Below are positions 1 to 64,000 of a stretch of 64,000 nucleotides of DNA, in pieces. The notes beneath the pieces were generated by a model. The model ran no database searches. It was not told where the DNA came from and worked only from the letters and a program-made list of their open reading frames with translations. The stretch comes from an uncultured delta proteobacterium (GTDB lineage: Bacteria > Myxococcota_A > Polyangia > Fen-1088): NCBI GenBank assembly GCA_963737265.1, contig CAVTRY010000014.1:32001-96000 (forward strand), written 5' to 3'. Within the stretch, counting starts at the first letter, position 1. Each line of letters begins with the position of its first letter. The position numbers were made by a program, and so were the translations under genes.

Positions 1-797
1 GCCGAGCAGTCGTCCTCGTCGCTGAGGAAGACCAAGCCAAGGTAGGCCGAGGGACGCAGCATTGCCTGCTGGGCGGCCAAAGTTGGGCCGTCAGTGCTCG
101 AGGTTAGCACGCGAGGCCGGAGGGCAAATTCGAAGGCCTGCAACTGATGCTCGAACCCGCAACCCTGCGTGCCGAGTCCATTGGCTAAACAGGTGAACAC
201 GGTGTTGATGTCGGTTTGGGGATTTCCGGTTGGCGAATTGAAGTTCGTCACCACACCGCTCGCTGCATTCTGGTAGTCGATCCAGAGCGCATTGGGATCC
301 TTCACGCCACATGCGCTTGCGTTGATCATGCGGAACTTGCCCGCGTCGCCGAACGGATCGTTGCCATTGCTCGCATTGGGGCCGCAGGATCCGCTGCCGA
401 TGTTGCCTGCGGTGCCGAGGTCGCTGTCGATGATCGCGACGCGCAAATCGGGAAGGGTTCCGTCGGTGGGATCCTTGAGCGCGTTGAGTAGCAATGGAAA
501 GTTGGCTTGCAGCTTGGCTTGCTTGGGCGCCATGGACGGGGAGTTGTCGATCATGAACACCAGGTCGAGCTGCCGGATGGGAGCGATTGGAATGTACAGG
601 CTGGTCACCCAAACTGGCTGGGGATAGGCCCCGCCAGCACTGCTAGCTCCGCCAGCGCCACCCGACGCCGAGCCGTTCCCGCCGGAGCCGCCATCCGAGC
701 CGAGACTCTGCCCGGCGACGAGATTGCTTCCGCATCCAGCGGCGCCGAACCCGAGCGCCAACCCAATGACAAGAACCGAGGATGTTGTATTTTTCAT
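1..797 (-). CDS. Myxobacterial VWA-like lipoprotein (partial, runs off window start)
   Basis: Absent from the ORF track because there is no stop in the window. Manual translation from ATG 797: MKNTTSSVLVIGLALGFGAAGC (lipobox), Gly/Ser linker, LDLVFMIDNSPSM (MIDAS-like), GTQGCGFEHQL, LRPSAYLGLVFLSDEDDCS. Confidence 0.85.
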   Translation of the reverse strand, partial: MKNTTSSVLVIGLALGFGAAGCGSNLVAGQSLGSDGGSGGNGSASGGAGGASSAGGAYPQPVWVTSLYIPIAPIRQLDLVFMIDNSPSMAPKQAKLQANFPLLLNALKDPTDGTLPDLRVAIIDSDLGTAGNIGSGSCGPNASNGNDPFGDAGKFRMINASACGVKDPNALWIDYQNAASGVVTNFNSPTGNPQTDINTVFTCLANGLGTQGCGFEHQLQAFEFALRPRVLTSSTDGPTLAAQQAMLRPSAYLGLVFLSDEDDCS

Positions 798-852
798 GAC
801 CGTACCTGTCCTTTGCCGAGCAGAAACCTTACAGAAATGAAATAGAGAGCCC

Positions 853-1806
853 CTACAGAACCCGCCACGACAAACCCATCGCCACGCGCAATTCCCAGCC
901 CGGCAGCGATGCGCTGATTATGGCGGACGAATTGGCGACAGTGCTCTCGACCCTGCGACCTTGCGGCCACAGGATTCCGCCGACAGTGAGCCATGCGGTT
1001 CTACTTTTCCACGGAATCATGGCGCGCAAGCCTGCGCCCGCGCTCAATTCGTAGGAATAGTCGCTGCGATTGGGATCGAAGCCGGTGCCTTGAACCAAAA
1101 GCAGCGCTACCGCAGGGCCGGCTTGGGCGTACAGCGACCATTGGGCGGCGTGCAATTGAGCCATCGCATTCAATTCAAGGGTGGGCCGCCAATAATTGGC
1201 CGAGCCCTGTCCGACGGCCACTCCGCGCGGCAATGCCACAGACGCATTCAACACCAGTCCGAATTGCCCGAACAGAAAGGTTCCATCGAGCGCCAAGCCG
1301 GCGTCCACACCCTGACCGTCGACCAGTCCCAACAGCGAGCCACCGACGAGCGTGCGCAGTCCTTTGGGCACCGGCACCGGCTCCTCTTCTGCCACGAGAT
1401 CTTCAGCGTCGCCGCTCGTGGGCGCCGCCCCCTGCACGCGCGGTGGAATGCCGGGCGCGACCAAAACCGCGGCCGGGATGGCGTCCAGCCAGGCGGCGAT
1501 GATGAGCGCCGCGGCCTCGGCGCGCGAGTCGCAATCGCCGGTGGCGGGCAATACGCGTTGATGGGTTTCTTCGCCCGGCGTCGAGACCTCGATGAACAGC
1601 GCCAGTCCGTCCCGATTGCTTTCCGCGCGCACGCGAGCGCTCGCGGATGCGGGCCCGCCCGCGGACAGCAGGCCCACCAGTTTGAGACTGACGGCGTCGG
1701 AGGAGGGACAATTGGTGTTGCTCAACACCCGCGTTGCGCCCATGGCCGCGGGCAGCCCTGCCAGCAATGAAATCGCGAACGCACACGCTAGCGACGTGGG
1801 GTTCAT
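853..1806 (-). CDS. Secreted protein with C-terminal beta-strand-rich (barrel-like) domain, in the ECF operon
   Basis: Start MNPTSLACAFAISLLAG (signal peptide) at 1806 overlaps the upstream stop (ATGA). The C-terminal half has amphipathic strands ending GLSWRVL. Confidence 0.7.
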   Translation of the reverse strand: MNPTSLACAFAISLLAGLPAAMGATRVLSNTNCPSSDAVSLKLVGLLSAGGPASASARVRAESNRDGLALFIEVSTPGEETHQRVLPATGDCDSRAEAAALIIAAWLDAIPAAVLVAPGIPPRVQGAAPTSGDAEDLVAEEEPVPVPKGLRTLVGGSLLGLVDGQGVDAGLALDGTFLFGQFGLVLNASVALPRGVAVGQGSANYWRPTLELNAMAQLHAAQWSLYAQAGPAVALLLVQGTGFDPNRSDYSYELSAGAGLRAMIPWKSRTAWLTVGGILWPQGRRVESTVANSSAIISASLPGWELRVAMGLSWRVL

Positions 1807-3035
1807 CGTTTGGACAGTAGCTTGCTGGCTTCCGCGGCGAAGCGCCCGTGGGGATAGCGCTCGCGATACGCTTCGATGTCGGCGAGGCCCGCCTCTCGCT
1901 CGCCGCAGCGAAGCCTGGTCACGCCCCGGCCCCACAGCGCTCGTTCGTGCCATGCGGGCGCGCCCGAAACCCGCGCTAGCGCTCGATCGAAATCCGCCGT
2001 GGCATCTAGCCAACGTCGCACGCCGGCGCGCAGCTCGCCACGCAGGACGAAGCGCTCGCCGCTGCGAGGAAGCTCATCGAGCGACATGGCGTCCAGCCGG
2101 CCAAGTGCCTCGGCGTCGCGATGGAGTGCCAAGAGCGCCTCCACCTCAAGCACCGTGCGTTCGCCGCGCAGAGCACTCTTGGGATACTCCCGCTCGTGTT
2201 CCTCCAGGGTTGCGAAGGCGGCCGCGGGATGGTGTTCCCAGCGCAGCTCGCGCATGGCCAAGCCAAGCAACACTTGGTCGCTGGGTAGAGCTTTTTTCGC
2301 GAGCGAATGCGAAGGCGGCGGCGGCGGAGCGGCCGGCGCGACGTGCGGCTGTGCGATGGGCGACGCTGGCCGAGACGACGGCGGATCCAGCGTGGTCGGG
2401 CCCGGCGCGGTGGCGTGGGGTGCTCCCGTTGCCGCGGTTTTGCCGGAAATGCCCGGGGCACGCGCCGACAAGCTCGGGGCGCCGACGAAAGCCAAGCGGA
2501 CGGACGGACTTGGCCGAGGCTTTCGAACCGGAGTGGGCGCTGCAGCGGTCCTCGCGGATGGCGTTGGCTGGAGCGAGATCCCCGGATTCGACGCGGAGGC
2601 TGGGGTAAGCGGCCAGTGAGATCCCTCGGCACTAAACGTCGATTCCGGCATCTGGGCGAAATCCGCCTTATCGAGATCGCGCTCTTCCGCGGGCGCGGCA
2701 AGATGCTTGCTGGCTCGATGAGGCTTCTCGATGCTGTGCTTGGCCGACTCGCGATCGGGTTCGGCAACGACCCGCGAGGAAATCAGCCCCAATCGCTGCG
2801 CAGTCGCGAAGGCGGCGCCTCCCAGCACCAACAAGCCGAGAGCGGCCCACACCGGCATCAGGCGAATCCGCAGCTCGCTGGGACGCGAGCGAAACAACGT
2901 GCGCAGAACCCGACGCTTGATCTGCCGCTTGCTCTCCGGCGACAGGCTGTCGGTAGGCGACGCCGCGTGCAGGAAAGGCGCGATCTTTCCGAGATAGCGT
3001 TCCCGATTCTCGTTCGACCTTTGTCCGGCCCTCAT
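1803..3035 (-). CDS. Putative anti-sigma factor: TM helix, Pro/Ala linker, C-terminal TPR-like domain
   Basis: ATG 3035 is coupled to the ECF stop. Features: TM VWAALGLLVLGGAAFA, Pro-rich linker, TPR-like end YRERYPHGRFAAEA. Confidence 0.75.
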   Translation of the reverse strand: MRAGQRSNENRERYLGKIAPFLHAASPTDSLSPESKRQIKRRVLRTLFRSRPSELRIRLMPVWAALGLLVLGGAAFATAQRLGLISSRVVAEPDRESAKHSIEKPHRASKHLAAPAEERDLDKADFAQMPESTFSAEGSHWPLTPASASNPGISLQPTPSARTAAAPTPVRKPRPSPSVRLAFVGAPSLSARAPGISGKTAATGAPHATAPGPTTLDPPSSRPASPIAQPHVAPAAPPPPPSHSLAKKALPSDQVLLGLAMRELRWEHHPAAAFATLEEHEREYPKSALRGERTVLEVEALLALHRDAEALGRLDAMSLDELPRSGERFVLRGELRAGVRRWLDATADFDRALARVSGAPAWHERALWGRGVTRLRCGEREAGLADIEAYRERYPHGRFAAEASKLLSKR

Positions 3036-3622
3036 ACTGCGGCCCCTTCCTTGCTGTTCGACAATTGAGCGTACAGTTTCGCGCGTCCGCGATGCACCCG
3101 CACCCAAACGGCGTTGGCGGTCACTCCCAGCAGGCGCGCGGCATCCTCGGCCGGCGTGCCATCCAGGTCGCACAGAATGATCGCCGTGCGGTACTTGTCG
3201 GGCAGCCGATCGAGAGCACTGTACAGACGGGCGCAGCGTTGGCGGCGCTCCATTTCTTCGAGCGGCGTTGGGTTGGATGGCGACGTCGCCTCTTGATCGC
3301 CGCGGTGAAGGACATCGAGAAAACGCCGCAGACGATTGCGCGAGCGGCGTTTGCGCACCACTAGCAGGGTGATGCGAAACAACCAGGTGGAAAGTTTGGC
3401 ATCGCCACGGAAATCGTGCCGCCTCCGCAGCGCAACGACGAATACGTCGTGGACCAGATCCTCCACATCCGCCGCTGGACCAGCCAAGCGGCGCACCCAG
3501 CGCTCAACGCTTGGCTCGTAAGTCTCGTAAAGATGATCGAACAGCAGCTCGACGTCGGACGTGTCCAGCCCCGCCGGGACGGCGGCGAATTCGCCACTTT
3601 CGCTTGCTTGGCCGCCCGACAT
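3032..3622 (-). CDS. ECF-family RNA polymerase sigma-70 factor
   Basis: Region 2 (DVEDLVHDVF, FRGDAKLSTWLFRI) and region 4 (LDRLPDKYRTAIIL, AARLLGVTANAVWVRVHRGR). Confidence 0.95.
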   Translation of the reverse strand: MSGGQASESGEFAAVPAGLDTSDVELLFDHLYETYEPSVERWVRRLAGPAADVEDLVHDVFVVALRRRHDFRGDAKLSTWLFRITLLVVRKRRSRNRLRRFLDVLHRGDQEATSPSNPTPLEEMERRQRCARLYSALDRLPDKYRTAIILCDLDGTPAEDAARLLGVTANAVWVRVHRGRAKLYAQLSNSKEGAAV

Positions 3623-3710
3623 CTTGTCCCCCGTGCTGTCCTTGTCCCTTGCGTGCGACTGACCTTACAAGAAATCGTAACGACAACGCCGCCCGGCGTC
3701 ACCAAGTATT

Positions 3711-3733
3711 CGTCCGACGCCCAGCGTCGGACG
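3711..3733. terminator. Perfect 10-bp hairpin just after the methyltransferase stop
   Basis: CGTCCGACGC-CCA-GCGTCGGACG, with no clear U-tract. Confidence 0.4.
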
Positions 3734-3735
3734 CC

Positions 3736-4680
3736 CTATCGCCGTTGCGCTTGAAGCACGCGGGGCGGATCGTACCAGGGGTCGCGATGAGCGTGCTCGC
3801 GGCCGAGAATTTCCCGACCGTGGGGCACGGCGGTTACGGCGTAGGCGACTCCCAATGCGGACTGCACAACGGTCTCGAAGTCTTCGTACCCGTGATAGGA
3901 CTTGTCGTTGCACAGGAACACCGCGCGCGCAGGCTTGATGGCCAGAATGGATTCCAACAGCTCGGGCCAGAACTTGCGCAGAACGCGGTCGTCGCCCCTG
4001 CCGACTCCGAAAGCCGGGGGATCTGCGATCACGAGGTCGAATGGCTCGGCCGTTCCGCGTTCGGCGCGACGACGCCAGCGTCGCAAGTAGGCTTGCGCGG
4101 TATCGGGAACCACGCGAAAGTCGGTGCCGTTAAGCGCGGCGTTGCGCCGGCCCCAGCTAAGGTAGCCGCGCTCGGGATCCACGTTGACCACGTCGCGCGC
4201 GCCACCGGCCCGGGCCGCGACGCCAAACCCGCACGCGTAGGAAAAGAGGTTCAGGACCAGTCCCCCGCGGGCCAGCGCGCGCACCCGGCTGCGCGCGGTA
4301 CGGCCGTCGAGGAAGAGGCCGAAGTCGTGTCGGGGATCGGTGCGTATTTCGAAGCGGATTCCGTCTTCGACGGCCACGAGCTGCTCGGGCACAGGAATCC
4401 CAGCCCAGCGAAGTCGGAACCCTGGATCGCCTTCTGCGCCCCGCCAACGCAGTAGGATTGAACGTCCGGGGAATGCGGCCTCGAGAACCGCCATCAGCTC
4501 TTCGCCCGGCCCGGCTGGATTGTATTCGGTGGCGACAACCAGCTGCCCGAAGCGATCGACGACGAGTCCGGGCAAGCCGTCCGCCGCGCCGGCAAATACC
4601 CGCACACAAGCATCGCCCAGCTGCAACAGCTCGCCGCGGTACGCGATGGCATCCGACAGAATGTGCTCCAGGTGGCTCAT
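3736..4680 (-). CDS. Class I SAM-dependent methyltransferase, RlmI/RlmK-like
   Basis: DGLPGLVVDRFG, FGLFLDGR, VLNLFSYACGFG, FDLVIADPPAF. Start MSHLEH chosen, although the ORF opens at 4797. Confidence 0.85.
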   Translation of the reverse strand: MSHLEHILSDAIAYRGELLQLGDACVRVFAGAADGLPGLVVDRFGQLVVATEYNPAGPGEELMAVLEAAFPGRSILLRWRGAEGDPGFRLRWAGIPVPEQLVAVEDGIRFEIRTDPRHDFGLFLDGRTARSRVRALARGGLVLNLFSYACGFGVAARAGGARDVVNVDPERGYLSWGRRNAALNGTDFRVVPDTAQAYLRRWRRRAERGTAEPFDLVIADPPAFGVGRGDDRVLRKFWPELLESILAIKPARAVFLCNDKSYHGYEDFETVVQSALGVAYAVTAVPHGREILGREHAHRDPWYDPPRVLQAQRR

Positions 4681-4841
4681 CGCTTCGCGTCCTGCAGTGC
4701 AGGAGCTTGTCCTTTGCGCTTCCTCGAGCGCCTCTACCAGGGACGCCGCGTTCGTTGCAATCGAAAACGAGCTGCCGGTGTCGATAGGGTGAGGCAAGCG
4801 CGATGCTGAGCACTACGCCTCGATGAACAAGGAAGGCCACC

Positions 4842-6923
4842 GTGAAATCAAATCGAATCCCATCTGTAGTGCTCAAGGCGCTTTCATTTGCGTGCGCCGC
4901 CTGTTCGGCCTCTTCCTCACCGGGCAGCCTCGACGCCGGCGGAAACAGCTCGTCGCTTGCAGACGCCGCGAGCGCGGGCGGCCAAGCTGACGGCCAGGGA
5001 GGCATGGACGGCTCCTTGCCAGATTCCACCGGTGGTAGCGAAGCGGGTGCGTGTTCGGCGGACGCCACCAAGACGGTGGCCTCGGGTCAGACCTGGCAGC
5101 TCCAAGCGACGACCAAGCTGTGCGGGTTGACCATCGAATCTGGCGGCTCGGTCGCTGCACCCGACGGCTACTCCATCACCATGACAGTCGACGGAGTCGA
5201 ATCGGGCCAGGCTCTCACCACAACGTCCGGCGTGGCGACCGCCTTCGTGTCTGGCACGTATATCGGCAACGTCGTCCTCACGTTGACCACCACTACACCA
5301 GTCGCCTACGCCGCGGCCGGCGGTGGCACCCTGACCTTTCCCTTCCGCCAGGCTCTCTACCTTGGCGCAAGCGGTGTCGAGACCGACAAATCCGTTCTCG
5401 CCGCCGTGACCTACGCTGCGCCCACTGCCTTCGAGCTCGACGCCATCGCCGTCACGTCAACCGGCGAAGCCTTCGACGCGGTCTATGCGGTTGGCGGCAC
5501 GTACACCCTGAACCAGCCGACGATTAGCCTGACCGGCAACGGCCGAAGCGACTTCGCCGGGTACGGCACCGCGATCGTGGCCGACGGGACTTCGACGAAG
5601 CTGGTCATCGACGGCGCCATCATCTCGAACAAGGGCGTGGTTCGGAACGCCATCGTTTCGAACGATGGCGCCAACGTGGTGGTCAAGAACTCCACCATCA
5701 CGACCCAAAGCAGCACCCTACCGGCTGACTACGTCCAGACAGTCAATACGGGTCAAATGCGTTCTGTTCCTTGGATGCTCGGAATTCGAGGCACGGACAA
5801 TGTCCGGGCGACCAACCTGCTTGGCACAAGCTCGAAAGGGACCTATGTAAATTCGACGATCACCTCCAACGGCTGGGGCGTTCTGTCGACCGATTCTGGC
5901 TCCGGCTGCACGCTCACGGCAATTAACAGCACCATCGATACGAAAGACACCGATGGCAATGTCACGGAGGGCTACGGCTCGTACGCTATCGGCGACGCCA
6001 CCGAGTACTTCTTGGGCACGACCTTCAATGTTGGCAGCTACGCGACCATCAACACGGGCGGCGTTGTCAACTTCGGCGACAGCGCGGCTTCGATGGTCGC
6101 CTCGCTCAATTCCAGCCTCGGCATTGGCCTTAGTGGCGACGAGCTTGCGAAGCTGACGCCGACAAACGCCATCGTCAATTCCAAACGGTTCGGTATCATG
6201 TGGCACAGCTCGTCCGGCACCGTGAACATCGCCGGCGGTACAGTCTTCAATACCGGCGAAGCCGTGTTCCTGCCCAAGACCACGGGAACCGTCAGCATCA
6301 ACATCGACGGATCCGAAGGAGCGGCGCTGAAGCCAGTGAACGGCGTCATTCTCCAGGTCATGGACGACGACGATCCGGGTCCGGTCAACAGCATGAACAC
6401 CGGTACCTACACGCAACCAACTACCACGCCCAGCGCCGCCTCGGGCTTCGACCCAACGTCGACCTCGACCTCCAAGCTGGCGAAGATTACTCTCAGCGCC
6501 ATGGCGCTGACCGGCGACTTCTACAATGGCGCGGGCTGGGGCGTTGCGGGCGCCGCCGAGAACATGGCGGTCTACCTGGCGAGCAAGACGACGATCGCCG
6601 GCACCATCACGTCGTCGAAGGCGCTTCACTACGACCCGTCGACGGGCAACGCGGTCACCACGATCACGGCCGCCAATTACTACGACCTTGGCGAGGTCAA
6701 GAACACACCGCAGGCTGCAATCAACAACGGCACGATTGTCTCGGTCGATGGGACCTCCACCTGGGTCGTGACTGGTACTTCCTATCTGACGAAGCTCGTG
6801 CTGGCCTCGGGCGCCATCCTCAGCGCGCCGACCGGCAAGACCGTGACGATGACTGTTGCAGGAGCTGCGACGCCGGTCAATGCCGGCACCTATTCTGGCG
6901 CCATTGTGCTGACGGTTCAGTAA
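4842..6923 (+). CDS. Large secreted lipoprotein, probable parallel beta-helix fold
   Basis: Lipobox-like FACAAC; Thr/Ser/Gly-rich beta repeats (NSTITT, NSTITS, NSTIDT); STWVVTGTSYLTKL near the end. Confidence 0.75.
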   Translation: MKSNRIPSVVLKALSFACAACSASSSPGSLDAGGNSSSLADAASAGGQADGQGGMDGSLPDSTGGSEAGACSADATKTVASGQTWQLQATTKLCGLTIESGGSVAAPDGYSITMTVDGVESGQALTTTSGVATAFVSGTYIGNVVLTLTTTTPVAYAAAGGGTLTFPFRQALYLGASGVETDKSVLAAVTYAAPTAFELDAIAVTSTGEAFDAVYAVGGTYTLNQPTISLTGNGRSDFAGYGTAIVADGTSTKLVIDGAIISNKGVVRNAIVSNDGANVVVKNSTITTQSSTLPADYVQTVNTGQMRSVPWMLGIRGTDNVRATNLLGTSSKGTYVNSTITSNGWGVLSTDSGSGCTLTAINSTIDTKDTDGNVTEGYGSYAIGDATEYFLGTTFNVGSYATINTGGVVNFGDSAASMVASLNSSLGIGLSGDELAKLTPTNAIVNSKRFGIMWHSSSGTVNIAGGTVFNTGEAVFLPKTTGTVSINIDGSEGAALKPVNGVILQVMDDDDPGPVNSMNTGTYTQPTTTPSAASGFDPTSTSTSKLAKITLSAMALTGDFYNGAGWGVAGAAENMAVYLASKTTIAGTITSSKALHYDPSTGNAVTTITAANYYDLGEVKNTPQAAINNGTIVSVDGTSTWVVTGTSYLTKLVLASGAILSAPTGKTVTMTVAGAATPVNAGTYSGAIVLTVQ

Positions 6924-7072
6924 GGAGCCGCGTTAGGGCAAGCCGGGCGCCTCGTCGCCCAAGTCGTAGCAGGGGCGCGCAAGCTTCGCATTCCCTTGCC
7001 CCAAGAATCTCCACGGTTGCCCGCAACCTCCCCGGATTTTCAGCATCTCAAGACGACAAGTGGGAGCCCAGG

Positions 7073-8329
7073 ATGAGCACGAGTAGTTCGCTGCGATGTT
7101 GGTTGGGGGCTTTTGTGCTGGTGGCGGCGTGCGGAAGTGGCACCACGGAAACGGCCGATGCGGCCGCGGGGGGTGCAAGAGGATCGGGTGGCGCGACGGC
7201 TTCGGGAGGTACTTCTGTCACCGGCGCGACGACCACATTGGGCGGTAGCGTGGCCACCGGCGGCGTTTCCGCAACAGGCGGCGCGAGCAGCGCGGGCGGT
7301 GCGATCGGCACAGGCGGCGGCACGGCCGCGCAAGACGCGCGCTCCGCGAGCGACGGCTCTAGCGACGCCGCGGGCGCGTGCGCCTACGGCCCACAGAACG
7401 AGGCGCTTGACCTCAGCTGCACTGGCCTCTACTCCGACTGGGCCACCAAGACCGTGCCGGCCGATGTGCACGCGTACGACCCGGGTTTGCACCTTTGGAG
7501 CGACGGCGCCGACAAGCAGCGCTGGATCCGTCTACCGCCCGGCACGCAAATAGACACTTCGAACATGGATGAGTGGAGCTTCCCAACGGGCACGAAGGTC
7601 TGGAAAGAGTTTTCCCTCGCGGGCAAGCGCGTCGAGACACGCTTGCTTTGGAAGGCGACCGACGCGGCCTGGTACCTGACGACGTATCGGTGGTCGGCTG
7701 ACGAGTCGACCGCCCCGGAGCTCACCACGGGCGCGCTGAACGTGGACGGCCATGGCTTCGAGATCCCGACGCAGGAGGCCTGTTCCACTTGCCACAACGG
7801 CCGGCAGGACGAGGTGCTTGGCTTCGAGGCGGTGGCGCTGTCGTCGCCCCTAGCGACGGGCTTCGCGATGAGCGCTCTCGTGTCGGGACACTGGCTGACC
7901 GCACCACCCTCGGCGCCGCTCGTCATTCCGGGCTCCGCGACCACGGCGACCGCGCTCGGCTACCTGCACATCAACTGTGGCACCTCCTGCCACAATAGGG
8001 GAACCGGCATCGCCTCCAAGACCGGATTTTTCACCCGGCTCGAAGTGTCACAACTCGCCCGCGGCGACGTACACGCCACCGACACTTGGCTGACGGGAGT
8101 GAAGGTTGTTGGAAACTACCCCATTCCTGTTGCTGGAGATGCTGGAGATCCGACTTTGTATCGACTCGACCCGAACGATGCGGCAGCCAGCTCAGTGTAC
8201 TACCGGATGGACCACCGAGATGCGGACGATGCCCTCGTCAGCGTGCAAATGCCCCCGCTCGCCACCCATTCTGTCGACGCCACCGGCGTCGCGGCCATTG
8301 CCGCCTGGATCAACGCCGGTTGCGAGTAA
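7073..8329 (+). CDS. Lipoprotein with SO2930-like diheme c-type cytochrome domain
   Basis: Start MSTSSSLRCWLGAFVLVAAC. Motifs LWSDGADKQRWIRLP, FPTGTKVWKEF, VETRLL, heme sites CSTCH and CGTSCH, QMPPLA. Confidence 0.8.
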   Translation: MSTSSSLRCWLGAFVLVAACGSGTTETADAAAGGARGSGGATASGGTSVTGATTTLGGSVATGGVSATGGASSAGGAIGTGGGTAAQDARSASDGSSDAAGACAYGPQNEALDLSCTGLYSDWATKTVPADVHAYDPGLHLWSDGADKQRWIRLPPGTQIDTSNMDEWSFPTGTKVWKEFSLAGKRVETRLLWKATDAAWYLTTYRWSADESTAPELTTGALNVDGHGFEIPTQEACSTCHNGRQDEVLGFEAVALSSPLATGFAMSALVSGHWLTAPPSAPLVIPGSATTATALGYLHINCGTSCHNRGTGIASKTGFFTRLEVSQLARGDVHATDTWLTGVKVVGNYPIPVAGDAGDPTLYRLDPNDAAASSVYYRMDHRDADDALVSVQMPPLATHSVDATGVAAIAAWINAGCE

Positions 8330-8359
8330 CCCCTTCGAGTAACCTCTTCGAGGAGTGTC

Positions 8360-9829
8360 ATGAGTCGACAGCTATCCTCATCCCCCGTCCTCCACTGCGT
8401 GGTGGTTTTGCTGGTCGCGTGGGCCACGGCCGTCAGCGCGTGCCGCTCGGGCGGGAGCGGCTTGGGCAGCGGCGGCAGCAGCTCGGGCGGCAGTGTCTCG
8501 GATGGCACCGCATCGGGCGGCAGTGTTTCGGGCGGCACCGCATCGGGCGGCAGTGTCTCGGGCGGCGCCACGGGAAGGGGGGGATCGAGCGGATCTGCGG
8601 GAGCAACGGGCGCCGGGGGCTCGAACGTCACGGGGGGGACTGTCGGCTTTGGCGACGCGGGCGCGGCGTGCCGCGGGACCACGGCGACCACCGCGGCGGC
8701 GGCGACCGGGCTGCCAGCCGTACCGTCGGCGCTCACCGTTCCCACCGGATTCAAGATCGAGGTCATAGCGTCGATCGGCCAAGCGCGTGAGCTCGCCGCG
8801 CTCCCCAACGGCGACCTGCTCGTTGCCACCAGCGGCACCAACGTCTTTCTCGTCCCGAACGCCGAGGGTACGGGCGCGCCGGGCGATCCGCTCAAGTTCA
8901 CGACGATCGGCGACGCACCGGTGCAAGGAGTGGCGTTCTCGGCGTCGACCTGCCAAGTGTTCGTGGCCTCGCGCGGCGGCATCTACGCGATGGCCTACGC
9001 CGACGGGCAGACGAGCGCTGCCGCGGGCAACGCCATCGCGAAGGTTCGGACGGGGCCGGTCTCCTCGCACCGTCCGGCGGGCGACACCGACGAGCACAAC
9101 TCGACCTCCGTGGCCGTTGCCGGCGGGAAGGTGTACGCCGGGGTCGGATCCTCGTGCAACGCATGTGTCGAAGACGACCCGACCCGCGCCACGGTCCAGG
9201 TCATGAACCTCGACGGATCGAACATGACCACGCGCGCGACGAGGTTCCGCAACGCCATCGCTTTGGCCACGAACCCCGCCACCCAGACGCTATGGGCTGG
9301 CGGCGCCGGGCAGGACAATTTGACCTACGGCCACCCCTACGAGTTCTTCGACGCCGTCACGCTCCACCCCGGCAGGGCCGACTACGGCTGGCCCGACTGC
9401 GAAGAGAACCACACCGCTTACACCAATGGCGCGAGCTGCGCAAACACGGTCGCGCCGCTCGTCGAGCTCCCCGCGTACGACACCATCATCGGGGCGGCGT
9501 TTTATCCCTCATCCACTGGCGGCGGCGCGCACAGCTTCCCGTCGGCCTACTACGGCGGGGTCTTCCTCGCAGCGCACGGCTCGTGGCACAACCAGAACGG
9601 CTACATCCCGCCGCGGATCGCCTTCGTGCCGATGAATGGCGACGCGCCCGCGACCGCCGTGGACTGGTCCAGCCCCACGAAGCAATGGACGGAGTTCCTC
9701 GCGGGATGCCAGGTCGGCACGACAAATACGCGCGCGGCCCGCCCCACCGGCCTCGCGGTGGGCTCGCAGGGAAGCCTCTTCATTGCCGACGACAGCAGCA
9801 ATCTCGTCTATCGCGTTCGCCCGAACTGA
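8360..9829 (+). CDS. PQQ-dependent sugar (glucose/sorbosone) dehydrogenase family lipoprotein
   Basis: Lipobox VSAC; LTVPTGFKIEV, VGSSCNACVE, FRNAIAL, DYGWP, AHGSW, RPTGLAVGSQGSLFIADD. Confidence 0.85.
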   Translation: MSRQLSSSPVLHCVVVLLVAWATAVSACRSGGSGLGSGGSSSGGSVSDGTASGGSVSGGTASGGSVSGGATGRGGSSGSAGATGAGGSNVTGGTVGFGDAGAACRGTTATTAAAATGLPAVPSALTVPTGFKIEVIASIGQARELAALPNGDLLVATSGTNVFLVPNAEGTGAPGDPLKFTTIGDAPVQGVAFSASTCQVFVASRGGIYAMAYADGQTSAAAGNAIAKVRTGPVSSHRPAGDTDEHNSTSVAVAGGKVYAGVGSSCNACVEDDPTRATVQVMNLDGSNMTTRATRFRNAIALATNPATQTLWAGGAGQDNLTYGHPYEFFDAVTLHPGRADYGWPDCEENHTAYTNGASCANTVAPLVELPAYDTIIGAAFYPSSTGGGAHSFPSAYYGGVFLAAHGSWHNQNGYIPPRIAFVPMNGDAPATAVDWSSPTKQWTEFLAGCQVGTTNTRAARPTGLAVGSQGSLFIADDSSNLVYRVRPN

Positions 9830-9860
9830 CGACGACGGCGACGCTCTCCGTCCCATCAAA

Positions 9861-10613
9861 CTACTCGCCGGATTCGAGGGCGTAGCGGATCTTGAAGCCG
9901 CGCACGCGTACCGGGACGGGCTTGCCGTCGCGCTCGCCGGGCGTGAACGTGCACGCCTTCATCGCGCGCTTGGCCGCATCGGTGAGGCCGAGTCCAAGGC
10001 CTTGGACAACGACGATGTCGCGGACGCGGCCGTCTTCGCCGACCACGAGGTCGAGCACGACCGTGCCTTCGAGCCCGGCCTGGCGGGCTTCGTCGGTGTA
10101 CTTGCCGGAACAGCGTCCCTTGGGCAGAGGCATCTTGGTGACCTCGTAGGCTTGGACAGGCTCACGCAAGGCTTTGCCGGCGGCCTCCGCGTCGCCCTTG
10201 CCGCCGGGCGCCGCGCGCAGGGTGTTGCCAACGCGCACGGCTGGTCCTGCGCCGGCGCTGGAGGTCGACTCCATCGAAATGCCGAAAACGGGTGTGTCGG
10301 TGCTGTCGGCGCTCGTGGCCGGGCGCTCGGTGGGAGGCGTGTCGCGCGCTATGTTATCCTGCCTCTTGGCGTCCGCGGGAGCTCGGCGTGTTGGTCGCGG
10401 GGCATCGTGGATCGGTTTCTTGCTTGCCTCTGCCTCAGCCGGCAACGGTTGCTCGGGCTCGGGCGCCGGGACCGGCGCGCGCAGCTCGACCCGCAACACC
10501 ACTGGCTGCGCCGCCTGCGCCTCGGGCGGCAAGTGTGCGCTGCCCCTGGCGAGCAGCAGGTGGCCGGCGACGGAAATCGCCGCGCAGGTTGCCATGCGGC
10601 CAGCGTACGTCAT
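9861..10613 (-). CDS. tonB: Energy transducer TonB
   Basis: N-terminal TM containing His (SVAGHLLL), Pro-rich linker, C-terminal YTDEARQAGLEGTVVL...FTPGERDGKPV. Confidence 0.9.
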   Translation of the reverse strand: MTYAGRMATCAAISVAGHLLLARGSAHLPPEAQAAQPVVLRVELRAPVPAPEPEQPLPAEAEASKKPIHDAPRPTRRAPADAKRQDNIARDTPPTERPATSADSTDTPVFGISMESTSSAGAGPAVRVGNTLRAAPGGKGDAEAAGKALREPVQAYEVTKMPLPKGRCSGKYTDEARQAGLEGTVVLDLVVGEDGRVRDIVVVQGLGLGLTDAAKRAMKACTFTPGERDGKPVPVRVRGFKIRYALESGE

Positions 10614-11038
10614 TCCATTTGCACCGGCGCGATGAGGGCCGTGGGATCGATTTGAATGGCGAACGACGTGACCCCGAGCGACTTGACCATGTCGAGCACC
10701 CACACCACGCGGCCGTGGGAAACATTCTTGTCACCGGCGACGATGACCTGGGTCTTGGCATCCTTGGCCATGGCGGCGGCGACCGCACTGTGCAGGTCGG
10801 CCGGCGAGGTTTCGCTACCGTTGAGGTACATGCGCCCCTCGCGGGTCAAGGTCACGGCCAGGGTCGTGGGCGTGATTGCGGTTGCCTGTGCGGCCTTGGG
10901 CAATTGCACCTCGATAGCCTGACGGGCCATGACGTGGGCGGTCAACATGAAGATAATGAGCAACACCATCATGATGTCGACCAGGGGCGTGACGTTGATG
11001 TCCGTGATCAAGCCACGCCGTCGCGTGCCTGCCGCCAT
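10610..11038 (-). CDS. exbD: Biopolymer transporter ExbD/TolR
   Basis: DINVTPLVDIMMVLLIIFML. ATG 11038 overlaps the exbB stop. Confidence 0.93.
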   Translation of the reverse strand: MAAGTRRRGLITDINVTPLVDIMMVLLIIFMLTAHVMARQAIEVQLPKAAQATAITPTTLAVTLTREGRMYLNGSETSPADLHSAVAAAMAKDAKTQVIVAGDKNVSHGRVVWVLDMVKSLGVTSFAIQIDPTALIAPVQME

Positions 11039-11718
11039 CAGGCTTTCTCCTTCTTGACGAAGGCCAGAATCTGGTGCCCCACGTTTTCGGCGGACGACAC
11101 CGCCGTCTCCACGTGGCGCATGAGCACGTTGTAGGTCGCCACCGCGGGCAGGGCGACCAACAGGCCGATGGCGGTGGCCACCAAGGCTTCGGCGATACCG
11201 GCCATGACGGCCTGGGTGCCAAGCCCGCCCTGAGCCCCGAGCCCGCTGCTGCTGGCCAAGTCGTGAAACGCGCGCACGATGCCGAGCACGGTGCCGAAGA
11301 GACCGATGAAGGGCGCATTGCTGCCGAGGGTTCCGAGAAATGCCAGGCCGCGCTCGTGCCGTATGCGCTCTTCCTCGATGGCGGCGGCGACATGTTCTTC
11401 GATGGACGCCGAACCGTCGGCGAGATGATCGAGGCAAACGCGCGCCACCGTGGCCTGCATCGAGCGCGTGTCGCCGAGCACCGCTTTTGCCGCCTCGGCG
11501 CCCGACTTGCGCAGGGCCGCCAGCATGTCGGCGATTTGCTGGCGCGGACGCCGTTCGCGCGCGAAGAACCACAGACGTTCCAGCACCACGGCCGCGGCTG
11601 CGATCGACAAGAAGATAAGCAGCCACAGGACCCAGCGCGATCCCGCGCGCAACATGAGATCAAGGGCTTGGGCATCGATGGAGAGGGGTTGGGAGGCGTG
11701 TTGGTTGTTCATGTTCAC
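11038..11718 (-). CDS. exbB: MotA/TolQ/ExbB proton channel
   Basis: LGTLGSNAPFIGLFGTVLGI, GIAEALVATAIGLLVALPA. Confidence 0.95.
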   Translation of the reverse strand: MNMNNQHASQPLSIDAQALDLMLRAGSRWVLWLLIFLSIAAAAVVLERLWFFARERRPRQQIADMLAALRKSGAEAAKAVLGDTRSMQATVARVCLDHLADGSASIEEHVAAAIEEERIRHERGLAFLGTLGSNAPFIGLFGTVLGIVRAFHDLASSSGLGAQGGLGTQAVMAGIAEALVATAIGLLVALPAVATYNVLMRHVETAVSSAENVGHQILAFVKKEKA

Positions 11719-11721
11719 TTC

Positions 11722-14334
11722 CTAAAAACGAGCGCGCAGACCCGCGGTGGGCAGGACGTAGCGAATGTAGACACCAGGCGTGATTTCCTCGGGCAGCAGG
11801 GCTGCGTTGGTGAGGTCGACGTAGAAATCGAGCAGCCAGCCGCGGTAAACCGCGCGCTTGTCCACCCGCAGATCCACGCGGTAGTAGCCGTTCGCTCTCC
11901 CCGTGTTGTAGCCGTAGGTTGTCGTCTCTGGTCTTCCACTTTGATATTGGAAGCGGAAACCGAGGTCCCAGTTACGCGGAAGTAACTGGCCGGCGACCAG
12001 GCTGACGAGCTGGGTGCGATCGAAATCGTAGGGCACCCACGAGCCACTCTTGACGCGCTCGGAGCGCGAGAGCGTGTAGGACAACCAGCCGTAAAGGCCC
12101 GACTTGGATTGTCGGCGGATGAACGTCTCGAGGCCGTAAGCGCGGCCCGTGGTGGGCGAGACCAAACGATTGAGAATCTGCTGTGCGGTGCTCAGAGTCG
12201 GAACGGTGGTGGTTGGCACGAGGGTGGTATTTCCCGGCGTGGTCAGATCCTGCGAATTGACCGTGAGATCGAAAATCGTTGGATCCATATAGGCGAAGTA
12301 GCCTTCCATGCTGATGCTGAAGCGGTTGGCTAGCGGCGCCTCGACGCCCAGGCTGGTCTGCACGGATTGCGAAAGTCCATACTTGAGCGGCATGAGATCG
12401 AACCCGGGCACGGGCAGCACGAAGCGCGGGGGTTGGTGGTAGATGCCCACGGCGGCCTTGAGCCAGATGGCGCTGTCGTCGCTGTCGGGGCGGACATCGG
12501 GCAAGTCGCGGGTGGCGAGCTTGTAGCGCAAGGTCAGCCGGGGATCGATGGAACGCTTGGTGGTGTCGAGATCGTTGTAGATGTCGGCGCGAACGCCCGG
12601 CCGGATGAGCCAGCGCGATGTCGGCCGCCACAAGGCTTCGAGGAGGGCGCCCCCCGAATAGAAGTCGCGTAGATCTTGCGTGAACGTGCTCAAACTGAAG
12701 GCAGGGGATGCCACGGTCGAGGGCGTTCCCTGGACGAAATGGCGGAGACTGCCTTCGAGCCCCCACACCAAGGTCAATTGCTCGAACGGGTGAAAGTGCC
12801 AGCGCATCGACGGCTCCATGAGCCAGGTCGCGACGTTGGAGCCCGAGCTATCGGTGGCGTCGTATCCCAAGACCAGGCGATAGAGGCCATCGAACGTACC
12901 GTTGCCGTGGTAGGCGCGCAGATCCGCGCGGTGAAAATCCATGATGAGCGCGGGGGCGAGCGGAGGATTCGCGGCTCCTGGTGGGGCGTTGGGCGCAGGC
13001 GTGTCGAGCTCGTCCTTCGAGCCGAAGAAGAACACCGTCCAGCCGTTGCGAGGATTGCCGCCATCGAGGCGAAACTGGTAGTCCCAATAGGAAAGCGAGA
13101 GCTGATTGGTGGCCAGGCTCAGAATCAAACCTGGAAATCCGACGCGCGCGGAAGCTGTCGCGGTCACGCCGAGCGATGGAATGGGCTCGCGGATGAGCCC
13201 GCCGAGTTGAAAGAGGTTGGCGTCGAGGTCGATGAGGTGCTCGTCGCTGCGCGCGCGGTGCGTGCGTCCGTCGATGACGCCACCGGTGTAGCCGCCGTAC
13301 TCCACCGGCGCGCCGCCCGGATAGAACTGCACCTCGTCGATCATTTCTGGGTGCACGACGCTGTTGCCCACGAGCAAATGGTACAAATACGGGATGTGCG
13401 AACCGTCGAGCAGGAAGCCGGTCGAGCTGGGACTGGCACCGCGGACCACGGGAAACGGCAACAGCGACATCAGCGAGGCCGTGCCTGGCAGAGTCTGAAT
13501 CACGCGAAATGGATCGCCGAAGGTTCCCGGCACTTGTTTGATTTCGGGGCCGCGCAGGGTGATGCGCGAAACCTCTTCGCGGCGCTGCTCGCCGACCACG
13601 ACGATTTCGTAGGGATCGTAGCGATCGCGTTCGAGGTAGTAGGTGACGGCCAGCTCCTGGCGCGCTTCGATCGTTTCTTGCTGAAGAAAGGCGTTGTAAT
13701 TGGGGGCGTGGACCGTGACACGCGCGCTCCCGGCCGGCAAGGGCAGGCGGAAGCGGCCTTTGCCGTCGGCGTCTGCGGAGTAGTGGCGGTCTGCCATCAA
13801 CGCGACCACGGTGGCTCCGGTCACGGGCAGGCGCGTGCCCATTTCCACCAGCCGGCCGCGCAAGGCCGACACGATGGGCGGACCGTGGTCGGCAGCCGGC
13901 GGTGGCGGCGGTGGCGGCGGCTCGAAGGTGTGCGTGAAGGCGATCTCGACCGGCACTGGCTTGCCGCCGAAACGCGCGGGCTTGAATTGAAAGGCCGTGG
14001 CTGCGGCGACCACGGCGTCGTCGAACACGGGCAGGGAATGGCTGAGCAAGTCGACCTTGTGGACCGCGCCGTCGATCCCCACGGCGATCTTGATGCGAAC
14101 CACGACGGGCTGCTCCTGCGGCGGAGCATTCTTGGGATAGGCCACGGTTGCTGGTTTCAGCGGCTGGGGCGGCTCCAATTCCGCCAGCGCATCCGGGGCG
14201 GGAGCGGCTTCGGCGTCCGGCCCACGCTCGGGTTCGGCGTCCATGGGCGCGCCCGCGTCCACGGATTGGGCGCGCACCCTTGCGACCGTCAGCACGGCCA
14301 AGAGCGCCGTCGTGGCGGACAGGACGGTCTTCAT
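11722..14334 (-). CDS. TonB-dependent receptor with N-terminal TonB-C and carboxypeptidase-regulatory-like domains
   Basis: Signal peptide MKTVLSATTALLAV; FKPARFGGKPV; plug PGTFGDPFRVIQTLPG and YPGGAPVEYG; GRAYGLE; C-terminal GLRARF. Confidence 0.92.
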   Translation of the reverse strand: MKTVLSATTALLAVLTVARVRAQSVDAGAPMDAEPERGPDAEAAPAPDALAELEPPQPLKPATVAYPKNAPPQEQPVVVRIKIAVGIDGAVHKVDLLSHSLPVFDDAVVAAATAFQFKPARFGGKPVPVEIAFTHTFEPPPPPPPPAADHGPPIVSALRGRLVEMGTRLPVTGATVVALMADRHYSADADGKGRFRLPLPAGSARVTVHAPNYNAFLQQETIEARQELAVTYYLERDRYDPYEIVVVGEQRREEVSRITLRGPEIKQVPGTFGDPFRVIQTLPGTASLMSLLPFPVVRGASPSSTGFLLDGSHIPYLYHLLVGNSVVHPEMIDEVQFYPGGAPVEYGGYTGGVIDGRTHRARSDEHLIDLDANLFQLGGLIREPIPSLGVTATASARVGFPGLILSLATNQLSLSYWDYQFRLDGGNPRNGWTVFFFGSKDELDTPAPNAPPGAANPPLAPALIMDFHRADLRAYHGNGTFDGLYRLVLGYDATDSSGSNVATWLMEPSMRWHFHPFEQLTLVWGLEGSLRHFVQGTPSTVASPAFSLSTFTQDLRDFYSGGALLEALWRPTSRWLIRPGVRADIYNDLDTTKRSIDPRLTLRYKLATRDLPDVRPDSDDSAIWLKAAVGIYHQPPRFVLPVPGFDLMPLKYGLSQSVQTSLGVEAPLANRFSISMEGYFAYMDPTIFDLTVNSQDLTTPGNTTLVPTTTVPTLSTAQQILNRLVSPTTGRAYGLETFIRRQSKSGLYGWLSYTLSRSERVKSGSWVPYDFDRTQLVSLVAGQLLPRNWDLGFRFQYQSGRPETTTYGYNTGRANGYYRVDLRVDKRAVYRGWLLDFYVDLTNAALLPEEITPGVYIRYVLPTAGLRARF

Positions 14335-15107
14335 CGCCACGTGATCACCCAAGCCAAGGAAGCGCCCACATGCGGCCACCATTGCCGGCGCACGATGGGC
14401 GAGGCGGTATCGGGGTCGACTTGGCCGGTATCGTCCACGCACCCTGTCCATTGTCCGTCGGTTTCGAGCGCCAGCGCCATCGACGCTCGTGGACCCAGAA
14501 TCCAGGACCACTCGCCGCGCAGAAGGCCCGTCACGCCGCCGCCGCTGCAACTAGGCAAGGGCGTGTGCGCGTTGGGAAAGGTGTACGACGAATTGAGCGT
14601 GCTGCCGAGCGGGCTCGGATCGGGCTTGTTCGATCCGTTCTCGAGGAGGCCGCCAAAACCGAGACCAACCGAAAGGCTAAGATGGTCGGTGGCGTGCCAG
14701 GTGGGTTCGATGGTGCCGGCGAAGCGCAGTCCGCGCATGACGTTGGACGAGGTCGCGTAGAGATATTGCAACGAGCCCATGAGCGACCACTGCTCGTCGA
14801 GGCGCAATCCCATGCGCACGGTGGGGCCGATCAAGGTGCCGTCGGGCGGTCCGCCGATGCCGAAGAAACGGCCGTAGACCAAGCCCAGGCCGAAGCGAAA
14901 CCCTGGCTTGCGCCACAAGGCGCGGTCGCTTTCGGTGGGAAGGGAAAAACGTGGGGGTGGATCCTCGTCGAGGATGATGGGCGGCGCTGCCATCAAGTCC
15001 GGCACCGCGGTTGCCTTGTCGGAGGTGTCGGAAGCCGCGCTCGCTGTTGCGACGGGTACCAACGCAAGCGCCATGGCTCCAATCAGCAAACAATGAATTG
15101 GCTTCAT
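14331..15107 (-). CDS. Putative small outer-membrane beta-barrel protein
   Basis: Signal peptide MKPIHCLLIGAMALALV, alternating strands (GFRFGLGLVYG), ends LAWVITWR. Coupled to both neighbours. Confidence 0.7.
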   Translation of the reverse strand: MKPIHCLLIGAMALALVPVATASAASDTSDKATAVPDLMAAPPIILDEDPPPRFSLPTESDRALWRKPGFRFGLGLVYGRFFGIGGPPDGTLIGPTVRMGLRLDEQWSLMGSLQYLYATSSNVMRGLRFAGTIEPTWHATDHLSLSVGLGFGGLLENGSNKPDPSPLGSTLNSSYTFPNAHTPLPSCSGGGVTGLLRGEWSWILGPRASMALALETDGQWTGCVDDTGQVDPDTASPIVRRQWWPHVGASLAWVITWR

Positions 15108-16240
15108 TATTGGCACGGCCACCAGGCGGGCGGGCTTGCGGTGATGTCCCAATTGGGAGCCGCACACGCAGGATCGTTGTTGCAGCCGCGAAGCGTGTAA
15201 TGGGTCAGGTATTGACAGTCTTCGGTGGGCGCACTGGCGATCACGAGTTGCTGTCCGGGGGGCACGCCGCCGTCGTCGGTGGACAGATGCGGGAAACCGG
15301 TACAAGCCGCGACATGGGCGGAGCCGGCGGGGTTCGGCTGTCCTGCGATATAGAAATCAAGGGCCTTGGCCGGCGCTTCGACATAGAAGGAAGTGCCGCC
15401 GCCGCTATCGTTGGCCACGCAAGACAGCGCCTGAAGCTCGGTCGAGGGCGCTTGTAGCGTGAGAACGACAGTTTGATCCAAGCCGGCCGTGGCGCAGGTT
15501 GAAGGGTCGGCTTCCTCGGGAATGCCGCCATCGAACGCCACCGCCAAGGCACTCTGGGGCGAGAATCCGCCTGCCGACAGCAGGGAAAACTCTACCGGTG
15601 GGTCCGGGCAACCGCTGCGCGGATAGAACGCAACGGTGGAATTGAACGTACCCTCGAGGAACGCGACCCTTTGGTCGGGCAGGGTCATGGAAATGAAGCT
15701 GGCCCCCCAAACGACATCGGGTGGTCCGGCTGCCCCGCCGTCGTCTTGTGGAGGAGGCCCGCCCCGCCGCCGGTTGTGGGGCGGATGGCGTAAGTCGAAG
15801 GTTCCGTTGCTATTGCTGTCGTCGTACACGACGAGGCTGCCGTAGGCCACGCGCGAGGTAATGTCCCCCACCATGACATCCGCGCCGGGTAGATCGACGA
15901 GCGTGAGGGACGCCAGCGAGCCAGGCTGAATCGGCACGTCCGCGGCGTCGCGGGCGGGTACGAAGCGGAAGTTGTCGGGGCAGCCTGCGGTGGCGACCGC
16001 AGCCGCGGCCGGTGATGCCGGCGATTCTGCCTCGACGACGCAGAACGGTTCGGGCTGCCACTGCATGCCCCAAACCAGGGCAATTCGCGGCGAAGCCATC
16101 TGAGAGAAATCGCCATTCACCTGAACCTTGACGCTGACGAGCGGGGTGACCGCACCGCCTAGTCCCACCAGCTTGTGGCAGCCAATCAGGGAAATTCCCA
16201 GCACGGCCACGAAGCGAAAACGCGCCTTCAGTGTTGCCAC
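15107..16240 (-). CDS. Cys-containing lipoprotein of the TonB operon
   Basis: GTG 16240: MATLKARFRFVAVLGISLIGC (lipobox); YDDSNSNGTFDL; ends WWPCQ. Confidence 0.75.
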   Translation of the reverse strand: MATLKARFRFVAVLGISLIGCHKLVGLGGAVTPLVSVKVQVNGDFSQMASPRIALVWGMQWQPEPFCVVEAESPASPAAAAVATAGCPDNFRFVPARDAADVPIQPGSLASLTLVDLPGADVMVGDITSRVAYGSLVVYDDSNSNGTFDLRHPPHNRRRGGPPPQDDGGAAGPPDVVWGASFISMTLPDQRVAFLEGTFNSTVAFYPRSGCPDPPVEFSLLSAGGFSPQSALAVAFDGGIPEEADPSTCATAGLDQTVVLTLQAPSTELQALSCVANDSGGGTSFYVEAPAKALDFYIAGQPNPAGSAHVAACTGFPHLSTDDGGVPPGQQLVIASAPTEDCQYLTHYTLRGCNNDPACAAPNWDITASPPAWWPCQ

Positions 16241-16867
16241 GTGACCCCCAATGCGCTGGTCCAGCCCCAACGCGCGCCGCTGTTGACGATGTGGATCGTG
16301 GGACCGCCGCTTATGCTCATGCCCCAAGATTCCCACACGCGAAGAAACACGACACCCTCGGCATCGGCGGCGGGCAACATCGACCAGGTCGTTGTGTTCG
16401 AGCGCGCTGCCCGAAAGGCCTGCTCGGTTGCCCTGGGCGCGCGTTCGATCCTCGTAGACCAGCGTTCCACCCGCGCTCAAGCGCAGGGCAAAGACCCCGC
16501 GCCCGATGGGACGCTGGACAAGACCACACAGGCGCAGGCGAATGTCGTCATTGCGCACGGCCTCAATCAGCGTGTATTCGGTGGCGGTGGACCAGGACGC
16601 GCTCGCGCCGTAGGCAAACGTGCCGCTCTCGGTGGCGAGCCGGCTGTAGTTTGCGCCGACGCCGGTAGATAGCCCGGTGGCAAGCGCGGCCGGCAACGCC
16701 AGCACCAGATGTGCATCGAGCGCGCCCTTGGCAGGCGAAGATGCGCCGGAGAGAGCTTGCGCGCCCAAGCGCGCCGGATAGGCCAGGAAAAGAACCGCCG
16801 CGAACGCGAGTGACCAGAGACATCGTCGCGGCGGAATGTCTGTGTCTGGTCGAGGTGCTGGCCACAT
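16228..16867 (-). CDS. Putative outer-membrane beta-barrel protein (frameshift near 16397)
   Basis: N-part MWPAPR...SALE lies in ORF 15107..17137 and C-part TTTWSMLP...GVTWQH in ORF 16228..16470. Removing one base from CTCGAAC joins them. Confidence 0.65.
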
Positions 16868-17151
16868 GAAGGTAGTAACCCTAGCATTGCATTTCCAGGC
16901 GCGGCCATGGCCGATTTCTCCCCGTAATCCCGCGATAGGCGCAGAAGGCCGTGGCCGGAGTGATCTTCGCCGGCCACTGCCAGGGCCACGACCACGACCG
17001 CGACGGCGACGACGTTTACGACCACCATTCATCGCTCCAACTGGGTGGCGCGCTTTATGGCCTGTGCGCCTGCCTTGCCCAACCGGTTTGCGTCGCGTAG
17101 TCTGCAACGGGTTCGTTGAACAATCCCCCCGATCCACGCAGAGGTAGCCCG

Positions 17152-17628
17152 ATGAACAAGCTCGAGTTTAGCAACGTCCTGGCAACGATTCCCTATGGCG
17201 TCTCCGTTGTGACCACGGGCCGGGGTGGGGTCGAGAACGGGCTGACCGTGTCGTGGATGAGTCAAGTCTCGTTCGATCCGCCGATGATCATGGTTGCGCT
17301 GGACAAGCTGCACTACAGTCTGGACCTGCTCCGCAGCACCAAGAACTTTTGCGTGAACCTGCTCGGCGAGGGACAGCAGGCGCTCGCCGGCCGCTTCGCC
17401 AAGCAGGCAATCGTCGGCGAAGACAAGCTGTCCCAGGTGGCGCAGCGGCCCGCCAACAGCGGCGCCGCCATTCTCACCGATTCCGTCGCCTACTTCGACT
17501 GCGAGATCAGCGATATCGTGGAAACCGGGGATCATCTGCTGGTGATCGGCCGAATCGAGGATGCCGCGGTGCTGACCGGCGGCGCTCCTTTGCGATCTGA
17601 GTCCGGCCTTCGCTACCGGAAGGCGTAG
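17152..17628 (+). CDS. Flavin reductase-like FMN-binding protein
   Basis: YGVSVVTT, GLTVSWMSQVSFDPP, FCVNLL, GDHLLVIG. Confidence 0.92.
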   Translation: MNKLEFSNVLATIPYGVSVVTTGRGGVENGLTVSWMSQVSFDPPMIMVALDKLHYSLDLLRSTKNFCVNLLGEGQQALAGRFAKQAIVGEDKLSQVAQRPANSGAAILTDSVAYFDCEISDIVETGDHLLVIGRIEDAAVLTGGAPLRSESGLRYRKA

Positions 17629-17707
17629 GACGCAACCCTACGGAACGACAGCTCGTTTGGCGTTGTGCCGGCAGGGCTATCCGACCGCCCTATCCGATCG
17701 CCCTATC

Positions 17708-17878
17708 CTATCGCTCCGCGCGCATCGCTCTCGTTGTCCGGTGGGCAATCAGGACCTTTCCGCAGTAGTGAAAGCCGGCCTTGTCCTCGAATCCGTGGCG
17801 GGCGCTGCGGGCGGCCTTCATCAGAGTCAGCGCGCTGAACAGTGCCAGGAAGCCCATGAGGGACAGAAACAGAATCAT
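17708..17878 (-). CDS. 56-aa single-TM microprotein
   Basis: MILFLSLMGFLALFSALTLMKAARSARHGFEDKAGFHYCGKVLIAHRTTRAMRAER*, with AGAAGGGG just upstream. Too short for the ORF track. Confidence 0.6.
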   Translation of the reverse strand: MILFLSLMGFLALFSALTLMKAARSARHGFEDKAGFHYCGKVLIAHRTTRAMRAER

Positions 17879-17945
17879 GCCCCTTCTATCGGCGCAAGCG
17901 CCTTCGGCCTTAACCCCGCTGCACGACGCTTAATGCCACTCTCGG

Positions 17946-19655
17946 CTATAGATTCTTGTACAGCGGGCCGCCGCCACCCTCGGGCGGCACCCAGTTGATG
18001 GCGCCGTAGGGATCCTTGATGTCGCAGGTCTTGCAGTGCACGCAGTTGGAAAAGTCGATGCGCAGCTTGTGAAACTTGCCGCTGGCCTCGTCGCGTTCAA
18101 CCACGTAGACATTGGCCGGGCAGAATTTTTCGCACGGGTTGCCATATTCTTCCGCGCAGCGAACGCAGTGGGTGGTGTCGACGTGCAAGTGGCAGGGCTG
18201 CTTTTCCTCGTGGCGCGTGCCCGAATGATAGACGTCGGTCAGCTTGTCGAAGGCCGAGCCCTGGTTGTCGTACTTGAACGTATCCTTGGGTGCGCCCTGC
18301 GGGTAGGCCTCGGACAGCTTCTTCGTGTCCGTGTGGTCTTCCTCGAGGACCATCTTGTCGAGCGGGTAGCGGCCGCCCGTAATCGTCATCAGCGCCGCGT
18401 GTACAGTCCCGCCGTAAAGGCCGGCCTTCATGAGCTGACGGAAATTGCGCGCGGGATACATATCCTTGACGATGTACGAATTGGCGACCGCACTTTCGTA
18501 CTTGGCTAGCTGGGCGGGTGAAAAGTCGTCCTGGGCCAGCGCCTCGAACAGCGTTTCCGCGGCCAGCATCCCCGACTTGATGGCGTAGTGAACGCCTTTG
18601 AGCTTGGGCATGGCCACCATGCCGGCGCTGTCGCCACAGATGAGCGCACCGTCCATCGCGACTTTGGGAATGGAGTAGTAGCCGCCCTCGGGGATGGTCT
18701 TGGCGCCGTAGGAAACCAGCTTGCCGCCCGCGAGAATCTTGCGCACGAACGGGTGCCGCTTGAATTCGCAAAACTGCCGGTGCGGGTCGATGAGCGGATC
18801 GTGGTAGTCGAGCCCGGTGATTACGCCGATGCTGATCTGATTGCCCGACATGGCGTAGATGAAGCTGCCGCCAAAGGTGTGCCTGTCCATCGGGTAGCCC
18901 ATGGTGTGGATGATGTGGCCGGCGGGCAGGGGCGCCTGGTCGAATTCCCAGACTTCCTTCACGCCGGTGGCGTACGCCTGCGGATTTCGCCCCTCATCAA
19001 GGCCAAGCTTCTTCACCAACTGCTTGGTGCACGAACCGCGTGTGCCCTCGCAAAATACGGTGGCCTTCGCCAGCAGATTGGGACCGGCCTCAAAGATGCC
19101 CTTGGGCGTGCCGTCGGCGTTCACGCCCTTGTCGCCGAGCTGGACGCCGATCACGCGCTCGCCTCGGTACAGAACCTCACTCGCCGCGAAGGTGGTGAGC
19201 GCGTCGACGCCCGCTGCCGACAACTGCTCGCCCATCCACTTCACCAGCTTGCCCAGCGAAACGATAAGGTTGCCGTGGTTGTTCATCTGCGGCGGAACCA
19301 TGGGGAATTTGAACGACCGCTTGCGGGTGAGGAAATACACGCCCTCGCTCTTGACCTCGCCCTCGATGGGCGCCCCCTTTTCTTGGTAGTCGGGTATCAG
19401 CTCGGCCAGAGCCTTCGGCTCCATGACCGCACCCGACAGGGTGTGATCGCCAAGGTTCGCCGCTTTTTCGATGACCGCCACCACCATGTCCACGCCGAGC
19501 GTTTCCTCGTTGATGAGCCTGCCCGGCCGTTCGCCTTTGGCCACGGCGGCGTTGTGCTTGGCGATGAGGTTGGTCAGGTGCAGGGCGCCGGAAAGGCCCG
19601 CCGGCCCGCCGCCGACGAAGACCACGCCCGCTTTCATGGTGTCTCGCTCAGTCAT
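17946..19655 (-). CDS. Electron transfer flavoprotein-ubiquinone oxidoreductase (ETF-QO)
   Basis: FAD motif VGGGPAGL, YGAKTIPEGG, KLKGVHYAIKSG, ferredoxin end FCPANVY...NCVHCKTCDIKDP...PEGGGGP. Confidence 0.95.
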   Translation of the reverse strand: MTERDTMKAGVVFVGGGPAGLSGALHLTNLIAKHNAAVAKGERPGRLINEETLGVDMVVAVIEKAANLGDHTLSGAVMEPKALAELIPDYQEKGAPIEGEVKSEGVYFLTRKRSFKFPMVPPQMNNHGNLIVSLGKLVKWMGEQLSAAGVDALTTFAASEVLYRGERVIGVQLGDKGVNADGTPKGIFEAGPNLLAKATVFCEGTRGSCTKQLVKKLGLDEGRNPQAYATGVKEVWEFDQAPLPAGHIIHTMGYPMDRHTFGGSFIYAMSGNQISIGVITGLDYHDPLIDPHRQFCEFKRHPFVRKILAGGKLVSYGAKTIPEGGYYSIPKVAMDGALICGDSAGMVAMPKLKGVHYAIKSGMLAAETLFEALAQDDFSPAQLAKYESAVANSYIVKDMYPARNFRQLMKAGLYGGTVHAALMTITGGRYPLDKMVLEEDHTDTKKLSEAYPQGAPKDTFKYDNQGSAFDKLTDVYHSGTRHEEKQPCHLHVDTTHCVRCAEEYGNPCEKFCPANVYVVERDEASGKFHKLRIDFSNCVHCKTCDIKDPYGAINWVPPEGGGGPLYKNL

Positions 19656-19779
19656 GGCCTTCTACTTATCCTTGTTCGCGAAACTCCGCACGCCGCATCT
19701 CGCCGCGGATCCGCAGATCGGGAGCTCTCAAGATCGGGCCAATCTGAGTCGATTCTCGATCGTTGTGCGCAGATCTGGG

Positions 19780-21496
19780 ATGTTGACGAGAAGCTCGAGA
19801 ATCGGTCGCTGCAGGAAATGGGCAGGTCGTTTCTTCCTGGGGTTCTTCGTCATCGCGGCGTACCCGGAAGCGTCGTGGGCGTTGACCCAGGCGACGCTGA
19901 CGGAAAGTAACGCGCAAGGGAGTCCTTGGACCTTTGTCGTGGGAGCCCCGCCTCCTGCGACCATCCCCACGCTAAGCCAATGGGGGCTTGTCATTTTTGC
20001 GCTGCTCATTGCCGCGCTTGCGTTCAAGTACCTGCGGTGGCATCGCGGCCCGGCCGGGGCCGCGCTGATCTTCGTCGTGCTCTGGTGGGCCCGAATGGTG
20101 TTGGGCTCCGCGGGATGGCCGCTCGGGACGGCGAGCCATGAACCAAGCTTGTCGATCACGGGCACGACGAGCACGCTGACCATGCGCTCTCCGCTCAACC
20201 CCACCGCGGGCCAGGGCTCCGTGTTCATCGCGGCCCAGCTCGCTCCGGTCAGCGGCGACAATGTCACGGGGATGGTGCTGCACTATCAGAAGAATGGAGA
20301 CGGCAGCATTTGGCGAACAGCGGCCGGCTCCCGCTGGGGAGCGCCCGCGTGCAGTAACTGCTGGGCGGCCTCGCTGCCGCTCGGGGACTACGCTGCGAAT
20401 TACCAGCTTCGCTATTACCTGTCGGTCGCCACGAGCGCGGGCGGGCCGGCCTACCTTTGCTCGTCGAGCGGCCAGTGTACGGGGGTGACGTGCGGCGCGC
20501 ACAGCACCTGCGTCGACGGCGGCTGCCGCTGCAACAGCAACTGGACTGGGCCGAGCTGCTCTGCGTGCGCATCGGGCTATTACGGCAACGCGTGCACTCT
20601 CTGCCCGAGCTGCGGACCACACGGAAGCTGTCTCGACGGCCTTGCTGGCAACGGCACCTGCACCTGCGAGGCGAATTACTCCGGAGCCAACTGCGGCACC
20701 GTGATCGACCCGTGCGTCGGTGTGACGTGCGGCGCGAACCGCACCTGCGTCGGCGGCAGATGTGTGTGCGACAGCAACTGGACGGGAGGGGATCTGCGCC
20801 GTATGCGCGTCGGGATACTACGGGGTTGCATGTTCTCCATGCCCGAGCTGTGGAGGTCACGGGGCATGTGTGGACGGCCTTGCCGGCGACGGCACCTGCA
20901 GCTGCGATAGCGATTGGGCAGGAGGGAGCTGCGCCGCGTGCGCGTCGGACTACTATGGTGCTGCATGTGCTCCGTGCCCGAACTGCGGACCACACGGGAC
21001 CTGTGTGGACGGCCTTTCAGGCGATGGTACCTGCAGCTGCGAGGCAAACTACTCTGGTGCCGACTGCAGCGCCGTGATTGACCCGTGCGTCGGTGTGACT
21101 TGCGGAACCCACAGCACCTGCGCCGGCGGCAGCTGTGTGTGCAATGGCAACTGGACGGGAGGGAGCTGCGCCACGTGCGCGTCGGGATACTACGGGGCTG
21201 CATGTGCTCCGTGTCCGAGCTGTGGAGCTCACGGGACCTGTGTGGACGGCCTTGCCGGCGACGGCACCTGCAGCTGCGATGAGAGCTACACCGGTTCGGA
21301 CTGCACCTCGTGTTTGTACATGCACCTGCCCAACGGAGACTGCGTGGACAACTGCACAATCGACCCCGGCTACCCCTACGTGTTTGGCACGGAGTGCGTG
21401 GACGTGTGTCCGGTCGGGACGGTGTTGTCCATCGGCAACTTCTGCGTGTCTGACCAGGGCGATGACGAAATTCCGTCTGGACCTCCGAACCAATAA
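19780..21496 (+). CDS. IPTL-CTERM-motif protein (internal motif) with EGF/laminin-like repeats (frameshift near 20790)
   Basis: Signal-like N-terminus; IPTLSQWGLVIFALLIAALAFKYLRWHR at about aa 62; second hydrophobic segment; beta domain; tandem CPSCGxHGxCxDGLxGxGTCxC repeats spanning ORFs 19471..20910 and 20762..21496. Confidence 0.85.
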
Positions 21497-21615
21497 GGTC
21501 GAACGGCCTCACCATGAACTCTGCCAGACCCTCAGCCAGCGCTGGTCCCTTTCCTGACCTACTACCTCCGAGATTCTTCGCGTGGCGCGACGATTTTTCC
21601 AGTTGTCGCGTCGTG

Positions 21616-21906
21616 AGGCTTCAGGCTCCAGGCTCCAGGCTTCAGGCTGAAGAACTGTCCAAAAATTGGACAGTTCTTCAGCAGCCGAGCCAAGGGCTCG
21701 GCCGCAGGTGGGGTGAAGTCCGCGAATTTACTTCGCGGACGAGGGGAGGGCAGCGGCCCTCCCTTCAAAAATCTTCAAGACGGGTCCATTTATGGACACG
21801 TCTTGAGGTGCCGGCTCATTCGTCGAGGTCCAGGAAACTGATCGCTGCTCTCGACGGAGCAGCTGTAGCCTGTAGCCTGGAGTCTGTAGTCTGTAGCCTG
21901 GAGCCT
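21616..21906. repeat. Nested repeat cluster: inverted heptamer arrays around palindromic elements
   Basis: (AGGCTYC)n at 21616-21648, reverse-sense (CTGKAGY)n at 21863-21906, with repeat C and a mini repeat A inside. Confidence 0.75.
21651..21759. repeat. Intergenic repeat family C, copy 1
   Basis: AGAACTGTCCAA-AAA-TTGGACAGTTCT palindrome plus CAGCAGCCGAGCCAAGGGC...GAAGTCCGCGAATTTACTTCGCG; also found at 55435. Confidence 0.85.
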
Positions 21907-21956
21907 TTGGTTGTGCGCGAACCCCACGCCGGGTCGCTCGATAGCGGCGGGACGAG

Positions 21957-22517
21957 ATGAGCCGTCTCGGGATCCAGCCGGCCTTGGGCAAGGGCGATGG
22001 GCCCTGCGCGCCCGAGCACGCGCGCCCGAAGTATCGCTCTTGGCTCAAATTCGTCGTCCTCTTCGCGGTCATCTTCGTCGCTGGCACCAAGGCGCACGAG
22101 GTAACGCGAGCGCGCCTGGCGCCATTCCTCGTCGGCACGCTCACCGTGAAACCGAGTGCGGCGTTCATCAACCTCGTCACGCCTTCCGAAGGGACCAAAG
22201 CCGTCGGGAACCTGCTCAAGGGGCAGGTGACCATCCGGGTAGGCCAGGGATGCGACGGCATCGATGGCTTGCTGCTACTCCTCGCCGCCGTGCTTGCCTT
22301 TCCCACGACCGCGAGGGCGAAATTCACAGCGCTCGCTGCCGGCGTGCCCCTCGTCTACACCTGCAACCTGGTGCGCATCGTTGCGCTTTACCAGGTCCAG
22401 CGCCACGCGCCGCTCTACTTCGATCTAATGCACGCCTACGTTGGCCAGACGGTCATCATCATCGTCGGTTGTGGCTTCTTCTTGTTCTGGATGCGCAGTC
22501 AGGCGCGGACGGAATGA
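21957..22517 (+). CDS. Exosortase (XrtH/XrtM-like)
   Basis: Multi-TM protein with catalytic Cys (GCDG), Arg (NLVRIVALY) and His (LMHAYVGQ). Confidence 0.9.
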   Translation: MSRLGIQPALGKGDGPCAPEHARPKYRSWLKFVVLFAVIFVAGTKAHEVTRARLAPFLVGTLTVKPSAAFINLVTPSEGTKAVGNLLKGQVTIRVGQGCDGIDGLLLLLAAVLAFPTTARAKFTALAAGVPLVYTCNLVRIVALYQVQRHAPLYFDLMHAYVGQTVIIIVGCGFFLFWMRSQARTE

Positions 22518-22518
22518 A

Positions 22519-23106
22519 ATGATGGCCGGACGCAAGCATGTCAACGCGGTCTTGCGAGGCGTGGCGGCCTACGCGGTCCTTTGCCTCGGCTCCTACTTCT
22601 TTGGCGCGTCCCTTGTTTGCGCCTTGGCGCCAGCGTTCAAGCTCGAGATCGAGTCCTTGGGCCCCGAGCACAAGGTCACCGAGTTTCGCGTCGAACGAGC
22701 CATCGTAAACCTGAGGATCGAGAATGAAGGTGGTCGGCAGGCCGAGGTTCAGGTCAGGTTCCACCACTTCGGGTTCACCTACCCGATTCTGGTCCTGTCG
22801 CTGCTTGCAGCATGGCCGTTCCCGTCGCTGACCAGGCGGTTGTTGGCGCTCGGCATCGGGGCTCTCCTCGCCACTGCGGTCGTGATGATCGATCTGCCGG
22901 CCGAAGTGTTGCTCAGCTTGGCCGAACGTGCGCCGAAGAAACCATTCTTCGTGTCCTTCTTCTTCGAGAACGGCGGCAGGCAATTCTTGGCGTTGATGAT
23001 CTTCCTATTGTCCCTTGCCGCCAGTGGTTTTGCCTCCGCGTGGTGGCGGGCCGTTCGCGGGGCGAGGCCTGGCCGCACGGTTCGACGGCGTCCCTCTGTC
23101 CGGTGA
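22519..23106 (+). CDS. Exosortase-associated membrane protein
   Basis: About four hydrophobic segments (YPILVLSLLAAWP...). Starts 1 nt after the exosortase stop. Confidence 0.7.
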   Translation: MMAGRKHVNAVLRGVAAYAVLCLGSYFFGASLVCALAPAFKLEIESLGPEHKVTEFRVERAIVNLRIENEGGRQAEVQVRFHHFGFTYPILVLSLLAAWPFPSLTRRLLALGIGALLATAVVMIDLPAEVLLSLAERAPKKPFFVSFFFENGGRQFLALMIFLLSLAASGFASAWWRAVRGARPGRTVRRRPSVR

Positions 23107-23173
23107 TCGATCTCCGCGCCGGTGTCGTGAGCAAGAGTCGCGCTATGGGTGCAGCGCCGGTACACTAGGCGCC

Positions 23174-24593
23174 ATGCCGGTTCGGCTGTCGCGGGGAAGG
23201 CTGCTTGCCAAATTGCTGGTGGCCATGCTGGTGCCCGCGATTTTGGCCTTGGTTCTGTTCGGCGCGGCGGCTTACGAAGTGGCGCGGCGGGTGCTCGAAG
23301 ACGAGCTCGGGCGGCGATTGGCCACGGCGGCGACCTCGGTGGCGATGTTGGTTCTGCCCGAACAGCTGTCGGCGATCGGCGCTGGCGACGAACAGTCGAA
23401 CACCTACGCCAACCTTCGCCGGCGTGTTCGAGCAAGCACGCGATCGTCTGGCGGTGCGGCGCGTGTTGTTGGTGGCGCGCGATCTCACCGTGCGCGGAGA
23501 TAGCGAGAAGCTGGTTGAGCTGGGCGCGCGCGCGCATGAGCTGGGCGCCGACGCGCCCGAGATCGAGAAGGCGGCCCTCGGGCAGGCCACGGCATCGCCG
23601 CTATTTCTCGGCCGCGATGGGCTGCCCTACAAACGCGGCTACGCTCGTATCGGCAATCCGGCGACCGGTTTCGCCGTGGTCGAGGCCAGCGCCCAGTACC
23701 TAGAGGCGCTGGCGGCCTTTCGGCGTTGGCTCGTCTTGGGCGGTGTCGTCAGCGTCGCCATCATCGTGGTGCTGGCGGCGTGGCTCTCCCGGCGCATGAC
23801 CGGGCCGCTCGAACGTCTGGCTGGCGCGGCCGAGCGCATCGGGCGGGGCGATCTGACGGGCGCGGTCGCGGTCGAGACGCGCGATGAGATTGGCTACCTG
23901 GCCCTGCGCCTCGATCAAATGCGCGAGGCCCTGCACGCGCGCGACGAGCGCATGCAGATGATGCTGGCGGGAATCGCGCACGAAGTTCGCAATCCTCTGG
24001 GTGGACTTGAGCTCTATGCCGGGCTCTTGCGCGAAGGGCTGACCGAGCAGCCGGAACGCTTGGCCGAGATCGCGCGCGTCGACCGCGAGATTGGCTATCT
24101 CAAGAATGTCGTCACGGACTTTCTCGATTTTGCTCGACGACCTCCTCCGGTGATGGAAGAAGTCCCGGCAGCGCAACTGCTGCAGGAGACCGCGGACGTG
24201 TGCCGGTCGCCTGGCCGTTCCACGACGCTTCGGGTGGAATGTGAGCCGAGCCTCGTGGCTTTTGCCGACCGAGCTCAGCTTCGCCGGGCGCTCATCAATC
24301 TCGCGAAGAACGCCATCGCGGCGGCCGGTCCCTCGGGGCAAGTGGTGCTCGCCGCTCGCGTCGACCCCGACACGCGCCAGCGCATTGAATGGGAAGTCCG
24401 CGACAGTGGCAGCGGCGTGCCGGACGAAATTCACGACAAGATCTTCGCGCCCTTCTTCACCACGCGCGAGCAGGGCACCGGTCTCGGCCTAGCCTTCGTG
24501 CAGGAGATCGCGCGCGATCATGGCGGCGAGGTCAGCGTGGATCGCGGCCCCGAGGGCGGGGCGCGCTTTCGCTTCACCAGCACACGCGCTTAG
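23174..24593 (+). CDS. HAMP-domain sensor histidine kinase (frameshift near 23427)
   Basis: The first TM is in ORF 23015..23503. HAMP, AHEVRNPL, NLAKNA, DSGSG, PFFTT and GTGLGL are in ORF 23205..24593. Confidence 0.9.
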
Positions 24594-24749
24594 GGCTCGT
24601 CAGAGGATATCTGCAACGATTTGGACGCCGATCCATCCCGGCTGGCTTTGTTGCTCGTCGTCGCAATACGTCGAGTATTCCTCCTCCTCGCGCCTCGCCA
24701 GCCGGGCGCCTCGTCGCCCAACTCGTAGCATCTATTCTCTGACGAGCCC
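24593..24749. mobile_element. MITE-like repeat family B, copy 1
   Basis: TIR GGGCTCGTCAGAG...CTCTGACGAGCCC, flanks TTA/TCA. A second copy is at 27604 and an internal fragment at 6941-6971. Confidence 0.8.
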
Positions 24750-24752
24750 TCA

Positions 24753-24911
24753 AGACGTGTCTATCAATCGCAGACCGAGCCCCGGCCGAGCGAGCAAGCC
24801 CGCCCGCGAGGCGCGACGAGCGCGCATAGCGCGGGCTATGTAAGCGAGGAGAAACGAAGCGGGCGGGCTGCGCAGCCGGACGGGCGACGGGAGCGATTGA
24901 TGGACACGTCT
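24753..24911. mobile_element. MITE-like repeat family A, copy 1
   Basis: TIR AGACGTGTCTATCAAT...ATTGATGGACACGTCT flanked by TCA/TCA. Inverted relative to the copies at 27446 and 42934. Confidence 0.85.
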
Positions 24912-25736
24912 TCAGTGGCGCACGAGGCTGAGCACGATTTCGAGAACGATCAGAAAGACCACGGTGGCTTCGAGCATGAAAAGCCTGCGGTCGCGCGCTA
25001 CATCGGTGATGATCTCCAGTGTGTCCTGCACGCTGCGCAGCTTCAGCTCCAGCGATTGGTAGCGGTCGACCAGATCGAACTCGGCACGCAGTTTATGATA
25101 GATGCGATCCGCGCCGGGGTCGTCCCACGCGGCGTCGGGTTTGTCGAGCAGATGCAGGATGGAAAGCACCTCGCTGCGCGTGCCCACGGTGGCACCGATG
25201 AACTTGTGCAGGTGCTTCGTGCGCATGGGCATGGTGCCCGCCTTTTCCAGCTCGCCGCCCAGCTTGTCGGTTTCCACGAACATCTGGTCCACGATGCTTT
25301 CGTAGTAATCCATCGCCGCGCTCTGGGCCACGCTCAGCGCCACCACGCTGGCGCGCTCGAAGGTCAGCGCGTCGACCACCAGGACGCCGTCGCCGATGTC
25401 GGGCCGGACTTCGGGTGCCTCGCGCACGGTGAGCTCTTCGTTGATGACCTGCGACTTGGTGAGCCCAGGTCGCGCGCGGCGGAGGCGGTCTAGTTCGGAC
25501 GTGCGAATTTCGGGCCGGACGTTGTGGAACACCACTGCGCCGAAGGGATAGACGTACACCGTTCCGCCCGAGGGAGGATGGAACCAGAGCTCGCGCGGCG
25601 ATCGCTTGGCCTCGGGATAGGCCGCCGCCAACTCTTTGAGCGGCAGGTTCTCCACGAATGCGGTGGCGAAGAACGAATGGATGGAACCGCTGTTGGTTTC
25701 GGGCATCGACGTGGGGCAGTGCGACTTGGACGCCAT
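24912..25736 (-). CDS. RMD1/DUF155 family protein
   Basis: YPFGAVVFHN, VAQSAAMDYYE, LLDKPDAAWD, EFDLVDRYQSLELKL, C-terminal TM. Confidence 0.88.
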   Translation of the reverse strand: MASKSHCPTSMPETNSGSIHSFFATAFVENLPLKELAAAYPEAKRSPRELWFHPPSGGTVYVYPFGAVVFHNVRPEIRTSELDRLRRARPGLTKSQVINEELTVREAPEVRPDIGDGVLVVDALTFERASVVALSVAQSAAMDYYESIVDQMFVETDKLGGELEKAGTMPMRTKHLHKFIGATVGTRSEVLSILHLLDKPDAAWDDPGADRIYHKLRAEFDLVDRYQSLELKLRSVQDTLEIITDVARDRRLFMLEATVVFLIVLEIVLSLVRH

Positions 25737-25818
25737 CCGATCATAGTACAAAAATCAAAGGACAAAAATGATCGCGTTAGGGCAGCGAAATTCGTGTGTG
25801 GAATGGTAAAGAAGCAAG

Positions 25819-26958
25819 GTGGACCTAGACCTGACAGATGCACAGAAAGCCCTTCGCGACCAGGCACGCGAGATCTCCTTGCACGAGATCGCTCCCAAGG
25901 CCGCCGAGATCGATCGTCGGCAACTCTTCCCGCGTGAAGCCGTCAGACGGCTGGCCGAGGTCGGCATGCTGGGCGTCGCCGTGCCCAAGGCTTGGGGCGG
26001 GCTGGGACTCGACATGGTCGCTTGCACGCTCATGATCGAGGAGCTGGCGAGCGCCTGCGCGTCCACCGCGGCCGTCGTCGCGTTGCAAAACCTGCTGGTG
26101 TGCGAGCCGATCCTGCGTTTCGGCAGCGAGGCACAGAAGCGCGCCTGGCTGCCCCTGCTCGCGACCGGCACGAAGCTCGGTTGTTTCGCATTGACCGAGC
26201 CGAATGGCGGCTCCGACTTGGCGGCCATCGCAATGCTGGCGCGACGCCAAGGTGACATCTGGATCTTGCGCGGCACCAAGAGCTTCGTGACCTGCGGCAG
26301 GGATGCGCATCTTGCCATCGTTTTTGCCGTCGGCGAGATTGGCGAGAAGAAAACGCTGTCCGCATTTCTCGTGCCAACCGACAGCCCCGGCCTTTCGTTC
26401 GGGCCAACCTACGACAAACTCGGCCTGCGCGGCGCCGTCGCAGCATCGATGATCATCGAGGATGTTCGCCTGCCGTCAAGCGCGTTGCTCGGCGGCGAGG
26501 GCAGTGGCCTCGAGGTTATGCGCTTCGCCCTCGAGGGCGGACGCATCGGGGCTGCCGCTTCGTGCTTGGGTATTGCGCGCGCCGCGTTCACGGCCGCCAT
26601 CCGCTACGCGCTCACCCGGCGCACGCAGGGCGAACCCATCGCCCAGCACCAAGCCATCCAGTTCAAGCTGGCGGACATGTCGACCCAGATCGACGCCGCC
26701 CGGCTTCTCACCTGGCGTGCGGCCGCTTCGCGCGATGCCGGCACGCCGCTTGGCTCGCAGCCTTCGATGGCCAAGCTGGTCGCCTCGGAGGTCGCCAGCC
26801 ACGTTGCAAGCGATGCCGTGCAGGTCCTTGGCGCCAACGGTTGCCTGGCTGAATACGCGGTCGAGCGTCACTTTCGCGACGCCAAGGTCACCGAAATCTA
26901 CGAAGGCACCAGCGAGATCCAGCGACTGACCATTGCATCTGTGTTGCTAAAGGACTAA
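25819..26958 (+). CDS. Acyl-CoA dehydrogenase
   Basis: FALTEPNGGSD, KLGLRG, GRIGAAA, QFKLADM, RDAKVTEIYEGTSEIQR. Confidence 0.96.
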   Translation: MDLDLTDAQKALRDQAREISLHEIAPKAAEIDRRQLFPREAVRRLAEVGMLGVAVPKAWGGLGLDMVACTLMIEELASACASTAAVVALQNLLVCEPILRFGSEAQKRAWLPLLATGTKLGCFALTEPNGGSDLAAIAMLARRQGDIWILRGTKSFVTCGRDAHLAIVFAVGEIGEKKTLSAFLVPTDSPGLSFGPTYDKLGLRGAVAASMIIEDVRLPSSALLGGEGSGLEVMRFALEGGRIGAAASCLGIARAAFTAAIRYALTRRTQGEPIAQHQAIQFKLADMSTQIDAARLLTWRAAASRDAGTPLGSQPSMAKLVASEVASHVASDAVQVLGANGCLAEYAVERHFRDAKVTEIYEGTSEIQRLTIASVLLKD

Positions 26959-27004
26959 GACCGGCGTTGTCTTCCCCGAAACCAATGCTGCGGAGGGTTA
27001 AGAG

Positions 27005-27445
27005 ATGAGGATGAACGCACTGCTGTTCGCAATGGGAACTTGTCTTGCGCTGAGCGCCTGCGCCACCAGCGGATCCACGGGCGACGACCAGTCCGTTCCC
27101 GTCCTTGTGCGCGGTGGCCAAGAGGTACAAATGGACACCGCCGGCATTCCGCCCGACAAGCAGGCCGACATTTATCTTGTGTTGCAGCAGCGCGATGCAT
27201 CCGCCCGAAAGTGCTACCAGGATGTGCTCAACGAGAAGCACACCCGCGAGTTCAAAGGCACGGTAAGGATTCTGCTTTCCCTCAACACCAACGGCAGTGC
27301 GAAGACCGTCAAGATCACGGGCGGGACGCTGAACAACAAGGACGTGGAAGACTGCCTGGTACAGACGGTCAAGGAATTCGAGTTCCCCAAGCTCGATAGA
27401 GCCGGCGACCTTCAGTACGACTACACCTTCGAGCCCCAGTACTAA
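27005..27445 (+). CDS. Lipoprotein with AgmX/PglI C-terminal (TonB-C-like) domain
   Basis: Lipobox LSAC; RKCYQDVL, GTVRILL, VEDCLVQTVKEFEFP, YDYTF. Confidence 0.8.
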   Translation: MRMNALLFAMGTCLALSACATSGSTGDDQSVPVLVRGGQEVQMDTAGIPPDKQADIYLVLQQRDASARKCYQDVLNEKHTREFKGTVRILLSLNTNGSAKTVKITGGTLNNKDVEDCLVQTVKEFEFPKLDRAGDLQYDYTFEPQY

Positions 27446-27600
27446 AGACGTGTCCATCAATCGCTCCCGTCGCCCGTCCGGCTGCGCAGCCCGCCCGCTT
27501 CGTTTCTCCTCGCTTACATAGCCCGCGCTATGCGCGCTCGTCGCGCCTCGCGGGCGGGGCTTGCTCGCTCGGCCGGGGCTCGGTCTGCGATTACACGTCT
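27446..27600. mobile_element. MITE-like repeat family A, copy 2
   Basis: TAA|AGACGTGTCCATCAAT...ACACGTCT|TAA. The left TAA is the upstream stop codon. Confidence 0.85.
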
Positions 27601-27603
27601 TAA

Positions 27604-27751
27604 GGGCTCGTCAGAGAATATCTGCAACGATTTGGACGACGATCCCATCCGGCTGGCGTCGTTGCTCGTCGTCGCAATACGTCGAGTAGTCCTCCTCCTC
27701 GCGTCTCGCCAGCCGGGCGCCTCGTCGCCCAACTTATTCTTCGACGAGCCC
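27604..27751. mobile_element. MITE-like repeat family B, copy 2
   Basis: TAA|GGGCTCGTC...GACGAGCCC|TAA. Confidence 0.82.
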
Positions 27752-27865
27752 TAAATTTCCCCACCAATAGGCGGAACAGGCGGTCTCCTATGGGAAGGTT
27801 GCGACACGAAAAGTGTGATTTCGGATCCTTCCATCATGAAAGAAGTGTATAATGGCTCACGAAGT

Positions 27866-28684
27866 ATGAGGTTAAAATCATCTCTTCTGGCGTCCTGGGT
27901 TGCAATTCTTTGGCTTGGCTGCGCGTCTCAGCCCGAGGTACGCGAGACCTCGGGAAATGACCGCCCGGCCAAGGCGAAACATCGCGGTTGGGGAAGCGGA
28001 CAGGTCGCGAGCGACGACAATGCCATGGGGATGGAAATGTCCATGGGCGTGCTCGACGAGCGCGAGGTGGACCGGGCCATCAAGCCGCACGAGGCGGCGC
28101 TGTCGACCTGCTTTTCGCGGGCCGGGGACGCGCGCAAGTATCTTTCCGGCCAGGTGGTGATGCGCTTCGTGGTCTCGGCGGATGGCCAGGTTTCCGATGT
28201 GCAGGTGGTCAGGAACGCACTCGGCAGTTACCCCGTCGAGCGTTGCCTGGTGTCCGAGGGCAAGCGAATCGTGTTTCCGCCGCCGGAGGGCCGGCGCGGC
28301 ACGGACTTCGAATACTCGATGGAATTTCAATCCACGGGCGAGCGCAGCGTGATTCCGTGGAGCGGCGAAGAGATGGCCCGGCACCTCTTCAGCGTGTCTT
28401 CCGAGATGGCCAATTGCGGGTCGCTCGGCGCGCAGGACGTGGATGTGATTGCCTATGTCGAGGCCGGCGGCGCGGTTGGCTCCGTCGGGTTCGCCTCGCA
28501 AGGATCCATCGATCCTGAGGCGGCCGCGTGCGCAGCGTCCTTGATTCGCCGGGTTCACATCAGCGACGCTCCGGCTTCTCGCTCCACCATCGTTCTTCGC
28601 GCAACATTTCCCATGACCCTGGCCTTCGAGCGTCCGAACGCGGACTTTCGCAAGCCGTTCAAGCGCGCCAAGCACCGCCAGTAG
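27866..28684 (+). CDS. Lipoprotein with AgmX/PglI C-terminal-like domain(s)
   Basis: Lipobox WLGC; GQVVMRFVVSADGQV, VERCL, FPPPEG. TATAAT at 27848-27853. Confidence 0.78.
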   Translation: MRLKSSLLASWVAILWLGCASQPEVRETSGNDRPAKAKHRGWGSGQVASDDNAMGMEMSMGVLDEREVDRAIKPHEAALSTCFSRAGDARKYLSGQVVMRFVVSADGQVSDVQVVRNALGSYPVERCLVSEGKRIVFPPPEGRRGTDFEYSMEFQSTGERSVIPWSGEEMARHLFSVSSEMANCGSLGAQDVDVIAYVEAGGAVGSVGFASQGSIDPEAAACAASLIRRVHISDAPASRSTIVLRATFPMTLAFERPNADFRKPFKRAKHRQ

Positions 28685-28694
28685 GGTTTGGTTT

Positions 28695-30107
28695 CTATCG
28701 CGGCCGGGTGAGGGCTGCGCGCGCCAACGCCGTGGCGACGTTGAGCAGCCGCCGCAGCTCGTCGGCTGTTGTCTCGGCGCGGACTTGCAAGGTATTTCCG
28801 TCGCGCGACGGCTGGGCACGGCCGACCAGGGCAGAAAAGCCGCTTAGCAGCACAAGCGGATTGGCGAGAAGCTTGTGCTTCCAAGTCGGGAGGTCGCGCT
28901 CCCACTGATCCGCATCGGCCGCGGTATTGAATTCGGCAGTGATTTCGATGAACGGTGCTTCGGCGCCCACCACCAGGGTGATCGTCTCGGGCACCGGACC
29001 CGAGCCCACCGGTCGTGGTGGGCTGTCGTCGCTGGCGCCGCGAGTGGCGGGCACGACATAGCCTGGGGCGCCGCTTGGGAAAAGTAGGCGCGTGGCGGTC
29101 ATCATGAAAGCAGCATCGTCGGGCATGGCGCTGTCTTCGGCATCGAGGCGCGCCACGAGGTCGTGCCAGCTCACCCGACCTGCTGGTTTACGAGACGGAT
29201 TTACTCCTCTTTCGCCGGCCCCACCCGCGTCGACGGCGCTGTCTGGCCAAGCCGGCGCGGCAGAGCCCAGCAGGAGCGCCGTATAGGCTGGGGGCGCGAT
29301 GATTGCCAAAGATGGTTCGGGCAACGCCAGGATACGGTCGTCCCGATCGAGCGCTGTCGTCGGCGTCGACGGGTTTTGGGCCGGACGGCGAATCCCAACC
29401 GGGCGGCCGTCCACCGGCCGCCACTCGATGAGCTTGCGTGCGGCTTTCGCGCCGCGATCCAACCCGGATCTGATGGCAGCGTCGGTCAGGTGGTGGCGTG
29501 CGGCCAAGAACGTCACTGCATCGTCCGCCGGATTGGGTGTGGCGATGAGCAAGCTGTCGAAGTCGCGGTAGAGATCGAAGCCCGTGTCGTCGATGAGCCG
29601 GTGGCGATCCGGAAGTAGCTTGAGCAGCTGATCCACGGACGCGATGGTGGCATCGTGGTCGGGCGAGGCGCGCAGGCGATCGAGGCGTAGGAGCGCGAGA
29701 AGCCTCGAACCCTCCGGTCCGTTTTCGCGCAAATCGCCCGGCCGGCGGCGGCCACCGTCCACGCCGCCACCGTCTCTGCCCTGCGCGGCCATGGCGTCTG
29801 GGTTTGCCGCAGCCGCGCCCGCATCGGGGCTGGATGGGATGGCGACACCTTCGCGAGCAACCGTCATGTGATGTCTAGGTTTGGCCGCGACCACGTGTGG
29901 GACGCTTCCCGTCCCGGGCTGCCGACTGGGCCTCGGCCCAAACGGTAGCTCCTTCACCACGTCCACCGAGATGGCTTGCATCCGCACCGACGGCACGAGC
30001 GAGAAGGTGTGCCACAGTCCAAACGCAACCGCGCCCGCAAGCACAGCCAAGTGCATGGCAAGGGAAACGGTCAGAGCCAGGAGGCCACGGCGCATTTTCA
30101 AGGACAA
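28695..30107 (-). CDS. Membrane-anchored hypothetical protein
   Basis: 470-aa ORF with N-terminal TM containing SxxxH (VSLAMHLAVL) and a low-complexity linker. Confidence 0.7.
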   Translation of the reverse strand: MSLKMRRGLLALTVSLAMHLAVLAGAVAFGLWHTFSLVPSVRMQAISVDVVKELPFGPRPSRQPGTGSVPHVVAAKPRHHMTVAREGVAIPSSPDAGAAAANPDAMAAQGRDGGGVDGGRRRPGDLRENGPEGSRLLALLRLDRLRASPDHDATIASVDQLLKLLPDRHRLIDDTGFDLYRDFDSLLIATPNPADDAVTFLAARHHLTDAAIRSGLDRGAKAARKLIEWRPVDGRPVGIRRPAQNPSTPTTALDRDDRILALPEPSLAIIAPPAYTALLLGSAAPAWPDSAVDAGGAGERGVNPSRKPAGRVSWHDLVARLDAEDSAMPDDAAFMMTATRLLFPSGAPGYVVPATRGASDDSPPRPVGSGPVPETITLVVGAEAPFIEITAEFNTAADADQWERDLPTWKHKLLANPLVLLSGFSALVGRAQPSRDGNTLQVRAETTADELRRLLNVATALARAALTRPR

Positions 30108-30135
30108 TAGACCGCCGGCCGGGCGGCTTCAGTCA

Positions 30136-30684
30136 TTACTCGACAGAAAGGGCGCGCACGCGCACCGCGCGGATGGCGGGGTGAGGCGCGGCGCCCACCG
30201 TCACCAGCGCTCCCTCGCGCGGCCGGACCTGCGTGATGCGGACGAGACTTGCAGCCAGGAAAATCTCGGAAACGCGAGCCTCCAGCTCCGGGCTCTTGGT
30301 GGCGTCGAGCGAAACTACGATTCCGTCGGGCTTGAGCGCCGGCAAGAGGCCGACCAGCAGATCGCACGCCGCGCTTTGGTCTTCGATGTCGACCAGGCTA
30401 TCCACAAGCACCGTGCCTACCGAGCTCGTTGCCAGAGGTACCTCCGAAGCCGCCGCCACGACACCAAGCTGGTGGCCGAGCTTCTGGGCACGCCGCCGCG
30501 CGCGCAACGCGGCTGCTCGCTTCTCTTCTTCGACCAGGGCCAGGACTGGAAGTTCGGAGGCGAGGGTTTCCGCCAGCCACAACGCGGACAAGACGACCAC
30601 CGGGAGGTGTGGCCGCACGAGCTCACACACCCGACCGAGGGTCGCCGGACTGGCAAGGGCTCCCAGGAGCAACGGGCCGCGCAT
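30136..30684 (-). CDS. Hypothetical protein resembling a degenerate methyltransferase domain
   Basis: VPLATSSVGTVLV...LKPDGIVV. Start uncertain. Confidence 0.55.
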   Translation of the reverse strand: MRGPLLLGALASPATLGRVCELVRPHLPVVVLSALWLAETLASELPVLALVEEEKRAAALRARRRAQKLGHQLGVVAAASEVPLATSSVGTVLVDSLVDIEDQSAACDLLVGLLPALKPDGIVVSLDATKSPELEARVSEIFLAASLVRITQVRPREGALVTVGAAPHPAIRAVRVRALSVE

Positions 30685-30724
30685 TCGCCCACTATATACG
30701 TGGATTTCGCTAAACTGCCTATCC

Positions 30725-32786
30725 ATGTCCTTCGTGGTGGATCTCGATGCTGCTCGTGCGCGCCTGGGAGGCAAGGCGTGCGCGCTCGGCGAGCTTGCCG
30801 CCGCTGGTTTTCCCACGCCCACCGGTTTTGTCATCGCCGATGCGCTTTTTCGCAGCCTGTGCCCCTCGCTGCCGAGCATCGATCGCATCGACCAAGCGAC
30901 GTTGGCAACGCTCGATACCCTGCTAGATCGGTTTACCCACGAACCCTGGCCCGCCGGATTTCGCGACGAGCTGCGGTCTCGTTTGGGCTCGATCGGAGCG
31001 GCAAGCTATGCGGTACGGTCGTCGTTCGCGGGCGAGGATGTCGCGGGCCAACTTGCCGCCGGTGTGTACGAATCGCGTATTGACGTCCCGGCCGATCTCG
31101 TCGAGGGAGCGATCCGCCAAGTGTTGTGCTCGGCTTTTTCTCCCGGCGCGGTGGCCTATGCTCTGACTCGCGGGAAACAGCCGGCGACCGCTCCGGTGGC
31201 GGTTCTGGTGCACGCCTTCGTACGCGGCGAAGCCGAGGGCAGCGCGGCCTTCGCGCCCGAGCGAATGACCGAGCCGTTCGTCACCGTCAGGCGCGGCCGG
31301 CTTCCCGCCGAAGCCCGCTCCGAGTTGGGCAATGGCGTTATTTCGTTCGCCCGCTCGCGCGGACCGGTAGAGATCGAGTGGGTCTCTTGTGCAGGTCGAG
31401 TGCTCTATCTTCAGGCGCGGCCGTTCGAGCCAACGGTTGCGCCCGCGGCCTGGCTCGGGTGGAACGATTTGGGCGACGAGGCGAGCACGCGCGATGCGTG
31501 GCGCTGGGACGCGGCTCACAATCCTCTGCCGCTTTCGCCCGCGCAGGCCGGGCTCGTGGCGTTGGTGGACAGCGCCTGCTCTGTGGGTATGCGGCAGCGT
31601 GTGCTTGGCGGGTACTTGTTTTACCGGCACGACGATCGTCCTTCGCCGCCCGCCATCGACTGCAAGGAAGCCTCGTCCTATTTTGCTTGCCTGCGCGACC
31701 GCGTGGAGGTGCGTCTCGTCGCGCTCGGACCGCAGCCCACGCTCGAACGCAGCCCTGGCACTTTTTCTCTCGGCTTACGAACCCATCTTCGGCGTGCTCC
31801 AGCCCGCCCTGCGCGAGGCGCACAAGAACCTTTCTCAGTTCTTGGAAACCCACGCTCCCGAGGGACTCGCCCTTCTGCCCCTCCTGCGAGCTGGCGTGGA
31901 TTCCATGGCCAGCGAGCGGCGCGCGCGCGTGGCCAAAATTTCGTCCGCGAATGGCGAGGCCTGTCGCGCATACGCGCTCGCCGACTACCTCGCGCTGTTT
32001 GGCGACGAGGCGCCGGTTTGGGATGTCTGCGCGTCGACTTACGCCGAAGCTCCTGACGCCCTTGCTGTGCGCGAATCGTCCGGCAAGGCGGCTGCGAGCC
32101 TTCTACCGCTCGATTGGCGGCACGCCGCAGCCGAGGTGGAGGCGATGCTGGCCAATGCCTCGCAGGAAGGGTGGCGTCACGCGCTGTCGCTGGCACGCGA
32201 GGCGGTCTGCCTGGGCGAGGCCGATGACTGGCTCTATGCCCGCGTGCAGGCCGCGGTTCGTCGCGCGCTTCTGGCGCTGGGCGAGGGGTTGCACCAAGCC
32301 GCCGCCATGGCCAAGCCTGCGGATGTGTTCTACCTGCCGTTCGCGTTGGTGCAAGAAATCGCCGGCGGGAAGGCTATTCCGGTCACCCTGAACGCGGCGG
32401 CGGGCGCGGGCAGGGCCGCGTGGGAGTGGGCTTGTGCACATCCGCCTCCGTCGCCGGTGGATGGTCGAGGGCGAGCGATGGTGCGTGGCTCGGGAACCGG
32501 AGGGCGCGCCATCGGCCGCGTGGTCTGGCATCGATCCGGTCTGCGCACCCCGGTGGCGCTGGATGCAGTGCTGGTGGCAAAGACGCTCTTGCCCACCGAG
32601 CTTCCGCTCATCAACGCCGTCGCCATCGTGACCGAGACCGGCGGACCGCTCGATCATGTTGCCGCTCAGGCGCGCGAACGTGGCATACCCGCGGTGGTTG
32701 GCGCTGACGGCGCAAGCTCGGCGTTATGCGAGGGCGACGTGGTGCTGGTCGACGCCGATCGTGGCGTCGTGGTCCGCCTACTCTGA
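30725..32786 (+). CDS. PEP-utilizing enzyme, RPH/PigC-like domain order (frameshift near 31747)
   Basis: LGGKACAL, YAVRSSFAGED, AGVYES, EIEW, LQARP. The C-terminal phospho-His domain reads TETGGPLDHVAAQARERGIPAVVG. Confidence 0.85.
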
Positions 32787-33104
32787 ACGTAGCGGAGCGG
32801 AGGACGTAGGCGCGGCGGTGCGATCGCGTCCTCGATTCACGCGTTCGCGCAGTTCCTTGCCAACCTTGAAGAAGGCCAATCGCTTGGGTTGGACGTGGAC
32901 GGTGTCGCCGGTGCGTGGATTGCGCCCCTCGTAGGCCTTGTAGTCGCGCACGGTGAAGCTGCCAAAGCCCCGGATCTCGATTCCGTCGCCCTGCTGAAGT
33001 GCTTCGGACATGCAGGAGAAGATCTGATCGATGAGCAGCTCCGCTCGAGCCCAGGGAAACTTGAGCTTGTCCGCAACCACCGCGATGAGATCGGCCTTGG
33101 TCAT
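32778..33104 (-). CDS. HU/IHF family DNA-binding protein (IHF-beta-like)
   Basis: MTKADLI, IEIRGFGSF, GRNPRTG, FKVGKELRERVN. Confidence 0.95.
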   Translation of the reverse strand: MTKADLIAVVADKLKFPWARAELLIDQIFSCMSEALQQGDGIEIRGFGSFTVRDYKAYEGRNPRTGDTVHVQPKRLAFFKVGKELRERVNRGRDRTAAPTSSAPLRSE

Positions 33105-33139
33105 GGTTGGTTCCCGGTAATGTAGCGAAAATTAAGGGT

Positions 33140-34009
33140 TTAGTCGAGCGGGCGAGCGGGCAGCGGCAACGATGGATCGCCGCGGTAGCGATAGGACTTG
33201 AAAAATGTGTATTCCGTGCAGTTATGACGCGCATAAAAATCGATCACGTCGCGCCAGCCCAGCTCGTTCTTCTCGATGCCGTCCTTGATCTCGCGCCAGG
33301 AAAAGGTTTGCGCGCACAAGGCGCCTTTGGGCGGCGTATGGCCGGCGAAGGTGCGCGGATCGTACAGAGTGGAGTTCGGCGGCACGCGCGACACGTAATA
33401 CGCTGACAGGGCGGGCAGCTCGATGACCTCAATGCGGGACACGTCGATCTGCGCTTCCTTGCGATACAAGCACTCGGTGCGAAGAACTGTCTGTTCCGGC
33501 TCAATCGCGATAGCGTTGTGGGGAAGCTCGGCCTTCATCGCGCATTTTTGTTTGTCGGGCACCCAGGTTTGGATTCGGTAGGCCAGGAAAAGTGGCGTGC
33601 GATTTTCGATGCGCAACACCAGATGATCGGTACTGAGCGAGTGCCCTTCGATGATCGAGGTCTGCTTGCTGACTTCAAGTGAGATGCGCAGGTGGCGGGT
33701 TTCGATGGGAGCTTTGAGGCGAAGGTGTTGCTTGCCGTGAATTTCGTCGAAGTAGGGATTGGGCTGTTGCAGATCCTCGTAGGAGGGCGCGGGGATCTCG
33801 TACGACTTCGCGTCTTGCTCGGTGAGCGCCCTGTAGTAGATCACGGAGAATCGTTGCTCGGAGTTGATCATCTCGGACGGTGGCGGGGGCGGTTCCGGGC
33901 GTTTGGGCGCGGGCGGTGGCGCGCTCGCCGCATGCAACACGAGGACGCCGAGGGCAATGGCGAGGCCGCCGGAGAGCAACACTGCCAGTGCGAGCGGCTT
34001 GCCTTCCAC
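33140..34009 (-). CDS. Membrane-anchored hypothetical protein
   Basis: N-terminal TM and Pro-rich linker; ends WRDVIDFYARHNC. Starts 6 nt after the serS stop. Confidence 0.75.
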   Translation of the reverse strand: MEGKPLALAVLLSGGLAIALGVLVLHAASAPPPAPKRPEPPPPPSEMINSEQRFSVIYYRALTEQDAKSYEIPAPSYEDLQQPNPYFDEIHGKQHLRLKAPIETRHLRISLEVSKQTSIIEGHSLSTDHLVLRIENRTPLFLAYRIQTWVPDKQKCAMKAELPHNAIAIEPEQTVLRTECLYRKEAQIDVSRIEVIELPALSAYYVSRVPPNSTLYDPRTFAGHTPPKGALCAQTFSWREIKDGIEKNELGWRDVIDFYARHNCTEYTFFKSYRYRGDPSLPLPARPLD

Positions 34010-34015
34010 GTTGAA

Positions 34016-35281
34016 TTATCCCAGCACGTCGATGCCGCCGAAGTAGGGTCGAAGTGCCACGGGAAGGTCCAGTTTTCCGTCCGCCCGCTGGTAAGTCTCA
34101 AGAACGCCAATCAGGGTGCGTGGCAGGGCCAAGGCGGATCCGTTGAGGGTGTGAACGAAGCGATTTTTCTCCTTGCCGTCCTTGAAACGAATCTTCGCTC
34201 GGCGGGCCTGGAAATCGCCGAAATTCGAGCACGAGCTGACTTCGAGCCACTCGCCACAGCCAGGCGCCCACAGCTCCAGATCGAACTTGACCATGGCCGA
34301 GAACGACAGATCGCCGGTGCACATCTCAACGACGCGGTAGGGAAGCTCGAGCGCCTTCAAGACATCTTCGGCATCGGCGAGCAAGCCCGCGAGCTCGTCC
34401 ATGGAATTTTCGGGCCGCACGAACTTCACCAGCTCGACCTTGTCGAATTGGTGACCGCGCTTGATGCCGCGGGTGTCGCGGCCGGCGGCCATCTGCTCGC
34501 GGCGGAAGCAAGCCGTGAAGGCCACATGCTTGATGGGTAACTGGGCGCCGTCGAGAACCTCGTCGCGGTAGAGGTTGGTGACGGGGACCTCGGCGGTGGG
34601 AATGAACCAGAAATCCTCGACGGCGTCGCGGTAGAGGTTGTCGCCGAATTTGGGCAGGTTGCCGGTGCCCACCAGGCATTCGCGGCGGACCATGTAGGGC
34701 GGCAGGATCTCGCCGTAGCCGTGCTTGCCGGTGTGCAGGTCCAGCATGAACGAGATGAGCGCGCGTTGCAGGCGGGCGCCCCAATTTTTGAGGATATAGA
34801 ACCGACTGCCCGAAATCTTCGCCCCGCGGTCGAAGTCGATGATGCCCCAGCGCGGACCGAGATCCCAGTGCGCCTGCGGGGCGAAGGCGAAGACGCGCTT
34901 CGTGCCTTCTTCGCGCACGACCTTGTTTTCGCCTTCGTCCTTGCCCATCGGCACCGACGGATGGGGCAGGTTGGGTAACTCGAGCAGCCTCTCGTCGAGG
35001 GCCGCCTCCTGCGCCGCGAGATCCTTGAGCAGCTGCTCGTTACGCTCTTTGAGAGCGGCGCCCTTGGCTTTGATTTCGTCGCGTGCCGCGGGCGTCGGCG
35101 CCTTGGCGATTTCGCGCGACAGGCGATTCTGGTCGGCCTGGATGGCTTGGGAATCGTTCTTGAGCCGGCGCACGTCCTCGTCAAGGGCGATCACGTCGTC
35201 CAGGTTCACGTCGGCGCCGAGCTTGCGCAGCCCCTCGCGGACATCTTCGGGTTTTTCACGAACGAGACGGATGTCGAGCAT
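34016..35281 (-). CDS. serS: Serine--tRNA ligase
   Basis: MLDIRLVR, PTAEVPVTN, FRRE...RGHQFDKVEL, EVSSCSNFGDFQARR, HTLNGSALA. Confidence 0.98.
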   Translation of the reverse strand: MLDIRLVREKPEDVREGLRKLGADVNLDDVIALDEDVRRLKNDSQAIQADQNRLSREIAKAPTPAARDEIKAKGAALKERNEQLLKDLAAQEAALDERLLELPNLPHPSVPMGKDEGENKVVREEGTKRVFAFAPQAHWDLGPRWGIIDFDRGAKISGSRFYILKNWGARLQRALISFMLDLHTGKHGYGEILPPYMVRRECLVGTGNLPKFGDNLYRDAVEDFWFIPTAEVPVTNLYRDEVLDGAQLPIKHVAFTACFRREQMAAGRDTRGIKRGHQFDKVELVKFVRPENSMDELAGLLADAEDVLKALELPYRVVEMCTGDLSFSAMVKFDLELWAPGCGEWLEVSSCSNFGDFQARRAKIRFKDGKEKNRFVHTLNGSALALPRTLIGVLETYQRADGKLDLPVALRPYFGGIDVLG

Positions 35282-35394
35282 GGAGGTGCCCGAGTGTACG
35301 ACGTTTCCGCGCCATCGGGCCAGTTCTAGATCTAGAGCGCCGAACGGGTTGAAACGTCACCCCAGCGAGCCCGTTCCATCGCTTGGCGTGACCG

Positions 35395-35443
35395 CGATGA
35401 ACTTGTGCAGGTGTTTCGTGCGCATGGGCATGGTGCCCGCCTT
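35395..35443. repeat. 49-bp direct copy (1 mismatch) of RMD1-gene segment 25196-25244
   Basis: CGATGAACTTGTGCAGGTG(T/C)TTCGTGCGCATGGGCATGGTGCCCGCCTT at both sites. Confidence 0.92.
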
Positions 35444-35807
35444 CGGGAAAAGAACGAAGGCTCCCACTTGGCCGGAACGCAATGCGCGGGCCGGCCCTTC
35501 GGACGGCCCGCAAGTTCCCTACAGGCGCTTGGGGCTCCAATACCTCGTGGCGCGCCGAAAGGCCGCCGCTTCCAGTGCGCTGCGGTGGTCACTGCACCAT
35601 TTCGAGAGGCGAGGATTGGGTTTTCGACCATCTCGCGCGGGTCGTCCGCTCTGCCATTCCTGCGTCGAGATAACGTGCGCGGATCGGCTGGACGGCACAT
35701 CTCATCGCGCAAAGTCGCCCTAAATTCGGCCCGTGCGACTACCTGCTCCCCATAAACGACCGGAAACCCGCCCAGACCGACGACCGCTTGGCGCCGTCAC
35801 GGCGCCG

Positions 35808-38021
35808 TCACGTCCTGGCCACGAACGGTCGAATGGTCTGCCACAGCAGCGCCTGGTTGAAATCGCTCTTGTCGATGTAGGCCGACATGCCCGCCTCCAT
35901 GGCTGCGCGCTTCTCGGGTTCGGTGCTGCGCATGGAGATGGCCACGACCGGAACATCCCTGGACGCCTCTCGCTGGCGCAGCGCCCGCACCAGTCCTAAA
36001 CCATCCAGGCGGGGCATGTCGATGTCGGTGACGACGATATCGACGCGCGCGTGCGCACCGAACAGGGCCAGTGCTTCTTCCCCGTCGCCCGCCACGAGGA
36101 CGTGTAGTCCATGGGCGCGCAGCGCCTGCGCGATGATGTCGCGGACCACCGGCGAATCATCGGCGACGAGAGCGGTCCAGCGCGGCCCGCGACTGTCCCT
36201 GGCACCGGTCAGGGACGCGTTGGTTTTGCCGCGCGCCCGTGCCAGCAGCACCAACTCCGCCGTCTTGAGCACGAGCGCCAGCGCCCCTTCCTCGAGGCTG
36301 ACCGCGGCCGGCACCAGCGGCTGGTTCGCGAAGAATCGCCCCAAGGGCTTCAGCATCACCTCGCGCTCCAAATGGCCCGTGGTCCTGGTCAACGCCACCA
36401 GGTCGGCGCCACTTTGCGCGATGAGGATACGCGCGTTCGACCCCAGCACATCGGGCTCGTCGAGCACGTCGCCCAAATCGACCACCGGCACGAGTGCGCC
36501 CGCGTAGCGCACGAACGTCCCGTCTGGCCCTTCGCTTCGTTCCATGGTGCTCGTTTCGACCAGACCGCGCACCGAAGCGGCGGGAAGCGCGTACCACGCC
36601 ATCCCGACACGAAACAACACCACGCGCGTGATGGCCACGGTAAGCGGGACCTCGATGTCAAAGGTTGTGCCGCGCCCCAAGTGGGTCCGCACCTCGATCT
36701 TTCCACCGAGGTTTTCCGCCACGTCGAGCACGATGTTGAGCCCGATGCCGCGTCCGGAAACCTCCGAAACCTCGTCGCGGGTCGAGAATCCCGCCACGAA
36801 GACCGTGCGAAGTATCTCATCATCGGTCGCTGCCGCGGCGACGGCTTGGTCGAGCAGGCCGGTCGCAACCCCGCGCCTGCGCACGGATTCCACGTCGATT
36901 CCCCGTCCGTCGTCGGAGACTTGCAAACTCAGGCGTTGACCGACCAGACCTGCGACGATGCGCACCGTGGCCTCAGGCGTCTTGCCTGCCTGCACGCGCT
37001 CGTGCGGCGACTCGATCCCGTGGTCAACCGCATTGCGGAGAAGGTGGAGCAGAGGTTCCTCCAGCATTTCCAGCAATGCCTTGTCGACCTCGACCTGTTC
37101 GCCGACGGTTTCGAAGCGGACTTGGCGGCCGAGCGACCGCGCGAGCTGGCGCAGTGGCATGGGGAAGCGCTCGAGCAATGTTCCGAGGGGAATCATGCGC
37201 AAGTCGCGCGTGGTGCTATCGAGCTCTCCTATCAGACGCTCGAGATCGTGCGTCTCCTCGCGCAGGTGCGATTCGATTCCCGAGAGATCGGCCAGCAGGC
37301 CGGCCCAGACGGCGGCATCCTGCTCGCCGACTGCCGCCGAGCGCCCGTACTGCATTTCCTGCGCTGATTCGCGCAGCCGACGGGCGGCACGCGTCAGTTG
37401 TCGCCAGCGCACATTCGACAGCAGCAAATCGGAGACCATGCTTCGCAGGCTGTCGATCTTGTCGCTCTTGATGCGAATCGAGTTCTCTTTGCGCGTGACC
37501 ACCGGCGCCGCCGAAGAGTCGTCGGCCACAGCCTGCCAGGTCGACGAGACCGCCGAGGAGGGCGAGAGCGGCGTACGGCCCGAGCTCTTCGCTGGTCGTG
37601 AATTCGGGGCCGGCTCCGCGGTTCCACCCAAGAGAACATCAACCCTGGTCAAGAAGGCGTCCGCTTCGGGCGAAGTCGACTCGGGCGCGCCCTGGGCAAG
37701 GCGAAGGATGATATCGAGGCCAACCAGGATCAAATCGCCCGGATCGCCCCGATCGCCGTCGCCTTCGACCGGCGTGGTACCTCGGGCATGAATCGCCTTC
37801 ACGTAATCTTCCATGGCGTGCACCAATTTCGACGCCACCGCGAACCCGGTCAGGCCGGCCTCGCCCTTGAGGGTGTGGGCCTCGCGCAGGAAGGCCGCAG
37901 GATCTCCCGCCGATCGTTCAACCTCAATCCACAGCAAATTCAGCTTTGCGATGCGCTCGGCAGCCACCTGACGAAACATGTCGAGGCGCTTTTGCCTTCT
38001 GGCTTCGTGATCGACGGCCAT
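35808..38021 (-). CDS. cheA: Hybrid CheA-REC kinase (FrzE-like)
   Basis: Hpt REAHTLKGEA, HLLRNAVDHGIE, DDGRG, SGRGIGL, CheW-like domain, C-terminal REC (TDIDMP). Confidence 0.93.
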   Translation of the reverse strand: MAVDHEARRQKRLDMFRQVAAERIAKLNLLWIEVERSAGDPAAFLREAHTLKGEAGLTGFAVASKLVHAMEDYVKAIHARGTTPVEGDGDRGDPGDLILVGLDIILRLAQGAPESTSPEADAFLTRVDVLLGGTAEPAPNSRPAKSSGRTPLSPSSAVSSTWQAVADDSSAAPVVTRKENSIRIKSDKIDSLRSMVSDLLLSNVRWRQLTRAARRLRESAQEMQYGRSAAVGEQDAAVWAGLLADLSGIESHLREETHDLERLIGELDSTTRDLRMIPLGTLLERFPMPLRQLARSLGRQVRFETVGEQVEVDKALLEMLEEPLLHLLRNAVDHGIESPHERVQAGKTPEATVRIVAGLVGQRLSLQVSDDGRGIDVESVRRRGVATGLLDQAVAAAATDDEILRTVFVAGFSTRDEVSEVSGRGIGLNIVLDVAENLGGKIEVRTHLGRGTTFDIEVPLTVAITRVVLFRVGMAWYALPAASVRGLVETSTMERSEGPDGTFVRYAGALVPVVDLGDVLDEPDVLGSNARILIAQSGADLVALTRTTGHLEREVMLKPLGRFFANQPLVPAAVSLEEGALALVLKTAELVLLARARGKTNASLTGARDSRGPRWTALVADDSPVVRDIIAQALRAHGLHVLVAGDGEEALALFGAHARVDIVVTDIDMPRLDGLGLVRALRQREASRDVPVVAISMRSTEPEKRAAMEAGMSAYIDKSDFNQALLWQTIRPFVART

Positions 38022-38027
38022 TGCGCC

Positions 38028-39365
38028 CTACTCCTTGCGCGACGCCGCTGCATTGTCAGCCGGGGTCGGCGGAATACGCTGCTCGTCGGCGCGCGATTGT
38101 CTAAGCGTATCGTTGCTTCCCACCAACCGATCGAGCCGCAAGGCCGCGCTTACCAGATCCGACGCAGTCGACGCAGTTTGGCGCGTGTTCGTTATGGCTT
38201 CGGCGACGGTGGCGGCCATATCATCCATGCTGTGGCCAACTTGTTCGGTGGCCTTGCGCTGCTGCTGGGTCACCAGGGCGATGTCGCGCGCCGACCGCGT
38301 CGTCTCCTCCGAGAGGGCAATGCCTTCCTGTCCTGCCTGCACCGCGGACTGGGAGGCTGCGCGCATGCCGGTCATGAGTCGCCGAATCCCGGCCACTGAC
38401 TCCATTACACTCTCGGCCAAGCGCCGCATCTCCGCCGCCACCAAGGTGAAGCCGCGTCCAGCTTCTCCGGCCTTGGTTCCCTCGAGAGCGGCATTGAGCG
38501 CGAGCAGGTCGGTGCGATCGGCAACCTGCATGATGGTGGCGAGAATCTCCGCCACCTTCTCGGCGTGGCTGTTCAGTTCCTTGATCCGGTGGGCGACGTC
38601 CCGGTTTCCATTCACCGTGCGTTCGGCATTGCCGAGCACCGCCAACGAGCTTTCAGTGATCTGTTGTGCCGACGCAAGCACCACGTCCATCGTTCCGCGC
38701 GTCTCGTCGATGGCCAACACCTGGTGACGGCTGGCGCTTTCTTGGCTGAGGGCCATCCCCGCCAAATCCCGCGAAAGCTGTGTCAGACGCGCCGCTAGGT
38801 CGAGCATGGGACGAGCGACGGTGCCGGATACGACCCACGCGACCAGGAATCCGATGAGTAAAATCGCCGCGCTGAATACCACGACGGTGCGCGTGCTCGT
38901 CTGGATCTCCTGGTCGATCGACTGGCGGGAAAAACCCGCGACCAGGGTACCCAAAAGCTTGCCATTCGACCGGATGGGTTCGAGCGCTTGCACAAGATCG
39001 CCCCTGGTCTCGACGCGCGTGACGTCCGAGGTTTCGAGCGACTCGTTTCCGGGCCGACTACGGGCCTCGCTGTGGCGAAGGTAGACTGTTCCGTCGTTCT
39101 TGAGCACGGCGACATAGAGGAGATCCTTGTGGCCCTTGATGGCCGCCAAGGCGTTTTCGGCCTGGGATTTGTCGAGGTCGAGATCTACCGCGGGAGCCAC
39201 CAGATTGGCCAGAATGATGGCGATCCCCTTGGCGCGCGTCTCGAGCGCTTGCGATGCGATGGCTTCTTGTCGATGAATCAGATACCAGGCAAAAACCAGG
39301 GTAAAGGCCACGAACAGCGCCGTGAAGGTGAGTACGAGCCGGGCCTGCAATCCGAGTGTCTTCAT
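38028..39365 (-). CDS. Methyl-accepting chemotaxis protein
   Basis: Two TMs around a periplasmic domain; signalling tip TDLLALNAALEGTKAGEAGRGFTLVAAEMRRLAE. Confidence 0.93.
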   Translation of the reverse strand: MKTLGLQARLVLTFTALFVAFTLVFAWYLIHRQEAIASQALETRAKGIAIILANLVAPAVDLDLDKSQAENALAAIKGHKDLLYVAVLKNDGTVYLRHSEARSRPGNESLETSDVTRVETRGDLVQALEPIRSNGKLLGTLVAGFSRQSIDQEIQTSTRTVVVFSAAILLIGFLVAWVVSGTVARPMLDLAARLTQLSRDLAGMALSQESASRHQVLAIDETRGTMDVVLASAQQITESSLAVLGNAERTVNGNRDVAHRIKELNSHAEKVAEILATIMQVADRTDLLALNAALEGTKAGEAGRGFTLVAAEMRRLAESVMESVAGIRRLMTGMRAASQSAVQAGQEGIALSEETTRSARDIALVTQQQRKATEQVGHSMDDMAATVAEAITNTRQTASTASDLVSAALRLDRLVGSNDTLRQSRADEQRIPPTPADNAAASRKE

Positions 39366-39838
39366 GGTTCGACCTGTTCCGACAGCGAGAAGATTCCGGC
39401 GAGCTGCGCCGCGGACGCAACCAGGATTGGAACGTCGAGCAGGTAGACCCGGTTTCCCTTCCAATCAAACTCCTCGCCCACGAATCCCGGCAAATCGATC
39501 GACCGTTGGGGAGCGAGCTCGGGTGCGACCACGTGCTCGACCATGCCGTGAATCTGCTCCGCGACCACGGCCATTTCGCACGTCTCGTCGCGCACAACCA
39601 CCAGACGCGGCAGGGTCGTGCTTTTTTCCTGGGCGAGCGGCACCGCTCCTCCGACCATCTGTTCCAAGCTCACGACGGTCACGAGACGACCACGCAGGCA
39701 AGTGACGCCGAGGACGTGGCTGGGCGACGTCGGCACGCGCGTGACGGCGCCCTTCAAGGCAACTTCGACAATCGTCCTGACATCGAGCGCGAACCACCTG
39801 ATTCCCAGGCGCAGAAGCATGATCTGAATCAAGCCCAT
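39362..39838 (-). CDS. cheW: Chemotaxis coupling protein CheW
   Basis: VTRVPTSPSHVLGVTCLRGRLVTVV. Confidence 0.9.
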   Translation of the reverse strand: MGLIQIMLLRLGIRWFALDVRTIVEVALKGAVTRVPTSPSHVLGVTCLRGRLVTVVSLEQMVGGAVPLAQEKSTTLPRLVVVRDETCEMAVVAEQIHGMVEHVVAPELAPQRSIDLPGFVGEEFDWKGNRVYLLDVPILVASAAQLAGIFSLSEQVEP

Positions 39839-39996
39839 CTCCGACCCAGGGTCACGGCTTCGCCCGCGACGGCGCGCAGATCCGCGGCGATCTGCCGCGC
39901 GACATCCGGCGTGGGCTTGGCGATCGACGCCGTGTCGGTGGCGGCCTTTTCGCGCGCGGTCATGAGCAAACGTGACAGTGGAGACTCGCTAGGCAT
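39829..39996 (-). CDS. Small hypothetical protein at the head of the che operon
   Basis: MPSESPLSRLL...GRRWA; its stop overlaps the cheW start. Confidence 0.4.
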   Translation of the reverse strand: MPSESPLSRLLMTAREKAATDTASIAKPTPDVARQIAADLRAVAGEAVTLGRRWA

Positions 39997-40174
39997 AGTC
40001 CTTGGCCCGTCCATCGGCGGCTTCGCGGCCAACCCTTAGGAGCTCAAGAGCAACCGCCGAATGGTCGATAGTGCGACGAGGGTCCGACCTCGTTGTTGGG
40101 CGAGAAAAGACAGCCATGTTTCATCATGCCCGAAAGACAGCGCGGGCCGGCCGCCTGGCCGAAGGCGGTGGTCG

Positions 40175-41539
40175 GTGAGCAACGACGACCCGTTCTGCAC
40201 GCTCACCGATCGGCTGCTGGACAGCGCGCGGCCAGCGGCACGTGGGCGACTGTCTTTTCTGCGTTCGACCCAGGAAACCGCCAGCCCGCCGGGAAGAATC
40301 CTTCTTCTCGACGACTCCGCCATCGTACTCGACACAGTCTCGGCCTTCTTGGAAGAAATGGGCTGGACGGTTCTCACGAGCCAGAACGGTGCCGAGGCGC
40401 TGAAGCTGATTTCAACCTTGGAGATCGAGCTCGTGATCTCGGATCTCAACATGCCCGACATGAGCGGCCTCGACGTATTCCGCCGCGTCTTCGCCATGGA
40501 TCCCACGCTTCCCGTGGTCATCCTCAGCGAGGAGGGCGACATAACCCAGGTCCTCGAATCGGTCCACGCCGGCGTCTTCGACTTCGTTCCCAAATCCGAC
40601 CACGCGCGCATGTTGCCCGCGGCGGTCACGCGCGCTGTGGCCCATCGGCGCGTGCTGCGCGAAAATCAGCGTCTGTCGCAAGACCTCATGCGCAGCAACG
40701 AGGGCCTCGAGCGCCGGGTTGCCGAGCAGGCTCGCCTGTTGGAGGAGCGCCTCCGCCGCGAAGCCGATCTCGAAAGGGAAGCTGCTTTAGCGCCGTTGCG
40801 CAAAGAAGTGGAGATCGCGCGGCGGATTCAGACCTCGATTCTGCCCACGGAACACGCGGTTCACGGGCTGCAAATCGCGGCGAAGATGGTGACCGCATCC
40901 GAAGTCGGCGGTGACTACTACGACGTTCGCCCCATCGACGACGGATGTTGGCTTGGCATCGGCGACGTCGCTGGACACGGCCTCGAAGCCGGTCTGGTCA
41001 TGCTTATGATTCAAAGCGGGCTGTCGTCGCTCATCTTGCACGACCCGAATGTGCTGCCACACCAGATCCTGCCCGCGCTTAACCAAATGCTGTACGAGAA
41101 CCTACGTCGGCGCATGGGCCGGGACGATCACGCGACCTTGACCATGCTGCGGTTCTTCTCGGACGGCCGGCTGGTGTACGCGGGAGCCCACGAGGACATT
41201 GTCGTGTGCAGCAGGATCGGAGAGGTCCGAACCGTGCCCACCCACGGAACCTGGGTCGGCATCAGTCCCGATATCAGCCACGATTTGGAAAGTCGGTCGA
41301 TCCAGCTCGCGCCAGACGATCTCGTGGTGCTTTACACCGATGGAATTCCCGAGGCCCGGCGCGGCCGCGAATGTTTCGGAATGCCCCGTCTGATTGCCGC
41401 GGTCGAGCGATTCCACGCCCAACCCGTCGAAGACGTTGTCACCGGTATCCTGCACACCGTGCTCGATTACAATTCAGGCGTTCTGCAAGACGATGCCACC
41501 CTGCTCGTGCTGCGCTACCATCCTGCCACCGGACCGTAG
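40175..41539 (+). CDS. Response regulator receiver fused to SpoIIE/PP2C phosphatase
   Basis: ILLLDD, SDLNMP, coiled coil, ARRIQ, VGGDYYD, GDVAGHG, LYTDGIPE, DDATL. Start uncertain. Confidence 0.92.
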   Translation: MSNDDPFCTLTDRLLDSARPAARGRLSFLRSTQETASPPGRILLLDDSAIVLDTVSAFLEEMGWTVLTSQNGAEALKLISTLEIELVISDLNMPDMSGLDVFRRVFAMDPTLPVVILSEEGDITQVLESVHAGVFDFVPKSDHARMLPAAVTRAVAHRRVLRENQRLSQDLMRSNEGLERRVAEQARLLEERLRREADLEREAALAPLRKEVEIARRIQTSILPTEHAVHGLQIAAKMVTASEVGGDYYDVRPIDDGCWLGIGDVAGHGLEAGLVMLMIQSGLSSLILHDPNVLPHQILPALNQMLYENLRRRMGRDDHATLTMLRFFSDGRLVYAGAHEDIVVCSRIGEVRTVPTHGTWVGISPDISHDLESRSIQLAPDDLVVLYTDGIPEARRGRECFGMPRLIAAVERFHAQPVEDVVTGILHTVLDYNSGVLQDDATLLVLRYHPATGP

Positions 41540-41540
41540 C

Positions 41541-41578
41541 GCTCCAGGCTTCGGGCTTCAGGCTTCGGGCTTCAGGCT
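41541..41578. repeat. Heptamer tandem repeat (RGGCTYC)n
   Basis: GCTCCAGGCTTCGGGCTTCAGGCTTCGGGCTTCAGGCT, the same unit as at 21616. Confidence 0.75.
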
Positions 41579-41683
41579 GTCTGGTCGAGAGCGGCGATCT
41601 TCATCTACCCGCGGCTCTGTGCTTGCGACCCGATGGTTTGCTGGATCTCGACGCACACGCCTGCACTGAAACCTGTAGCCTCA

Positions 41684-42340
41684 TCAGCGTGCTTGGGCGG
41701 AATCCCTGACTTCCCAGACCACCTCGACCTTGCCTATGGGCGAGGCGATGCGCAGGACCATCCGCCCGGACGGAGGTCCGGCGAAGGATTCGCCACCTTC
41801 CTCCGGCCGAACAAATCGCAGGGTGTAGGTCCGGGAAAACGGCGTGCGGTTGGGAAAGAACGCCGTCTCGTAGACCTCGGGCAATTTCTCGACCTTGATC
41901 GACGAGGGATCGAGCTCCGCGCCGGTACCGTCGAGCAAGGTGATTCGCCAGGGCGAGTTTCGGCGTTCAAGGTCATTCCATCGATCCGCGGTGCTCTGGG
42001 CGACGAGATGGATTTCGTACGCCGCGCGAGCCATTTCCTTCTGCGACTTGGCGACGTCCTCGCGCTCGCCGTCCGACAGGTCGTAGACTTTTGCGAACTT
42101 CGCCACATAGGCTTGCCGGAAATCCCAACTCTTGAACGTGGCCCAGATCTCCATCACCGTACCAATGTCCTGCACCAACTTCGCGTGGCGCGTCCACGCC
42201 TCGTGCACCGTCGCGTAGTCGTCGATGCGATAGTTCTTGGAAGCATCGCTAAAATCGACCTGCTGCGGACGCGACGAAGCGCACCCAGCCGCGGCGCCGA
42301 GCAAGTAGGCCAAGCAAGCCGCGCCGCTCGGCCGCTTCAC
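41684..42340 (-). CDS. Hypothetical lipoprotein
   Basis: GTG start overlaps the pyrE stop; lipobox AAGC. Confidence 0.75.
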   Translation of the reverse strand: MKRPSGAACLAYLLGAAAGCASSRPQQVDFSDASKNYRIDDYATVHEAWTRHAKLVQDIGTVMEIWATFKSWDFRQAYVAKFAKVYDLSDGEREDVAKSQKEMARAAYEIHLVAQSTADRWNDLERRNSPWRITLLDGTGAELDPSSIKVEKLPEVYETAFFPNRTPFSRTYTLRFVRPEEGGESFAGPPSGRMVLRIASPIGKVEVVWEVRDSAQAR

Positions 42341-42903
42341 GTGAACTCGCGCCTCCGGAACAAGGTCACGAGCGGCGCCTCCTTTTCCAGCGCCTCGCGC
42401 CCGCCCTCTTCGCGATCGACCAGCCCGACGATCAAGCTGACCTTGAGGCCGAATTCGCGGGCGCGCGCGATCGCCTTGAGCGCCGATCCGCCCGTGGTCA
42501 CGACATCCTCCAGAATGGCGACCGGCATGCCCGGGCGGAGCAACTTGCGTCCCTCGATCCATTGCCCGGTGCCGTGCCCCTTGGCTTCCTTGCGCACGTA
42601 GAAAGCGTCGAGAGGCTTGTGACCGAGATAGCTGACGGTCGACACCGCCGAGGCCAGCGGATCGGCGCCCATGGTCAGTCCACCCACGGCCTCCACCTCG
42701 GGCGCTCGCCCGGCGATGACGTGGCCGAAAAGCCAGCCCACCAAGAAATGCCCTTCCGCGCTCAGCACCGCCTGTTTGCAGTCGATGTAGAAGTTGCTCT
42801 TCTGTCCGGACGCGAGCACCACCTCGCGCTCTTCGTAGGCCAGGCGCTTGAGGAGCTCGAGGAGCCTGGCCCGGTGACGCTCGAAAAGGTCGTTGCCACT
42901 CAT
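42337..42903 (-). CDS. pyrE: Orotate phosphoribosyltransferase
   Basis: LASGQKSNFYIDC, GGLTMGADP, RKEAKGHG, ILEDVVTTGGS. Confidence 0.96.
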   Translation of the reverse strand: MSGNDLFERHRARLLELLKRLAYEEREVVLASGQKSNFYIDCKQAVLSAEGHFLVGWLFGHVIAGRAPEVEAVGGLTMGADPLASAVSTVSYLGHKPLDAFYVRKEAKGHGTGQWIEGRKLLRPGMPVAILEDVVTTGGSALKAIARAREFGLKVSLIVGLVDREEGGREALEKEAPLVTLFRRREFT

Positions 42904-42933
42904 GCGGCCGTTTTTACCATGCCGCCGGCCTGA

Positions 42934-43090
42934 AGACGTGTCCATCAATCGCTCCCGTCGCCAGCCCGGCTGCGCAGCGCGCCCGCTTCGTTTCTCCCCG
43001 CTTACATAGCCCGCGCTATGCGCGCTCGTCGCGCCTCGCGGGCGGGCTGCTCGCGCGGGCAGGCACGGTCCGCGATTGATGGACACGTAT
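42934..43090. mobile_element. MITE-like repeat family A, copy 3
   Basis: TGA|AGACGTGTCCATCAAT...ATTGATGGACACGTAT|TGA. Confidence 0.85.
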
Positions 43091-43107
43091 TGAGTGGCGT
43101 ATGACAG

Positions 43108-43873
43108 CTACAGCTTGAGCCCTTCGAGCGGGTCGTTGGAGACGGGCCTCTTGCCCTTGATGAGATCGGGCGCAGGAGCGGGCGCGGACTCTTTCTTGTC
43201 CTTTTCCCTCGACGATGCGGATCGCGTCGGGGTGCTGCTCGGCGCATGGCTTCTGGCGCGAACGGCGTCATCGAGCTGCCTCTGAATCGAGGCACGTTCG
43301 GAGTCGCTCTTGGCCGCGGCAAGCTGCCTCTTGAAGGAAGCTTCGAGCTGCTCGAATCGCTTCTCCTCCTCGGCCAGCCGCAGCCTCGCGGCCTCGCTTT
43401 CCCGCGCACTCTTCTCCTCTTGTGCCGCAAGCTGCTTTTGGTGATCGGCCTTGATCTTGAAAATCACGCCGCCCGCGATCACGAGAACGAGCGCCACGAT
43501 GCCGATGATGGCTCCCACGGGCGTGCTCTTGCCTTTGGCCGCGCTCCTGGCCTGCACCTCAAGGCGCATGCGCTCTTGCTGCAGCTTCACCTCGCCGTCG
43601 ACGCGGGCTCGGCGCTCGGCTTCTTCGAGCCGCAGCCGCTCCTCGCGCTCGCGCGCCAGCTTTTCCTCTTCGGCGCGCCGTAGCCGCGCCTCTTCTTCGC
43701 GTTTGGCACGCTCCGTCTCTTCCTTGGCCTTGCGCTCGAACATCTTCCTTGGCGCGGCGCTCGGCATCGGCGCGAGCTTCGGCTTCGGCGCGCTCCTTCT
43801 TGACCCTGTCCTCCTCCTGCTTGCGCAGTTCCTTGAGAGACTTGAGGACCGAATTGTCGCGTGAATCCAACAT
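43108..43873 (-). CDS. Coiled-coil membrane protein (frameshift near 43740)
   Basis: N-part NSVLKSLKELRKQEEDRV in ORF 43559..43873; C-part with TM and ending NDPLEGL in ORF 43108..43767. Confidence 0.75.
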
Positions 43874-44085
43874 AGAACTCCTTATGACCGAATCACGTCC
43901 GGATGGGCGGCAGGCATTCTCATATCTAACACAGAATTATGGGCAAGCGAACGCATGAGCTGCGCAACCGATTCATCTTACCTGACATATATCTCTCGAC
44001 ATGCGCGCCACAATCTTTACGACTTATGATCGGACCAATGCTATGCGCGGGCCGGATGCGAAATTCCCCCAGCGGAGAAAGCAAC

Positions 44086-44607
44086 CTAGCCGGCGCCGAT
44101 CGCGGCCTGAAAACGCCGGGCGACGGTTGCCGCGAGGTCGTCGACGCCGCGACCGTCGGTGTCGACGCGCGCGTGCGCGAGACGCTCGTAAAGGGGCGTG
44201 CGACGCTTCAACACTTCTTCCACCTCCTCGGTGAAGCTTTTGGTGCCCGTCAGCGACGGACGAGAAGCGTCCCCGCCGATCCGCCCGACGATGGTGGCCG
44301 GCGTGGCCCGCAGCCAAAACACCTTGCCCCCTGCGCGCAGCAGCGCGATATTCGCCTCGCGCTCGACCACGCCGCCGCCGCAGTCGAGGATCAGACCATC
44401 CATGGAGCAGAGCTCGCGGCAGAGTTTTTCTTCGAGGTCGCGAAAGTGATTCCAGCCGTGCGCGGCGACGATGTCGGGGATGGGCACGCCGGCCAAACGC
44501 ACGATTTCCTCGTCGAGACTAACCACGCGTCGGTCGAGCAAAGGCGCCAACCTGCGCGCCACCGCGCTCTTGCCCGTGCCGCGATAGCCGACCAGGATCA
44601 GATTCAT
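44086..44607 (-). CDS. aroK: Shikimate kinase
   Basis: GYRGTGKS, FRDLE, CGGGVV, RPSL, RRTPLY. Confidence 0.95.
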   Translation of the reverse strand: MNLILVGYRGTGKSAVARRLAPLLDRRVVSLDEEIVRLAGVPIPDIVAAHGWNHFRDLEEKLCRELCSMDGLILDCGGGVVEREANIALLRAGGKVFWLRATPATIVGRIGGDASRPSLTGTKSFTEEVEEVLKRRTPLYERLAHARVDTDGRGVDDLAATVARRFQAAIGAG

Positions 44608-45462
44608 AGCCGTGCCTCGATCACCTGCCTCATGGCCTGCGCCGGCGCCGGCCTACCCGTCCAAAGCTCGAACTGCACCATGGCCTGGCCAAGGAACATC
44701 TCCATTCCCTCCACCACGCGGCATCCCGCGGCGGCCGCTTGCCGGAGCAACAGCGTCCGGCGGGGATTGTAGACCGCATCGAAAACCGCCAGGTCCGGTC
44801 TGAGCAAGCTGCTCGGTACCACACTGCGCTCGGCTTCGGGCGTCATCCCAACCGGCGTACAATGCAACAGTACGTCGGCCCGACCAACCGCCTCCGCCAG
44901 AGTCGCATCGGTCAGGACTTGGGCTTTGGCGTTCTTCCCTGTCTTGTCCGCGACATCGCGGCCCAGCCGGACAAGCTCGTCCTCGACGACGCCGAGCAGG
45001 GCCAATTCCGCCGGCTGTCCGCGCAAGGCAACGGTCATGGTCACCGCGCGGGCCGCCCCTCCCGAGCCAAGCACCAGCACCCGGCGGCCGGCCACTTCGA
45101 TCCCCGCGCGCCCAAGCGCGTCCAGGGCGCCCTGTCCGTCGGAGTTGTAGCCCATCAGGCGACCGTCTTCGTTGACGACCGTGTTGATGCAGCCAATGGC
45201 ACGTGCCATGGGATCCACGCCGTCGACGAGAGCCATGGCCGCCACCTTGTGCGGCATCGTGATGGACAGGCCACGGTAGCCAAACGCGCGTGCGCCAGCA
45301 ACGGCGGACGCAGAGATCGGCCGCCGCGACGTCGTGGGCTACGTAGACGTAAGGCAAGTCCAGCTCTTCAAACGCGGTGTTGTGAATCATCGGCCCCATC
45401 GAATGACGGGCCGGGAAACCGAGCAGGGCGCAGATCCGGAAGTTGGCGTCGATTCTGGTCAT
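44604..45462 (-). CDS. aroE: Shikimate dehydrogenase (frameshift near 45312)
   Basis: HSMGPMIHN in one frame; TMPHK, INTVV, GYNSDG, LGSGGAARA and DAVYNP in the other. Confidence 0.93.
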
Positions 45463-45507
45463 AGTATTGCGTCAGCGGCGAAATTTCCGCTGGTGCTTTT
45501 TACCACT

Positions 45508-46290
45508 TCAATTGTTCACGACGACGTTGTTCTGCACTGAATTGTTGTCGTCGCACGCGTTCTTGCCTGAATTGCACAGCACCTGCGAGATGCCGCCCGC
45601 TCCTTGGGTGGCGCCGTTGCCGCCGCCGCCGCCCATGGTCATCTCCAACACCACGTTGGTCTGGCCGTCAACCGCCGTGCCCTCGGAGCGGATGACCACG
45701 ACTTGGTTCACGTCGACGATGAACTCGCCCATCCGGCATTCCGCGGTGTCGTTGCGGATGTAGACCGTGTACGCGCCCATGAGCGGGTTCTGCAGGCCGG
45801 AAGGGTTGCCCGGGACCGCTTCGGCGTGCGCGACACTGGTGGGATAATTCACCCGCACAAGGGGCACGCCCGCGGTGTCGGTCAAGATCGCGCCTCTTCC
45901 GATGGGCAGACCATGCACGGGATCCACGGCGGTGGGAATCTCGTCGGCCGGGTTCGCCGCGTGGCCGGCGCCGCCGAGCGCCGCGGTCAGATCCGGCGCG
46001 ATGGGACCATTGAGAATGTCGCGCGCGCGCTCCAGCCCAGCCTCGGCAACGTAAAGCGCCTGGTTGCGCAAGTTGGTGTTGGTCAGCATCTGCACGCTGG
46101 ATCTGGCCAGGAACAACCCCGACATGCCGAGCCCGAGCAGCGCGATCATGACCAGCATGACTGCGACCAGCACGGCGCCCCGCTCGCCTTCCGGCCGGTC
46201 GGCGGGTCGTTGGCCGGAAGACAAGGCTCGGCGCAAGCTCGCGAGGAAGCCGCAACCGCGAGCACGACCCATGCAGGAAACTGGACGCAC
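45508..46290 (-). CDS. PilX-like N-terminal domain protein
   Basis: ERGAVLVAVMLVMIALLGLG...QALYVAEAGLE. Start uncertain. Confidence 0.75.
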   Translation of the reverse strand: MRPVSCMGRARGCGFLASLRRALSSGQRPADRPEGERGAVLVAVMLVMIALLGLGMSGLFLARSSVQMLTNTNLRNQALYVAEAGLERARDILNGPIAPDLTAALGGAGHAANPADEIPTAVDPVHGLPIGRGAILTDTAGVPLVRVNYPTSVAHAEAVPGNPSGLQNPLMGAYTVYIRNDTAECRMGEFIVDVNQVVVIRSEGTAVDGQTNVVLEMTMGGGGGNGATQGAGGISQVLCNSGKNACDDNNSVQNNVVVNN

Positions 46291-46341
46291 GATATCCGCT
46301 CTATCGGCGGATTCGGCTTGCGTCTGAAGGATTGCCTAGAC

Positions 46342-47394
46342 CTAGAAGGTCCGCCCGCACATGAGCCCAGCCGGGAACACCGAGCACGCGATGGAGCCAC
46401 GATTGGCCGGCGCGTTGGACGTCAGGTTCCAGCTAACGATCCCAACCACGGCCATGGTCACCGCGGCCGCGCCCGCCGCCAGCGTCGCCCCGAGCGCGAG
46501 GTTGCGCTGGGATTGGATAGTGTTCTTGTTATCGCAGGGGTTGTAGCCGAGAGGCGGCTCGCCGGTACACTTGCTGTATTCGTTGCTCCGATCGAGCCAC
46601 CACGCCCCGGCGCCCAAGGCAGCGAGCGCGGTCCCACCCGCCGCCAGCAGCCAGACCGAACCGGGATGCCAGCCTGCAGGTGGTGGGCCGACGGTCTTGG
46701 CGCCGATTCGCATTGCTTCGGCAGAGCCCTCCGCCGGCGCCGTCTTCGCGCCCTGGACCTGGTCCGGTTGCTTTCGTTCCAGGGTCATCGCCAAGTCCTT
46801 GCGTTCCCCGCCGCGCGCGTTCACGGAAAAGGTTCGCAGCACGAAACCCGACTTGCGAACCTCCAAGTTGTGCGAACCGAATCCCAACAGCAATGTTCCG
46901 TCTGCTTCGTATTCCGGTGCGCGTCCGTCGATGAGCACCTGGGCATCGGCGGGCGAAATCTTCAAGGTGTAGACCGACACGAACATTCGACTGCGTTCCA
47001 GCAAGCCCTGGGCATGGGCGCGCTGCTCCGGATTGAGCGGCTTACGCACGTCGACGAGCGATGCCGACAGCGCGCGCACCGCCGCGACGTAATCGCGCAG
47101 CTCGAACGAGGCCATACCGATACTGCGCAGAGTTCTCGCATTGGGATTGAGATCGTGGGCACGCCGAAACAGGATCCTCGCCTCCTCGAAGTGATGGGCG
47201 TCGTACTCGGCCAGCGCGTCCCTGAGCGTGTCGTGGTACCTCGGATCTTCCTTACCGTCGGGCTTTGCATCGGCAGCCCAGGCGCTGCGGGCCGCGCTGC
47301 CGCCACAGGCGATCGCCACCGCAAAACAAACGTAGATGCCCCGCCCGCGCGTTTTTCTTGTCGCAGGGAGCAGCCTGTCTATGCCACGAACCAT
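46342..47394 (-). CDS. TPR + PEGA domain membrane protein
   Basis: TPR (FEEARILFRRAH), PEGA (PADAQVLIDG...HNLEVRKSG), C-terminal TMs. Confidence 0.8.
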   Translation of the reverse strand: MVRGIDRLLPATRKTRGRGIYVCFAVAIACGGSAARSAWAADAKPDGKEDPRYHDTLRDALAEYDAHHFEEARILFRRAHDLNPNARTLRSIGMASFELRDYVAAVRALSASLVDVRKPLNPEQRAHAQGLLERSRMFVSVYTLKISPADAQVLIDGRAPEYEADGTLLLGFGSHNLEVRKSGFVLRTFSVNARGGERKDLAMTLERKQPDQVQGAKTAPAEGSAEAMRIGAKTVGPPPAGWHPGSVWLLAAGGTALAALGAGAWWLDRSNEYSKCTGEPPLGYNPCDNKNTIQSQRNLALGATLAAGAAAVTMAVVGIVSWNLTSNAPANRGSIACSVFPAGLMCGRTF

Positions 47395-47585
47395 TGGGTT
47401 ATCTTAGCGCATCCATTCGCCCGCAGAAGATCGAATGACTGAGACTGGGTGCGAAGGGATCTGACGACGGAGATCCGCGGATGGGAAGGTCAAGCGAAAT
47501 CGCGCTGCAAATCCTGCCTCGCGGGCCTGGCACGATTCGATGAAATAGGGCATACGATTATCTTGCATCAACTTCGGGAGTGGCC

Positions 47586-47984
47586 ATGAACCCAGGAGAG
47601 CGACTGCCGCGCGTCGTGATCGCCGAGGATGACGACGACATGCGGAACGTGTTGTGCGAGCTAGTTTCCGGTTTGGGCGTGGAAGTTGCCGCGGCCTCGA
47701 GCGGCGGCGACCTCGTGCTTCTGCTGACCGATGATCGTCCGGTCGATCTACTTATCACCGATGTGCGCATGCCATGGATGACGGGATTTCAGGTCGCGCT
47801 GTCCGCGCGTAATTCTGGGCTGCGCATTCCCATCATCATCGTGACCGGTTTTCCCGACGACACGTTGCGGGCTCAGGTGGAAAACATGGGCTCCGCGGTG
47901 CTGCTCGCCAAGCCGTTCCGGCCCGAGGAACTGCTGTCGCTGGTGCGTGGACGGCTCTTCGCGTCCCCGGCCGCCAGCGCGTAA
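47586..47984 (+). CDS. Stand-alone response regulator receiver
   Basis: IAEDD, TDVRMP, KPF. Confidence 0.9.
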   Translation: MNPGERLPRVVIAEDDDDMRNVLCELVSGLGVEVAAASSGGDLVLLLTDDRPVDLLITDVRMPWMTGFQVALSARNSGLRIPIIIVTGFPDDTLRAQVENMGSAVLLAKPFRPEELLSLVRGRLFASPAASA

Positions 47985-47993
47985 CGGGCGCGT

Positions 47994-49427
47994 ATGAAAC
48001 TGGCGCGCAAGCTGATCCTCTCCATGGTCATCAGCGTGACCGTGGTGCTTGCGGCGAACGCGTACTACCGCGTGCGCCGTGAGCTCGATGCCTTTGACAG
48101 GGATATGGAACAGGATCATGCGGTCCTGGCCCAAGTGCTCGGGCATGCCGTCAGCGCGGTCTGGGTTGCCAAGGGGCGCGACGCGGGTTTACAACTGGTG
48201 GCCCAAGTGAAGGCGCCGTCGGAGATGCTCCACGTGCGCTGGGTCGATGCCGAGACCCTCAAGAGTCGGGTGAGGGCGAATGACCTGCTCTTCACCGACG
48301 TGCCCATCTCGGTGGGCGGCGCTCTCATGGGTTTCGTCGAAATCTCCGAATCGCGCAACTTCGAGCACGCCTACACACGCAACACGCTCATTCACAGCAT
48401 CGTGCTGACACTCATCGCAGCGGCCAGCGCGGGTATCTTGTCCACGGTGCTCGGCGTGTGGTTCGTCGGCAAACCCATCGAACAACTGGTCGACAAGGCC
48501 CGGCGCATCGGCGCGGGCGACGTGGGCAGCCCGCTCGTCATTCGCCAGCGCGACGAGATCGGCGAGCTGGCCGCGGAGATGAATGCCATGTGTCTGCGGC
48601 TGGCCGAGACCCGCTACGCCTTGACCGCCGAGACCGAGGAGCGCCTGCGCGCGGTGGAGCAGTTGCGCCACGCCGATCGTTTGGCCACCGTGGGCAAGCT
48701 CGCCTCGGGCATAGCCCACGAGCTCGGTACGCCGCTGGGTGTGGCGCTCATGCGCGCCAACATGATTGCTTCGAACGAGAGCGTGGTCCGAGACGTACGC
48801 GACGCCGCCCGCATCGTCGGAGAACAGATCGACCGAATCACCGGGATCGTTCGTCAGCTGCTGGATTTCGCTCGTGGCCGAGGAACGGCGGCGCCCGGCC
48901 CGCAACAGCGGCGCGGTCCCACCAACCTACTCGCCATCGCCCAGCGCTCGGCGGGAATGTTGCAGCCCTTGGCCGTCAAACGCCTGCTGGCCATCGAGAT
49001 CGTCCACCCAGAGAATCCGCCCGAACCGCCGGCCAACGCAGAGCAGATCCAGCAGGTTCTGGTCAACCTGCTGGTGAACGCCATTCACGCCTCGGAGCGG
49101 CCCGGCAAGGTGACTGTTTCTATCGGCGTCGCCGAAACGCGTCCTCCTGCCGACGTGACGCCACCCATGTTCTCCGAATCCGCGCAGCCACAGTATGCGT
49201 ATATTTCGGTCAAGGATGAAGGCATCGGCATCGCCCCCGAAGTGCTGCCGCGGATTTTTGAACCCTTCTTCACCACGAAGCACGTCGGCGAAGGAACCGG
49301 TCTTGGCTTGTCTGTTGCCTACGGAATCGTGCGCGAACACGGCGGCTGGATCGAGGTGGCCAGCGAGCGCAACAAGGGCAGTTGCTTTTCGGTCTACCTA
49401 CCCCTCGATTTCGCCGTGCTGGTCTGA
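47994..49427 (+). CDS. HAMP-domain sensor histidine kinase
   Basis: AHELGTPL, NLLVNA, DEGIG, PFFTTK, GTGLGL. Confidence 0.95.
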   Translation: MKLARKLILSMVISVTVVLAANAYYRVRRELDAFDRDMEQDHAVLAQVLGHAVSAVWVAKGRDAGLQLVAQVKAPSEMLHVRWVDAETLKSRVRANDLLFTDVPISVGGALMGFVEISESRNFEHAYTRNTLIHSIVLTLIAAASAGILSTVLGVWFVGKPIEQLVDKARRIGAGDVGSPLVIRQRDEIGELAAEMNAMCLRLAETRYALTAETEERLRAVEQLRHADRLATVGKLASGIAHELGTPLGVALMRANMIASNESVVRDVRDAARIVGEQIDRITGIVRQLLDFARGRGTAAPGPQQRRGPTNLLAIAQRSAGMLQPLAVKRLLAIEIVHPENPPEPPANAEQIQQVLVNLLVNAIHASERPGKVTVSIGVAETRPPADVTPPMFSESAQPQYAYISVKDEGIGIAPEVLPRIFEPFFTTKHVGEGTGLGLSVAYGIVREHGGWIEVASERNKGSCFSVYLPLDFAVLV

Positions 49428-49444
49428 TTCTGCTATGGACGCGA

Positions 49445-51088
49445 CTAGAAGTCGTCCGGCGAGAGTCTCCCGGCCCGAGGGGCAGGAGACGGCTCCGCGG
49501 AGCTTGGGGGTGACGATCCATGACCTCGGTGCTCATCCGCCTGTGGGCGGGCCGCGCGCAAGGGTCGCGCTCGGTTCCGGTCAGACGGGCCCGCCGATAC
49601 CGGTTTTCCCATCGCGCTTGTCGCTGACGCCGATGGGGGTGTCGGCGACACGGTCTGCTTGCCGGGCCCATCGCTCGGGGCCGCACCAGGTCCGCCCGGG
49701 ATTGCCACCGCTGGAGTCTCTGGAACTGTTTCGTTTGCCTTGAGTGGCGCGACGACCGGCACGCGCGCGACCACCGCCTGGGAAGCGGTGGCGCTTGGCG
49801 CTGGCGCCTTTGCCGAGCGGTGCAAGCCAGCTGGATGGGGAATCGCCAACCAAAGAATCAGGATGAGAACGGCAGCGAATATCGCGCTGATGATGCCTCG
49901 CCTCGCCAAGAAACGCCGGCTGGAAGCGATGAGCGTAACCCGGGCGGTGCGAGGTACGGCAGACTCTCCGGTCCGATTGAGCGCCACCACCCGACGCGAC
50001 GTTTCGCCATCCCTGATTTCAGCTAAACGAGGCAGGGTGTAGAGCGCCATCGTCTCATTGGCTTCATGCGGAGCCGAGGGCTCCGTTTTGGACGGTACTT
50101 GCACGATCGAGTCAGCCACACCCGATAGCGGCTCGCGCAGTGAAAACAGGGGTACCCCGGCGAGCGGAGTCATCGTGCGCGGTAGTGAAGACTTGGGCAG
50201 CAGATGGTCTTCAACCGCGCCGATGAAGTGGTCGAGACTCGGGAACCGATCGCTCGCCTCCTTGGCCATGGCTCGCTCGATGATTTGGACGACCGCGAAG
50301 GGCAGGTCGGGGCGGAGATGGCTAAGCTTGGGCGGCGGCTCGCTGAGGATGCGCATGAGGAGCGCCGGGCCGGGCTCGCCAGGAAATGGAATCTGGCCAG
50401 TCAAGGCTTCGAAAAACAAGACGCCAAAGCCGTAAACATCAGCACGTGCGTCGATGTTGGGCGCGCCCGCAATGTGCTCGGGCGACATATAGGCGGGCGT
50501 GCCGAGGGTGGATAGCTGCACGGTGGCCGCCGAATGATCGATGGCCCTCTCCATCATCAGCGAGATGCCAAAATCGAGCACCTTGGTCGTCACCAGACGC
50601 CCATCGGGACCAACGCAGAGGAAGATGTTCTGTGGCTTGAGGTCGCGATGGACCACACCCTGAGCGTTGGCTGCCGAAACGCCGCGCATCGCCGGCAATA
50701 GCAACGCCGCCGCCTCTTCGATGCTGAGGGTTCCTTTTTTGGCCAGATAGTTGCCGAAGGGCTCCCCTTCCAGCAATTCCATCACGATGCAAGTCATGCC
50801 CTCGTGGTCGATCACGTCGAAGACATTGACGACGTTCGGATGATTTACCCGGCTGGCCACCAAGGCCTCGCGACGAAACAGCTCGGCCGCTTCCCCGCTG
50901 GATGCAAACGAACGCAGAATGACCTTGAGCGCGACCCGTTTGCCAGTCCGTTCGTTGACGCCGGCCCACACCGCCGCCATCCCGCCCTTCCCCAAGAGCT
51001 TATCGATACGGTACTTCTCGGCGACGATCTGGCCCGGGCGCAGAATCGTTTCGAGAGTTCCTTGTATCTCCGTTTCGCCTATTATCAC
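49445..51088 (-). CDS. Hanks-type Ser/Thr protein kinase with TM and Pro-rich tail
   Basis: LGKGGMAAV, VALK, HRDLKPQN, DFG, GTPAYMSPE. Confidence 0.96.
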   Translation of the reverse strand: MIIGETEIQGTLETILRPGQIVAEKYRIDKLLGKGGMAAVWAGVNERTGKRVALKVILRSFASSGEAAELFRREALVASRVNHPNVVNVFDVIDHEGMTCIVMELLEGEPFGNYLAKKGTLSIEEAAALLLPAMRGVSAANAQGVVHRDLKPQNIFLCVGPDGRLVTTKVLDFGISLMMERAIDHSAATVQLSTLGTPAYMSPEHIAGAPNIDARADVYGFGVLFFEALTGQIPFPGEPGPALLMRILSEPPPKLSHLRPDLPFAVVQIIERAMAKEASDRFPSLDHFIGAVEDHLLPKSSLPRTMTPLAGVPLFSLREPLSGVADSIVQVPSKTEPSAPHEANETMALYTLPRLAEIRDGETSRRVVALNRTGESAVPRTARVTLIASSRRFLARRGIISAIFAAVLILILWLAIPHPAGLHRSAKAPAPSATASQAVVARVPVVAPLKANETVPETPAVAIPGGPGAAPSDGPGKQTVSPTPPSASATSAMGKPVSAGPSDRNRARPLRAARPQADEHRGHGSSPPSSAEPSPAPRAGRLSPDDF

Positions 51089-51277
51089 GGCGCGCGCCCC
51101 CTAGGATGCCAAGGGGAGCCTGGTGGTTGCGTCGCCCAAGCCCAGCCCAAGGTAGGTTTATGTACGTTGAATTGGTAAGGGGAGGAAAAATACCACGAAT
51201 AGCGCGCTCCGGCCAGCTTCACGGTGAAGTGGTCTTAGGTGAAGTGCCTCACGGTGAACTCGGGCGAAGCAGGATCT

Positions 51278-52351
51278 TCAAATCCGGCGCGCGGGCTGCT
51301 GTTGGGTCAGGCAGTGCAGGGTGCCGAAGCCGAGCACCAGATCGACGGCATGAATCCCGACCACGGGGCGGTCGCGGAATAGCTCGCCGAGAATGCCGAG
51401 CGCCACGCGATCCGCGGGATCGTTGAAGGTCGGCACCAGTACGGCGGCGTTGGCGATGTAGAAATTGGCGTAGCTCGCGGGCAGGCGCCAGTCGCCGCAG
51501 AAAAGCGGCGCCGGCACCGGCAGCTCGACCACGTCGGGGCGCGAGCCATCTTCAAGGCGCGCGTCCTCCAGCCTTTCGCGATTGTCGCGCAACGGACGGT
51601 AGTTCACGTCCCTCGGGTTCTTCTCCTGAATGAGTACCATGGTCTTGCGATTGACGAAGCGGCACAGGTCGTCCACGTGGCCGTGGGTGTCGTCGCCCAC
51701 GATGCCGTGGCCAAGCCAGATGACCTTGCGCGCGCCGAGGTAGTCGCAAAACACGCGGTCATATTGCTCGCGGGTCATGCCGGGATTGCGGCACTGGGTG
51801 TTCTGATCGAGGAAGCATTCTTCCGTCGTGAGCAAGGTGCCGCGGCCGTTGACGTCGATGCCACCGCCCTCGAGAGCAACCATCCCATTTTCGCGAGTCG
51901 CTTTGAACACGCGTAGGCGCAGGCGTTCGGCGATGCTGCCGGCGATGAGGTCGTCCTTGTGCCAGTTGGCGTATTTGGCCCATGCGGTGAACTTGAACTT
52001 GGCGACGGCGACCTCGGGACGCGGGCCGGCTTTGCGCACGCAAATCGGCCCGAAATCGCGCGCCCAGCCGCGATCGCTCGGCGTGCGGAAGAATTCCACG
52101 TTGACCATGTTGGCGTGGGCACGTCCGAGAATTCTGCGCGCCTTGGCTTCCCTGGCCGCCGAATCGATCAGAATGCGAGCTTTTTCGCCTTCCGCGATCT
52201 TGCGCACCATCTCGCCGTAGACCCACTCGATGGCCGCCAATTTGCCCGGCCAATCGGTGCGGCAGTGGGGCCAGCCGAGCCACGTCGCTTCGTGCGGCTC
52301 CCACTCGGCGGGCATGGCGAAACCAAGGTCGGCAGGGGTTCGGGTCTTCAT
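51278..52351 (-). CDS. aguA: Agmatine deiminase
   Basis: MPAEWEPH, WARDFGP, LEGGGI, DDTHGHVD, ASYANFY, GTLHCLTQQQP. Confidence 0.95.
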   Translation of the reverse strand: MKTRTPADLGFAMPAEWEPHEATWLGWPHCRTDWPGKLAAIEWVYGEMVRKIAEGEKARILIDSAAREAKARRILGRAHANMVNVEFFRTPSDRGWARDFGPICVRKAGPRPEVAVAKFKFTAWAKYANWHKDDLIAGSIAERLRLRVFKATRENGMVALEGGGIDVNGRGTLLTTEECFLDQNTQCRNPGMTREQYDRVFCDYLGARKVIWLGHGIVGDDTHGHVDDLCRFVNRKTMVLIQEKNPRDVNYRPLRDNRERLEDARLEDGSRPDVVELPVPAPLFCGDWRLPASYANFYIANAAVLVPTFNDPADRVALGILGELFRDRPVVGIHAVDLVLGFGTLHCLTQQQPARRI

Positions 52352-52352
52352 T

Positions 52353-53246
<894 letters not shown>

Positions 53247-53293
53247 GCGCCCTCTTTACCTCAACGCCGCCGATCTTTCTATGCGGCGAGCGG

Positions 53294-54095
53294 CTAGCGC
53301 TTGGGGAAAATGTCGTGGACGAGGTCGGTGAATACCTCGAACGAGCGTTCGTCGGCATTCTTGTTGTACGCCTGGCCGGTCTTGACGTCCGAGCCCGCGC
53401 CCGCGTCGGTGAAGCTATGCACAGCGCCGCCGTAGACGGTCATCTGCCAATCGACGTTGTGGCTGCGCATTTCGTTCTGGAAGGCGAGAATGTCCGCCGG
53501 CTTCACGAAGGGATCGTCGGCGCCTTGCAAAACGACCACCTTGGTCCTGATGTTTTTGCCGTCGGCCGGATTGGGGCTGTCGAGCCCGCCGTGAAAGCTG
53601 ACCACGGCCTGCACATCCGCGCCCGCTCGGGCGAGCTCGATGACACCCGTGCCGCCGAAGCAGTAGCCGGCTGCCACGACCTCGGTGCCGTCGACTTCTT
53701 TTTGTTCGCGCAAAACTTCGAGGCCGCGCAGCACGCGTTCGCGGAACAGCTTGCGGTCGCCCTTGTACTTTCCAGACAGCGCCATCGCCTCCTGCGGTCC
53801 CTTGGCGCGTACCCCCTTGCCGTACACGTCGACCGCGAATACGGCCAATCCAAGCTTCGCCACGCGCTCGGCCTGCCGCTTGGTTTCGTCCGAAACGCCG
53901 AGCCAGTTGTGCACCATCAGCACGCCCGGAATTTTGCCCTTGATCGCCTGCGGATAGACGAACACCCCTTCGAAACTCTTGGTCGCCGATCTTGTAATCG
54001 ACGGTCCTGCTTTTCACCGCGACGGTTCCGGCCACGGCAGTCGACACCATTGCCAGAATCAATCCAACTGTCAGCATCGGCCGAGCAATCATCAT
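53294..54095 (-). CDS. Secreted dienelactone hydrolase family protein (frameshift near 53973)
   Basis: GYCFGG, VSFHG, GADD, AVHSFT. The signal peptide MMIARPMLTVGLILAM is in another frame. Confidence 0.9.
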
Positions 54096-54162
54096 CGGAA
54101 AATCTCCCTTTTTGTATGCGTTGTAGATGCCATTGCGAGTGGTCTGGTGACATTCTTCGCCC

Positions 54163-55434
54163 ATGAATGCTTGGCGTGTCGGAGCGCCGCTCGCGATGTG
54201 CTTCGCGCTTGCGTGGGCACCTCGGCGCGCGTCGACGCCACCGTTTGCTGTGGAACCCGTGCGGCCGAGCGCCGTATCGCTCGAAGCACCCGCGCCACCG
54301 CGAATTCTGTTGCACACACCTGAGAATCTGGCACTGCAAAAGCTACGCTGGAACACCGATCGGCAACATCCCGGTCCAGCGCTGGCCCGGCTTCTCGACG
54401 ACGCGCGAAAGGCCCTGGGCGAACGCCCATTCTCGGTGACCGAAAAAAAGGCAACTCCGCCGAGCGGCGACAAGCACGACTACTTGAGCTTGGCTCCCTA
54501 CGCCTGGCCCGATCCGAGCAGCCCCGGCGGACTGCCGTACGTGAACCGCGACGGCGAGGTCAACCCAGAGCGCGACAGCATTGCCGACCACCAGTATTTT
54601 TCCCGCCTGGCCAATCTAACCGAAACCTTGGGCCTGGCCTATTTTTTAACCGGAGATGAGAGCTACGCTCGGCACGCGGCGCTGTTGCTGCGAACCTTCT
54701 TCGTCGATCCCGCGACGCGCATGAATCCAAATTTGAAATTCGCGCAAGGCGTGCGCGGCAAGGAAGATGGGCGGCCCGCCGGCATCATCGATACCGTTTC
54801 CATCGCCCGCCTCCTCGACGGCGTCGGGCTTCTCCGCGGCAGCAAGTCCCTGGCGAAGGAAGACGAGCAACGACTCGACGGCTGGTTTCGCGAGTACCTT
54901 TCGTGGCTGCGCGACAGCGAGCTCGGGCGCAAGGAAGGTCAGTCCAAGAACAACCACGGAACCTGGTATGACGTGCAGGTCGTCTCCCTCGCGCTGGCCA
55001 CCGGTCAGGTAGGTCTTGCGCGCGAGGTGCTGGAATTCAGCCACAAGCGCCGCATCGGCCGCGAAATCGAGCCTGACGGCCGACAGCCCGAAGAGCTTCG
55101 CCGCACGCGATCTTGGCACTACGCCGTCTACAATTTGCAGGCCTTGGTTGCGCTGGCGAATCTGGGCGACAGTATCGGTGTCGATCTCTGGCACTACCAA
55201 ACCCCCGACGGCCGTTCACTTCGCAAGGCGATCGAATGGCTGATTCCATTTGCCCGCGGCGAGCAATCCTGGCCCGCCCAAAATATCGACGGGATGAAAG
55301 TCGAAGAATTGTGGCCAGTCGTGCGCGAGGCAGCGGATCGGCTGCACGATGCGCGCCTGCTTCAGATTTCGTCGACCTTGGCTGGAGCGGGCACGGCCAG
55401 GGACCGGCTGCTGCTCTTTCTCGACGAGCGCTGA
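54163..55434 (+). CDS. Alginate lyase family polysaccharide lyase
   Basis: GDKHDYLSLAPYAWPDP, RDGEVNPE, MNPNL, NNHGTWYD, ELRRTRSWHY. Confidence 0.9.
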   Translation: MNAWRVGAPLAMCFALAWAPRRASTPPFAVEPVRPSAVSLEAPAPPRILLHTPENLALQKLRWNTDRQHPGPALARLLDDARKALGERPFSVTEKKATPPSGDKHDYLSLAPYAWPDPSSPGGLPYVNRDGEVNPERDSIADHQYFSRLANLTETLGLAYFLTGDESYARHAALLLRTFFVDPATRMNPNLKFAQGVRGKEDGRPAGIIDTVSIARLLDGVGLLRGSKSLAKEDEQRLDGWFREYLSWLRDSELGRKEGQSKNNHGTWYDVQVVSLALATGQVGLAREVLEFSHKRRIGREIEPDGRQPEELRRTRSWHYAVYNLQALVALANLGDSIGVDLWHYQTPDGRSLRKAIEWLIPFARGEQSWPAQNIDGMKVEELWPVVREAADRLHDARLLQISSTLAGAGTARDRLLLFLDER

Positions 55435-55542
55435 AGAACTGTCCAAGAATTGGTAGTTCTTCAGCAGCCGAGCCAAGGGCGCGGCTGCAAGTGGCCTGAA
55501 GTCCGCGAATTTACTTCGCGCAAGAGGGGAGGGCCGCGGCCC
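55435..55542. repeat. Intergenic repeat family C, copy 2
   Basis: Starts right after the lyase TGA stop and matches 21651-21759. Confidence 0.82.
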
Positions 55543-55742
55543 ACAGGCACTAACCGGATGGGCAACGAAAGGTCGAGCATGCCGCCTCACGCAGCGAGGC
55601 GGGTGAGAGGTTATGTCGCGCCGGACTCCTCATCCCAACCTTCTCCTCGGCGGACCGGGGAGAAGGGGCCAGATTTCTCCGTCAGGCATCGCTTGACACG
55701 TATCAGATACGCCGAATTCCTCCGTCAGGCGTCGGCTAATGC

Positions 55743-56228
55743 CTATGGGGCCGCGGCCCTCCCTCCAACAATCGCCGCGCGCAGATGGACTTCGCGTTCG
55801 ACGGACACGAACATCGCGGGCAGCGACAGCGCCACCAGCCCGTCGGTGATCTTGCGCAGGATGAAGCCAGGCAGCGGGGCCGCGATCTCCATCGCGACCC
55901 GGTACTCCACGCGCGTGCCGCCGTCCTCGGCCGAAAAGCGCCAGCCGCCTTCGGAATTTTTCACCACCTCGCCCTCGACGTAGCGCCAGTCGACGGTCAA
56001 TGCAAAGGCGTCGCAATCGAGATCGAGCACGTAGCGAAAGGGCAACACGATGTTGCCGCGAAATTCCACGCGCGTGCGTTTTCCCTCGCTCGACAGCACG
56101 CGCGCCGCCTTGACTTCGGGAAAAAGGCGCGGATAGGCCGCGAAATCCACCACCACTGCGTAAGCCGCCGCGGGCGCGATACCTTTGAAGACGGCGATCT
56201 TGGAAACTGGAGCGAGCGGCGAAGACAC
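55743..56228 (-). CDS. SRPBCC/polyketide cyclase family protein
   Basis: YAVVVDFAAYPRLFP, EGGWRF, TRVEY. Confidence 0.85.
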   Translation of the reverse strand: MSSPLAPVSKIAVFKGIAPAAAYAVVVDFAAYPRLFPEVKAARVLSSEGKRTRVEFRGNIVLPFRYVLDLDCDAFALTVDWRYVEGEVVKNSEGGWRFSAEDGGTRVEYRVAMEIAAPLPGFILRKITDGLVALSLPAMFVSVEREVHLRAAIVGGRAAAP

Positions 56229-56291
56229 GGGGGCACTCTACCCGCTCTGCGCTCTTCGCGCCTCTGTGGTGGTGAATCCGGATCCGGATCT

Positions 56292-57117
56292 CTACTGCGG
56301 CTTCTTGCGGATAGCGAGCAGCTGATTGAGCGAACCCGACGAAAATCCCGCCAAGTCCAGCGCCACGAAGGTGAAACCGAGCCGGCGGCCGAGCTTGAAG
56401 AATCGCCGCGCGGGTCTCGGGCTCGACCGCGCGCGCGAGGGCGGCAGCTTCCAACTCCAGCCGCGCGATCTCGCCATGCCAGCGCGCGCGCACCTGGCGG
56501 AAACCGAGAGCGCGAAGACCGTCTTCGAACCGGTCGACCTGGTGCAGACGCTCGGGCGTGATCTCGGTGCCGTAGGGAAAGCGCGACGACAGGCAGGCAA
56601 GCTGCGGCTTGTCCCAGGTGGAAAGACCGAGCTCTTTCGACAGCTCGCGCACGTCGCCCTTCGACATGGCCGCATCGACAAGCGGCTGGCGCGCGCCGTG
56701 CTCCTTGGCCGCTTGCAAGCCGGGACGGTAGTCGCCGAGGTCGTCGGTGTTGGTGCCAAGCAGAATTTCCTTCAGCCCCAGGCGCTTGGCCACCGGCTGC
56801 GCGATGTCGAGCAGCTCGTCCTTGCAGTAAAAGCAGCGGTCCTTGGGATTCATGCGGAATTCGGGGCGCGACAGCTCGTGCGATTCCGCGACCTCGGTGC
56901 GCGCGCCGATTTCCGCCGCCAGCTCCAGCGCGGCCTTGCGTTCGCTGGCCGCCATGGTCGGCGACAGCGCCACCATGGCAACGCAACGTTCGCCGAGTAC
57001 GTCGTGGGCGACCTTGAGCACTAGGGTCGAATCCACGCCGCCCGAATAGCAAACCAGAGCCGAACCGCAGTCCGAAATCAAACTGCGCAGTCGTGTGTGC
57101 TTGTCAGCGAGAGTCAT
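56292..57117 (-). CDS. larE: ATP-dependent sulfur transferase LarE (frameshift near 56400)
   Basis: PP-loop YSGGVDS, RCFYCK, DLGDYRPG, ACLSSRFPYG. C-terminal GFTFVALDLAGFSSGSLN is in another frame. Confidence 0.92.
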
Positions 57118-57150
57118 CGTTTCTAGTTATAGCGCGGAAGTTTCTCAATT

Positions 57151-58473
57151 CTACTTGGCTACGGCCTCCGCCGAGCCGTCGCCGTGGTGGAAGGGCGCGA
57201 TGGCGGTGAAGAGAAGCGACGGCGCCGCCGCCAGCAGTACGATGATGAAGTAGGTCTGGTAGCCAACGGCTTGCTGGATGTAGCCGCTGGCCGCGCCGGT
57301 CACCGTCATGCACATGCTGAGTCCGAAACCCGTCGCGAACGCGTAGTGCGCCATCCGGTACGGCCCGGGCGCGATCTGCTGCATCATGTACACCATGTGC
57401 CCGACCGCACCGATGCCCCAGCCGAGTTTTTCGATGCAGAAGATGGCGCCGATGATCCACAGGCTCTCTGGGCGCACCCAGCCAAGGTAGAGAAACGTTA
57501 CGTTGGGCACATTCAGGAACAGACACAAAATCAGCAGCGACCGCTTGAGGCCGCGCTTGGCGACGAACCACCCGCCAACCAGCGATCCCACGATGAAGGC
57601 GGCCGTCGCGATGCCATTGAGTAGCCCGAGCTTGCTGTTGTCGAGGCCCAACCCGCCATGCGCGCGCGAATCGAGCAGGAACAGCGTCGACACCTTGTCG
57701 AGCAACCCCAGGCCGAAGCGATAGAAAAAGGCGAAGCCAATCAGCTTCCACACGTCCCTTTTCTGAAAGAACGTGACGAACACGCGGCCGAACATGACGA
57801 AGCCCTCGCCGAGCGACTTGGGCGCGTCGGCGGCCTTCGACCCTTGCGGCAGAAAGGCCGTGTGCCACAGCGCCATGCCCAGCATCAACGCGCCGAGTAG
57901 AATGAAGGTGATCATCCACGCCGAGGAATAGGCCCCGACCGAGGGCTTAAGCCCGCCGCCCTCGCCCGCCAGTTTCCCGACCAGCAAGACCAACGCGCTG
58001 CCCGCCACGATGGGACCGATGCTCCAGCTCATGCTTTGCACGCCTGAAAACGCGGCCTGATGCTTGTTGCTGAGCGTGGTCACGTAAACGCCGTCGGTCA
58101 CCAGATCCTGCGTCGCTCCGGCCAGCGCCGCGATCATGAGCAGCCCCACCGCCGGCGCCACGAACGCTGGTAGCTTGAGCGCCGCGGCCAGCGCCATGAA
58201 AATCCCGGCAAGAACGAGCTGCATCAAGACCACGAAGAATTTCTTAGTCTTGCCGAGCTCAAGCAGCGGCGCCCACAGCGGCTTAAACGTGAATGCGAAT
58301 CCCGTCAGGCTCGAATAGAGAGCCGACTGTTCGTTGGAGAACCCCAGATTCGCAAACATGATGTTCGCCGCCGTGGTGACCATGGTGTACACGGTCCCCA
58401 TCGCGAAGTAGCTGGTGGGTACCCAAAGAATGGGATGCTTGTAGCTTGGCTTGACGTCGCTGTCGGTGTTCAT
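57151..58473 (-). CDS. AmpG-like MFS permease
   Basis: WVPTSYFAMG, KPLWAP, ATQDLVTDGVY, AHYAFATG; many TMs. Confidence 0.88.
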   Translation of the reverse strand: MNTDSDVKPSYKHPILWVPTSYFAMGTVYTMVTTAANIMFANLGFSNEQSALYSSLTGFAFTFKPLWAPLLELGKTKKFFVVLMQLVLAGIFMALAAALKLPAFVAPAVGLLMIAALAGATQDLVTDGVYVTTLSNKHQAAFSGVQSMSWSIGPIVAGSALVLLVGKLAGEGGGLKPSVGAYSSAWMITFILLGALMLGMALWHTAFLPQGSKAADAPKSLGEGFVMFGRVFVTFFQKRDVWKLIGFAFFYRFGLGLLDKVSTLFLLDSRAHGGLGLDNSKLGLLNGIATAAFIVGSLVGGWFVAKRGLKRSLLILCLFLNVPNVTFLYLGWVRPESLWIIGAIFCIEKLGWGIGAVGHMVYMMQQIAPGPYRMAHYAFATGFGLSMCMTVTGAASGYIQQAVGYQTYFIIVLLAAAPSLLFTAIAPFHHGDGSAEAVAK

Positions 58474-58760
58474 GGGGGTGGCCGCCGATGATACGCGTTT
58501 ACGCGGCGGCAACAACCCCCCATGCGGTTCCAGCGGTTCCACCTCGTGCTGCGCGCCGCTGCCACGCCACCTCCGTTGTGAGCCCCAACACCAAGTCCGC
58601 CCCGAAAACGCCGGATAACGCGAGATTCGGCCGGGAAATCCCGCCCGCGAATGCTAGTCTCAGCGTCTGGCGCTCTCGCCCCTTTTTGAGTAGTATGCCG
58701 GCGATTTGGCTGCCCCTCCCCGCATTGGGGCCGTCGCCACCCACAGATGATGAGGACCCC

Positions 58761-59756
58761 ATGAAAACTTCGCTCCGCCTTGTTTCAGGTTTGCTGTCCG
58801 GCGCCGCCGTCGTGGCGCTGGCCTTCGCTGGCTCAAACTGCTCGCCGACTGGTGGCTCGCTCGGCGGAAGCAGCGGCAGCGGCTCGGGTGGATACACGTC
58901 CTCCGGGTCGGGAGGGAACAGCGGCAGCAATGGCGGCTCGAACACCGGCAACGGTGGCTCCTCCGCCAGCAACGGCGGTGCGCACACCAACGGCGGCTCC
59001 TCCGTCAGCAACGGCGGCGCGACCAGCAACGGCGGCGCAACCGTAACGAGCAACGGCGGCGCGACCAGCAACGGTGGCTCCTCCGCCAGCAACGGCGGCG
59101 CGACCGTAACGAGTAACGGTGGCGCGACCGTAACGAGTAACGGCGGCGCCACAACCAGCAGCAGCACCCCGACTGGAAAGACGGTGACATTCACAACCGG
59201 CAAAGCCTCGGGCGCCATGGTCGGCTACGGCTGGGTTGCCCTGGGTTCGGAGGACACGATAAGTGACCCAACCTGCGGTGCCACCAAGGCGGCTATCACG
59301 CAAGCCGCGCCGTGCGCCACCGCCACGAATTGGTCGAGCACCAGTTCTCTCTGCATAACAGGCTCCATCCCCATCGTATCGGGTCCCACTGACTACACCC
59401 CGAACTGGGGCGTCTCGGTAGGTGTGAACGCCACCGATCCAGCCGGCTCAGGCCTCGGCCAGCAGTTTACGTCGGTCACGATAGCCGTAACTGGCTCGCC
59501 GACGTCGGGTCTGCGCGCCATTGTCCATAGGAAGGGTGATACGGATCAAGTTACCTACTGCTCCCCCTTGACGTCGGGCACGGCCATCCCATTCGCTTCC
59601 TTCACCACAGCCTGCTTTACACCCGCAACCCCGGGAACGGCGCTCACGGCTGCGGACGTGCTCAACGTCGACAAGCTCAGCGTCCAGGTTTCGTCGGGCA
59701 CTGCGGCGGCGATCACCGTGACCAGCCTCTGCATCACTGGCATCACGTTTCAGTAA
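58761..59756 (+). CDS. Secreted/lipoprotein with SNGG-repeat linker and C-terminal beta domain
   Basis: Signal peptide ending AGSNC, about ten (S/T)NGG units, Cys-containing C-terminal domain. Confidence 0.75.
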   Translation: MKTSLRLVSGLLSGAAVVALAFAGSNCSPTGGSLGGSSGSGSGGYTSSGSGGNSGSNGGSNTGNGGSSASNGGAHTNGGSSVSNGGATSNGGATVTSNGGATSNGGSSASNGGATVTSNGGATVTSNGGATTSSSTPTGKTVTFTTGKASGAMVGYGWVALGSEDTISDPTCGATKAAITQAAPCATATNWSSTSSLCITGSIPIVSGPTDYTPNWGVSVGVNATDPAGSGLGQQFTSVTIAVTGSPTSGLRAIVHRKGDTDQVTYCSPLTSGTAIPFASFTTACFTPATPGTALTAADVLNVDKLSVQVSSGTAAAITVTSLCITGITFQ

Positions 59757-59867
59757 GTCATCTCTTCGTGACCCCATCGAAGTAGGGCGCACAGACGCTC
59801 CGCTTTCGTTGTGCGGAGAACGTCATCGGCATCTTGCCGCGAAGGATGCCAACGTGGTCGTGCATCG

Positions 59868-61085
59868 TCAATTGCACGCCTGCGCCCCGACATCGTAGCC
59901 TGTGCCCGTCTGGCCGCAACTGCCATTGCCAAACATGTCGAGACAGAAAGTGGTTTGGAGGTGGTACGGCTGACCGCACGCGGCAGTGGTGAATGATGTG
60001 CAGGGGTTGACGGTGCCGGCACACGTACACCCTCCGATAACCTGGCAAGTCCCTGACACGATTCCGCAAATCGCGGTACCACAGGTTCCGGCAGCGGGTC
60101 CGTTCGACTCCGGCGTTTCCTGCCCGTCGCAGTTGTAGTCGAAGCTGACGCAGGCGTCGGCGGTGGTGAAGTACGCGGTCTGACCGGGGTGGGCGTTGGC
60201 GTCGCTGTCGCAGCAGTCGCCGGACTTGTTGGCGTAGCCTGTCGGGACAGTGGTGCCGCACTGTTGGACCGATGCGCTGGTGCCGTAGCTGTCGCCATCG
60301 CCATCCACATAGAAGGTGCTGCACACGCCGGTCAGGCACTGCGTGCCCGCCGTGCAAGATTGGCCGTCGACGAGATAGCAGGATCCGCCGGAACAGGTCG
60401 ACCCCGTGGCGCAGGTCCGGCCGCAGCTACCGCAGTTGGCGTTGCTCGTCAGCGATACGCAAGCGCCACTGCATCCCGTTAGGCCCGTGGCACAGCAGGT
60501 GGCGTTGGAGCAATTCCCACTGGCACACTGACTGCTGTTTTGGCAGACGCCACCAGGACCGACCAGATCTACACAGGCGCCGCCCGTGCAGTATTTCCCA
60601 GAGGCACAGGGCTGCGGGGCATAGGCATTAACCCAAAAACTTGCGATTTCTCCGCGGTGACGCCGCCTGCTGCTCGCAAATGCGCACCGGGTTCGCCCGG
60701 CGGTTGAGGAGAACCGGCCGATTGCACGACTGCCGGAACCTCGACTGCGTGGTTTTGCTTGGCCAGCATGTCCTCGCACTCGGCGATGTGTTTCTGCGCG
60801 TCGGCCTTGTCGCTCTCGCTTAGCCGCTTGCCTACGCGTAGATATTCCCGGAAACTAGAGATCGCCTCGGAAAGGTTGTTTTTCTGTTCTAGACAGTCTG
60901 GCCTTGTTTAAAATGTACGTCTCATTTTTTGTGTCGACGAACATCTCGGAAAGGATCGCCACGCCCTTGGCGTAATGGCCCGAAAGGCAAGACGTTCTCG
61001 CCATGCGCTCCTGCGCCTGCCGGCTGGCCACCAGCGCCGGCGGACTTAAAGCGAGCAGCGCCAACACACAAAGAGGGGCGAACAT
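59868..61085 (-). pseudogene. Fragmented TPR + Cys-rich repeat surface protein gene(s)
   Basis: Signal plus TPR start (61085-60895), TPR continuation AISSFREYLR in a second frame, and a Cys-rich part (NCGSCGRTC, FYVDGDGDSYG, DCCDSDANAHPG, DYNCDG) in a third frame with no clear start. Confidence 0.6.
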
Positions 61086-61192
61086 CGGTCGGTGTCGCCG
61101 TAACTGTCTCTCGCGTCCGTCAGTCTGGCTCATCGCGGCGGATCATGCAGTCTCGGCTTGCCGCTGGCAAGAATGTTTGGAGGTGGAAGCGC

Positions 61193-61214
61193 AAAGCCGG
61201 CCTCGCGGCCGGCT
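61193..61214 (-). terminator. Rho-independent terminator-like hairpin; group IIC intron target
   Basis: GCCGGCC-TCGC-GGCCGGC followed by TTT on the minus strand, 7 nt from the intron 5' end. Confidence 0.75.
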
Positions 61215-61220
61215 CATCGG

Positions 61221-63106
61221 GTGCGCCCAGCATGGGCGTCGTCTTGGGGGTGCAAGTCCCCCCGAAAGGAGACCATCCCAAACGAAGCGAACTGCAACTG
61301 CGAAAGGGCGACCAATCGTGGGGAGGAAGCAGGGAGCGAAACCGCGGGCTGATGAACAAAAACCGGATAAGAGGCGGCGCCGAGCGGGGCGAGTGGGCCC
61401 GTTGCCACAAAGCCTCGATGGTCAAAGCTCAGGCTACGTAGATCCGGCGGTCGTGCGGGGAAGGACGACGTACTTACCTGGGGAGATCTCGCCTTGTGCC
61501 TGAAAGGGCGACGGCGCGGACGCGACGGGGCGAGAAGTCAGCAGAGGTCGTAGTAGCGAAGTCGAAGCCGGGGCGGCGATATCACCGACGCCGGAAGTCT
61601 TTGGCGATGCGAAGGACTGAACGAGAAGGAGAGCGAAACGAACATGCGTCTCGGAAGCAAACGGCCTCAGATGACCAGGCAACTGGAGCTAACGTTTTCA
61701 AATAGGGGTGAAACCCCGACGGGAAAACGAAGCGAGGAAGCGCCGACGGCGACGTGTGAAAACGAGCGCTCGGGAGCGAGCGGCCTGATGGAGAGGGTGT
61801 GCGAACGCCCGAACCTTTTGGCCGCGCTGAAGCGAGTGAGAAGGAACAAGGGCAGTCCCGGCATCGACGGGATGACGGTGGATGAATTGCCGATACACCT
61901 GCGCGAATACTGGCCACGGCTGCGCGAGGAACTGCTCGCGGGGACGTACCAGCCCGCGCTTGTGAAGGAGCAACTCATACCGAAGGCCAGCGGAGGAATG
62001 CGCAAGCTTGGCATTCCGACGGTGGTCGACCGATTCATCCAGCAGGCTGTATTGCAGGTTCTGCAACCGATGTTCGACCCGGACTTCTCAAAGCACAGCC
62101 ACGGTTTCCGGCCTGGGCACCGTGCGCACGACGCCATCGTCGAGGCGCAGGGGTATATCCAGGGCGGACGCAAGTGGGTGGTAGACGTGGACTTGGAGCA
62201 ATTCTTTGACCGCGTGAACCACGACGTGCTGATGGGAAGACTGGCGAAACGCATCGGCGACCGTCGTTTGCTGGGGCTCATCCGGCGTTACCTCGGGGCC
62301 GGCATTATGGCTGGCGGGGTGGCGACGGAGCGGTACGAGGGAACGCCACAAGGCGGCCCCTTGTCACCGCTGCTAGCCAACGTGCTGCTCGACGAAGTGG
62401 ACAAGGAGCTGGAGAAACGCGGGCACGCATTCTGCCGGTACGCTGATGACTGCAACGTATACCTTCGGTCGCGGCGTGCGGGCGAGCGTGTGATGGGGCT
62501 GCTACGGCGGCTCTACGCGGGACTGCGACTTCAAGTCAATGAAACGAAAAGCGCGGTGGGCTTGGCGTGGAACCGGAAAATCCTGGGTTACACATTCTGG
62601 GTAAACCGGGAAGGAACGGTGAAGCGCGCGGTGGCAGACAAAGCCCTTGCCACGATGAAGGACAAAGTCCGGAACATCACGAGGCGGACGGGCGGGCAAA
62701 GCATTGGCCAGGTCTGCAAACGGCTGGGGGAATATCTGCGTGGTTGGAAGGAATACTTCCGGCTCGCGGACACGCCTCGGGTCTTTGGCAACTTGGACAA
62801 ATGGATTCGCCGTCGCCTACGGGCTCTCCACTTGAAACACTGGGGACAACAATCGACCGTCTATCGGGAACTGCGGGCTCGGGGGATGTCCCATGACGCA
62901 GCAAGCGTAGTGGCCGTGAACTGTCGCCGCTGGTGGAAAAACTCGGCTAGTATGATGAACGTGGCATTTCCCATTCGCTACTTTGACCAGTTGGGGGTAC
63001 CCCGGCTGGCCACGTAACCTCAACTTCCCGAACCGCCCGGTGCGGACCCGCACGCCGGGTGGTGTGGCAGGGGTCCTTGACGATCTGTCGAGGCCCCTAT
63101 GCCGAT
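61221..63106 (+). mobile_element. Group II intron, class C (IIC)
   Basis: 5' GTGCGCCCAGCATGGGCG; DV GAACCGCCCGGTGCGGACCCGCACGCCGGGTGGTGT (CGC triad); DVI ending CCTATGCCGAT; lies downstream of a hairpin. Confidence 0.93.
61644..63017 (+). CDS. ltrA: Group II intron reverse transcriptase/maturase, no endonuclease domain
   Basis: NKGSPGIDG, RKLGIPTVVDR, GFRPG, FFDRVNHD, GTPQGGPLSPLLAN, RYADD, RGWKEYF. Confidence 0.97.
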   Translation: MRLGSKRPQMTRQLELTFSNRGETPTGKRSEEAPTATCENERSGASGLMERVCERPNLLAALKRVRRNKGSPGIDGMTVDELPIHLREYWPRLREELLAGTYQPALVKEQLIPKASGGMRKLGIPTVVDRFIQQAVLQVLQPMFDPDFSKHSHGFRPGHRAHDAIVEAQGYIQGGRKWVVDVDLEQFFDRVNHDVLMGRLAKRIGDRRLLGLIRRYLGAGIMAGGVATERYEGTPQGGPLSPLLANVLLDEVDKELEKRGHAFCRYADDCNVYLRSRRAGERVMGLLRRLYAGLRLQVNETKSAVGLAWNRKILGYTFWVNREGTVKRAVADKALATMKDKVRNITRRTGGQSIGQVCKRLGEYLRGWKEYFRLADTPRVFGNLDKWIRRRLRALHLKHWGQQSTVYRELRARGMSHDAASVVAVNCRRWWKNSASMMNVAFPIRYFDQLGVPRLAT

Positions 63107-63897
63107 CCGTGCAGCGGCGGCCAGCGATCCTGACCTGGCTCTTCCGGGGCTGCGTGCCAGGGCGGGGCGACGACGGCTTTCTTCGTCACCTTCTCGACCA
63201 GCTTCCACGACTCTCTCGCCAACTCGCGAGGGAAGCCGGAGCAGTACGGCGACGCCCACTCGCTGTGAAACACCGCCAGCCGGGCAAATTCCGCCACCAA
63301 GGTCATGCTGGCGCGGTAACTCTTGCCCACGCTTGGCGCGGCTGGCGGGGCCTCGGCACAAGGGGGATAGGAGGAGAACTTGCAGACCGACTTATCAATA
63401 GACGGCCGGAAGTGATACTCACAAAAGTAGTCAAGAAATAAGAAGATCCCTTTCCCAGAGAAGAATCCACTGCTCTTTCGCAGAGCGTGAGAGGCCTGCG
63501 ATCTGCCGGCAAAGCTGTTCCAACCGCTGATACCGTCGACCTCGATCGCGTAAATGTCGTTGCCTCGGAGCGAGACCCGAATGTGTCCAGACTCGAACCA
63601 CTCGTCGTAGATGAAGTGGAGGAATTTGTCCTCATGCCCCGGCAGTCCATACTCTTGCTTTTCTAGCCACTCCTCCAGGAAAAAAGCCTCCCATTGCGAA
63701 TCGTCCGTGGGAGACACCGAGGCGTCGACGGACCTGGCGTCTGCGAGGATACTCATCCCGCCCGATTTGCCACCGTCCGGCCGCGAAGGCGAGGCGCCCG
63801 CTGGCGAACACGAGAAAGACGCTATTGAGGACGCCACGATCAGGACAAGCCCCGGAACCTCAGCGGCTATCGTTCTCCAATGCGCTGACGAGATCAT
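63097..63897 (-). CDS. Hypothetical (possible lipoprotein); 3' end hit by the intron
   Basis: 266-aa ORF with a hydrophobic N-region then SFSC. The last codons and stop lie inside the intron 3' end. Confidence 0.6.
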   Translation of the reverse strand: MISSAHWRTIAAEVPGLVLIVASSIASFSCSPAGASPSRPDGGKSGGMSILADARSVDASVSPTDDSQWEAFFLEEWLEKQEYGLPGHEDKFLHFIYDEWFESGHIRVSLRGNDIYAIEVDGISGWNSFAGRSQASHALRKSSGFFSGKGIFLFLDYFCEYHFRPSIDKSVCKFSSYPPCAEAPPAAPSVGKSYRASMTLVAEFARLAVFHSEWASPYCSGFPRELARESWKLVEKVTKKAVVAPPWHAAPEEPGQDRWPPLHGSA

Positions 63898-64000
63898 AGT
63901 GCAGGCCCGAGAATCGTGAACCGGTCTTCTGCCCCCTTGAACATGCGAAAAACAGCGCCGTCGTCCTGAAAATAGGCTGCGAAGGACCGTGACGTGCCCT

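Follow-up and report, generated by a model that had tools for sequence, protein, structure and literature searches.

A three-gene exosortase locus whose cargo carries an IPTL-type sorting signal close to its N-terminus

Introduction

Archaeosortase A belongs to the same superfamily as exosortase and forms an archaeal system with C-terminal signals and many cargoes, in which the PGF-CTERM signal is cut at its motif and the new C-terminus is lipidated. For exosortase-H-like enzymes, to our knowledge, neither an acceptor nor a product nor a site of cleavage has been described. The so-called midcut layout is so far only a database model, namely NF033207 (‘midcut-by-XrtH protein’, a curated NCBIfam subfamily_domain HMM of 175 positions), and our literature search found no paper on this family. 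The sole experimental context that we found for IPTL-CTERM is a Methylomirabilis S-layer protein, annotated with a C-terminal signal (PMC8671808). Dedicated C-terminal sorting systems, in which one target per genome lies beside its enzyme and which occur in sporadic taxa, are described in a preprint (Haft; bioRxiv 10.1101/2023.06.07.544157).

Here, we analysed an exosortase locus in a 64,000-nt stretch of DNA (contig CAVTRY010000014.1 of assembly GCA_963737265.1, an uncultured delta proteobacterium), hereafter the window, to which all coordinates refer. The gene order, motifs, conservation, one-to-one pairing and family scores reported below were observed directly.

Results

Organization of the locus

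The three co-oriented genes named in the original prediction (substrate, exosortase and partner) are all present on the + strand at 19780-23106, where the ORF list and the sequence place a cargo gene, then an exosortase gene, then a gene for a four-helix partner. The cargo begins with a signal peptide and a 27-residue peptide, after which come the IPTL-CTERM signal and a second membrane helix, and finally a beta-sandwich and EGF repeats. The features of the locus are as follows.

19780..20790, + strand: first-frame part of the cargo gene (residues 1-337), with WTGG as its last residues before the frame break (ORF list, sequence)
19780..19881, + strand: signal-peptide-like N-terminus, residues 1-34, ending in S-W-A (inspection)
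19882..19962, + strand: conserved 27-residue N-terminal peptide, residues 35-61 (12-sequence alignment A6, AlphaFold)
19963..20046, + strand: internal IPTL-CTERM signal comprising IPTLSQWG, a hydrophobic helix and KYLRWHR, residues 62-89 (TIGR04174, alignment A6)
20053..20118, + strand: second hydrophobic helix, residues ~92-113, read as a putative re-export/internal signal segment (AlphaFold, inspection)
20155..20475, + strand: predicted beta-sandwich (Ig-/CBM-like) domain, residues ~126-232 (AlphaFold, structure matches)
20788..20791, + strand: GGGG run with a one-base frameshift (neighbouring repeat copy, public contig)
20792..21496, + strand: second-frame part of the cargo gene (234 aa + stop), with EGF repeats of the teneurin/laminin type and a Cys-rich tail (comparison with P0019)
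21647..21807, no strand: interspersed ~161-bp repeat in the cargo-exosortase intergenic gap, not a component of the system (genome copies)
21957..22517, + strand: exosortase, 186 aa, from a clade not yet catalogued, intermediate between XrtM and XrtH (HMM scores, alignment)
22519..23106, + strand: partner membrane protein, 195 aa, four-helix (conservation across loci)

The partner gene starts 2 nt past the exosortase stop. The cargo and exosortase genes are separated by 460 bp here, 17 bp in related loci L034 and L035 and ~100 bp in L027 and L037. The ~161-bp repeat within this gap recurs at ~40 places in the same genome (≥99 nt, 88-100 % identical) and has a depth of 20-36, compared with 2-4 in its flanks. 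Rfam returned no matches at E≤0.1 across 19000-23500. A promoter scan returned no sites, and terminator-like sites numbered 4 against 3.2 expected.

An internal sorting signal in the cargo

The cargo starts at the ATG at 19780, the same Met at which the gene caller’s product (P0020) begins, and its first 240 aa share 89 % identity with the intact relative at L034. Residues 1-34 comprise a basic n-region, a hydrophobic core and S-W-A, judged by eye to be a signal peptide, with W33 and A34 invariant among four close relatives. The following 27-residue peptide contains four nearly invariant positions in alignment A6 (E42, A45, Q46 and F52). IPTLSQWG begins at residue 62 (19963), and IPTL_CTERM (TIGR04174) matches residues 62-82 with 29.3 bits (cut-off 20.5); the corresponding Pfam model, PF18203, scores 28.4 on relative P0019 (cut-off 20.8). 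All sequences in A6 share P63, T64, L65, W68, L85 and R86. A profile search of the 6.55-Mb genome placed the IPTL_CTERM match at window 19963-20025 and returned five matches at E≤1, one of which, the window cargo, exceeds the cut-off, so that the proposed scan for other IPTL proteins yielded none further above it.

With its last residue at position 89 of ~571, the signal is not C-terminal, and the cargo tail encoded in the second frame carries no C-terminal sorting signal. By the alignments, this internal position is real and conserved. AlphaFold predicts helices at residues 65-87 and 91-108, the second of which is followed by a small-residue site (T-A-S) and then by H120 and P122, invariant in A6; the loop immediately preceding this helix contains Met residues in several distant relatives. 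The substrate layout originally proposed, from a signal-like N-terminus through 27 residues, IPTLSQWG, a helix and KYLRWHR to a second hydrophobic segment, is thus all found in the sequence. The signal peptide, topology and signal-peptidase sites are predictions judged by eye, with the helices also predicted by AlphaFold. Further along, the EGF_Teneurin family (PF23106) matches relative P0019.

The signal could in principle have belonged to a separate short gene, and a stop right after KYLRWHR was sought for this reason; none occurs in the window or in any of the four close relatives whose sequence spans this point (L034, L027, P0021 and P0023), and the distant relatives in A6 also read through the basic cluster. 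Two separate genes were accordingly rejected.

The frame break

The cargo frame is broken at GGGG (20788-20791) and continues in the +1 frame from 20792 to a stop at 21494-21496. Read across both frames, the cargo has ~571 aa (337 + 234), which leaves a passenger of ~455 aa past the second helix, close to the ~460 aa originally noted. The second frame is free of stops across 234 codons and is 85 % identical to the intact relative P0019 over residues 260-490 of that protein, up to its last residue. Where the break site has GGGG, the neighbouring repeat copy has GGG. Contigs from public runs covered 22 of 30 bins in run X1, six in X2 and four in X3, none of them bridging the whole cargo gene; one X1 contig matches to 20790 and continues ATCTGCGCC, i.e. 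GGG and in frame, a reading of nine letters at the end of a contig of depth 4.5 that possibly shares its source sample with the window. The break is one extra G, probably an assembly error or a variant. Programmed frameshifting or phase variation at 20788-20791 was considered and rejected on account of relatives without the shift, a public contig without the extra G and the shortness of a 3-4 G run.

Exosortase and partner

The predicted Cys/Arg/His of the exosortase correspond to C99, R140 and H159, which are invariant in 16/16 aligned relatives. The protein passes the exosortase signature TIGR04178 (55.2, cut-off 23) and PF09721 (27.4, cut-off 25.7). By curated cut-off it is not exosortase H, with a score of 66 where XrtH (TIGR04177) requires 86 (six clade relatives, 61.5-80.2), and it scores higher for XrtM (TIGR04300) at 95.1, also below the cut-off of 125 (clade relatives, 86.4-105.5). 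XrtM is the best-scoring exosortase model for the window and for all eight clade members scanned. On these scores, the enzyme falls into an uncatalogued clade lying between XrtM and XrtH, and is neither by curated cut-off. Its genome encodes two exosortase-family genes, the second of which adjoins its own cargo with a conventional C-terminal signal. Together with the single IPTL signal above cut-off, this agrees with the original view of a dedicated locus pairing one enzyme with one cargo.

The partner gene lies directly 3′ of the exosortase gene in 8/8 aligned loci and encodes invariant W99, D125-x-P127 and N151-G-G-x-Q-F156; it returned no family matches in Pfam or NCBIfam.

Related loci and distribution

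Among 11 clade loci, a cargo gene is directly upstream of the exosortase gene in seven (the window, L027-L029, L034, L035 and L037). No upstream cargo was seen in three Syntrophales loci (L030-L032), and the upstream DNA of L036 is too short for a cargo call. No count includes an Actinomycetales locus (L033), whose match covered 18 residues and was spurious. L034 has an intact cargo, an 88 % identical exosortase and matching gene order and flanking genes; L027 has an intact cargo, a 74 % identical exosortase and matching gene order. Upstream of the exosortases of L035 (87 %) and L037 (68 %) lies the tail of the same cargo family, without a C-terminal signal. Exosortases at 55 % and 51 % identity lie downstream of C-type-lectin proteins with C-terminal IPTLTEWG or VPTLSEWG, suggesting that the clade serves IPTL signals. 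New here, as judged from these loci, is that exosortases 68-88 % identical adjoin midcut cargo and those 51-55 % identical adjoin lectins with an ordinary C-terminal IPTL signal.

Searching 1.84 billion proteins with a profile returned 60 matches at E≤0.001. Six representatives beyond the close family of the window (168-1045 aa) carry the signal and second helix within their first 136 residues, while four examined proteins carry them mid-chain, and in some relatives a first passenger of 170-300 aa (a choice-of-anchor U domain) precedes the internal signal. P0047 has internal and C-terminal copies of the signal in one chain. Also new, from sequence comparison, is a wider set of proteins that have the N-terminal peptide and the post-hairpin domain in common. 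The polyprotein part of the originally suggested polyprotein-style processing switch fits the relatives with a 170-300-aa first passenger; the switch itself is unsupported.

Within the phylum, the N-terminal profile matched two of 401 genomes, the window’s own included. No exosortase of >35 % identity was found in 40 relatives’ genomes, no orthologous cassette in 12 same-genus genomes searched, and NF033207 gave eight weak matches, none over the cut-off, in 41 relatives’ genomes. By these searches, the three-gene unit is sporadic in distribution.

The domain beyond the hairpin

The domain at residues ~126-232 has no Pfam or NCBIfam family. An initial AlphaFold run on four sequences was too poor for use (pLDDT 48.7); the model used here predicts strands at 134-228 with pLDDT 70-86. 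Matches to beta-sandwich domains reached VIA-align Z 6-7.7, and Atlas structure matches had TM 0.66-0.71. As all structural matches have Z <8, the domain can be assigned to a common beta-sandwich with no family name. The 27-residue peptide is modelled with pLDDT 82 at residues 41-50, with strands at 36-39 and 50-53 and a helix at 42-47, and 13 of the 50 structural matches listed cover both the peptide and residues 131-228, against contiguous ~100-residue domains.

A conventional relative, L045, contains the beta-sandwich domain twice, and in it a peptide-like stretch is joined directly to the His-x-Pro start of the domain, without the hairpin; by sequence comparison, L045 has the same modules in conventional order, which is new here. 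A word-based search with the beta domain alone returned only six already known proteins and hence no further hairpin-less relative.

Discussion

We interpret the locus as a dedicated three-gene exosortase unit whose sole cargo is a midcut protein, the frame break being most likely a one-base error or a rare variant, and we assign this reading a probability of roughly 0.7. The topology of the cargo, both cleavages and the fates of the fragments are envisaged as follows. Sec would export the N-terminus of the cargo and signal peptidase would remove residues 1-34. The IPTL helix would act as a stop-transfer segment, leaving KYLRWHR in the cytoplasm, and the second helix would restart export, placing the beta-sandwich and EGF repeats outside the membrane. 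The exosortase would then cut IPTLSQWG on the outer face, with Cys99 as the nucleophile together with Arg140 and His159, and the new C-terminus of the 27-residue peptide would pass to an acceptor molecule or to water; archaeosortase A processing provides a model for the possible fate of this peptide. The passenger would either be kept on the helical hairpin or be released through a signal-peptidase cut at the small-residue site that precedes the invariant His-Glu-Pro.

Alternatively, the unit may be decaying in this genome. Were the extra G real, only 337 residues of the cargo would be read in frame before truncation (376 aa if the out-of-frame tail is included), and the repeat would uncouple the exosortase from the cargo promoter; a true frameshift and a repeat parting cargo from enzyme would together amount to decay. 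The GGGG of the assembly, a gap containing a multi-copy element where the two closest relatives have 17 bp and the failure to find the cassette in the 12 genomes searched from its genus all favour this possibility, which we nevertheless regard as unlikely, given the GGG of one public contig, the long stop-free downstream frame that still resembles its intact relative and the intact frames of exosortase and partner. The N-terminal signal could be an artefact of mis-joined genes or of a wrong start codon, in a region that contains repeats and an assembly with at least one likely base error; the same continuous frame in the independent records L034, L027, P0021 and P0023, as well as in distant relatives of different sample origin, makes this hardly credible.

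It is also conceivable that the motif is never cut, and that the IPTL helix and second helix form a permanent hairpin anchor or a dock on the exosortase-partner complex. Cleavage is an inferred step here, our literature search found no cleavage data, and the strong conservation of the hairpin, including the loop and H120/P122, would fit a structural anchor too. However, both curated models of the cleaved C-terminal signal score above their cut-offs on the motif, helix and basic cluster, the sister enzymes adjoin ordinary C-terminal IPTL cargo, and some relatives, such as P0047, combine internal and C-terminal copies, so that we consider an uncut anchor rather improbable.

A structure model suggests that the short peptide provides the beta-sandwich beyond the hairpin with its first strand, a proposal that is new here. 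We tentatively extend this, at well below even odds, to a scheme in which a membrane hairpin with an exosortase signal has been inserted inside an extracellular beta-sandwich, the 27-residue peptide being its first strand(s); after exosortase transfer of the peptide C-terminus to an anchor and release by signal peptidase, the two chains would be held by strand complementation. Lending support to this scheme are the conservation of the peptide across the 12 diverse sequences of A6, its modelling (pLDDT 82) as strands that need a partner, the structural matches that span peptide and domain, and the direct junction in L045. If true, it would explain a C-terminal sorting signal near an N-terminus: an enzyme of the C-terminal sorting type would attach a protein through its N-terminal end, a new surface-protein tether, and the two polyprotein halves of the mid-chain relatives would be held together likewise.

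With one enzyme, one partner and one cargo, the cassette may be a compact test case. Its 27-residue first fragment is short enough to follow by mass spectrometry, attached group included, and the sister enzymes at 51-55 % identity, with the ordinary C-terminal version of the motif, offer a natural control.

Comparison with known systems

The midcut-by-XrtH family named in the original prediction does exist, as NF033207, which is the best family match to the cargo after IPTL-CTERM; membership of the window cargo does not follow, since it scores 33.9 against a cut-off of 45 (P0019, 40.9; P0021, 32.7). In both the family and the window cargo, a signal peptide and a short stretch precede an IPTL-type signal, which is followed by a second hydrophobic helix, the window cargo covering model positions 11-93; the match stops at position 93, indicating that the part past the hairpin differs. 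Five of 20 proteins scanned pass the cut-off (P0026, P0047, P0035, P0058 and P0071), of which P0026 (49.4) has the peptide and beta domain of the window cargo. The family name implies exosortase H as the processing or adjoining enzyme; the exosortase gene that follows the cargo gene here encodes a protein below the XrtH cut-off. The midcut layout has thus already been catalogued by NCBIfam curators, and this locus is not a new kind of system.

Exosortase H/IPTL-CTERM (TIGR04177, TIGR04174 and PF18203) resembles the window system in its IPTLxxWG motif, helix and basic cluster and in its small (~160-190 aa) enzyme with Cys/Arg/His; it differs in that its signal is C-terminal, and that one XrtH enzyme serves many cargoes rather than one. 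XrtM is the top-scoring model for the clade, and one source names relatives XrtM, but all clade members scanned fall below its cut-off. As in the dedicated systems of the Haft preprint, the genome has one IPTL signal above cut-off, a cargo beside its enzyme and recurring loci; those systems differ in using a C-terminal signal and a different enzyme class.

Locus layout and cargo architecture

The cassette described in the original prediction, with its exosortase, partner membrane protein and cargo carrying a sorting signal near the N-terminus, is real, and all of its parts are present in the sequence. Its three genes are co-oriented on the plus strand between an ETF-ubiquinone oxidoreductase (ETF-QO) gene and a histidine kinase gene, with a GC content (0.60–0.69) not distinct from that of the flanks.

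Features of the locus (window positions; residues are those of the cargo)
17946–19655, minus strand: ETF-QO gene, left flank
19780 (ATG) to stop at 21496, plus strand: cargo (gene 1), read from the sequence in two frames
Residues 1–34: signal-peptide-like N-terminus ending S-W-A
Residues 35–61: 27-residue stretch
Residues 62–89: IPTLSQWG, hydrophobic helix and KYLRWHR
Residues about 92–113: second hydrophobic helix
Remainder of cargo: beta-rich domain, then cysteine-rich EGF-type repeats
20788–20791, plus strand: frame break at a GGGG run, the +1 frame running on to the stop at 21496
21616–21648 and 21863–21906: arrays of a 7-nt unit (AGGCTYC and its complement), bracketing the interspersed repeat
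21647–21807: ~161-bp interspersed repeat with palindromic ends, within intergenic 21497–21956
21957–22517, plus strand: exosortase (gene 2), 186 aa
22519–23106, plus strand: partner (gene 3), starting 2 nt past the exosortase stop
From 23205: histidine kinase gene, right flank

In the closest relative (L034), an aldo/keto-reductase-like gene absent from the window (1371–2363 of that locus) lies between the ETF-QO and cargo genes. The ~161-bp repeat occurs at about 40 places in the genome (at least 99 nt at 88–100 % identity; 76 matches listed), and public-contig depth is 20–36 at the repeat versus 2–4 in its flanks; the gap at this spot is 17 bp in the closest relatives. The bracketing arrays make up imperfect inverted repeats of 33 nt, with 85 % complementarity and 218 nt between them, and are absent from the other genomic copies of the repeat.

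The run at the frame break holds one G more than the adjacent 135-bp repeat copy. Public run X1 contains a 325-nt contig (depth 4.5) that matches the window as far as 20790, continues with nine letters equal to window 20792–20800 and so reads GGG, in frame, at the break. The 234 codons downstream are 85 % identical to residues 260–490 of the intact relative P0019, to its last residue. The frameshift repair initially called for is backed by this contig and by homology, the contig evidence being thin (one contig end, possibly from the window's own sample). An error or minor variant is the most probable cause of the break; a very recent pseudogene is the less likely reading.

Enzyme clade and one-to-one pairing

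The exosortase exceeds the cut-offs of the exo/archaeosortase signature TIGR04178 (55.2 bits, cut-off 23) and PF09721 (27.4 bits, cut-off 25.7), and falls below those of XrtM (TIGR04300; 95.1 bits, cut-off 125) and XrtH (TIGR04177; 66 bits, cut-off 86). Since six scanned clade relatives behave alike (XrtM 86.4–105.5 bits, XrtH 61.5–80.2 bits), the enzyme belongs to an uncatalogued clade adjoining both families. Cys99, Arg140 and His159 are unchanged in all 16 relatives. The partner, for which no Pfam or NCBIfam family was found, directly follows the exosortase in 8/8 aligned loci, with W99, D-x-P and N-G-G-x-Q-F conserved. In the three Syntrophales loci, the partner closes with a Cys motif of SEC-C/SWIM type (29.8 bits to TIGR04102, under its cut-off), which the partners from Myxococcota, a label taken from record titles, lack.

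The recommended scan of the 6.55-Mb genome for further IPTL proteins returned five matches at E≤1, of which the cargo signal is the sole one above cut-off. There are two exosortase-family genes; the second lies on another contig (L007, G000:C11:1280837–1284088; XrtM 56.7 and XrtH 54.4 bits, neither reaching its cut-off). It is followed by a partner-like membrane-protein gene and adjoins a convergent Ig-domain (Big_9) protein whose C-terminus carries a proline-rich motif, a helix and an Arg-rich tail, so that L007 looks like a conventional dedicated exosortase–cargo pair.

Relatives of the window exosortase are few, with 16 proteins at E≤1e-5 among 5.8 billion clusters, and searching genome and metagenome collections yielded 10 loci that could be used; L033, a spurious 18-residue match, was left out.

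Exosortase loci (identity to the window enzyme; content immediately upstream)
L034: 88 %; intact 490–495 aa cargo with N-terminal IPTL signal, flanking genes as in the window
L035: 87 %; cargo-family tail without C-terminal signal, N-terminus beyond the contig
L027: 74 %; intact 447-aa cargo with N-terminal IPTL signal
L036: 69 %; upstream sequence limited to 78 bp
L037: 68 %; cargo-family tail without C-terminal signal, N-terminus beyond the contig
L028: 55 %; C-type-lectin protein with ordinary C-terminal IPTLTEWG signal
L029: 51 %; C-type-lectin-like protein with ordinary C-terminal VPTLSEWG signal
L030–L032 (Syntrophales): 41–44 %; exosortase and partner only, no adjacent cargo seen

One exosortase clade thus appears to serve the same motif at either protein end; of the indirect arguments for the internal motif being genuinely cleaved, this is the strongest. 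A search of 40 genomes of relatives turned up no exosortase above 35 % identity, and the N-terminal profile matches 2 of the phylum's 401 genomes, source genome counted; the distribution is sporadic.

Internal-signal proteins and predicted structure

A profile of the cargo's first 130 residues, searched against 1.84 billion representatives, gave 60 matches at E≤0.001, conventional C-terminal signals among them. Beyond the window's close family, six representatives (P0025, P0026, P0028, P0031, P0032 and P0038; 168–1045 aa) have both the signal and the second helix by residue 136. The signal is mid-chain in four proteins examined (P0024, P0029, P0040 and P0043), preceded by a choice-of-anchor U domain as first passenger (170–300 residues). 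Some of the 20 scanned proteins have two or three IPTL stretches per chain. The aligned relatives share with the window a conserved post-signal peptide, in which E42, A45, Q46 and F52 hardly vary, invariant H120 and P122 right after the second helix, and the same beta domain; their passengers differ (teneurin-type EGF, calcium-binding-type EGF, Sushi and Lcl_C domains). Several distant relatives carry Met in the cytoplasmic loop ahead of the second helix, which suggests that this helix originated as the signal peptide of a formerly separate downstream gene.

Among close relatives (369, 431, 447, 490 and about 571 aa), the passenger EGF repeats vary in number and type (window 20476–21300; L027, L034, L037, P0017, P0018), with a distinct calcium-binding-type array in L037, which points to recombinational gain and loss or assembly collapse.

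A relative of conventional order, a 570-aa protein from genome G055, has two copies of the cargo's beta domain (pairwise E 1e-6 and 5e-4), followed by a peptide-like stretch and C-terminal IPTL signal that match window residues 18–90 (E 3e-7). Its inter-domain peptide-like stretch leads directly, without a membrane hairpin, into the following domain at its His-x-Pro start; compared with this protein, the window cargo is in effect permuted. An AlphaFold run on the cargo (12 sequences, mean pLDDT 62.5) placed hairpin helices at 65–87 and 91–108, a beta-sandwich at 134–228 (pLDDT 70–86) and a confident N-terminal peptide (pLDDT 82 at residues 41–50; strands 36–39 and 50–53, helix 42–47). Among the 50 structural matches listed, all with Z<8 and so indicating a common fold only, 13 run from residues 28–40 to 228–231 (87–109 aligned residues), several of them against contiguous domains of ~100 residues; 20 cover about 127–232 only and 17 the helical hairpin only. 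For P0019, the Atlas model resembles Ig-like domains (TM 0.66–0.71). Together with the G055 order, these matches suggest that the peptide may form the sandwich's first strand(s) and the hairpin may be an insertion.

Proposed mode of action and comparison with known systems

Gene content, motifs, pairing and conservation of the cassette can be read directly from the loci. With the topology predicted for the cargo, the exosortase would cleave at IPTLSQWG, signal peptidase may cut before His120, and the freed end of the 27-residue peptide may be passed to an acceptor or to water.

A full-text literature search found no paper on midcut, XrtH or IPTL-CTERM biology, save for an S-layer protein whose annotation includes a C-terminal IPTL-CTERM (PMC8671808). 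The cargo passes IPTL_CTERM (TIGR04174; 29.3 bits, cut-off 20.5). For the midcut-by-XrtH family mentioned initially, already catalogued as NF033207, the layout agrees and the scores do not, the cargo reaching 33.9 bits (cut-off 45) and the enzyme falling short of XrtH; the NF033207 cut-off was passed by 5/20 scanned proteins (P0026, P0047, P0035, P0058 and P0071). On these sequence comparisons, the cassette is a divergent, below-cut-off variant of the catalogued, putative system with an uncatalogued exosortase clade, useful as a minimal test case. It matches the dedicated, one-to-one sorting system as defined in bioRxiv 10.1101/2023.06.07.544157.
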